A DNA stretch of 52,196 nt, filler included, from Basidiobolus ranarum (Eukaryota), in assembly GCA_040143965.1 (NCBI GenBank). It is 2 parts of 2 records of this genome, joined end to end, with 100 filler letters (N's around TTAATTAATTAA, not from the genome) between each part and the next. Parts side by side here need not be neighbours in the genome. Positions count along the whole stretch, not along the records: positions 26,176 to 52,196 come from JASJQH010007012.1; 1 more part is not named here. One strand, written 5' to 3'. The notes under the pieces were generated by a model that worked only from the letters and a program-made list of their open reading frames with translations, did no database searches and had not been told where the DNA came from. Positions 1 through 52,196 of this stretch are shown here, one piece after another. The position numbers were made by a program, and so were the translations under genes. Positions within the stretch are counted from its first letter, which is position 1; every line of letters begins with the position of its first letter.

Positions 1-1590
1 GGTATGGCTCCGCCACCACCACCCCCTGGTGCACCTCGAGGTGGACCATTACTAGGTGGTCGCCGTCGCAAGCAGGTCAAGTGGGTTTCAAAGAATAAAC
101 TCAAGCAGCTCCAGTGGGAGAAACTTGCGGATCATTCAGTATCTAAAACCGTATGGGGATACCGTCAATCCGAGATTGTAACCCAGGAAGATCGCTTAGG
201 TCAAGCGTTCGATGAGAACGGTGTATTTAATGAAATTGAAGATCTATTCCCGGCTAGAGTTATAGAGGTCAAGATCAAAGCACCGGTTTTGGAAGAAGAG
301 CCAAAAGAAATTTCGGTATTGAACGCTAAACGAGCCTACAACATGAACATTATGTTGACCCGATTGAAACAATATACTTTCGAAGAAATTAGACTTGCGA
401 TTTTGGGAATGAATGAGACGATTATCACTGAGCAATTACTGAAGCAATTCCTTTCTTTTATTCCTACAGCTGAGGAAAAGGGGTTACTGGCTGAGTTCAA
501 AGACAATACTGAAAATCTAGCTAACCCCGATCGGTTCTTCGTGGAGATGCTCAATATTGATCGGTATGAGCATCGTCTTAAGGCGATGTATTTGAAATAC
601 ACTTTCCCTGAACGTTTCCGCGATCTCAACAACGATTTGACTGCAGTATTTGATGCCTCGATGGCAGTAAAATCTAGTCAGTCTCTACCTAAACTATTAG
701 AGTTGATTTTAGTGATGGGCAACTACATGAATGGAACCGGTTTCCGAGGCGGAGCTTATGGATTCAAAATCAATAGCATCAACAAATTGATCGATACCAA
801 GGACAAAGAGAATCAATATACTTTACTGCACTTTTTAGTAAACTTGATTGAAACAAAGTTCCCAGATATCGCCAAATTCCAAAGCGAATTAAAAGACATC
901 GGAGGAGCCTGTCGTATTTCTTTCCAGGAGATGAGGATCGAACTTCAGGATCTCCACTCTAAGCTCAAAGAGGTTGCCGTCGAGTTAGAAAAGCATCATT
1001 CTGCCCCAGAGAAGGATGATGATCCTTTTGCCAAAACTATGAAAGAATTCATGAACAACGCCCTAGAAGAGTTTAGTAATATGGATGTCAAATTCAAAGC
1101 TATGGAAGTTGCATATCAAGAAATCGTATCCCTCTATGGAGAAGATCCTAAAAGTACCGCGCCCGAGGAGTTCTTTGGTGTTTTCAAGAGTTTTGCCACT
1201 CTATTTAGCAAAGCCTCCAAGGATAATGCTGCCTTACGTGAGAAACAAGCTCAAATCGAAAAGAAGAAGAAACGAGATGAAGAGAAAGAAGTTCTCAAGG
1301 CTCAGAAGAAAGCGAGCCCCGTGCTCGAAGATGTGTCAAGTAACGATGATGAAAAGGGCGTTATGGACAATCTACTCGAGAACCTTCGTAAGGGGAATAG
1401 TGTTGAGGCTACACGAAAGATCCGTAGCCGTGACGATGCAGCAGCACGTCTACGTGATCGTCGTAAGACTCAGCAACGCAGTTCAATATCTTCTCGAGCT
1501 CTACAGATGTTGCATGAGATGAATGAAAACGATGCTCCACCTTTGCCACAAATTCCCGAAACTAATCCCGCCTCTACGCAGGTAAATTAG
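1..1590 (+). CDS. Formin, 5'-partial (end of FH1, FH2, DAD)
   Basis: Polyproline run, FH2 motifs (KLKQLQWEK, LNAKRAYNMNIML, GNYMNG..GGAYGFK) and DAD-like VMDNLLENLRKG followed by a basic stretch. The frame is open from the window start. Confidence 0.95.
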   Translation, partial: GMAPPPPPPGAPRGGPLLGGRRRKQVKWVSKNKLKQLQWEKLADHSVSKTVWGYRQSEIVTQEDRLGQAFDENGVFNEIEDLFPARVIEVKIKAPVLEEEPKEISVLNAKRAYNMNIMLTRLKQYTFEEIRLAILGMNETIITEQLLKQFLSFIPTAEEKGLLAEFKDNTENLANPDRFFVEMLNIDRYEHRLKAMYLKYTFPERFRDLNNDLTAVFDASMAVKSSQSLPKLLELILVMGNYMNGTGFRGGAYGFKINSINKLIDTKDKENQYTLLHFLVNLIETKFPDIAKFQSELKDIGGACRISFQEMRIELQDLHSKLKEVAVELEKHHSAPEKDDDPFAKTMKEFMNNALEEFSNMDVKFKAMEVAYQEIVSLYGEDPKSTAPEEFFGVFKSFATLFSKASKDNAALREKQAQIEKKKKRDEEKEVLKAQKKASPVLEDVSSNDDEKGVMDNLLENLRKGNSVEATRKIRSRDDAAARLRDRRKTQQRSSISSRALQMLHEMNENDAPPLPQIPETNPASTQVN

Positions 1591-2497
1591 GGAAACATCT
1601 CGCAAGATTCTCAATATTAGATAGTTTAATCTCCTCACGTCATAACACATAAATCTTTATACTTTTCTTCAATTTATCCTATTTATTTAACCATTTTGCT
1701 TAAAACTAATCCAGAAAACCCCACTTTATCCCTCTTGTTAAAAATTTGACCTTAATCCTCACTCACAGTTCACATTTATATATTGGAATGCCAAGTTTAC
1801 GCAACATTGTATTATATCGGAATAATTTCAGGATCATATATTGAATTCGATTAAATGACTTTCAGTAATAATCCCTAGACAACACATAGTACGATAATGC
1901 TTCTAAATTTTTAAAACGATGATTGAACATATGATTTTGGTATTTACAGATAATTTATTTATAAAATTTAGATAACGGATATGTAACCTAGGTAAGTAAT
2001 ATACGTTAGAGAGCAATTCACAAGAGGCAAATAGTGTCGAGTATTGAAAGGATCAGATAGTTTAGAAAATAGATGTATTCACGTAGCGGGGTCTTACGCC
2101 GCCTCAGAAACACGGACCAAACAATATTCATCATATTGCAAGAATTAAAAGAGAATTCAAAATTATATCTTACCTATTATACAGCAACGAGCAGATCGTG
2201 AAGGGTGAGTATGAATGGTACACGTCCAGTCCTTATATAAGCCTATTTAAGCAGGGAGCCCTGGCTGCGTTATTTTTTTTTATCGATTATTTTCAAAATA
2301 GATAATTATTGGTTCTGATGATTCTAATTTTGATAGTACTCTACTGGTGACATTAAATGATCGATCTGGATAATTTTGGGTTTCAATCACGTGGCCTTCC
2401 ATGACCTTCTCACGCGCAAAAGAAATATGAAAGGATTTACCTTGAACTATTTAACTTGCATAGAATACACACGGTTAATTTAGAAGCTATTGAAGCC

Positions 2498-3319
2498 ATG
2501 TCGAATAAAAGAAATGCAGACCAACTGAATTCAGATACCAACTATGCTTCTTCCACTGCACCAGTAGAAGGTTCAGTAGATCCAACTGCTGCTCAATATG
2601 GATATAGTTACGATTATTCTGCTTACCAAGGGGCAGATCCTAACTACTACTCTCAATATGGATACTACCCAACCTCATATTATTCTTCAACCGCATATAC
2701 TCCCAGCACTTCATATTATACCCCACCTTCGCTTCCTTTAGGGTACGATCAAGGCTCTTACGTACCTCCTGAGCAACAAGATAAAGAAAACAGTAAAAAG
2801 AAGAAAAAAGCTATATACAGAGCAGCTGCTGGTGAGGTATGGGAAGACCAAACTTTAGGGGAGTGGGAAGACAGTATGTATCGATTTATTATAGGTAAAC
2901 TAAAGATACAATATGGGTACTAAGTATTTTATACACGCGTATATAGATGATTATCGACTATTTGCTGGAGATCTTGGTAATGAAGTAACCGAAGAAATGC
3001 TGGAAAAAGCTTTTTCAAAGTATCCTAGTTTACTTAAAGTGAAAGTAGTTCGGGATAAACGTTCCACCAAATCTAAAGGTTATGGTTTCCTAAGTTTTCA
3101 CGACCCAACTGATTTTGCTAAAGCTTGGAAAGAAATGAATGGTAAGGATGTACTTCAAATAAGATAAATTTCAACGAATACTAATTACTGAATCATTGTA
3201 TACTTTCATTGATGTTAGGTAAATATGTGGGTAATCGACCAATTAAACTTCGTAAAAGTACTTGGAAAGACCGTAATATGGATGTAAAGCGCAAGAAAGA
3301 ACTCTCAAGACGTTCATAA
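2498..3319 (+). CDS. RBM42: RBM42-like RRM RNA-binding protein; exons 2498-2873, 2947-3141, 3219-3319
   Basis: Spliced product reads RAAAGEVWEDQTLGEWEDNDYRLFAGDLGNEV...KSKGYGFLSF...EMNGKYVGNRPIKLRKSTWKDR, the RBM42 signature. Both introns are GT-AG and keep frame. Confidence 0.93.
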
Positions 3320-3840
3320 ATTTGACTGATCGATTCTCAATCATTCTGACGTTGCTCTCAAAGCAATAGCTTTTGTAAACCTTTCCTCCACATCAATTCG
3401 TTTTAGAGTGCTGTGACGTTTCGTGTAATTTATAGAATTTAATCAGCACAAAGTTCAGGTCAAATCCTACGTGTGTATGTGAGAGTAATGTGCCATTCGA
3501 GGTGGTGCGAGACCAAGGTTATGAAATAAACATACTGTTATGAAGTATCCCAATTAAGCACGACAAATGCATGCTAGACTGCTCTATTCCATTCTGTTTG
3601 GTGAAGTATTTACGAATAAAAGCCAGGGAATTTTTATGATTGGAGGAGAGGACAGGCTATTTGTATAAGGCGATAGGTTAACCCGAGAGGATTCCCAAGA
3701 CTTTTCTACGATAAATCGATAGCGAGTTATGGTTCGAGAAGTGAAGGTCGCGATTTATCGAAATCTTTTTCCTTTAAATAACAACATTGCTTCAACACAT
3801 CGCGACTTATCTTTGACTCCCTACTCATATTATTGTCATT

Positions 3841-4116
3841 ATGTCATACGAACCTACTTTACCAAATCCAATTGTCAGTCCAAGTCTTCCCCCCAATGTG
3901 TACAACCATATTTCTGGTGAGGACATGATGGATTTCCAAACTGGTGATAATGCCTCCACGTACTCCAACACGAACGGATATCTCACCCCCACCCCTTCCA
4001 TCTCTTCACTTGACTCCACTCTGAGTGACAACTCCATAGCAGAGGAACCAGAAGAGAAGGAAACCAACCGAGCCAAGAAGAGAAAGATCGTGTTAAACTG
4101 TGCAAGTGGTCTATAA
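3841..4116 (+). CDS. Small low-complexity hypothetical protein (91 aa)
   Basis: ATG-initiated Ser/Pro/acidic ORF with YLTPTPS and a basic RAKKRK patch. AT-rich TATA-like element about 65 nt upstream. No family recognised. Confidence 0.5.
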   Translation: MSYEPTLPNPIVSPSLPPNVYNHISGEDMMDFQTGDNASTYSNTNGYLTPTPSISSLDSTLSDNSIAEEPEEKETNRAKKRKIVLNCASGL

Positions 4117-4716
4117 CAACCATTCTTATATCACTTCCTCAGTGATGCGATATCGTCCGACGTTAACCCAAATTCAGTTGTTACTTTCATGGATCATATG
4201 TATATATATCTTGGATATTTTGGATTTACCTTGAAACTTTCTTTTGAATCCAAGGATTTCATTTTCTTTGTGAAAGGACGTATTGAATGTTTTTGATTTC
4301 ATTATATAAACAAAATCCAGATCCAGGTCCAAAGCCACTTTCAAAATTGATATTTTGAACATGAGAAATGACCCAAATCAATTGATTTCCCATGATTTAT
4401 ATCAAGTGGAAGAATGGAATTGAATGATTTCCCATGGTTTATATATAATCCATTTCTTATGTACAAAAATTCGTAATGTAAAGGAATGAGTAGAGAGGCA
4501 TCAAATCAAGAGAAAAAAACAAAGGTCTACAATGGGATTAGGAAGTGTAAGTATAGTATTTACTACATACTATGGATAAATTGTTAGGGGGATTATTTAA
4601 AAATTGCTCCGATCCTGGAAAGGTTCATGGGCTGTAAGTAGTGTCAGTACCACTATCACTATCACTACTAATCGATCTTGCACCGAATCCACACTGCCAT
4701 CCTCACTTCATTCGGC

Positions 4717-7700
4717 TCACTGGATTGTAAGTAGGATTCTGGCCAGCCGTTCTACCAGAAACACATGGTAAGGGAGGCAATTTGCCCAAAATGAGCCGTA
4801 ATTGAGGTGGGAAAGGGCATGATACTGCTTAAGTAAGTTTCGAAGAATGGCTGTAGCTTGTAGATGATTGATGATAGAGGGCGTATGTTCAGATTCCATG
4901 GATGCGATATTAGGAAAAGCGCGGTAATACAACATATGAACCTAACAATAACAAAGCTCGTTAATATTCCCATCAATGCCAATTTTTGAATGAATCTTGT
5001 TCTTACTTCAACTGCTTTGGGCTCAAATACTTGCTTTTCACGTAGTTCCGAGCCACTCTTGGGTGGAACTTCTATTAGTGAACCGGATGCAAGGGGGAGT
5101 AAGCTAGAATCACTACTCAAAGGAGTTCGGTGATTCCATAGCAACGCGTATGTGGACCCAGAAGAGGTTTCTAAAATTTCAGGTCGATTCCCAGGTATTT
5201 CTCCCGCTTCCTCCATGGTATTTTCGATGATATCGTCGTCAGGGAAAAGTTTAAATGGTGAATCCAGATCTATGCAATTAACAGTAAGATAGAGATAAGG
5301 CCCATTTTTCGTGATTTCTTTCCACTCTGAGATGGTTAAAGGCAAAGTTTAGTCACGTCGCGTTACAATAATACAAAACTACATCCAAGTTAAATACCTG
5401 CTAGTTCGAAGTGTGGCATGAGTCCAAGTCGACCTATGTGAACGGTCCAGAACATTCCATTGTCAGAGATCATCCCACACGTTGTTTGCCATAGTCGACG
5501 AGCAGCGGTTGCGAATGATTTACGGTCAGTAAGCTCATATGTGGCTTGTTCTAACAGTCCGCCTTGCCCATCGGTCCATACGGAGAACATCCATTTCTGG
5601 TCAAAACTATAACTATAAGCAACATGGAGATCTCTTTCAGGATTCATGAGAGTATGTCGAGTGTTGACTATGGGTTTGAATGAATAATGGACTGTGGGGG
5701 GAGTAATCTTGGCCAATACATAGGCAGGAAGATAAACCCTCGTTTTGGGGACGGTTGCTGGATTAGAGGCTGGATTCATGGGTCGGCTTAGGTATTGTCG
5801 GCACCGATTGTAAACCGAGAATGCGATCTCTTTTAAACCAAATCGCTGATAGCCTCCAAATGAACTTGCACGAAGAATATGCTCAGCTGGAATGATTTGA
5901 AGAACAAGCTGATCTATAAGTCCAGGCGCTCCGCCGCATTGAGCAACGAGCTCATTATAAATATGGCAGAGTTCGAAATACGAAGAAGGCTCTGAAAAAG
6001 GATTCACTAAATATACAATAATATACGGGCTATCTTGTGGTCCATTCAATTTCAAGCTACGAGCAAGGTTTTGACAGGCAGCCAAGTAGCCACTAAGTCT
6101 TCGATTACCGGGTCCAGTACAAAAGGGGGCAGGAATTAGGCCACCTCGCAGGCCTTCGAGATGTCCTGGGGTATGTCCACCAAGGGAGGAAGCTTCGTAG
6201 ACTGCTCCAAGTTGCGTAAAAAACCATTGGGCCGAGTTTTCCATAGCTTGTCCCTCTGGATAAATAGCAAACCAGGACACCTTTTTCTTACCTCCGTACG
6301 GCTCAAGATTCATTTTTTCCCAAAAACGAAGGATCAAAGGTGACGCTTGTATACATTCTTCATTGTGGTTCACGATAATGTCAGGGGACGTTAGCGAGTC
6401 TAGTACGGGCTCTTGAGATTTTCTTTTTTTTACTTGATATTTTCCATATTTGGCTTGAGTTTGATTGACATCACAGAGCTCAAGGTACTGCTGTACTGAC
6501 AACGGTCCTCGCAATGAAAGCATTTCCTGTTGAGACATCTCATTTGTGTACGTAAACATCCCTCCAAGAACCTTTTTCAAGAAGGGGACGGCTCTGAGGG
6601 CGAAGTCTGGTAATGGTTCACTCGAGTTGTTAAATTTGGCAGGGTTTTTAGCAAGTGTACGTGATATATAATTGTATCGTTCGGCAATCAGCATGGTGCA
6701 TTCTCCATCAATGGCTTCTCCTCCATTAGCAGTGAAATCAACTATTCCTCCTCCAAATGGATAATTGCCCATGGTTGTCTGTTGACACAATCTTTCAACA
6801 GCCATCAGATACTGGAATTTATTTAGCACCAGTCCATCGGATAGGGCATATCGAAATTCAGTTGGTGTTGCAACTAAAGTCGTTTGACCTCGTGGTTCGT
6901 TTTCCTCTATAACGCCGAATACCAACGACCAGTTTAAGTTCAATTTCATCTCTTCGGTTTGTCTAGATTTCATGAGGTTGAACACCGGCAGCAACTCATT
7001 GGCCCGTGGTTGAAACCGGTCCATCAAAATCATGTAACGAGCACTGTTAACTGTTTGATTGTGAGTTACGGGGGTTGTACCGTCGTCATCGGAACTGATC
7101 GCACCTTCATCTTCGCTACTTTCTTCTTCACTGGCGCTGCTGCTATCATTGCTACTTTCAGAACTACTATCAGATACGCTTAAGGGGCGAGGGTCAGTGG
7201 GATTCCTAACGCCAGATCCGACTTTATAATTGTACATGGAATTCATTCCACTTTTAGCTTTGTATACTTTTTTCTTAGTTTTCAAGTATCCAGGGCGTCT
7301 AATTCTGGGGTGAGAGTTCGCAGTGTAAACGATTCGTCTCATGCGAACACGATGACAAGGCTTAAAGCCAAATCTTCCCCCTTCACGGTACTTATTTACA
7401 TCAAAAGTGATCCCTTTAATGGGGGAGTATTCTGAAGGAAGATGAGGATCATAAGACTCATAAGAGACTTCGTCCACCACAAACACTTCCGAGCTTTCAG
7501 ATGGATCTTTTTTGACCACAGTATCAGGGATTGGTGTGGAGTCCAAAGCATTCTCCACTACTTCGGTGACGGGAGTTTTGTAGGCCAAAGTGGGAGTCAT
7601 TACCGAATCTGCTAAAACGGGTTCCTCTTTGATTGAGAGTGAAGGAGTGGCCGAGAGCTTTTCGTCACAATTAGAGTCTAGGCTGGGGTTTTGATTGATG

Positions 7701-10192
7701 AGAGGGACAGAGTGTCCATTGGGATTCTCATTGAACATGTCCAAGTTTCCGAATTCACCAGACATCATCATATTGTTGCCCGTAGATTGTGTAGGGAGCT
7801 TAGGCTGTGGGTGGCAAATGAGGCAAAAAGTTAGTAAATGACTTCACTCGAGTAGCTCCAAGAATGGTGCTTTACCTCGTCAAAAAAGTTGAAATCATCA
7901 TCAGTAACCATCATGTTATCCAGATCAGAATAGCCGTAGCTTGACATCATCATGGTATCCATCATCATCGGGTCCATGTCAAGCATCCCCGGGAAAGAGT
8001 TAAGATCTGAAGACAATCCATTTTCTACCACCATATCGTCCGTATTTGCAGCGTCGGGAGTAGACAGGCTACCAGGAGTTGTGAAGTGGCCAGATGTGGC
8101 AGTACTGCAGATGAGAAAGCTGGTAAGATTAAAATGAAGTTGATGCGTAACTTGAAAGCACAATTACCTTGAGCCAATGGCCATGTCCATCGCGATGGGC
8201 GCAGAAGTGGGTTGAAACATATTCTCCACCTTCACATGTGCATCATTGACGGTGGTGGATCCATCATTCAGCCTCGTGGATTCGGTGTTGGGATTCTCTT
8301 TAACAACTCGGTATTTAGACTGTATGGCCTCAAGCTCTTCTGGTGGAATCTGCTCGTCCTGAAGAGCACATCGTGCTAGACTCTCGTGCACTATGCTTTC
8401 GCAGTCATTTCGATAGTCCCACAATAAGTGATTATTTGAAGAGTTAACTGTGCGATGTTCAATAAGAAATTTGAACAAAGTAGGAACTGAAGGGAAATCG
8501 CCAGATTTAGCTGCCTCAATAAGAATGGATCGAGTAATATCGGGATTACCCTCCTCAAGAGGATTTAACTTGTCTGAATAAAATGAAGGATGCGCGATAT
8601 TCTCTTTCCACCCGTATCTTCTGAGCTTTTCACTGGTATCTTCGCTGATTCCCTGGAGTTCAGAATCAAAGTGGATTCCAAAATCTGAGTAGTGTTCATG
8701 CTTTGTGTCATTAACAAAGACAAAATAGGTTGGACAAAACCCAACCTTCTGGCTTTGTTGTAGCTTAACGGAGACAACCGGAGGTAGATGGCAATTCGCT
8801 TTAGCATGTTCCTCTAATATTTCCATAGGAACACCGGTCAATAACGACCATTCTTGAAATGTATCATGTCGATCGTAAGACTGTTCCATTGGTGCATGCA
8901 GGACTCCAGTAACTCCATGAGGGGCTATTAAGACTATATCAAGGCATACTTCGATTAACGTGGGGCCCAAAGCATATAAATAATAGACACCATTTTTACC
9001 TTCGATCTCCTCTCGTTTGTGTTGGTCATTATTGTTAGAAAATTTGGAATTGATGTCGTTGGTATTGGTTGAATTTTTCTCGGGTGGATTGGTATTTTCC
9101 ATACTGCTAAGTTTAGCAATATCTTCCATGTTTAATGGCCGAATTTGACATCTTTTGATAATAGGTTGAAAAACAAGATTAGTGAAGGATAGATGGATTT
9201 TGAAAGTGCATGATGTTGCTCTACAAGTAAGAATGGTTGTTAGATTAGAATAGCCGATTGGTGAGTGAATCCAAGTAACATTAATTTACTGAGTAGATAA
9301 AGGCTGCTTTGTACTGTTCATATCATCTACCGATGTACATATTGGAGCTGGGAGAATATGTGCCTCCCCTAGCCTAATAGCACCGTTCAGAGCCATTCTC
9401 CTACAACCGAATAAAGGTTAATAAAGCTTTTTGAAAACTTGAAGGATTAGTAACCAAGAACCTTTCTATAACATTGAGAAGCGCGTTTATAAATAGTTGA
9501 TATTCAAGTGGTGTGTTTGTGGGAGAATCAGAACCACGTAGAGCAGTTAGCGAATTCCCATTAGAGGGAACCAAAGCATCCCAATTAAAAAAACCAGATT
9601 GAATTTCTATAAGCAGAACAAATGAGTTTAAATGAGCTAATTTAAAAGAATAAAAACTTTCGATGATTGAAGTACCTTGCAAAGAAGATAACGTATCATT
9701 ATGAGAACCAGAGGGATCGAATAGCCAAAATACCCAGAGTTCGCGAATAACTTTACTTGGATCGGGTGGTGCGGCTGCGGCAAGTGGTATTGTATACCTC
9801 CACAAAGCCGGGACGCCAGCATCCAACAAAGAAATATATGCGGAAATTAAGGGATCTTCAGAAAAACAACCAGGAGAGACAGCGGTATTTATAGAGTTTT
9901 TTTGCTGTACAAAAGAAGAGAGTACAGTTTGAGAACAGGTCCAAGTATAACGTTGCCATTTGATTTGTGAAATTCCAGCCTTTGGATTGAAACAACACGT
10001 TAATTTCACGTTTTAAAAGAGCAGGTGAGAAAAAATATGTAGTATAAGTCATATTGCTGCAAAGTACTCTTTTGAGAAAAGACATATGGCAAGATCAAAG
10101 AAATTGGTACTAATTGGTTTTCTTGAGAGAGAAAATGGGAGTAATGAACATACCACTGTAAGTATGTTTGTCAAACTATTTTCAGTCAACAT
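4717..10192 (-). CDS. MED13: Mediator kinase-module subunit 13 (multi-exon)
   Basis: N-terminal MLTENSLTNILTV|AGISQIKWQRY and ELWVFW; VTDDDFNFFDE; LRFWEKMNLEPYGGKK; VYLVNPF; IAFSVYNRC; LHVAYSYSFDQKW; C-terminal QYHALSHL..CLPYH. Exons are joined by GT-AG introns. Confidence 0.92.
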
Positions 10193-11008
10193 CGCGTGGA
10201 AAATGCATTTATAGACCACAGTCTTTTAGAAGGTGGTAATCTACACGATTTACGTTCTGTTATGACTGACTAGATAAAATATCCAAGAATCGATTACTAG
10301 CAATGTTTTCGAGGGGTTGATAATAATTTCCCCAGCTATCCATTACACAAAATTCTTTAGAACTACTCAAGATTGAATTAATCTTAGTGCTAAGGATCTT
10401 CAATCAAGTTAGTCAACAATTCCAGCCGAGATACATAACTTAAGCTCAAATTGTATTTTGACTAGAGGTGGCAGAAAACCAGGAAAATCAAGTTATCCAA
10501 ATCAAGCTCAATGTGAGAGAACATCACTCACAGAGGAGCCAACTAATATTGCAATATACATGTACATTTGTCAGTATATGGAGCGCAAAGGGTGCGTATG
10601 AAAGGATGCGAAAAAGCAGCGGCATAACTGGTAGAGATAAGTCAGAGATTGTTACTCAAACTAAAGCTGTAGTATATGTATATAGGCAAGTCTGCTAACT
10701 CGTACCAGTCATTACTAGTTTAGGTATACTACGAAGCTGGTCAAGTGCATTTACTGGACATTATGTATTTGGTAGCTTGTCATAATTCATTTATCCATAT
10801 CTAGTACAACTCTATCAATGCATATAATCAGGATAGTACAATCAATCAATCTACGGATATAACAACTAGTATAAGATCAGGGCGGAGATCAGAAGGAAGA
10901 TCAATAAAAAGCATTTTATGATAACGAATAGAAGAAAGGAAGATGCAAAATTCTTTCTACAGCACATGTAATCAGATCTAATGTAACCAATGCAAATTCA
11001 TCTAAATC

Positions 11009-11911
11009 TCAGATCGGTAGCTTAGCATATTCCAAAACTTCTAAACAAAATCGATCCAAGGTATGTTTGGTCAAGGTATGTTTGGTATGCGGGTGTGTAG
11101 AAGCCCCTGGGCTTGAAGAGTTTTGTAATAGCTCAAGCTTCTGACGCCAAGCGTGTTCATATCTGTGCTCATTGCTATCAAGATCTCGGCATATAGTAAT
11201 CAGGGTATCAAATTGCGATGACTTCTGTGAGTGAGGGTTGCCATGGATCTTGCTTAGCGGGAATGTTGGGAGTAGCAGCTCAGATAGCGCGGGTAGGCGA
11301 ACATCAGATGAGTTGTTCTTTGTAGGTTTCGGAAGAGAAGTCAAAGCGAAATCAAGGGAGCTCTCGAGCTGTTCAGGTGAAGGTGATGGTGATGGCTCCG
11401 TGTAGTATTGATGATCTATAGGGGATTGCTCGTAGTCTTGATGCTGTCGTTCGCGCGACTTCCTCCTGTTGATTCTCTTGTCGATTTCGTCTTGAATCCA
11501 CATTTGCTTCTCCGGACTTGAATCTGGGCCAAACTTAACCTTCGCCAAACGATAGACTCGGCAGCGGGTATCGTTGTCTTTGTCTAAAGAGAGTAAAAGT
11601 TAGGATCGTCAATTAGTTGGAGTTTGTACAGATGCCCTTACTTTTCTCCGCATTTTCTGCTCGCCATTTTCTCATGCGCTCTGACAGTTCCTGGCGTGAG
11701 GGGTTTTTTCTCTCATGGTCTTTCCACCGTTTCTGATCCCTTGTGCGCTCGTAAGGCTTGTTGTGGATATTCGGATTCTCCATGTGTCGACGAAGGTTAG
11801 ATTTAGTGGTGAACTCTATATCGAAATGGTTAGAAGAATGCTCGGCGCTGTTCAATGGTAAATCGATATACCTTTGTGGCACTCGATACAACGGAAGGAT
11901 TCAATGTCCAT
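11009..11911 (-). CDS. C2H2-like zinc finger plus DUF3020-type protein (3 exons)
   Basis: Spliced MDIESFRCIECHKEFTTKSNLRRHMENPNIH, then RMRKWRAENAEKNKDNDTRCRVYRLAKVKFGPDSSPEKQMWIQDEIDKR (fungal DUF3020 pattern). First intron 11871-11816. Confidence 0.85.
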
Positions 11912-12661
11912 CTGGTATAAAACTGATCTAATGAAGCTGAATACTGAAGAAGGCAGAGAAGCGACTTTTATGTAAAAGAGTAAAATACAAGTACATGCAA
12001 GCATGGGGGTGTTATTAATGGCGATCTTGACAATCCCAAAACCTATTTATCGGAGATATTTCCTTTGCACCAAAACAATTCCAGCTTCTTTGCGAAAACA
12101 AACAAGCAAATACTATCGGAGGATTTCACTAGAGTTGTGGTGGCCAGCTCATTGTCAAGCCTCAATCAACTCCAACATATCTTTGCCTACGACGATCATT
12201 TCTTCCTACGGACTGGATTGTTTCATTCACCTGTTTTGCGAACCTTCCTGGCCCTTCACTGTCCAATAACACCGCAATGATATCCAAGGCTGTGAAGATC
12301 AAAAGACTGCTTATTCCGCACGCGCGTTGAAATCCTCATCCAACTACTACCGCTATAACATCAACAAACATTGTGGTTGACTATTTATTAGACAATGCAT
12401 ATACTCAGGTAGCTTGATCTGTGTATAAATACCATTGGGATTGGCCTCCTTCTACGCCAATATCCTGTCCACACATTGGATTGCGATTGATTCACCAGAC
12501 TCACTGGATTAACCGGATTCGCTACAATTTAGTGTAATATATCACTTGTCATTATCTTGGCTGGGGAGATAATCGTACATGCCACATTACACATGTGATC
12601 ACTAAATAAAATATAAAACGTACCACTCAACCATAGTTAGCTCCTATTCAATCTAACTACA

Positions 12662-13603
12662 ATGGTTGACGCCAACTACTCTAAGATAAGCCTACCTTCC
12701 AAAAGTGCCCTCTCTCGGAAGAGAGTGGTGCTAGTTGTGAGTGTCTTCATTTCACTCATCTTCCTGACCTTCCTTTTGCATAACACTTATCGGCCCCAAT
12801 TTGGGCTAGCTGACGAGCAAGTAGTTGCACCGGATGAAGTTGGTATTATTGCCAAAGTAAAGCCCTCTGAGATTGCAATAGTCATGGCTTACGATGATAA
12901 AGAAACACACTATCTCCCCCGTTCTAGACAGAATAAGGAAGAGTATGCTATAAAGCATGGATACAAGTTTCTACAAGACGGCGTTTATGACAAATCTCGA
13001 GGACCCGTAAGTACTAGCTCATTATTCCTACGAGTTCTCTTTAAGACTAAAATCATTCAATAGGCATGGGGGAAAATCTTGACTCTTCGTAAATTCATGA
13101 AAATGTATCCTTCAATCAAATGGTTTTGGTGGATTGACGTAGATACTGTTCTCATGGACTCGACGATAGCCTTGGAGGATCACGTACTAGTGAACATAAC
13201 TAACCCTGAATACTCTCACAAAGATATGATTATAGCATATGATTGTAACGGGTTCAACGCTGGGAGCTTTTTTATTCGAAATACCCCTTGGTCACTCGAC
13301 TTCCTTGCCAAGATTTATCAACCTCAATATAGTACGAGGTTTGGGTACGCTGAACAAGGGGCTATGCAGCATTTGTATGAAACTTCCTTAGAGGTTGCCG
13401 AACATTTCTACTTTGTTCCACAGAATACCATTAATGCATTTCCAGAAGAGGCTTGTGGAGACGAAGATGGAATCCATGCCTTTAAAGAGGGGGATTTCAT
13501 TGTACATCTTGCTGGCTGTTGGGTCGGAAGTCGAAACAATTGTGTTCAGCGCTTTAATGAATATTGGGATCGCAGAATCCCAGCTAGCCCTGAGCAAGCG
13601 TAA
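12662..13603 (+). CDS. GT34 glycosyltransferase (Mnn10/Gma12-like), type II membrane; intron 13007-13063
   Basis: N-terminal TM helix, NKEEYAIKHGY, AWGKI, WFWWIDVD (DxD), FNAGSFFIRNTPWS, EQGAM, GDFIVHLAGC. Confidence 0.92.
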
Positions 13604-13943
13604 GTTAGGTGAAAGTAGTTCATTGTGTATCTTCTCTATTCTCGACATATAATTATTCAATCACCCAAATCTTAAGTATATAAAGCATTCTTAGCTATAA
13701 CCATAATGCGAATAAAGGTTCCCCTCCCCCCAATCTAATCATTTCAAGTATAGTCCAGTTAGATATAAATGGACTTGCTATTTTCATTGCTGGCAAATCT
13801 CTCGAGAATCAATCACTTGTTTTTGAATTCGTGACTCGGGATCAGGATTAAAATAATTTATTCTGTCATGGCATGTTGGACGAAAAATTTTACTAGATAT
13901 TAATTTGCTTTCCATTCGCATAGCCTGAACAGTAATATCAACC

Positions 13944-14414
13944 ATGTTCGGAGTCGTTAGAGCAATTTGCCGTGGTGCCAGAAGAGACCCAATGACCTCC
14001 AAGAGAGGGCATAATTACTACAAAGGTTCGTCCTCACACGAGAAATATACTTCGAACGAAGTTCTTTTTATTGACTTTATCGTTTATAGGAAAGGGTAGT
14101 GGTGCCATGGGTCGTCATACCAAGCATGGTAAGTAAAAGTTATATATCTTTACAGCAATGTACTCTCTAATTAACTTACACCACTCATTCAGGTGGTTAT
14201 CTTATTGACTATAACAAAGTCCGTACTTATGTTGTTCCCGATCTTACTGATTGCCAGGTATCGTATTAGTGCACCTGTTTGTTAAACTTTCCAAGCCCTA
14301 ATTCCACCATTTATCGTGCAACAGTTCAAGCCTTATGTTTCTCATCGTACCGAGAAGATTGCTACTACCATTAAAGCGCAAGATTTCCTTACCTCAACAA
14401 CTAAAGCAGAATGA
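13944..14414 (+). CDS. MRPL27: Mitochondrial ribosomal protein mL41 (4 exons; absent from ORF track)
   Basis: Spliced MFGVVRAICRGARRDPMTSKRGHNYYKGKGSGAMGRHTKHGGYLIDYNKVRTYVVPDLTDCQFKPYVS; three GT-AG introns. Confidence 0.92.
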
Positions 14415-15209
14415 TTTACTTTTTCTGCAATAGACTTTTCATGAACCCATTCAACTCCTATGTATCAATAAATCACTGCATCTTTCAATTTTGCTAGTTC
14501 TTGATTTATTCGACCTGTGGAATTTGTACTGTATATGTTAGTTGAAGTACAGTAGACTATGGGGCCAAACGCGACTTTCGTAGATAGAGGCATATGGCTA
14601 TTCTATCGTATTAAGTCATCTCTGCTGTGCAGTGAATAATTCTAATTTCTTATCCATTTTATATACTTCGGATTTCTTCCACTCGCTTCTTTTATGGATT
14701 ATTATTACAACGCCGTCGAATTGGGCAATAATGTAAGCTCTATTTATTGGAAATATATATGGTGTCACCATTGTGAATCTGGAATTAGGTCCATTTTCAA
14801 CAATGGTAATGTTAATCAATAAACTACCGCAATCATCTCTCTATGACTATCTGATCCCTAGCAACCATACTCTTCTGGTTTTATCTGGTTCCATGGCCTA
14901 CCTCCACCCGCTTACAATGCCAACCCCACATACAATTTATGTGCCCTGATAATTAAGCCACCCTTGATCCGATTGGAATACCTCTTGTTAAGAAAACAAT
15001 ATTAGATGCACTTCTGTTGGTATTAAGTTATTTTAGCATGCATGAATGTTTCACCTGGGATTGAGTAGCTGGATATCATCTGCAATATGATGTAAGTGAA
15101 TCCATTAAATATCGGGTCTGCCCTCAGGTCTTCCTTGCTTCTGGCCTATTTGCTTGCAATTTGCGTGCCCACGATTTAACTGTCAATACCACAAACATTT
15201 CCCTAAACT

Positions 15210-15594
15210 ATGGATTCCGACTGGTGTATTGTTTGTGATAAGCATCTCAACTCTTTGGTAATTCTTTTTACTTTCTATAAGTCTCGGTAGTAACAAGCCC
15301 ACTCAACAAGGAGTATTTCTTTTATAGGATGGTTTGTATTGCAGTGAAGTTTGTTGCCGTAAAGAACAACTGAAAAGTTCCGTTGTTCCTGTGAAATCTA
15401 GTCATCTTTCTTGTGGTCAACAAGAGTTACCTTCAAGGGAACAGTTTCCATATACAATCAAATTTCACAAAAGAAGTACCTGTTATCAACCACTTTTCCC
15501 CAAGCGTTACCCACCCGTTAGAACTCTCTCCCGTCGTATTTCTCGCCGGTTTTGTTCGAATCCAATGAAGGATAAAACCCTAGTGAAATGTTAA
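15210..15594 (+). CDS. Ecl1/2/3-family small Cys-motif protein; exons 15210-15257, 15328-15594
   Basis: Spliced MDSDWCIVCDKHLNSL|DGLYCSEVCCRKE, matching the CxxCDK...LYCSxxCxxxD/E motif of the Ecl1 family. Confidence 0.8.
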
Positions 15595-15953
15595 CCCTAC
15601 GATGTACCTTGTATCCGAGTCTTTCCCTTGTAAATTAGACCTTGGCGAGCTAACTCTAAAAATTTCGGCTCAATAACTTTGAGTGAGTAATATCAAGTAT
15701 ATGTTACATCGTATGAATGGTGTTCAACGTGATTTTGTTGAAGGATGTATTCCCCTTCCTAGTGAATAAAATGAACTTTTCTTGCTTATAGTACATTTCT
15801 TATTCAATCACTATTCCGAGAAATAAGCTAGTCTGCTACATTAGCAGTCTTACATGGCAGGCTTATAGATTTTCATTGCAGATTTATTCAGTGGCAATTA
15901 GGACGTGATAGTGCTAATGTGATGATTGATGAGTGAAGAGTGAATGCAGATAT

Positions 15954-17343
15954 TTACTGGGAGTACTGCTTGGCTATAGCTTTGGCAATGGTTTGTAGTT
16001 GAATGTTACTGGTTCCTTCGTAAATAGAACCAATCTTACTATCACGGAAGAATTTCTCAGCAGGGAATTCTCTAGTAAATCCAATACCACCCATCCATTC
16101 GATACATTTAGATGCAGTTCTTTCGGCAACTTGACATGCGTAGAGTTTCGACATAGCTGCTTCTTTCACAAAGTCCAGACCTTGTTCTCTCATTCTCGCA
16201 GTGTTATAAGTCAAAAGACGAGCGCACTCAATCTCGGTAGCAATTTGAGCATACTGGAATTGCATACCTTGGAATTGACCAATGGGTTGACCGAATTGCT
16301 TACGTTGGAATAAGTATGGCATGGTAACATTGAATACACCTTGAGCAAGACCGATCATTTGCGCGGCAATACCGATACGACCTTCATTCAATATGTCAAT
16401 GGCATACTTGTAACCTTTACCAACCTCACCAATAACGTTCTCCTTAGGTACCTTGACGTTATCAAAGGTTAAGGCACAAGTGGAGGAAGCACGGATACCA
16501 AGTTTCAATTCTTTCTTGGCGACCTCAACTCCCATTCCACGTTCAACCAAGAAGCAAGTGATTCCCTTGTATCCTTTGGATGGATCCACGTTGGCAAATA
16601 CTACGAAGATTTCTGCCTCCGCTGAATTAGAGATCCACATCTTGGATCCATTCAACACGTAATGATCACCACGATCTTCAGCACGTGTAGCGAGGGAGAA
16701 AGCATCACTACCAGCTCCAGCTTCGGAAAGACAGAAAGAACCAACTGTATCGGTGGCCAATCTGGTAAGATATTTCTCTTTGATCTCTTTAGAAGCATAA
16801 TCACTGACGCATCTATTGGTCAAAGTGTTGTGAATATCGCACATAGCACTGACTGATGGATCAACCTTGGCCAATTCCTCGACCACTGTGATAGCAGAGA
16901 CAAAGGACCCATTGGCACCGCCATACTCGGCATCCACTTCCACTCCCATTAAACCATTATCAAAGAGACCTTTGATGATTTCTGGGAACATGTGTTCTTT
17001 TTCATCCATCTCTGCTACTTTGGGTAGAACCTGCTCGGTGGCGTATCTAGCGACTGTGGATACATGATCAATCAATTGTTATATGAATCTTGAATACACT
17101 GAATGAGTGACATACCAACATCACGGAACATATTCTCCTCCTCAGTAAAGCTAAACAAGTTAAGAGGTTGATTTGCTACATTGGGGGTTTGAGAGAAGTG
17201 TCTAGAAACGAGTGGTTAGTTTCCTTCAGATGGAATGATGGGTGGACCACTTACCTGATAGACTGGGCAACTGGTTGGATAGAGCGACGAAGAGTCTTGG
17301 CAGAAGGAGCCAAACGCTTACCAAGGATAGAGATAGAGTTCAT
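15954..17343 (-). CDS. ACADSB: Short/branched-chain acyl-CoA dehydrogenase, mitochondrial (3 exons)
   Basis: Basic presequence [57 protein letters not shown]. Confidence 0.93.
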
Positions 17344-18517
17344 GGTTTGTAATGAGTAGAGAAGAGAGATATGATACGATGATGAAGATGATGGTAAGGA
17401 GTCTTTTAATAACCCATCATTCTCGCGATAAATCCAGGGAGATTCCACCTCATTCGTATTCCACTGCAACATTTTCATTCATTGTGGTTCCAATGATGGT
17501 TCCAATGAATTCATAGTTCTCTCACAGTACCTGGTAACTCCGAAATGCTTTGGAATGGCTTATAAGTTTTTCGCTTGATTTGGTCCTTCGTTATTTGCTC
17601 CCTTTCAATTTCTTTTCTCACGGAGTGACATGGAAGTCCCAAGTGCTTATAAACCAATATATTACTCGAATTCAATGAAAGTTATATGAATTAGTGACTA
17701 TTGAGGGGGTAATTATAATGTGCGGGGCAGATTAGCGCCAAGCTTAGGGCACACTGCCTCAAAGATAATGAGGAACAGTCAATATTCCCACGATTCTTTG
17801 GACCCAAACAAATTCGATGATTTGACAGCCAACTCTGTCATCATGTTTGTGCACTTCCCATGACTTATTACCGCGAATGACCCGTCAAAAGAAGCTAGTT
17901 CGCAGTACCTCATTGACCACGTAATTAGGGATGTTTGTTTACTGGGGGTGGGGGTAATGAGTGGAATCTCAAGTGTGGAATAAACCGACGATCACCATAT
18001 CTTCCCACCTACTCATCTTCAAGTTTGGTGGAATCTTAGGGTGGAATTATCAAGTGTTCAGACTATGATCGTATGAACCCAGCAATTATTCCACTAATCT
18101 CAGATTAAATCAGGGGAACTATTTGTAATATTCTGGTTGGTACTTCCTTCATGGTCTCATATTGCTATTCTATGTGTACCTGTGTGTGCATGTGTTACTG
18201 TTGTTTTCATAGTGGTTCTCATCAAGGTTCCTTTCCATTTGTTCCACTTGAATGTATATCCCGGTTCCAGAATTTGCATTTCATCCCCTGCAGTAAGACG
18301 AGGTAAATATTAAGGGTAACGAGGTCTAAGGTATTTCCAGAGGGTAATATTATGTAATCCTCATTCATTAACTCTAGTAAATATTGATGTCTGTAGCTCT
18401 TCATAGGCAGAAAAGGATGTCAGAGTAACATGAGGAGATCAATACTAAAATAGGTATATGGTTTACTTTCAATTCAACAGTCTGGGGATATAAATAAAAC
18501 TAATCCTCCATAAGCCT

Positions 18518-20718
18518 CTAACGACTTTGAACACTAACATTATCTTCCTCAAATTCCTCAAAATTTGGGAAAAGTCGTTCACCAACCATCGAAATCTCTT
18601 CGAGAAGCTCATCTAAATCTTTGAAGGTTAAACGTGGATGTGTGATAATTCTGAAGAAGACAGGTAATGGCTTGGGATGATGGATAGGTGCATAGTCAAA
18701 CTATTTGATTTTAGATTAGTAACATAGTGGTGGATAAGTAAGAAGACATCGAACTGTTCTTACCATGTATTTCCCGGATCTTCTTATATCTCCATGTACC
18801 TCTTTGGTCACTCTGGCCAAGCAATTATGGAATATTTCAACATTGGTGTTCTCTAAAGACAAATCAAGCGATTCCGGGATGTACCTAGTAGTATAATGTC
18901 AAGTTCAACATATACCGTGGACACTTGTCATCAACCAAGATAACTTACCAGAAACATACGTTGAAATTGACTGGTTTTTCAACCATACGAAACCGAGGAT
19001 TCTCACTGATTTTATGATACATGTATTGAGCCAGCTCAAATCCACGATTAACTCTACTTTCGAAGCCCTACATGGATTTCATCAGCATTAATAAATCGAT
19101 CGATTGTGGATAGTTTCAATGGCAGATCGCACCTGGGATCCATTATATTTCCAAGCAATGAACATTTTCACCGCATCAGGGCGACGTCCACATCCAATCG
19201 TGCCATCCCCAAGGTCGATATTATCTCCGTGGAATAGATAACCAGCATTCAAAGAATTGAATTTTTGCAACACGTAAGGGTCCTTGGTGAGAAGATACGA
19301 GCATTGCAAGGGAACTCCTAACATCTTCTGGGGATTGATAGTGTATGAATCGGCCTAAATGTCCAAAAACACTTAATCTTCTACTCAGTTAAAACTAGAG
19401 GTAGTGCAAGAACCAATCAAATACCAATTCTGATCCATCTATTAAGTGGCGAAGTGTCTCCGAAAACATTACTGACCCTCCCCAACTTCCATCGACGTGG
19501 TACCAAAGATCATACTTTTGACAAATAACACCAATGGGTCTCAACGGATCGAAAGCCCCCTACAAAGATGCGTGTTAAATTATCAACTAGAATTCAATGG
19601 GTTACACCATCCTTCATACCAATACTGTAGTGCCCGCAGTGGCATTGACAAAGAATGGGGATTCTCCACGAGCGATGGACTCTTGGATGGATTTTTCTAA
19701 GAGCATAAAGAAGAGCATTAATCACCAGAGAAGAGGGCAATATGGAGTAATCGAGTGGTATGTTACCGAGTTCTTCAGGAATCATGGTTCCATCTTCGGA
19801 GCATGGAACTTTAATGAGATGATTGATTCCAATGCCCATCATGATGGCAGCTTTCTCCAAAGAATAATGGCTGTGGGTCGAAGTGAACATTGTCAATATC
19901 TCTCCACGACGGGGTCCCTCCTATTTCCAAATCTAAGTAAGAAACATCAACACAAGAAGTGGGTCATTGAATCTTTACCATCTTGATATGTGGAAACTTT
20001 CGATTTCTCGCGGTGATTGCGGCCAATTGATTAGAAGCAGATCCACCAGGACAGGTAATACCACGACCGCCCTAAAAGCTTGAATCAGTGACTGCTCATA
20101 GAGCATTCAGTGTAACTTGACCTACTTTAAACCCGACCAATTCGGCCATCTTTTCTGCAGTTTTAATCTCCATCATAGTGGTGACCGGAGAGACATGATA
20201 TACATGGTTGTTGGAGTTTAAGATGGCAAGCATCAATTCACTAATCACTCCTAAAATACAGTTGAATTTAACCCCATTACACGACAAATATCTGCTCTAA
20301 TATTACCGATAGGGTCAGTTCCAGAATAAAGTTTATCGATGAATTTACTATTCCAGGACCGAACGCTAAGAATAGAAGCACTGGTCAGTCTCTACACGCA
20401 TATATATATGTATATACTTTCACTGGTAATTGGTTATTGCGTGTACCTGTATTTAAGCATTCCTTGAATGGTGTCTACTATACCCTCACGACCAACTCCA
20501 TCTTTACTAAGAGCAAAGTCAAAAACCTTTTCAAGCTCCTTGGGAGAATGATGTTCAACAACCTGAATATTCTCTTGTTGACACTGATTAACGTCTAGAA
20601 TTTCAAAGTGAGTACAAGCTCAGTTATAAGGAAAGTAAGCATCCATACAATCCACAAGAATATCCTTAGTATCGCATAAGAGTTGGTCTAATTCTGTGGC
20701 GTCGTTGGAGCTTATCAT
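18518..20718 (-). CDS. Group II PLP-dependent decarboxylase (GAD/CSAD-like; about 12 exons)
   Basis: Spliced motifs KLYSGTDP, VYHVSPV, CPGGSASN, SHYSLEKAA, VNATAGTTVLGAFDP, WYHVDGSWGG, SYTINPQKMLGVPLQCS, GCGRRPDAVK, NVCFWYIP. All introns read are GT-AG. Confidence 0.92.
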
Positions 20719-22760
20719 CGTAAAGAATAAAGTGAGAACGTGAGCGAAAGTAAAGAAACTGGAGAAAGAAAAATCAAATTTGGTAAGAAAAACCCGGGAA
20801 AATTTTCAACTTTTGGTTAGGAGATGGGAAATATTTATGGAAGGGGAATTTAAGAAATTTCCCTAAAATTTGGTGCATTCGGCAGTGCATTCAGTATTGG
20901 GTCTGTGAATAATTTCCAGTCAGGATTTTGAATCCAAAGATGGAAATCAATTTGGATTACAAACAATATTTATCTTTACAAATAAAGAATTAATTCTCTT
21001 AGGCTAATCGGTTAGTTCGGCCCAGAGATGCAAAGATGAAACACAACATCGACAAGAATCTCAGACACAGGCATTCTTTTTGTCCTTTCGTCTCTTCTCG
21101 CAGTGTAAGTGAATTCTCTTTTATTCTCTATACCAGAAGATTACTTTGCAGAGTGGTAAATATATTATATATTCTCATTGAAGCTTCCGTAAATACCTCT
21201 TCTCTTTCTCTAGTTCCGATAATGATGCTTTTGATATAGGGTCTTTGCTCAGGTAGCGTTGGAGGCCAAAATTCATTGGACCTGGGATAGTAACAACGGC
21301 CAGTCTGGAGTATAATAGATTACTATCTTTAGGGAATTCCACTGATTGATCATTTATTTTGCCAATACTTACTCTAGGTCAAACTCTCTGATTCTCACCA
21401 CTACCTCTCTACCATAACTAAAGCACCCCTCAATGAACTCAACTTCGTGAAATGGTTGTGCTACTTTAATATACAATGCCTGTATCAACTCGAGGAAACT
21501 GTTTTGAATCTACGTTGAAGACGCAGTGTATAAATAGCTGAAGATAAGGAATAAAGTGCTGTGCGATCTTTTCCACCACTAAAGCCTATGGTTAAATCCC
21601 TCAAAGCTTTAATTGAGTCTATACGCGCACGCGTATATAAGCTTCTAGCTAAGTAATAATCTCGACAACTGATTTTGCTGCTTATAGGACTCGGGTTAAG
21701 GAATTATAGGCTCTTGAACTCTCTTAAAGATTTTAGAGGTAGTCTTGCTCTTCCAAAAAACATCCAGAATTGTTCTCTTTGGATATAAACATGACAAACC
21801 TAGTGTGAACCACGCGGTATAGAAAATAGGGAGATGAAGATGAGTAGCATTCATGATGTATCTTCAATCAATCACAGTCATGAACCTATGACAGATCATC
21901 ACGTAACTGAGGTGGCTTGTATCCATCAATAATCTCTACTCACCCTATGTCCATCATAAACTCGTCATTTAGCATAAGAAGGACTCGTCATTTAGCATAA
22001 GAAGCGCTACTCATCATAAACCCGCCATCAAAGCAAGTGTGTCCTTGTAATGGCTGGCATTGTCAATAATCCCGTTCCAATGATAAAACAGGGAAGTGAT
22101 CGGATTTTAAATACAACCACTTTCCTTATCTAACAATCGCGAATCATATGTTTTGGAGCAATATCCTGTGCATCAAATGCTGCAGGTCATGCATGTATTG
22201 TTACTTGAGACTGTTACATGGAGTGCCATATTTAGCCCCGCATTTAACCCAATTCATCTGGTTGTGTCGAGGAGGCAATGTACATAATTCCCCACAATAG
22301 CCCTCACCAACATACCCTCACCCTCACCTTCACTTCACTCTCTAACTCGCCATCTTCATGTGAAGAAGAAAACGGATATAAACATCTCATGACGAAGCTG
22401 GCATCTTCATCTCTCTCGTTTCAACATTGTTTTTTGTGAGCAGCATCTTAAGGAGTTCATCGGGAATTTGGATTTCCTTTGTTAACTTTGGTTAGGGTTG
22501 ACTGCACCAAAGTTCACTTGTATAAATCCTGAAGGACCGCGAGTGATCACTTGATTTAGACTTCACTGTCTTTCAAATCATTTTACCTTTACTAATCCAT
22601 TACAACCCTACCCTACCTCTACTAAAGAAAGATCATTTCCGAATTAACATTCTCTTTTACTTGTGAGCCTCGTCACAGTGGGGGCGACGGTTACACATCG
22701 TCATTGTGTGGAGTTAACCCATTAGATTAATAGAGATAAGATAGACACAACCACACTGCC

Positions 22761-22928
22761 ATGCCAATTTCTTCTCCCATTGTCAGTTATGGCCCACATA
22801 ACGACAAGCGACCTTATCAGAAGAAAGCAGTACGCTTCAGTAGGTTCGAGAAGATTTACTTAACTCACTCTTCTGATGACTATGACCGTACTTCTGTACT
22901 ACCCAGCCATTCGGCTGGTTCCATCTAA
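22761..22928 (+). CDS. 55-aa microprotein with neurabin/Bni4/Phactr-type PP1-binding motif
   Basis: GCC-ATG start; MPISSPIVSYGPHNDKRPYQKKAVRFSRFEKIYLTHSSDDYDRTSVLPSHSAGSI*. RVxF (KAVRF), a hydrophobic pair (IY) and THSxDDYDR occur in the expected spacing. Below the ORF-track length cutoff. Confidence 0.72.
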   Translation: MPISSPIVSYGPHNDKRPYQKKAVRFSRFEKIYLTHSSDDYDRTSVLPSHSAGSI

Positions 22929-23152
22929 CACATCATGTCTTTCTTCACTCTATGTAGTAGTAATGGTAGTACTAGAGTTGGTGCTAGAAATAGTATTAAC
23001 CCTGCTTCACTTGGAATATTAAAGTATTGATCCATTCCTATTAGTTAATTATTTCCCTAATTCCTTCCCCTATTTTGTGTATAAAAAGTGAATATGAACA
23101 AGGTTTATTTGTCTCCATTATATTGACTATTTACAGTATCATCTATTGAAAC

Positions 23153-24744
23153 TCAATCTGGAGGTGAATCCTTACCTGAGTCATGCTGTGAATTTTTCTT
23201 AGAGGAACGTTTCGTACCTTGACCTGGTTCATATCGTTGTCGCTTCTTGATCACATTCGTTTTCATAGAAAGTGGTCGTTTTTGATGGTGCAATTTTAGA
23301 CTTTAAGAGATTAGTAAACGCCACATATACTCGTAATAAACACTAGGAAACTTACTACAATCCACAGGCATTACATAAAGGTGATCCTTCTTCATCTCGC
23401 CGCCACAGTGAAGTGGTTGTGGTTAAGCAATTGGAACATTCAGGGGGCGATGAAAAATGTTCATTTCGAGAATCTTTCCGCATGATATGTGGCTTCATGG
23501 TCTTTGGTCTAGCCATATTATGAAGTTTTAAGCTATATAAGAGTGAATCAGTTGAATTCCACCAATCTAGGGTAATCTTGATGTACTAACTATAAACCAC
23601 AAGCATTACATAGAAGTTCGTCGTTCGCCGAGCGTCTCCAAAGTGGAGTCGAAGTCACACCACAATTCTTACAATCAAGTTTACTCTCATGATTAATGGA
23701 TGAATTACCAGAGCTCGAACTTGAACCAGAAGAGAGTGGCGACATCTGGGAGGGTAGAGGAGTATCTTGGATTTTGGGGGTATGAAGATGCACTTGATCT
23801 GGTTTGGAGCTAATTGTACCGGATGTTTCGAGAGAAAAAGACTCGGAAATTTTGCCATCTGATTCCACCGCATTTCGAGTACTATCATTATCGCCTACAG
23901 CGGAAACCATAGAAGATAGTGAAGAATGCCGAAGGTGATGAGTAGGAGCGGAACCAAGTGCATACCCAACTGCTCCTAATTGTAAGCCAGAACTTTGCTC
24001 ATACCACTGATTATTGTACAAATAACTTGGCATCAGATCGGGGTCAGGGTGTGACTCTATTGAAGTGCTTGAATATGGCTCCCATGAAGTCGGCTCCTTT
24101 ATATCATCGAACGGAATTTCAAGAGAGGGCGGCTTATCGAAAACACCCAAGAATGCAGAGGCAGCATAGGTTCCAAAAATATCTTCAAGGTTAATTACTT
24201 GAGGTATTGTACGTAGGATACTATCGGTAGCTGCAGGAGTGGCCTGTTGAGTGGTAAGATCCTCTTGAGTTTCAGTAGGGGAAATAAATGGTCGAGGAGT
24301 AGTTGGGTACTTATGAGTTGAAGTATGTAAAATATTGGCCGTAATCGGCTGTGACTTGCTCTGCTTAAAAGAAGCAGTAATGAGACCAGTAGTGGTCACA
24401 GACAGAGAATTGAGTGAGCTAGGATTTGCGTTGGTAATAAGAGGATTTTTATCTTTTGAAAGGTTTCTTGTTATAGTACCAGATACCATATCAGTATCAA
24501 GTTTTTTGGTAATCTCCACTGTGATTTTTTTAAACCGATGTTTAGCCCTTTTCTGTTGCTCAATCATCCTTTTATGAAGGTACCATAAACGCCAAGAGAG
24601 ATTTTCTAGGCGGTTCCCATTCTCTAACGAATCTTTAGCTTTAGTGCAAACTCTCCAGGTTTTCTGAAGTTCTTCTTCCGTAGTAAGTTTGGAGAAAGAA
24701 GAAAAGGCTTTATTTCCTTTAATTTTCAAAACGATTGGTGCCAT
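23153..24744 (-). CDS. GATA transcription factor with N-terminal DUF1752 and two GATA fingers; exons 24744-23591, 23532-23356, 23300-23153
   Basis: [10 protein letters not shown] (DUF1752); [25 protein letters not shown] and [25 protein letters not shown], followed by [15 protein letters not shown]. Confidence 0.93.
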
Positions 24745-25054
24745 ACGCTCCAGAAAATTCTACCCCTTCCTACTTAAAGTTCAGTTGTTACTTCTCAAAG
24801 GACTTTTAATAAGAGTTTAATAAAATGGAATGATTCCTGTTGTTTAAACCAGAGAAGTATCGAAAAGTGAAAGATATATTTAGTAGTATATGAGCATAGA
24901 CAGTCTCACGGGACTACAAAGAATGGCTGATGGATCGTAAATGCTCATTTGAGGAGGAACGTTCGTCCAAGATCAATTACTTGCTTCCTATTGGTTTCAG
25001 TTCCGGCCGGCTCGGGGGATATATTTATAGGTTAAACTAGTTCTTATCTAGCGT

Positions 25055-26380
25055 CAAATTGGTCTTTGCTGCTGTTGAATACAACTTAGAGATGCATTAT
25101 TTATAGGGTGCATGGTTAGAGTTGATTGGATGAACCATACAGATGCTGATCTTTAGTTGATGCACTAGTACATATTTGATTCTGTTGGACTCTGATTTGT
25201 CTTATGAACAGAATCACCATGTGTCAAATATATAGGTTGATAACTTCCATCTTTGAAATGATATAGTTTGCTTATTTTAAGCAAGAACTGTACCAAAATT
25301 TCTGCACATTTTCTGCTGTTAATTTCACTGCCAAACAACCTTGCACTACAATTCCTCGGAATCCAATTATTTACAGATACAAGTCATGAACTCTGTCATT
25401 TTAAATATCATTTTTATCCAATCCTGGTCTGCTTTTAAACCATTCAATGATTTGGGGTTCAACTAAGGAAGTTACACATAGGGTTATTATGGGAATGTTA
25501 GCACCCTAGAGCTGTAAGTTGCTGTTGCTTATACAAAACTGGAAAAACATACCTTTACCATCATCTTGTGATACCTCCAGACAGCTCAACTTTATCAGAT
25601 TTTACATCTAATCCCACAAGTACAGCTCAAAATTGACAGGTTGGCCATAATAATATGCACTTTGCAGAGAAGGCTTTTTTACATATTGAATTGCTCTGAG
25701 TCCCCAGATCTTTGTTTTTAATCATAGTTCTTGTTCCATTATATATGGCCTATCAGATGCAGTATTCAAAAAATTATTTGGCACTATCCTGTACCCTATG
25801 ACATAATCAATTATAATCATAATTATTCTAGGTCTGATAACCCCTGGCCTAATGGATCATGTATCCACTTGAATCAAGTCAAATTCCAATATCCTACTCA
25901 GCTAGACCTAAACTGTTTCAAAAATGGTAAATAACATCGTGCCGGATAGTGCCCAATAACTGACAATTTCACATGGACCATCATTTTACCGCCCGTGTGC
26001 TCCCTTGGGAACTCCCAGAATGTATAGCAAGGGCCTGTAATCTCTAAGCATTGTGAAAGATGCAGCAGGGAATGTNNNNNNNNNNNNNNNNNNNNNNNNN
26101 NNNNNNNNNNNNNNNNNNNTTAATTAATTAANNNNNNNNNNNNNNNNNNNNNNNNNNNNNNNNNNNNNNNNNNNNACCAATTCCTCTAATTCTCCAAACC
26201 ACTTCCACCAGGCTCCCAAATACTTTAACAAGTACATGGTGAATAACCTCCTCAAACCTGCTTAATTCTTTGGATACAGTTTCTCTTGAAACCCCAGTTT
26301 ATATTAATAATAATAAGTCCTATCTACAAGAGCTATTTATTATAGTTGATATTTTAATATCTTCCTATTAGCATACTTGG
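25055..26380. mobile_element. Probable decayed transposable element spanning the gap
   Basis: Only one CpG counted in about 880 nt (25055-25935) and none in 26176-26380. No intact long ORF. Weak fragments: IIDYVIG on the minus strand (APE-like) and QAPKYFNKYMVNNLL on the plus strand (RT-like). Confidence 0.35.
26076..26175. other. Assembly gap/linker N44-TTAATTAATTAA-N44
   Basis: 100-nt spacer whose central 12-mer gives stop codons in all six frames; an artificial contig joiner. Confidence 0.97.
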
Positions 26381-27186
26381 ATGTCGTCAGAAACTAATGT
26401 AACCAAGTGATAAATTGTTAACAAAATTTAGATCGAGTTCTTAATCGAGCATTGCTTTGGGCAGTAAAAATGGAAAAGTAAATCTACTATAAAATACCAT
26501 GATAACAATATTTGGAGATATTTCACATGCGACTGTTCATATGCGACGGTTATATAAAACGAATGAGATATAGCCAGTGCTCACCCCCAAATTCGGTTCC
26601 TGGCATAAATAAACAGTATTGCTTAGGATTAGGGATGAGTACCTCGAACAAACAATAGTCAGGTTAGGAAGTGTCTATAAGTGTTAACCAAGTTGATTCT
26701 ACTATGTATGGTGGACGAATCAAATATGGGCGAATCAAGTATTCTCCGAAAGCTTCCAAAAGTATCAACAATGAGTCAAAAACTCTCCGATAAACCCCAA
26801 GAGAATCAATAGACTTGGCCAATCAAGTGAAATTTCATTCACTGAATACCCTGGAAAATCAGTAACAAGTCATATTACCGCATTCGAAGAAACTCAATTA
26901 GTAAGACAATGGCTACACCTGATAGCTACACCTGATAGCTACACCCAATAAGGTTTTAAGTGAGACTATCGACTATAGAAGGCGTTGGCCTCTCGATATT
27001 GGTGGAGAAATCTAGTTCTTTCTCTTATTCATGGGCTATGTCCTTGTAGCAAAGCACAAAAGCATTTCTGGAATATTTGGGTATTTGAGTGGTTAATTAC
27101 TAATGCAGTGATCCTCTTTACTACCATCAATCCAACAAACAGAGCACACCTGTATAAAACGGTTATTTAAATCAAGCCTCAACGAT

Positions 27187-28200
27187 ATGAAGGTAATTCA
27201 ACAAAGAAGCGCTGGGACTAGCTCCACCCTAGAAGAAACAAATGCTCCAAAGCCTATTCCAAGTGGTACCGATATCTTGATTCGCAATTGGGCAGTTTCC
27301 GTTAACCCTGTCGACAACTTGGCACGTTCTGGAGGGTTTAATCACCAATTCCCCATGGTACTCGGTTGGGATGGATCTGGTATAGTGGAGGCAGTCGGAG
27401 AGGAGGTAAAACAGTATAAAGTCGGTGATGAAGTTATGTACGCAGGTTCTATCATTCGTCCGGGCTCCAACTCTGAGTTTACATTAGTTGATGAAAGAAT
27501 TGTCGGTAGAAAGCCAAAAACGCTTTCATATACTGAGGCAGCAGGGCTTCCTTTAACAACTTTAACCGCCTGGGAAGCACTTGTTGAGCAACTTTCAATT
27601 CCTATTCCAGATGAAAACGGAGTCAAAAACCCCAAGACTCTCTTGATTATCAACGGAGCTGGTGGGGTTGGTTCAATTGCCACGCAAATAGCATTGAAGG
27701 TTTTGAAACTGGAGAATGTCATTGCTACTGCTTCACGTCCAGAAACTCAGGAATGGTGTAAAAAGATGGGAGCTACACACGTTATAAACCATCATGATGA
27801 ACTCAAGCCTCAACTTGACTCACTTGGGTTAACAGTGGACTATATGTTCATCTGTCATTCTACCCAAAAATACTTACCCATTGCCCAAAATATTGTCAAT
27901 CCATTTGGGAGAATAGTAAGCATCGTCAAAGATTCGGCGACACTACCATTCACCGACCTCAGTAGAGCTTTGACCTTTTCCTGGGAAAATATGTTTGCCA
28001 AAAGTATATTTAATCACGATATGATCTCACAATCTGTAATTTTGAATCGAATTGCCGAGTTGATTGATGCCGGAACTATTATACACACTGTTACCGAAAC
28101 CTCAGAATTCTCATCAGATGCACTTCTGACTGCTTTGAAGAAAATAGAAGCTGGTTCTGTCATAGGAAAGATCACCCTAGATATGAAGAACTGGGCGTAA
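27187..28200 (+). CDS. MDR-family quinone oxidoreductase-like protein, intronless
   Basis: SVNPVD, VLGWDGSG, VDERIVGRKPK, AAGLPLTTLTAWE, NGAGGVGS nucleotide-binding loop, ATASRPET, GKITL. Classical ADH zinc ligands are not evident. Confidence 0.92.
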   Translation: MKVIQQRSAGTSSTLEETNAPKPIPSGTDILIRNWAVSVNPVDNLARSGGFNHQFPMVLGWDGSGIVEAVGEEVKQYKVGDEVMYAGSIIRPGSNSEFTLVDERIVGRKPKTLSYTEAAGLPLTTLTAWEALVEQLSIPIPDENGVKNPKTLLIINGAGGVGSIATQIALKVLKLENVIATASRPETQEWCKKMGATHVINHHDELKPQLDSLGLTVDYMFICHSTQKYLPIAQNIVNPFGRIVSIVKDSATLPFTDLSRALTFSWENMFAKSIFNHDMISQSVILNRIAELIDAGTIIHTVTETSEFSSDALLTALKKIEAGSVIGKITLDMKNWA

Positions 28201-29418
28201 AGAGCCGTTACAGTATAGCCAATCTAACTTTTATGAGCAAATAAAGAAATTTTCACTTGGGATATTTCAAAGAACAACTTCTGAATGAGGAGTAACTAAT
28301 ATGAGATTGTCGAAGATACTGGATATAGATCTATATAGGCTGAAGTCTCCCTAAAATACAGTTGAGTTTTCTGTCTCTGAAGAATGTAATGTGATCATAG
28401 ATTATAGCACTTTCTATTGGAATATTGGTGGAATAATCTACACTATAATCTACACTGTTTCTATTGGAATATTGGTGGAATAATCAATACTACGAAATAA
28501 TCCAGTGGTAATAAAGTAATTCATAGCCAAGAACTGGTATATCACATTCACACTGAAAGTTTGATGCTCTATATGCCGCATGCTATCAATACAGCACATG
28601 AGGAATGTCGCTAGATGAAATTCTTGTTAGGTTGCTAGCAATACTTACAAAAGCTTAGAATTGTCCATATTTATCAGAATGTTGCCAAGAGATTTCCGAA
28701 TACTAGTGATATCCATATATGCGGAAAGTCGATCTATTTCTATATCAAGGCATAAGAATGATCTGTTCATCCATGTGTGTATATATTCTGTGTATATATT
28801 CTGTGTATATATTCATGTGCGTACAACGAAACAACCTCAGTCATTGGGGGGCAAGTCAAGATGATACATATATTAGGAGCTTGACAATGTGTAAATATAA
28901 CTATCCCGCTCTATGACTCTTCAGCGATGGAGCCGCTAGAGACATTGATCACTGTGTTTAACCTTGAGGCGAAGTACACAACCATACTTCGCTTTACCGT
29001 GACCTCCACAGCTAACCGTATTTTGAATGACGTTACTTCAGCCGCAACTACCGCCAATCTTGACATTGAAGAGCTCAGCTTTAAAACTGGGTCATTGACT
29101 CTAGTGGTTATAGCAAATTGCAAAAATTGGGAAGAACTTTTTCAAAGTAGTGTATATGATTTACAACTAGGCAGCAACTCTGGCACCACTGACCAAAAAC
29201 CTTGAAAGTTGGTTATTTAGTTTATACTAAGTTGTATCAGACGTTGGCTACGAAGATTTTTTGTATATGTTCAACACCGACAGCGAAGCGGTTTTTTTGC
29301 TACATTATATAAAATATGCAAACTCCTGTTGAACTGATACTAGTAAAATTATACTATATGAATAATATAAATACTTCCCAAAATTCCGATTTTTATTTAA
29401 TATTACATTATTAGCAAT

Positions 29419-30663
29419 CTAGCAGGAACCAAAGCTAATCCAAACATTTGCCCCATTATTCCCTGGCTTATCATTCTGTGACCACCACTTCGCTTCCCAG
29501 AGTTGATTGTTGTAAATCACCTTGTTTCCTCCGTTGTATGCAACATTAGACTTCCATTCAGATGTGCCAGCACAGATGCCTGATCCTCCATCTGCGGTGG
29601 GCTTGGGTTCGTTGGTACTTGTAGATGTGGTAGGATTGATACTCTCAGTAGGCTTGGTGGTGCATGCGCCGAGGTCAATCCAAACCTTTGGTCCATTGTC
29701 TCCAGGCTTATCATTATGTGTCCACCACTTTGCTTGCCACAAGCGATCGTTATAAACTACTTTCTGGTCATTGTTGTAAGATACACCAGAGTTCCATGCA
29801 GGGGCGGTGTCACAACCATCGGACCCTACTTCAGTCGTGGGCGTAGGCTTGCTTGGCTCGGTAGTCTTGCTTGGTTCAGTAGGTTCAACAGGCTTGGTGG
29901 GTTCAGTAGGTTCAACAGGCTTAGTGGGTTCGGTAGGTTCAATAGGGTTGGTAGGCTCGGTAGGCTTGATAGACTCGGTGGGTTCTGGATCGGGCTTAGG
30001 TTCAACTGAATCTTCACCATCACTACCGTCATTCCCATTTCCATTGGTGATTTTGACTATTGGTCTGTTCTCAAATATATCTCTACCATCATAGCCACCA
30101 TTACTGAACTCAGGAATAGTGGGGTAACCTGGGAGATTGGCTACAGCAAGTTTAGGGCCACTGATGGATCCATTGGCATCGCCCTTAATCTCGATATCAG
30201 CACAATTCATGTAGTACTCTCGGTTTCCTACCTTATTGATCCAAGCCCATGCAAAGGTGGCTCTGCCACTTGGTGCTTCTGCTGGAATCTGAACATTGTA
30301 ATCGAGCGATGCGATCAAGCAGTCGTCATAGACATCTTTGAGGACAACGAAAGTACTATCATCATAAGAAATGGCAAACTGGCAATGACCTCCTTCATGC
30401 GTGGCACTGCCACCAATCTTCACTGCGATACTGCTCCCAGCATTGACACTCTGCACAACTCCACCTTGACCGTAGCCACGACAAGGATAAGGCCATTTGT
30501 CAGCGTTCAGAGGCGATACCATGTCGTAGTCGGGGTTACCAGTGTAGGTAGGATTGTACTTCGACTTGCGAGGTGGTGGCTGAACCATCTCCATATGACC
30601 AAATGCATACGGAGTCAAGAGCATCAGGGCAAGGGCTTGAAGAGCTAATCTTGAGGCGGACAT
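29419..30663 (-). CDS. Secreted AA11-type lytic polysaccharide monooxygenase with PTEP linker and two CBM5/12 chitin-binding modules
   Basis: Signal peptide MSASRL...YAFG followed by His1 (HMEMVQP); SPL..YPC; ATHEGGHCQ (second His); AWAWINKVGNREYYMNCADI; two W..Y....V.YN..LWxAKWW modules. Intronless. Confidence 0.9.
   Translation of the reverse strand: MSASRLALQALALMLLTPYAFGHMEMVQPPPRKSKYNPTYTGNPDYDMVSPLNADKWPYPCRGYGQGGVVQSVNAGSSIAVKIGGSATHEGGHCQFAISYDDSTFVVLKDVYDDCLIASLDYNVQIPAEAPSGRATFAWAWINKVGNREYYMNCADIEIKGDANGSISGPKLAVANLPGYPTIPEFSNGGYDGRDIFENRPIVKITNGNGNDGSDGEDSVEPKPDPEPTESIKPTEPTNPIEPTEPTKPVEPTEPTKPVEPTEPSKTTEPSKPTPTTEVGSDGCDTAPAWNSGVSYNNDQKVVYNDRLWQAKWWTHNDKPGDNGPKVWIDLGACTTKPTESINPTTSTSTNEPKPTADGGSGICAGTSEWKSNVAYNGGNKVIYNNQLWEAKWWSQNDKPGNNGANVWISFGSC
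29830..30005 (-). repeat. Coding tandem repeat (EPTEPTKPV-like, 27 nt) in the LPMO linker
   Basis: Repeated GGTTCAGTAGGTTCAACAGGCTT units on the plus strand. Confidence 0.85.
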
Positions 30664-32097
30664 AGTAATTACTGATAAATCGGTAGTGTTAGAACCTGTC
30701 TGTAAGAACAATGAGTATGATGAATCTAAGCCTGTAGATCTTTTACTGGTTCCACTGGTTGTAGCACTCATACTTATACTAGTCGATTCTTCAGCCATGC
30801 ACCTTCACTCCCTATTGTCACACGAATCGAAAATCAACTCCACAGCAACCATCTCTCCCCACACAACGCTACTAAGGGGAGATACCATTCTCTTCCAGGA
30901 GAAAGCCAACCTGATGGTTACACTGTCGTTGGGATTTTTTCACTGTGCACACTTTTACGATAAACTATCCATAAAATTCACCGGAATTGAAGATCTAAAA
31001 AAGCAGTCTATCCTTATCTGCGTAGTACCCAGTCCTACTGATATCTTTTTAGAGCTATATTTCCTATTTTTTGGGAAATTTCTATATCAAGACTACAAAC
31101 GACACCACCCTTGGAGGAAAATGAAGAGGGATACCAACGAGCTGAAGTGCGTAGATCCTGGACTATTCGCCAAACATACGATTTAATGGGCTCTAACAGA
31201 CTTTCTTAAGGATAGAAAACTTGGTCATTGTGCAGGGAACGTGAATAAGCAGTCACACATATGGCCAGATTACAGAATACACTTGAATGGTGATATTAAC
31301 TCAGCTTTTAGAATCACCCAATCCACAATCAAGCCTATCATCATGGTATATCATTGTGGTATATCCTGCACCACAGTCATTGGTTTATCGACATTTTCGA
31401 TGACTTACTTTACAGGCTGTCTATAGTGTCATGGATACAAATTATGCAAGTCAGGAGTCGGGGCATTATAGGATAGCACTGCGTAGGATTACACGAAAAT
31501 AGTACACGCTACTTGGTGGTTATAGAATTTTCCATACTGCTATCTAGTTTCATTTATCGGAATACACATAGAATTCCATTCCAGTTCTCTTTTTTGTACA
31601 GGGCATTTGCCTTACCCTTTTCACCCCCACTCGGCTTTTACCAGCCAACATCTTAAACGCGTTTAGTGACATTATGAAGTCCACTTCACCTACCACAGTT
31701 GCATAGTGACTTCAATGTATGATCTAGTACAATTACCTTTCTTTTTTTAGCCAGAGCGAAGCTCCTTTCGAATAGATGCCTTTTGTCAGATACTATCAGC
31801 TTATCTAAGACAAGGGTCAGGGGTATATAACGGCATCTATAATGCCAATGTCTTTCTATTACTCATCTTAGGGTTAGGGGTACATTTTCTTATCTTTATA
31901 TGGACTTACTCTAAATATGGGTTAGGGTTAGTAATGGGGTTTACTTTATATTAAAAATGCTTTACATGCCAATAGCATTATCCTCTGATTATATTAATGA
32001 GTAGGGCTAACATGGCCTTCTAGATCTCGAACGGCCTGACCAAGTCACATCCCAAGAATACTAGATCAATCTAGTTGCCATCTTAAACCTCCATTTT

Positions 32098-32142
32098 ATT
32101 GGCTTCATTCATATTGGCTTCACTCATATTGGCTTCATTCAT
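32098..32142. repeat. 15-bp tandem repeat x3, each unit containing ATTGG (CCAAT box)
   Basis: ATTGGCTTCATTCAT / ATTGGCTTCACTCAT / ATTGGCTTCATTCAT. Confidence 0.85.
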
Positions 32143-32740
32143 TTCTGTAGTCTGCATTCCTTAATTCTCTGCGCACGTGGTATTCGTGCTATTGTCGCAC
32201 TGTAGTTACTTGAATGAAAGTTGTAAAATTAAAGTATCATCCAAAATACTTGCAGTTACTAACGATTCTATAACCTAACCCTAATCCTTTAACCCTAATC
32301 CTTGGCTTGTAGTTATGGGCATCATTAATTAGATATAAATAATGGAAATACTGCTTATTAATGAGTATGTCAATTCTGCTTAGTTGTATACATCAGTTAC
32401 TGTAACCAGTACTGCGGATCGTATATTCAATGTGTTTTGCAACTCTTTTCGAAAGATTCATCGCCAATACACATAGAAATAGAAAATCCGACAGGTAAAA
32501 ACCAGTGTTTACTTCTAAACTCTGTTCAGATCTTATTCTTCCAGCTCCGATTATTGTCCAGGGATCTTGTTTACTTAGATACATGTGATTCTTCAATTGA
32601 TTAAACCATCGAAAACTACAGCAAAGCCATAATAATGAATAAATCACAATCATTTAATTTATGCTCCGTTCTATAATACTAGTAGTTGATGCAATTTGTT
32701 GCGAAAAGAATTTCTCCAAAATTGTCTATCGAATATCACC

Positions 32741-33811
32741 ATGACCTTTTGTAAACGTTTATATCCCAAAGTATTCCCTCAGATAACTTCTCTACACAAG
32801 GTACAACCACCAATTACCAAGAGGAATATACGATATGGATTATCTTTCATTAACAGTACTTTTGGTCGTCTTTCGAGTGAATGGAGATTAGCCCAACTTT
32901 CCGGTCGACGTGAATATTCGGTTAACCAATTTTCGAACTGTAATACTCCAACTCAACTTCGCTCACATATCAATCGATATCTTTACAAGCAACCACAGCC
33001 TATGTCTAGCTATATTGTTTCTGCTTTGTATTCGTGTAGTGATATGGCTGCCCATGCTAAAGACTCACCGCCCAAAAGAAAAGATGAAATAGATTCTTTT
33101 TTAAGTCAGGAAAAAAATGTGACTGAACAGATTTTTGAGATTGCCTCGGAACTATTTGCAAAGGTTAAAGATACGCCCGCCTTAAACCTTTCTGTATATA
33201 ATGCTTATTTAGAAGTGTGTGTAAATACCTGGCAAGTCGAGGAAGCATTTAAAGTGTACAAAGATATGCGACAGAGACGATACGTACCGGAGGTAAAAAC
33301 CTTTGAGTTGATGATTCTTTGCACTTTAAAAGCTCGTGATATTCACCAAGCGCTCGAAGCAGTTGAATTGGGTACTCAAGATATTTCCCATTCCATATAT
33401 ACTCGTCGTCGAATGAAAGTAGGAATGCGAATGGGTATTGGAGCTTTGTGTGGTGGCTGGTTAACCATCACATTAGGAATGTTACTTCCCAACGTAGCTC
33501 ATATTGAAGGTATGGGAGTAGCAGTAACGATTTTCTTTTGTCTACGCTCAGGTGCGACTGGACTTTTTTCCACCATACCCGTTATGAAAGCGGAACAAAT
33601 TCCCTTCGATATTCACACAAAATATAGGGTGAATATCCATGATAGTTTGATGGATGATATCTATAAATACTTCTATCAGTATTTGCTTCTTCACCTACCT
33701 TCTCATGGAAACAATCCCGATTTAAACCTAGTGACTTCAGATATGAAATCCAAGGGTCTATTAGTAGATGAGCGCAGTCTGGTTGATCTGAGAAAAAGAT
33801 TGTCTGGGTAA
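32741..33811 (+). CDS. PPR-motif protein with two predicted TM segments, probably mitochondrial
   Basis: Basic N-terminus; VYNAYLEVCVNTWQVEEAFKVYKDMRQRRYVPEVKTFELMI is a PPR motif; hydrophobic GIGALCGGWLTITLGMLL and GMGVAVTIFFCL. First ATG is 32741 (the track start is TTG). Confidence 0.75.
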   Translation: MTFCKRLYPKVFPQITSLHKVQPPITKRNIRYGLSFINSTFGRLSSEWRLAQLSGRREYSVNQFSNCNTPTQLRSHINRYLYKQPQPMSSYIVSALYSCSDMAAHAKDSPPKRKDEIDSFLSQEKNVTEQIFEIASELFAKVKDTPALNLSVYNAYLEVCVNTWQVEEAFKVYKDMRQRRYVPEVKTFELMILCTLKARDIHQALEAVELGTQDISHSIYTRRRMKVGMRMGIGALCGGWLTITLGMLLPNVAHIEGMGVAVTIFFCLRSGATGLFSTIPVMKAEQIPFDIHTKYRVNIHDSLMDDIYKYFYQYLLLHLPSHGNNPDLNLVTSDMKSKGLLVDERSLVDLRKRLSG

Positions 33812-35394
33812 AGACTATCTAGCCACCATATACATTCACAGTTAAACATAGCTCTACCATTCTTTGTTATCATCGTCATCATTATATAAAGCAAAATCTA
33901 CCAAATTAATTAGCGTAAAATTGAAAATATCTATATTTCCTGAGCATTGCTTGGAAGATAGTAAAGTTAATCATACGTGTATCACACCTAGCAAACAAGA
34001 CGGACATGGATGCTACTGCCGGACGTAGATCCCGTCACTGTCGGTATCTTTCCAGATTTGTATGATCGCTCAAGATTTAATATAAAGGATTTCGCTAACG
34101 AATAGAATTTGATCAATTATAAATACTGTGGGATCACCCAATAATATGTTCAAGTAAGGAGAAGGGTGAGTGAATTCCAAAGTGAGTGAATTCCAAAGAA
34201 AGCCAAAATTTTAACAATCGAAATAAATCGCGTAAAACTATATGTCGCCTCAAACAAATCAATTTCCAGATTTGGACTAGAGTAAACATTCCTCAAAATC
34301 TTAGAATTTGATCAGCGTCTGTTTCCTGAACATAACTCGACGGAATATTTTGTCATTCCTCCAATTCTACAACTGCCTCATTCTACCTAATCACTGCTGG
34401 ATCATGAGAGCTGATCGCCAAGTACAAATCTTTTGACGCAAAGATGGAGCATTTCCAGATTTTCTATCGACAAACAGCTTAAATGAACTTTAGGTTAGGG
34501 CCAATTGTGTTAACCTTCGATCCTTCCCAAGTAAAGAAGTCTTCCTGGTGGCGAGTGTTTACTGAACGATCGGCCTGTTCGGTTATTGGATCATGTTTGT
34601 GTTGTGAAAACTACCGTGCGTACCAAAATCTCTTTATGTGACGGAGGCTTGCTAAACCTAAAGAGCTGACCTTCAATATATAAGGATATTATCAACAGTT
34701 GATGACAAGCCCAAAGCTATAATAATAATATGAGAAAATCCTCGGTTAATCCGTATTTACAGTCTCCGCATCATCAGAGTCTCTCTTTCTAAACTCAACA
34801 GTTTCCGAAATCCAACCCTCAAATAAATCCATTCAATAATTGGTTCATGAAAAACTTTTAAATAGATTATGCATGCGTTTCTTAGTATAGTAGAGTTTAT
34901 GGAATTACGAATCCCCATTATTTCATCAATAACCTATATATCACTCATGCTATCAACAAAGCTACCCAACTTGGGCCTCTCACAGTGATGAATTTCGAGG
35001 ATATTCTCAGTATGGAACAAACAACCACATCCAAATGTGGTGTAGATGGTAAAAATATTCGAACCAAGTCGACTTTGGTAAATCAGTCACTTGGCTGTTT
35101 TGGAAACTTCTCAGAGTTCAAGTGTTGTCATGCAGTCCTTCGTCCAATATGGAAATACCACTACTGTTGACATATGCTTATCCCTCATCCAAGTAGGGGA
35201 ATATCCTTCTCAATTGAGCTCAAAACATCAAGAGCCAAATAGTTGGATCTAGGTACCGATATACCACTTTGGTACACCAAGGATGACCGATACAACTGCG
35301 CAAGGTGTCCTTCGGGGGTATATATAAGAGAGCAACAACCTCACTTGGTATAATCGTCACTAACAACAGTTGCATTTCTCTTAGGTTTGTAAAA

Positions 35395-37434
35395 ATGGTT
35401 TCATCTCGCATTGCTGCTTTGACGGCTATATTAGCCAGTCTTTCCTTGACATCAGCCTTTGATGCATCATGTGATAGTAACTTAGTCGCCTACTGGGGAC
35501 AAAACGCTATGGGTATTTTAGACCCAACTGATCGCGCCGTATGGGAGAAACCTCTCGATGAATATTGTAACGATGATACATTAGATGTGATCAACATTGG
35601 TTTCATGAACGTATTCAGCGGCGACGTAGGTTCACTTCCCGGAATCAATCTTTCTTATCACTGCACTGGGCCCACTTTCCCTGGCACCAACCTTTTGAGC
35701 TGTCCCCAAATTGGGGAGCATATTAAATACTGTCAATCTAAGGGTAAAAAGATTACCATGTCTCTAGGTGGTGCGGTTGGATCTTACGGTCTTGATAATG
35801 ACGCTGATAGTGAAAGACTTGCTAAGACCGTGTGGGATCTCTTCCTTGGTGGTTCCTCTCAAACTCGTCCTTTCGGTTCAGCAGTCCTTGATGGGATTGA
35901 TTTAGATATTGAAGCTGGTATTAGCGTAGGATATGGTGCTTTCGTTCAAAAGCTTCGTTCTCATTTCGATTCCGATAAGAGCAGAAAATACTTCACTACC
36001 GCTGCTCCACAGTGTCCTTTCCCCGACTACTTCCTTGGTAATGCGCTTGACCAAGCCTGGTTTGATATGGTGTACATCCAATTCTATAATAACTTCTGTA
36101 CTCCCACTTCACCTGGCCAATTCAACTACGATGTCTGGAATCATTGGGCTACTACCAAATCCCACAATCCTGATGTAAAATTGTACATTGGTACTCTTGG
36201 AAACCCTAAAGCTGGAAGTTATGGTTATATGACTCCTGATGAATTGAAACCTTTGATTGAAAGTACTAGACAAAAGTATTCTAGTTTCGGTGGTGTTATG
36301 ACTTGGGAGGCTTCTACCGCTGAAGCTTCCATGATCAATGGAGTAAGCTTCGCTCAATCTGTCAAGAATATTTTACTTGATGGTGCCAAGTGTAATGGTA
36401 ATTCTACTCCCAAGCCAGAACCCAAGCCTGAGCCTAAACCCACTACCCACAAGCCAGAGCCCAAGCCTACCACCCACAAGCCTGAGCCCAAACCTACTAC
36501 CCACAAGCCCGAGCTCAAGCCTACTACTCATAAACCCGAGCCCAAGCCTACTACTCACAAGCCTGAGCCTAAGCCTACTACCCACAAACCTGAACCTAAG
36601 CCTACTACTCACAAGACCGAGTCTAAGCCTACTACTCACGAAACTGAGTCTAAGCATACTACTCACAAGACTGAGTCTAAGCCTACTACTCACAAGACCG
36701 AGTCTAAGCATACTACTCACAAGACTGAGTCTAAGTCTACCACTCACAAATCCGAGCCTAAACCTACCACTACTCATAAATCCGAGCCTAAACCTACCAC
36801 TACTCATAAATCCGAACACAAGCCTACTTCTACTACTGAATATGTTCCCAACCCTACTCACCCTGCCCTAGGAATTAGTACTTGCCCAGTTCAGAACGCA
36901 CCATGCGATACTGTTGCTTTAGCTTGTAATGGTCATCAATATGGACAGTGCGTTTTCGGTAAGTGGGTTCTTCGCGAGTGTGATGCCCATAACCTTCTCA
37001 CCTGTGTACAAGATGATGCCCTTCTCTATTGCGATTGGGCTTACAAATATCCCGATCACAAACCCTGTACCGACGATCAATCTACAAAGAGAAAGCGTTC
37101 TATTGAAGGACCAAGTGATCATGCTTTGGTAGATTTCGCAGCACCCCTTTACAATACCGACAATTTCAAGACCAATGTTCGTGTTCGTACTACCAGCACT
37201 GCGTTCTCTAACCACTGGAGAGTTCAATTCGATCTTCCTCGTGGACAATCCATTCAAAACAGTACCCGTGGTGTCTTCTCCCAAAAGGGTACCAAAGTAA
37301 CCATTGTCTCTGTTCCTGAAAAGGAGCCTAAATGGAATATGGTCATTCTTATTAACGTCTTGGGTGTCCATAACAGCCTTAGCACCGATATGGTTCCACT
37401 TAATGCCAAGTTCTGGGATCTTGGTGAAATTTAA
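35395..37434 (+). CDS. Secreted GH18 class III (subgroup B) chitinase with repeat linker, Cys-rich chitin-binding module and C-terminal beta domain
   Basis: Signal peptide; AYWGQN, CQSKGKKITMSLGGA, RPFGSAVLDGIDLDIE (DxxDxDxE), AAPQCPFPD, IQFYNN, FGGVMTWE; CBM19-like C..GQCVFGKWVLREC; KRKR dibasic site. Confidence 0.95.
   Translation: MVSSRIAALTAILASLSLTSAFDASCDSNLVAYWGQNAMGILDPTDRAVWEKPLDEYCNDDTLDVINIGFMNVFSGDVGSLPGINLSYHCTGPTFPGTNLLSCPQIGEHIKYCQSKGKKITMSLGGAVGSYGLDNDADSERLAKTVWDLFLGGSSQTRPFGSAVLDGIDLDIEAGISVGYGAFVQKLRSHFDSDKSRKYFTTAAPQCPFPDYFLGNALDQAWFDMVYIQFYNNFCTPTSPGQFNYDVWNHWATTKSHNPDVKLYIGTLGNPKAGSYGYMTPDELKPLIESTRQKYSSFGGVMTWEASTAEASMINGVSFAQSVKNILLDGAKCNGNSTPKPEPKPEPKPTTHKPEPKPTTHKPEPKPTTHKPELKPTTHKPEPKPTTHKPEPKPTTHKPEPKPTTHKTESKPTTHETESKHTTHKTESKPTTHKTESKHTTHKTESKSTTHKSEPKPTTTHKSEPKPTTTHKSEHKPTSTTEYVPNPTHPALGISTCPVQNAPCDTVALACNGHQYGQCVFGKWVLRECDAHNLLTCVQDDALLYCDWAYKYPDHKPCTDDQSTKRKRSIEGPSDHALVDFAAPLYNTDNFKTNVRVRTTSTAFSNHWRVQFDLPRGQSIQNSTRGVFSQKGTKVTIVSVPEKEPKWNMVILINVLGVHNSLSTDMVPLNAKFWDLGEI
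36427..36810 (+). repeat. Coding tandem repeat: 7x PEPKPTTHK-type, 5x TESKxTTHK-type, 2x SEPKPTTTHK
   Basis: Twelve 27-nt units plus two 30-nt units equal 384 nt, read directly from the sequence. Confidence 0.92.
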
Positions 37435-37649
37435 ATGATTTCAGAATGTTATTAACCTAACCCCAACTTTTATCTCTATCATATATCTATATCCCAACTC
37501 TACCTTATATTTATACCCTTACCCCTACTCACTTAGATGTAAAATATATTTCTACTTTTTTAAGAGAATACTGTGTATTCCCTTTTAAAATAGTGCTCTC
37601 TACATAGAATCAGAGGAGGATGTAATCACATTCAATAAATGTATAGGCA

Positions 37650-37757
37650 ATATCTTCGATATTATTCAGTGGTATTTTTTTATATTTATATATCGTCGAT
37701 ATTATTCAGTGGTATTTTATTTATATTTATATATCGTCGATATTATTTAGTGGTATT
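37650..37757. repeat. About 40-bp AT-rich tandem repeat, about 2.6 copies
   Basis: TCGATATTATTYAGTGGTATT recurs at about 37656, 37696 and 37737. Confidence 0.85.
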
Positions 37758-38008
37758 ACTTTTATTTAGTGGCGAGAAAGAAATCGGAATTTATGTATAA
37801 CAAGGACGAGATAGTGTAGTAGTAGAATGGCTTTAGAATTGAGTTTAACTTTTAAATAACGCTGGTAGTGAACCATACAAAAGTGGGAGCAGAGAGAGGA
37901 GAAAGGAGGGATAGGGGCAGGAGAGAGATAAAAAAGGAATTAATTGGTTTAAATTTAAGAAACAAATAAATATATTTATGTTGACTCCTTCATTGATCGT
38001 TATATATG

Positions 38009-38851
38009 TCATTTCCGTTGAAATTCAATATCTTCGAATACTGACATCTTGGGGATTTCTGGTAGATCAAAATTACTGGATGTTTTTAATAAAACCGAAT
38101 GGGATTTGGGCTTCTCGTTGATCCGAGAGTATCCAGTACACATTTGAATGAACTCCATCAAAACCTCTGGGTTGCTCAAATAATCATCTTTAGATAAAGT
38201 TGGCGATGTCATATCCCATTGTTTGTTGATGGTCTAGAGAAGAATAGTTAGAATGGAGCAATAGCAATGATCTTGCATGTACGAACTTACCGTGAGCATT
38301 CCTGTATCTGCATCGAAGCTTAAATGTGCATGATGATTAAAGTTGGTGGGATTAGAGACTCCTTTCATTGGTGAACGCTATCAATTAACCAATATGTCAG
38401 TCTAAGGGTAACAAGAGAGGATGCAGACCATGGACGTTAACCTTGTATATAGAATCCATCCAGGACCACATTTCTCCGTCACTTTTACAAGTGATATAGA
38501 TATTTCTTGTTTCCGAACAGATTTTAAAGCAGTAAGGTTTGAGTTCTGACCTTTCCAGGTCACGTATTTCTTCATAAAATATTGTTTCCAGTGCTTTTAC
38601 TTCATTCTTTAATAAAGTGAACGAAAAATGGGTTTCAGTTGAGTTTCAATATGAGGTGAAAGGACTTTACTTACGTGGACTTTGTGAATGGTGATGCAAG
38701 TGTTCTTCAAAGTAACCAACCGTTTGGACCATAACCAGCTGGTCATTCCATTTCCACGTACTGAGAAATGCCCCTTTTTAACCGTCTCCAAGGTAATACT
38801 CTCCTGAGAGTCGGTGGGTGAGGAAGTAGTGCTTGGGTACTGATCGTTCAT
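38009..38851 (-). CDS. Cla4/PAK-like PH + CRIB protein without a kinase domain (217 aa); exons 38851-38675, 38606-38442, 38377-38291, 38233-38009
   Basis: VKKGHFSVRGNGMTSWLWSKRLVTL...LERSELKPYCFKI...IYITCKSDGEMWSWMDSIY (Cla4-type PH); GVSNPTNFNHHAHLSFDADTG (CRIB); LSKDDYLSNPEVLMEF (inhibitory-switch-like). Three phase-0 GT-AG introns. Confidence 0.85.
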
Positions 38852-39827
38852 TTGGAGTTTACTTTTTATCTGTCACGTATAGCTAACTAAACACGTTCAC
38901 TGTATTGAAAAGTATAGTAAGAAATGAAGAATAAAAGGATTCAAGAGAATATTCTCTAAGAATAGCAAATATAGAAGCGAGGAGTATTGTCTATGAGTTG
39001 GTAACTAAATTAGCGGGTGGCTGTGGTAACCGAATGAGAATGAATGAATTGGACTAGCAATTTGAATTAGTGGGAAATCTAAAAATTCGAGAAAATTTGA
39101 CGATGAACAGGAAATATAAAACCGGGAATCAATTCTTTTTATATTCCATTGAGTGTGAAAGAGCGAGAAAGAATAGTTGACTGCAGAGGGGAACGCACCA
39201 AGTGACTAATATTAGGATGAGCATCTCAGGGGCTATGTCTACCTTCACCTTCAGCTCTACATTCAACAGCAATGCGGGATAAGTATTGCAGGCGAGCATT
39301 TGTAGACACCTTATTCTCCTCCTATTCGTGGCTACTTTATGTATACATTTTATGCTCTTTAAACATAAGGATTACATTGCATTGCTGTCTTGGAATGGTT
39401 ACGGTTGTCTCCGAGTTTGGTAAGAAGATAGTTGTACAGAGTTGTCATCCAAAGTCATCCACAACCCACTCAGAATCCCCAGACCCATACTATTACTGAT
39501 ATAGCTTGGGCACACAAAGTTAAGATCAGCAACTGAGAGGAAGGGGAAAGTTACTCATTACCAGGGTAGCGTTCCTATGAAATGAGTTGATATAGGGTGA
39601 GAGGTTCCTCTGAAATAGGGTGATTTTCATTTGAGCTGCAGGAATAATTTAATGTGATCCTACATTACTGAGATGTATTATTCTGCGTTCAGTAATCAAA
39701 TTAACTTTCTTATCAGTGAGGATGTGTAGTGGCTTAGTCATTGAACAGAGTCTGACTATTAAATAAACTTTAATCAATTTTCGGATTTGATGTTGGGAAC
39801 GTGCTCTTCAGTGTCTTCTTGTAAACC

Positions 39828-40862
39828 ATGATACTGACCGAGTCATTTGTTTTAAAGAAGTCAGGGGCGAGGGAGTTGAGTGAGATACGCGTTCTGAACT
39901 TATGGTAAGGTGAAGTGAGCTCTGAGAGAGCCAGGGATTTACGATTAGTTAACCGAAATCTTCCATCAAAGGGGACTGGGTTTGAAGGATATCAGTGTGC
40001 TCAAGAAGTTGGTGAATCTAGAGGTGTTGGATTTGAGGTGAGGTACAGTGCCCGCAACATATAAGAGCCAGACAGAAAGTACTCAACAATATTTAGCGTA
40101 AACCAAGTAACATCCATCAGACCACTGTATCATTGTCAGTACCAAAAATGAAGAACATATCTCCGATGGATTCTAATCTATTGAATAGGTCGTGAACTGC
40201 GTGAACTTTATCTTCGCAAAAACGCGATCAAATTAAGCGACTTGAAGGAAATTCATCAATTAAGTACTCTACGTATTCTCTGGCTGACAGAGAACCCGTG
40301 CGTGAAAGAATCACGGTATTACGAGTTTCTACTGCGTCGATTACCTTTGCTCCAAAAGCTGGATAATAAGGGTATGGTACCACTATAATATACAGCATGA
40401 AATTTACTCAAGCTAAACTCAATGTTACTCCAACTAAATACTAATGCAGCAATCGAGTCAGACAACAATAACAAGCAGAAAGAAAAGCAAGTAGGATTAA
40501 GTAGAGATAATACGACATTCCATTACAATAAACACAAAGTCGCCCCTATCGTCAGTCGATCTGTTGGTGTTCAGACTGAAGAAGCGTCGTTTAGAGTTGA
40601 TCAACATGTAAGTTAATTTAGTTGCCTATCACTACTACACTCCTACCGCTCACACTCTTGAAATTCACCACTTAGCCTAGCAAACCCAGCATCAAGGTAG
40701 GTCACATATGCATGTCAGGTTGGATGCTTCGCTAATGGTTTGGTTTAGAAGTCTGGCCAATTAAGTATCATATTATCGATATTACTTCTACTGCGCGAAC
40801 TGGGTATAGAGGAAATCCATTTAATTCATGAAATTCTTGAGAAATATATTACTTCCGGTTAG
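39828..40862 (+). CDS. CFAP410: CFAP410/C21orf2-like LRR protein (218 aa); exons 39828-39904, 39972-40037, 40097-40134, 40189-40371, 40450-40607, 40676-40696, 40749-40862
   Basis: MILTESFVLKKSGARELSEIRVLNLWGLGLKDISVL..LEVLDLSVNQV..LRELYLRKN..LRILWLTENPC..LLRRLPLLQKLDN and C-terminal ILSILLLLREL, colinear with remembered CFAP410. Exons sum to 657 nt in frame. Confidence 0.88.
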
Positions 40863-41027
40863 CCATCGAAGAAGAGCAAGTTCATCGAAGTTAACTATCG
40901 AAGAAATCATACTATTTCACTTTTATATTCCTGTATCAAAAGAAAGCGGACTAAAATACACAGAACTATTCCAGAACAGAAGAACAAATAAAATGAGCTG
41001 TAACTAATACAATGATTATGGGAAACA

Positions 41028-43756
41028 TCATAACCCAAGTCCCGCCATCGTGGATACCAATTTCTCTACTTTATCGACGTCTTGGCGGGCCATTTCGATG
41101 ACGTTTAATAGTTTCTTAATGCCAATGGATACGTTTTGATTCTGAAGCTCATGCTGGAGTGAGCTCAATGCGGACTGATGTTCTTGCTCGTTGAACAAGG
41201 CCAATTCTTTGAGTACTATATCGACTGCGGAGAGCTGTGTGATGTTAGGTACGTAGATGTCAGCATTGAAAGCATCGATCATGTCCATTTGTTGTAAGAT
41301 GGAACGTTGGCTGGCGGTGGCAATAATCAGAAGTTTGCGGTCCTTGGGTGGCCTTTTCTTGAGAAGCACCATTAGAGTTTGAAATACGGAGTTGGAGAAT
41401 CTGGGTCCGATCGGCACCCAATCCAAGAGACGTTCAAGATTATCAATCACAATAACACTGAATGGTGATCTGTACGAGTCGTTGAAGGTTTTGTTGATGG
41501 TAGCCATCTTGGCATTCTCTGAATAACCCACCATTGACTCGGGAGAAATCAATTTGATAAACGGAAACTCACTTCCCATGGCAATTGTGGCTGCCAAAGC
41601 AGTCTTACCACTGCCTGGTGGTCCATGGAGCAGCAGACTAACTAAAGGAGTACGCTCACTACGCTTAACTTGCTCAACAAACAGCTGGCCGTCCGATAAG
41701 ATTCTGTCCACATGCGGGGCGAAAGGAATGATATGGTTTTGTACGCACTGTTGAAGTTCCGTGTCAGAAATACCAAATGCTGGTCTGACTTCCTCTAAGC
41801 CATTCAAGAAATCGTCTCTCATCACCTTCATGTTCTCTACATCGGGAGCAACACCAGCCAAAGTCCCAACTTTGACATGTCTATTGAACGCGAATGACGA
41901 AGCACTCTTGATCAAACCAGCTATCTCTGCACCACTGAAATTCTTGGTTAATTTGGCCAGTTCGTCAAGATCTACATCATCCCCCATGATCTCATGTTGT
42001 CGCATCTTAGCCGTATGAATCTTCAATATTTGGAATCTGCCTTTCTCGTCTGGTAAGCCAATCTCCATATGCACCTCCAAACGCCCGGGACGCAGTAAGG
42101 CCTCATCAATCATATCGAGACGATTGGTCATACCAATGATCAAGATGTTGTTGAGTTGCTCCACACCATCCATCTTGGCCAGCAACTGATTGACGACAGA
42201 GTCTCCTACTCCTGTTCCATCGTTCTTCCCACCACGTTGCTTACAGATGGCATCAAGCTCATCAAAGATGATAATGTGAAGGGAGCTCTCATCTCCTTTG
42301 GCTTTGTATTCTTGTTCCGCTTCTGTAAACAACTTTCGGATATTTTCTTCCGATTGACCGACGTATTTGTTCAACACTTCAGGTCCGTTGACGATCTTGG
42401 GCTCTCTTGCGTTCAGCATTTTACCAATTTGACGTGCCATCAAAGTCTTACCAGTACCGGGTGGTCCATATAACAAAATACCTGGGATAGGCAAGGCATC
42501 AGCATGGATTGATATCGCAAGAGTTCAACAGAAAGTATTAATACCTTTGACGTGCTGAATACCCAATTTCTCGACGATGGATGGGGGAAATATACGAGAT
42601 GCAAAAGCTCGACGGAAAATTCCGCTAAACTCTGAATCCAAACCACCAATGCCCATATCTTCGAACTTGAAGTTAGGTTGAATAATAGCATTTGCTCTAG
42701 AACTAAAAAATGCTAGTGGGATAAATACAAGTTCAAGATATACGAGTCAGCCTCATGCACGAACCTTCTAGATGTTCCCTTTAAGCGGATAGTACAGTCT
42801 TGAGCTTTAGTGAACTGTACTAAAGTTTGTTGCATTAAAATTCCTCGAACATGGTTACCAGATGCTGAAATAAATGAATTGAGTTTATGGCTTCTTTTTT
42901 CTTCTCAATACAACATCCATTTACCACTATTTTGCTGTTGTGCCTGGCCTGAACGCAAACTTTCCAGTTCGGCAACCTCCAAATCCAATACTTGAACTTG
43001 GAGATTCAAACCATGAAAATCGAAAACCAACTGTTGACCTTTAGTGAATACTTGATTTCCAAACGACTACATTTAACAGAGTATTTGTTTAGAAGTCAAA
43101 TCATCTATCTGAATAACCATAATAAATCTATTTACTTGAGTAAAGACGTGGCCCATTTCTTCAGTATCAAATTCTTTGTTTACTTCTAAACCACGACGAA
43201 GGAATTTTACCTAATAAAACCGAGTTTAAATTCGAGTATATAATATATCCGCTTGAAATGCAAGAATCTTGGTTTGACCGATAACTTACTTCTAGATTAA
43301 GGGTACCTAAATAAACATTAACCCCTTCGGAAAGTGGATCGTAAGGCTGTACAAAGACTTCCTGGTTTAGAGAAAGAGATGCCCAACGTCTATGGAACAG
43401 AGAAGTACCAATTTGACCAGATGTAAAGCTATTCTCGAAACTATATTCGAATTGGACAATAGAAACTCGAAATTAAGCCCAATTCAATAACTTCAGACTA
43501 ACTTGTAATCAAATCAAAAATGGGTTAAACAAATATGGAATAAAACTAACTGTATAGTAAACACGAATTGCTCGTTCAAAGAAACATAACGAGTGGAGGG
43601 TTCAAAATCCTTGGGGCTCACAACGAGCAAGTTGGCTAAAGCTAAAGCGTCACTTGGTCCCTTTGCTACTCTAAAGGTACCGCCACTTACAGTTTGGGGT
43701 GTAGGTGAGCGATAGGGACTTGAGGTACCAGAAAAGGGCTTTCTAAACGAATCCAT
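41028..43756 (-). CDS. SEC18: Vesicle-fusing AAA ATPase NSF/Sec18 (multi-exon)
   Basis: [51 protein letters not shown], second Walker [15 protein letters not shown]. Confidence 0.97.
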
Positions 43757-44251
43757 TACTGTAAGGTTAAGTAATAAGGTGTACTTCCCTTAGGTAACAG
43801 GTTAATTTGAAGTATAAAAAAATAAGTGCCTTTCGGATATACAACTATTACAGCACTCTTCCTTTTCTCAATACTCCCAACCTCATCTCTTTTTGATTAA
43901 TCCTGGCTGGATTCGGTCACGTAATCATTAATATGTTTAATTTAAAGTTGATTCAATCTGTGCTTTCAATATTTGTAGGTATGTCTAGACTTACAAACAG
44001 TAAAAATCTAGGTTAAACTTATCACACATTTCCATCCACCAATGATATCTCCGTATAAAGGCAGCATATACTGAACTCATTTAATGCTGCATGGACGCTA
44101 AAAATAGATGAAAAGCTGGGCTTTTGCGTACGAAGTTTGTTTACTAAGAAGCATACATATATATATATATTGAAGACTGAATGAAGGCTATATGTGGTTT
44201 TGCTTAATGAAAGTGAATTCGCTAATAATGCTAAGTGAGTTTTCATTTAAC

Positions 44252-46036
44252 TTAATTGGTTGGTTGTGGTGGATAAACACCTTGCGAGGTCCCACTCTTA
44301 CTTGGAGGGTAGGGTACGTTGTCCTTACTTCCGGGGGGTGGATAACCGGTACTGCTTTTGGTTGGTGGATAAGCGGCACTTTGTTGAGGTGGATAGGCCT
44401 CACCCTGTTGGGTCGGACGGCCAGGTCCGTTTTTGGGTGGATAATCAGCACCATTTTTGGTAGGAGGGTAGGTTACACCTTGAGGTGGATACCCAGTATC
44501 GTTTCTAGTGGGTGGATATGCTTTGCCTTGTTGAGGTGGATATCCAGTATCATTTTGAGCCGGAGGATATGGTGCACCCTGTTGTGGTGGATAACCAGCG
44601 TTACTTTTGGCAGGTGGATAACCAGTACTGCTCTTACTAGGGGGATATGGTGCGCCTTGCTGTGGTGGGTAGGCTTCCCCTTTTTGAGGGGGATAACCAG
44701 TACTGCTTTTACTAGGTGGATACCCAGTATTTTTTTGTGGTGGATAACTAGCATCGTCTTTACTAGGTGGATATGCTTGACCTTGTTGAGGAGGATATGG
44801 AGCACCACCTTTACTAGGTGGGTATGGTGCGCCTTGTTGTGGAGGATAGCTAGGACTGGTTTTACCAGGTGGGTATGCTGCATTTTGTGGTGGCGGGCGA
44901 TCCGCGTAAGCTGCATTAGGTGGATATGGAGCACTGCCTTTGCTAAGCGTGTATGGTGCACCCTGTTGTGGAGGATAACCAGCATCATCTTTAGCGGGTG
45001 GATAACCAGGACTGGTTTTACCAGGTGGGTGTGCTGCATTTTGTGGAGGCGGGCGGCCCGCATAAGCAGCATTAGGTGGATATGCCCCACCTTGCTGGGG
45101 TGGATAACCAGTATCACTTTTAGTGGGTGGGTAGGTCTCACCTTGTTGAGGCGGATAACCAGCACTACTTTTGTTAGGTGGATACGCCGAATTTTGTTGA
45201 GGTGGATGGTTTGCGTAACTTTTAGTAGGGGGATAGGCCGCACCTTGCTGAGGCGGGTAACCGGAACCATCAGCTCTACTGGGAGGATAACCGCTATTTT
45301 GCGAGGGAGAAGGAACTCTTTGAGGAGGGTAACCGGAGGAAGCACCACTAGGTGAAGGAACCCTTTGGGAAGGATATCCACTGTTTCCACTAGCAGGGTA
45401 TAGTCCTTGGTTCTGAACAGGTCTGGGTGGATACCCACTGTTTAAGTTAGGGGACTGAGTGTGAGAGCTTCCGTTCGAGGGATGATGTTCATCTTCAGAT
45501 TCGGATCCAGTTAGAACATCGTCCAAATTTTCCCCAGGACCGTTATTTGACGTGAAAGAAGGAGCTTTACCAACCAGAGCCTCATACACAGGGGCCCAAT
45601 CCTGTGGATTGGTAGAAGAAGAAGTAAGAACAAAGCCAATATTGAGTTCTACTTCACCACTAATCTGGTCTTTACTACTTTTTTGTTGGAGTGGATACCA
45701 AGCGGTTCTTTTTTTACTAGGGTCAAAAGATATGGGTACTCCATCCAAAAAGAATTCTCGAAAAGAGAGTGTCAATTGGCCCATAAAGTCTCTACCAAGA
45801 AAGTCACTATCCCAGCAGACGAGTTGTATAAACTTCGGTGGTGAACGCATATTAACTTTGTATTCATAGGAAAAATTCCAAACTGGGTTTAAACTTTTAG
45901 AGATGACCTTGGAGGACTTCTTTTTGTTTAGAATCTTAATGACCACGAATGGGTCCGAGAGTCCGTTGCGGTCTTTCGGAGTAAGGTTACGAGCTTGGAT
46001 AACCTCAATTTTAATGGCTGAAATGGAATGACTCAT
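44252..46036 (-). CDS. C2-domain protein with long GYPP/Pro-Gln-Tyr low-complexity tail
   Basis: IEVIQARNLTPKDRNGLSDPFV..KSLNPVWN..CWDSDFLGRDFMG (C2 with Ca-binding Asp residues), followed by dozens of YPP repeats. Confidence 0.88.
   Translation of the reverse strand: MSHSISAIKIEVIQARNLTPKDRNGLSDPFVVIKILNKKKSSKVISKSLNPVWNFSYEYKVNMRSPPKFIQLVCWDSDFLGRDFMGQLTLSFREFFLDGVPISFDPSKKRTAWYPLQQKSSKDQISGEVELNIGFVLTSSSTNPQDWAPVYEALVGKAPSFTSNNGPGENLDDVLTGSESEDEHHPSNGSSHTQSPNLNSGYPPRPVQNQGLYPASGNSGYPSQRVPSPSGASSGYPPQRVPSPSQNSGYPPSRADGSGYPPQQGAAYPPTKSYANHPPQQNSAYPPNKSSAGYPPQQGETYPPTKSDTGYPPQQGGAYPPNAAYAGRPPPQNAAHPPGKTSPGYPPAKDDAGYPPQQGAPYTLSKGSAPYPPNAAYADRPPPQNAAYPPGKTSPSYPPQQGAPYPPSKGGAPYPPQQGQAYPPSKDDASYPPQKNTGYPPSKSSTGYPPQKGEAYPPQQGAPYPPSKSSTGYPPAKSNAGYPPQQGAPYPPAQNDTGYPPQQGKAYPPTRNDTGYPPQGVTYPPTKNGADYPPKNGPGRPTQQGEAYPPQQSAAYPPTKSSTGYPPPGSKDNVPYPPSKSGTSQGVYPPQPTN
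44270..45430 (-). repeat. Coding imperfect repeat (YPPQQGAPYPPSKSSTG-like)
   Basis: Recurrent GGTGGATA/GGATAACC units; an internal duplication of the PPNAAYAxRPPPQNAAxPPGKTSP block. Confidence 0.85.
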
Positions 46037-46675
46037 ATTATATTGAAGTGTGTATAGAAGTTAAAGATAAAAAGTGCGAGTTCAAGAGTGAGGTAGTTGT
46101 ACTGGTAAGAGTCCCTTAGGATGTAAAGAAATGAAACTGATTGATAATACTGACTCTGTGGCTTTGAGCGAGGGATACTGGATAAATCCTAATTACAGGG
46201 TTCAATCTGAGTAAAATACAACCTTGTTGGTAGACCACTCAAAAGTAGTAAATTTGCGAGTACTTGGAAAAGCCAAGACATTGGACTGTATTTAGCATGG
46301 CACCACATCCTTTCTTGACTTTTTCGAGGCTTAACTATAACCGGTTTTTCAAAAGAATATTGAGTGGCACAGTGGCTCAGATATGAATCCAGATACTTTA
46401 CACAGTCAGATAATTTCAGCCAATCAACTATATGCCAATATATTCGTCCTCACCTCATGCACATATGCTTGCTCAGATAACGAAATCTTGTATTTGACCA
46501 GGAAACGAATGTGCAAAAGGATAACTCAGACGCGCTTGAGGGCGAATTTTATGCCATACATGATCGGAGCCGAGGTGGGTTCACCCTTAGCGAACTAGGG
46601 GCGTCCTCTGAAATCCGACCGACACAGAGATTTGTTCATCACCGTTATCCATGTGGAATACTTGGAATTAAGTAA

Positions 46676-46748
46676 CAGGCCCAGATGGATTCGAACCACC
46701 AACCTTTGATCGTAAGATCAACGCATAATCCAATGTACTATGCAGGCC
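46676..46748 (-). pseudogene. Degenerate tRNA / tRNA-derived sequence (anticodon ambiguous, ACG or TAC)
   Basis: Minus strand GGCCTGCA TA GTAC ATTGGATT ATGC G TTGAT CTTACG ATCAA AGGTT GGTGG TTCGAAT CCATC TGGGCC. Good T-arm and B-box, but a 6-nt anticodon loop and an irregular acceptor stem. Confidence 0.6.
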
Positions 46749-47039
46749 GACTTGTTAATTGAGAAATTAATTGCTACAAGATCATTCTTTCATTTCAATC
46801 ATTATTGATCTATGAGAAAAAATTTTAATTTGCATCTGATGGGGCTTTGTATGGTATAGATGAAAAATTATACTTTGTAGATGATTAGTTGCATAGGATT
46901 TTGTGAATAATACCTTTTCTGTGTGCGGTTTTGGCCTTTTAGTAGCTAGAAATATCTCACTTAACTTTTGGTAAAGCTCGAAGCAATTAGTTTCTTCTTA
47001 GAGTAGCCCATTGATATCTAGCATAGTCGAAAGTACAAA

Positions 47040-48072
47040 ATGAATCGTTTTGTCAGCCCTTTGCAGTTTGCTCCTAGAGCACAACCTTCCAGGTTACTTC
47101 TCGGCTCTAACCTCTTGAGACCTAGTTTGGTTCTTGGTGCTCGTTATGTATCTGTTACTGCTCGTGTTACTCCCCCTAAAGAACTTATTGGGTTGAGTTC
47201 ACTAAAAGATAATCCAGGCTCCAAGTCACAAGTATGAAATATACGACCAGAACTGATATTGGCTCGATTGTATTGGAAACTGACTATTTTACACATTGCA
47301 GGCCAAACGTTTGGGTCGTGGTCCTGGTTCAGGCAAAGGTAAAACCTCTGGTCGTGGTCACAAAGGTCAAAAATCCCGGGCTGGTAATGGAAAGCCAACT
47401 CCTGGTTTTGAAGGTGGCCAAACCCCTATCATGCAACGTTTCCCTAAACGCGGTTTTACCAATATGTAAGCTTTATTAGGATTTGGTTTTTAAAGTTTAT
47501 TTGAATTTGGATTAATTGGTCGTTCTTAGTCATGGCAAGGACTATACTGAAGTTAATCTCGACCAACTTGGTCGTTGGATCGAAACAGGACGTATTGACA
47601 TTACGAAGAAAATCACTATGCGTGAATTGAAGGTTGCCGGACTTGTTAAGGGAGTCAAAGATGGAGTGAAGCTGTTGGGCAACGTAAATATTTAATATAT
47701 TGTTGGTTTGGTTTAAATCTGTTGTAACTGAAGTAAATATTCTAGGGTTCAAGTGGGTTCAAGTATAAGATAGATATAGAAGTCTCTCGCGCCTCCGAAA
47801 AGGCCATGAAACAAATTGAACGCATGGGCGGTAACATCACCTGTGTCTACTACAACTCTATCGGTCTCCAGAGTATTCTATCCCCATCACGCTTCTTTAT
47901 CCAACCTAAGTTGGCTCTTCCTACCAAGAAGAGAGATATTGGTAAATATTTCCTAAGCATTGACATACATGTTACCTAGTATATACTAACCAACGTTACT
48001 CCAGCCTGGTACTCGGATCCCAAGCACCGTGGATTTTTAGCAACTGAGAAAGAAACCAACACCTCCGCTTAG
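47040..48072 (+). CDS. MRPL10: Mitochondrial ribosomal protein uL15m (5 exons)
   Basis: [71 protein letters not shown]. Confidence 0.94.
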
Positions 48073-48860
48073 ACCTTTGCATCACCCTTAAATCTTAGTA
48101 CTTTTGATGTTTCAATTTCTTAATTGGAGTCACATTGTCTCCTTCAAAAGCATCGATTTCTTTGATAAATAACGACTTCATTGCATACACCAATAAACAC
48201 TTTCTGAACCATAGAACCAGTATTGATTCAGACATCTGGGCCATGCATCATTACACAAGGAGTGATTCAAACTGGTGTTGTTTTCACTTTCCTTTATGGT
48301 AACAATTTAACTGCAGACTGGTATGAGTCAGTAACACCATCAGTCAGATCATTTGTGGATGCGAATGTGGGCGATACATCTCAACGAATTAGCCAAGACA
48401 TTAAAGTGCTCGATATATACATGATTAGAGTGAACTTAGTGTAGGCTATGTACATATACGAGCTAAGTGAGTATTTGTGAGCCGATGATCGAACCTTGAA
48501 GCTTGGGCCTTTCATTAGTTGACTTTCTAGAATTTAGATTTCCGACTGCCGACTTCCATCCATGCACATAGAACCATTCACCAAATAATGAAAGCACGTG
48601 CACATTGTTCTAGTCTGCTGACCTACTTCGATCTGTTTTGTAGTAATTTTCAATATAAATGTATAGATTTGTAATCAAAAATACAACATCGGGATTTATT
48701 TAAAAATCTATTTGAAAACTTTGACTGATACGACATATATTTACAGTAGAGTAAATGAAGAGAATGAAAAAGTAAAGAAACAGGTCAGAAGAATTAAATT
48801 GCATAATGGGTTGGGTGTACCTGACGGAGGGAGGGGGGGGGTATCTCACCACAATGTGAT

Positions 48861-49783
48861 TCACTTTGGTAATAGTGGGGATCTTTCAGATTGAGACATG
48901 GTTGGTATTTCCTCTGGGTTTCTCTTATTGTATATCACGGGCAATAAAGAGAGAGTAGCAGCCGCGGTGATGGTCAAGATGGTGGTGACATTAAATAATG
49001 AAATCTCTTTTCCTGCCGAAAGCTCCTGAATCGCCATACCAGCTTGTACATGTAAGAAAGATATAGGCGCTACTCCAAAAAATGTGGCAACAAAAAACAC
49101 TCCAACAGGGACATCCAAGTGAGGTGAGGCAATGTTAATGAACCAGTTTGGTAGGATTGGTGTGATGCGCAGAAACATCAAATAGTTCAACAGGTGTTCA
49201 CGTCTACTAGCAATCTGTTCACTCCAAGCAACCAAGCGTTCTGTTAAATATCTTTCAACAATCGGTGAAGCGATGTAATATGAAATCAAGTAACAAATGG
49301 TTGCTCCTATTCCGGAGCATAAGCAAATCAAGAAGAGTGCAGGCCATTTAGTGAACAGGGCTCCACCCAGCACACTCAACATGGCACTTCCGGGAACGGC
49401 AAAGGCCTGTAGACTATATTTTTGTATTAATAACCTATATCTTGGACAACTTACAAAGTCAAAATCAACTTACAATATATATAGAACAATGTACGAATAT
49501 AGAACTGCAAAATAGTGACCGTCCATAAACTCAGATAGAGCCAATGCAAGTACTTTCACGTCGTCCATGCTTTTCGGGAATTTCATTTCTATGTCACTAG
49601 TAATTGTCAGAAGTCAGTCTACATATTCGATACAGGTAAAAAATAATAAGACACAACTTACCCATCAAATGAGGAAAAGGTCAAGGTTAGCGAGTAATAG
49701 ACCAACGAGCACGAGACCACAAAAGCGAAAGCGAGCCCAATGATAGGACCAGGACGAAAGGTACTTGAGTTCCAGAAAGCCAT
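48861..49783 (-). CDS. TMEM41: TMEM41/VTT (DedA, SNARE-associated) membrane protein (3 exons)
   Basis: LQAFAVPGSAMLSVLGGALF, GATICYLIS, YLMFLRITPILPNWFINIASP, ATFFGVAP. Confidence 0.9.
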
Positions 49784-51558
49784 TTTAGGTAGAGGTTAAA
49801 GCAGACAATTAGATTATGTAGAAGTACAACAATTATTTCTTTGAACAAGTTAAAGCAGGTTTATATTATACAGAAGGTTTTATCGTAACAACAAAAGGTA
49901 CAGCTATCCGGAGTAAATTTAAAAGAATAGCCGTGACTGCTATAATAGAAGAAGAGAAGGAATGTTGGAACAGCGACAGTCCTCATCATGGTTTTATAGG
50001 TTCGAGAGATGGGATGCTCGTTACAAATAAGAAAAGGTTTGCATGGTAATTCTGAAAGCAGTAGTAGTATTGCCCTAATTTGAAAGAATCTGAGGAAATA
50101 TTTAGCTCCATCCGGATGATCTATTGCTGCTGCCATTCATCCGACACTTTTTTTTCAGTATAGTTTGGTATAATTTGGTACAATTTAGAAGTGCTACATT
50201 ATTAAACAAACACTTGGGTCGGAATAATATGGGTGAGACGGTCGTTTGAGAATTGGATAATTATGGCTGACCCTTGGAACGAATGAAAATATCCGGATTA
50301 TTGACATAAGCATGTGCCCTCCAATAAGATGGATGATAGAGGCGGACCATTGGACGAGTGGATCATGAGTGATCTTGCTATCTTAGAATCCAAGATAGAT
50401 TCCCAGCCATTCCTGGCCATTCAACTCCTAGATGTCAGCTGATATGGTTTGGACTCCTTTTTGACTTGTGTAGCACGTCATCGGTCATAAGCGAAGACAA
50501 ACACAGGTGCGGCTATTTCAGCTATCCCGTTCAGCTGAGTTCGGCGTTGTTCATTGACTGCTATAACTGACAAACAATGTGCCTAACCCTAAGTGGACAG
50601 GAGTAAAGGGTATATGATAGTGAATAATGTATAACCGATGGTGTATTTTATGATGCATTTGATATTAGCTTAGTTGGTATATTGACATTCATTAACCATG
50701 CATGCACTCCAAAGCTTATTAATATTGCCTGACTTATTACCGAACTTTGTTTTCTACTGTTCTGAGTTTATTACCGAAGTTTGTTTTATGCCAAGAAATG
50801 ATGTTTTTAACAAGATACGCCACAATAGGACTAGAGTTCAAAATCCGGATATGGAATCCCGAAATTTACTGCGATAAGGTACTTCGCTAGATGATTTTTG
50901 CCAGTGGCAATGGTAGTGGTGGTGGGACATCTAATCCATTCATTAAGGAAATGTGCGGATTAACAACGGGTTCTTTCGTATTATGTCGGTCATCAAATTA
51001 CACGTTGAATAAATTGCACGCTACATTTTAGCCCTTTAATCGGACTTTTTAAGTGTACTACGGGTTAAATCCGGAATGGAGGCTAACCAATGATGGTATG
51101 GTAATTAGTGAACGGCATTATGGAGAAGCGGCATGTGAGCCAAGCAAACGGAAAGTGTAACCGTAGGTACAGGTGATAATATTGCATGAGTGGTTGGAAG
51201 TGTTAAGAGCTATCAAACCAACTTAAGGAGTCAAACATCATGTATACTAAATTGTATAACTAAATCAGAACGCTTCAATTAACCGGTTATCTGCATTAAG
51301 AAGTCACTTTCAGAGCACAACTCTTTCATTCTTTGTTACATTTAGAGCCATCAGAAACTTCCATTTTAAGCTATCGATAACAGCATTATAACTTTTGCTA
51401 TCCTTTTCTTTTAGAATAATTGCTTTCATGTCCAGTCCACTCTGAACTCTCTTTTATTTCCCAGACTACTTGCTCTTTAAACATCAGTCAGGGTTCATTG
51501 ATGTTTGTACTTTTTCACCATATTTTCACATAGGAACGCCTATATATGTAATATTTAG

Positions 51559-52196
51559 AATATTCTCAAAATTGAACGGGATTCTTTTGGTGTGCTTGAA
51601 GTTCCTACTGACTGTTGTTGGGGTTGCCAGACGCAGAGATAAGAAAGATTTTCATGATCTCTTCTACTCGTCGCTTATCAGCACCCTATATGCAAATTTC
51701 TCCAGAACTTTGATATCGGCGGCTCATGCAAGCGTATGCCGGAGTCTCTTACCAAGGTTTTTGGTGTGTTGAAGAATGGTGCTGCTATTGTCAACATGAG
51801 TTATGGACTCGATCCTACAATCGATAACGCCATTGTGCAAGCAGCTGATGAGGTAAGATACGCTTCCTTATAACCTAGTAGGAGTAACTTGAAAGCTTAG
51901 TTGAGAAGCTACTTCCCACGGTGGCGAAGCTCCAAAACGAGTCCCCGAAGAAGGTGGTGAGCTTTGACAAGATTATCAAGATTGGAAGAACTCACTTGCA
52001 AGACGCGACACCACTCACACTGGGACAAGAGTTCTCTGGGTATACTCAACAGCTTGCCGATGGTATCGAGAGAGTGAAGGCCACGCTCCCACGACTAAGC
52101 AAACTTGCACAAGGTGGCACAGCAGTTGGTACCGGGCTCAACACTCGCAAAGGATTTGATGTGAAGATCGCTGATGAGATTAGCCAGATCACTCAG
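51559..52196 (+). pseudogene. FUM1: Class II fumarase pseudogene (runs off the window)
   Basis: [67 protein letters not shown]. The first intron reads AT..AA, and the conserved QTGSGT/SSNDTFPT block is absent with a phase mismatch after 51900. Confidence 0.8.

What the first reader, a model, noticed from the sequence alone, without database searches (positions are those of the whole stretch)
38009..38851. Kinase-less Cla4/PAK: intact PH-CRIB-autoinhibitory gene with no catalytic domain
Seen: four clean exons encode a Cla4-type PH domain, a CRIB with both His residues and the following inhibitory-switch segment, then a stop. Only about 570 nt of AT-rich repetitive DNA remains before the convergent chitinase, so no kinase exon fits. 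Established: this region binds Cdc42/Rac-GTP and autoinhibits the PAK kinase domain. Inference: a dedicated Cdc42/Rac decoy or adaptor, or a trans-acting PAK inhibitor, i.e. a possibly undescribed polarity regulator. Intact frame and splice sites despite divergence argue against a pseudogene.
Basis: partly seen in the sequence, partly recalled or inferred. Interest (0 to 1): 0.7.

Follow-up and report, generated by a model that had tools for sequence, protein, structure and literature searches.

The report
Kinase-less Cla4 family in Basidiobolus
This fungus keeps five working-looking copies of a cell-polarity kinase gene that have lost the kinase part and the latch that normally switches it off, while keeping the parts that bind membranes and the Cdc42/Rac switch plus a highly conserved tail, so they probably act as adaptors rather than enzymes or kinase blockers.

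Summary
Four exons (38851-38009, minus) give an intact 217-aa PH-CRIB protein with no kinase, identical to a database protein labelled Basidiobolus ranarum. It is not a broken or split gene: dN/dS 0.07 against its duplicate, five kinase-less paralogs in the genome, two in B. meristosporus, one clade (100/100), four separate full-length Cla4 genes and no orphan Cla4 kinase. The 'inhibitory switch' is a relic: three motifs kept in 40-42 of 42 Cla4 proteins are absent from 7 of 7 family members, and the residue matching PAK1 Tyr131 is Cys, a known human activating change. That argues against a trans-inhibitor working through the switch. Best reading: a membrane-targeted, non-catalytic Cdc42/Rac effector whose tail recruits a partner; functions split between kinase and kinase-less copies. 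Mushroom-forming fungi evolved a separate kinase-less tandem PH-CRIB family. Binding and expression untested.

The parts
38675..38851 (-). Exon 1, aa 1-59: Ser/Thr-rich N-terminal tail (about aa 1-22) and first half of the PH domain; the beta1-beta2 stretch has 6 Lys/Arg and no Asp/Glu, where the four full-length Cla4s have 7-8 and 3
38607..38674 (-). Intron 1, 68 nt, phase 0; same position in all five kinase-less and four full-length paralogs
38442..38606 (-). Exon 2, aa 60-114: second half of the PH domain with the C-terminal helix
38378..38441 (-). Intron 2, 64 nt, phase 0; shared position in all nine paralogs
38291..38377 (-). Exon 3, aa 115-143: CRIB core (aa 121-134, about 38318-38359; S122, P124, F127, H129, H132 kept) and beta-hairpin
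38234..38290 (-). Intron 3, 57 nt, phase 0; shared with C7253, C7079 and the four full-length Cla4s, absent from C7173 and C7450
38135..38233 (-). Exon 4 start, aa 144-176: degenerate inhibitory switch; first helix shortened by 2 residues and not helical in the model, Asn-Pro kink and last two helices kept; Pro154 and Cys175 stand at PAK1 Ser110 and Tyr131
38021..38071 (-). C-terminal motif, aa 198-214 (FDLPEIPKMSVFEDIEF): the most conserved element; related motif in the linker of two zoopagomycete Cla4 proteins
38009..38011 (-). Stop codon TGA
37435..38008 (.). 574-nt AT-rich spacer to the convergent chitinase-like gene, with a 41-nt unit x3 at 37650-37768; no kinase remnant

Best explanation
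A Cla4 gene duplicated in the Basidiobolus lineage before B. ranarum and B. meristosporus split; one copy lost the kinase exons and diversified into three subfamilies (shown: tree, shared introns, selection). With no kinase to restrain, the kinase-contacting face of the inhibitory switch decayed, while the PH domain, the CRIB core and a short linker motif were kept (shown: conservation). The protein most likely works as a non-catalytic Cdc42/Rac effector: PH plus CRIB bring it to anionic membrane where Cdc42- or Rac-GTP is active (inferred from the domains), and the C-terminal motif recruits a partner there, probably under control of phosphorylation of its invariant Ser in a [KR]-[LM]-S-hydrophobic context by a PAK-type kinase (inferred; PAK site preference recalled). 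The four kinase-bearing Cla4s kept the switch and lack the motif, so the ancestral kinase's catalytic and docking jobs look split between the two gene sets (pattern shown, meaning inferred). Competing for GTP-bound GTPase would be a side effect.
For: Intact 217-aa gene. dN/dS 0.069 against duplicate C7253, 0.052 for C7173/C7450, versus 0.034 and 0.047 for the N-terminal halves of the two full-length pairs. 5 of 9 PH-exon matches in the genome are kinase-less, 4 carry kinases; B. meristosporus P0003 and P0005 end at the same motif. Family monophyletic 100/100 in two trees. CRIB S, P, F, H, H kept in 7 of 7; switch motifs G[LMI]PxxWxx[LIM]L 41 of 42 vs 0 of 7, NPQAV-type 40 of 42 vs 0 of 7, L[EDGQK]F[YF] 42 of 42 vs 0 of 7. 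PAK1 Ser110Thr and Tyr131Cys are reported gain-of-function variants of the switch (PMC6821231, passages); here Pro154 and Cys175, with Cys in 5 of 7 members. Model: confident PH fold (pLDDT 89-98 over aa 21-110; best Foldseek hit TAPP1 PH, rmsd 1.4 A), no helix at 145-157. Motif 17 of 17 identical, pN 0.000 vs pS 0.75 between window and C7253; 17 of 19 in C7173/C7450. A profile of the motif scores 10.6 and 10.5 bits on P0008 (Neoconidiobolus) and P0124 (Tieghemiomyces, runs on into the kinase start), next best 0.1, best of 30 shuffles 5.0; no hit in any frame of the four B. ranarum kinases. [KR]-[LM]-S in 9 of 9 motif carriers. Four Cdc42-like and two Rac-like genes are in the genome (assignment by recalled motifs).
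Against: No binding, localisation or expression data. The CRIB matches 5 of the 8 published core residues exactly (V for I, L for V, S for G; consensus from PMC8847673); V133 is changed in 7 of 7 though kept in 41 of 42 others, so affinity or GTPase preference may differ. The switch relic is still constrained (helices 2/3: 17 of 21 identical, pN 0.078 vs pS 0.78), so it may still bind something. dS is near saturation (1.6-2.8), so dN/dS values are rough. The motif's partner is unknown, and only 2 of 205 other proteins scanned carry it, so its ancestral role is thinly sampled. The family's attachment point in the Cla4 tree is unresolved (with B. ranarum Cla4s 76/75).
Confidence: 0.55

Rival explanations
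1. Pure GTPase buffer or decoy: PH and CRIB sequester or shield Cdc42/Rac-GTP at the membrane, tuning the size or lifetime of the polarity site; the tail only controls turnover or localisation (for example a phospho-degron or Atg8-type motif).
For: PH and CRIB core intact; no catalytic domain; five paralogs could tune dose; mushroom-forming fungi have independently made tandem PH-CRIB proteins with no kinase and no such motif, which fits plain GTPase capture.
Against: The tail, not the CRIB, is the most constrained element, and it is inherited from a kinase linker, which suggests a specific partner.
Confidence: 0.17
2. Trans-acting PAK inhibitor: the switch relic still docks on a Cla4 or Ste20 kinase lobe, or the [KR]-[LM]-S-V-F tail acts as a (pseudo)substrate in the active site, like PAK1's kinase-inhibitory segment (recalled), with Cdc42/Rac-GTP releasing it.
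For: PAK1 inhibits in trans within dimers (PMC6821231, figure legend). Switch helices 2/3 are kept and constrained. The tail holds an invariant Ser after a basic residue.
Against: All three switch signature motifs are lost in 7 of 7 members; substitutions at two positions where human variants weaken autoinhibition; first switch helix shortened and not predicted; subfamily II has lost the Trp altogether.
Confidence: 0.15
3. Repurposed protein that no longer binds Cdc42/Rac well; PH and tail serve another pathway (for example lipid or trafficking adaptor).
For: Long branch (0.91 changes per column), family-wide changes just after the CRIB histidines and in the PH domain.
Against: CRIB region is the second most constrained segment (26 of 29 identical, pN 0.067) with both histidines kept in 7 of 7.
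Confidence: 0.08
4. Artefact: pseudogene, misassembly, or the front half of a split or trans-spliced Cla4.
For: No transcript evidence could be examined; short PH-CRIB entries in databases are often fragments of full kinases (for example P0008, P0124, P0007).
Against: Strong purifying selection; seven genes in two species stop at the same motif; no kinase remnant; all four Cla4-type kinase domains found (93-100% identity to the query) sit behind their own PH-CRIB.
Confidence: 0.03

Closest known systems
Cla4/Skm1-type PAK kinases (PH-CRIB-switch-kinase)
   Same: PH and CRIB sequence, domain order, three shared intron positions, relic of the switch.
   Different: No kinase domain, switch motifs lost, ends at a motif that the four B. 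ranarum kinases lack.
Non-kinase CRIB effectors: yeast Gic1/Gic2, animal Borg/CEP and SPEC
   Same: CRIB without catalytic domain, short conserved extra motifs that dock partners (Borg BH3 binds septins; PMC5134998 and PMC8847673, passages). This is what it most likely works like.
   Different: Derived from a PAK by kinase loss and carries a Cla4-type PH domain; its CRIB lacks the Borg extension given in PMC8847673; no homology outside the CRIB was sought or seen.
Agaricomycete tandem (PH-CRIB)x2 proteins found here (Crucibulum, Ephemerocybe, Coprinopsis, Panaeolus, Arthromyces, Infundibulicybe, Jaapia, Lyophyllum entries)
   Same: Cla4-derived PH-CRIB, no kinase motif in 9 of 9 examined, NPQAV-type and LEFY-type switch motifs missing in 18 of 18 units.
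   Different: Two units in tandem, no C-terminal motif, group with agaricomycete Cla4; a single origin with the Basidiobolus family is rejected (AU p 0.0115). They are uncharacterised database entries; their genomic loci were not checked.
Engineered PAK CRIB / autoinhibitory fragments used as GTPase probes or inhibitors
   Same: Isolated CRIB binds active Rac1/Cdc42 (GST-CRIB pull-down, PMC3164470, passages).
   Different: Those are laboratory constructs with an intact switch; this is a natural gene whose switch has decayed.

Membership tests
Cla4-type PAK kinase | N-terminal Cla4-type PH domain | tested here: met
   Pfam PH E 2.9e-9; fold matches PH domains; clusters with Cla4 sequences
Cla4-type PAK kinase | CRIB core with both histidines | tested here: met
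   5 of 8 core residues exact, 2 conservative, 1 changed; both His kept
Cla4-type PAK kinase | Intact inhibitory switch | tested here: not met
   3 of 19 conserved switch columns kept; 0 of 7 members carry any of three motifs
Cla4-type PAK kinase | C-terminal Ste20-family kinase domain | tested here: not met
   Stop at 38009-38011; no kinase hit better than E 1.1 in window or four paralog loci
Non-kinase CRIB effector (functional class) | CRIB and no catalytic domain | tested here: met
Non-kinase CRIB effector (functional class) | GTP-dependent binding of Cdc42 or Rac | not testable with these tools
   Candidate GTPase genes exist; binding needs an assay
Borg/CEP family | Extended CRIB consensus ending F-G-D-x-S-F-L and BH1-3 domains | tested here: not met
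   Consensus from PMC8847673 is not in P0001; BH domains not searched by profile
Gic1/Gic2 | Homology outside the CRIB | not tested
   No Gic sequence was fetched; the PH-CRIB is Cla4-derived by tree and introns
Pseudogene | Broken frame or neutral evolution | tested here: not met
   Open frame, dN/dS about 0.07

The most novel reading that the evidence does not exclude
Fungi have at least twice turned the polarity kinase Cla4 into a dedicated non-catalytic Cdc42/Rac effector by dropping the kinase and letting the inhibitory switch decay; in Basidiobolus the kinase-less copies took over an undescribed, phosphorylation-controlled docking motif from the ancestral kinase linker while the kinases lost it, so one kinase's jobs are now split between an enzyme and a separate adaptor that it may itself phosphorylate.
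Probability: 0.35. Interest if true: 0.72.

Novelty: new variant of a known kind. Interest (0 to 1): 0.55.

Why it matters
Natural PAK genes without a kinase give a clean test of what PH-CRIB targeting does apart from catalysis, and of how much of Cla4's role in polarity is scaffolding. The reciprocal loss (switch in one set, linker motif in the other) points to a docking motif of early-diverging fungal Cla4 that my searches did not find described, and the parallel mushroom family suggests that non-kinase CRIB effectors can arise repeatedly from PAKs. It also flags an annotation error: these proteins are labelled 'Protein kinase' in NCBI/UniRef but have no kinase domain.

Tried and rejected
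Structure from the 6-sequence alignment failed (mean pLDDT 35.8); the 111-sequence alignment worked for the PH domain. Complex prediction of aa 118-217 with a stand-in Coemansia Cla4 kinase domain gave no verdict (score 0.00, alignments not used, partner fold uncertain); it is used neither for nor against binding. Search for longer homologs with P0001 returned none of 657 candidates at E<=1e-10, a limit of the word index, since the unindexed search found many full-length Cla4s. ESM Atlas: nearest clusters are PH/PBD proteins of 236 and 307 aa (0.93, 0.90), which may be fragments; not used as evidence. Short PH-CRIB entries from Tuber (3), Dendrothele and metagenomes keep a canonical switch or end at the shared intron; read as probable truncated models, loci not checked. 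Split-gene idea rejected: 10 matches of 134 candidates, four Cla4-type all attached to a PH-CRIB; of six Ste20-like, five lie on contigs with a CRIB hit and C375 was not examined. Alternative intron-1 acceptors rejected. Motif as class II SH3 ligand (PxxPx[KR], recalled) fits C7173, C7450, P0008 and P0124 but not the window's subfamily; Atg8-type and PDK1-docking-type readings of the acidic-aromatic end (recalled) fit only some members; none tested. Sister group: with B. ranarum Cla4s 76/75, with P0008 not rejected (p 0.395). The 42 comparison rows include three near-duplicate pairs and are 40 of the 205 other database proteins minus hand-dropped fragments plus four genome models and two B. 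meristosporus rows moved to the family; 19 rows were dropped for the tree. First attempts to find Cdc42/Rac found nothing before one search did. Literature: searches found no paper on a natural kinase-less Cla4/PAK (0-1 papers each, none on topic); the library lacks most subscription papers. Earlier scan findings: none.

Full report
Observation. The minus strand holds four exons (38851-38675, 38606-38442, 38377-38291, 38233-38009) joined by phase-0 GT..AG introns of 68, 64 and 57 nt into a 217-aa frame ending in TGA. The product is letter for letter database protein P0001, labelled 'Protein kinase [Basidiobolus ranarum]'. Pfam finds only PH (24-114) and PBD (121-169). A model built on 111 sequences gives a confident PH domain, the CRIB hairpin, two short helices (158-163, 165-176) and a disordered tail (mean pLDDT 77.6); its best structural match is the TAPP1 PH domain. 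After the stop come 574 nt of AT-rich DNA with a 41-nt unit x3, then the convergent chitinase-like gene. A Cla4 kinase domain finds nothing better than E 1.1 in the whole window or in the four paralog loci. The gene lies mid-contig in C7012.

It is a family, not an accident. The PH exon matches 9 places in the genome. Four (C1019, C7750, C7469, C7327) continue into complete kinase domains; five (window, C7253, C7079, C7173, C7450) stop after a shared motif. B. meristosporus entries P0003 (216 aa) and P0005 (231 aa) end at the same motif. The seven form one clade at 100/100 in a 49-row and a 48-row tree, in three subfamilies, two with members in both species. Introns 1 and 2 are shared by all nine B. 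ranarum genes, intron 3 by seven, so the family arose by DNA duplication of a Cla4 gene. Nei-Gojobori dN/dS is 0.069 for window/C7253 (217 codons; dS 1.63) and 0.052 for C7173/C7450, against 0.034 and 0.047 for the full-length pairs; dS is near saturation, so these are rough. Of 134 candidates for a Cla4 kinase exon, the four at 93-100% identity all belong to the full-length genes: there is no orphan kinase half.

The inhibitory switch is a relic. Against 42 other Cla4-type rows, the window keeps 11 of 14 conserved CRIB-region columns but 3 of 19 switch columns; three switch motifs occur in 41, 40 and 42 of 42 others and in 0 of 7 family members. By the alignment to the PAK1 fragment of PDB 1F3M, the first switch helix is two residues shorter, Ser110 is Pro154 and Tyr131 is Cys175. 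PMC6821231 (passages) places Ser110 in the switch-kinase interface, calls Leu107Phe activating and reports Tyr131Cys as gain-of-function; PMC3784770 (passages) agrees on L107F. Five of seven members have Cys there. The relic is not neutral, however: helices 2/3 are 17 of 21 identical between duplicates (21 of 21 in both full-length pairs).

Residues 198-214 are 17 of 17 identical between the window and C7253 (pN 0.000, pS 0.75), more than the CRIB region (26 of 29) or PH (72 of 91). A profile made from the seven family motifs, run on 205 other proteins and 12 reading frames of the four full-length loci, scores only P0008 (Neoconidiobolus thromboides, 10.6 bits) and P0124 (Tieghemiomyces parasiticus, 10.5 bits); next best 0.1, best of 30 local shuffles 5.0. 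Both have a canonical switch; P0124 runs into the start of a kinase domain and P0008 ends at the pre-kinase helix where B. ranarum has an intron, so I read both as partial models of full kinases (inference). The motif is thus an old Cla4 linker element that the kinase-less genes kept and this genome's four kinases lack. All 9 carriers have [KR]-[LM]-S followed by hydrophobic and acidic residues, which resembles a PAK-type phosphorylation site (recalled, not tested).

How it most likely works. Shown: descent from Cla4, loss of kinase and switch motifs, retention of PH, CRIB core and motif, selection. Inferred: PH and CRIB target the protein to membrane sites of active Cdc42 or Rac (the genome has four Cdc42-like and two Rac-like genes; the beta1-beta2 stretch has lost the three acidic residues of the full-length Cla4s), where the tail docks a partner, possibly switched by Cla4-type phosphorylation. 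I put this at 0.55, a pure buffer at 0.17, trans-inhibition at 0.15, a non-GTPase role at 0.08 and artefact at 0.03.

Comparison with what is known. It descends from Cla4 but fails two defining features of a PAK (kinase, intact switch). It most likely works like the non-kinase CRIB effectors Gic1/2, Borg/CEP and SPEC reviewed in PMC8847673 and PMC5134998 (passages), without belonging to them; the passages seen list no PH-CRIB-only effector. The same search turned up a second kinase-less set: tandem (PH-CRIB)x2 proteins, 9 examined, 8 of them named entries from mushroom-forming fungi on contigs of 23 kb to 3 Mb, none with a kinase motif and 0 of 18 units with the later switch motifs. They group with agaricomycete Cla4, and one origin with the Basidiobolus family is rejected (AU p 0.0115); their loci were not inspected. 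Five literature searches found no description of a natural kinase-less Cla4; the library omits most subscription journals, and PMC3164470 (passages) was read only for CRIB use. Papers not named above were seen as listings only; no supplements were read.

Verdict. A real, selected, lineage-specific family of kinase-less Cla4 derivatives with an undescribed conserved tail and a convergent counterpart in another fungal class; function is untested. New variant of a known kind; interest 0.55.

Noticed in passing
window about 39576-40900 (+): Multi-exon LRR gene directly upstream; the exon at 40185-40373 best matches PDB 8AXJ (E 1e-6), the N-terminal domain of trypanosome CFAP410, a basal-body protein (PMC11865075, passages). 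A cilia-associated gene in a fungus without flagella (recalled) would be notable. The putative C-terminal helix exon had no PDB hit; other LRR families are not excluded.
   Followed up: partly
proteins P0060, P0080, P0084, P0086, P0088, P0093, P0114, P0121, P0142, P0145 (and P0112): Separate kinase-less tandem (PH-CRIB)x2 family in mushroom-forming fungi, several labelled as kinases in UniRef; independent origin from agaricomycete Cla4.
   Followed up: partly
G000 C7012/C7253, C1019/C7750, C7469/C7327, C7173/C7450: Gene pairs with similar dS (1.46-1.63 for three pairs, 2.8 for the fourth) and shared neighbours (Sec18/NSF beside the window gene and C7253), suggesting an old genome doubling or hybridisation.
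   Followed up: no
L054 (C653) 1540-1989 + and L053 (C6948): Other CRIB-like hits at the end of Ser/Pro-rich frames with no kinase motif in the stretches fetched; possible Gic-like non-kinase effectors.
   Followed up: no
proteins P0015, P0018, P0019: Three Tuber species have 338-346 aa PH-CRIB entries without kinase but with a canonical switch and an odd shared C-terminus; probably mis-spliced models of full Cla4, not checked.
   Followed up: no
window 35395-37434 (+): Intronless chitinase-like gene with a DxxDxDxE-type motif (recalled), 27-nt and 30-nt Lys/Pro/Thr repeats and CBM hits; Pfam showed only CBM_2 and a weak CBM_19, no glycoside hydrolase family.
   Followed up: no
window 26076-26175: Scaffold gap (two N runs around 12 bases) joining contigs C7011 and C7012.
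   Followed up: no
window 44252-46060 (-): 602-aa frame with a C2-like N-terminus (recalled) followed by many Pro/Gln/Tyr-rich repeats.
   Followed up: no
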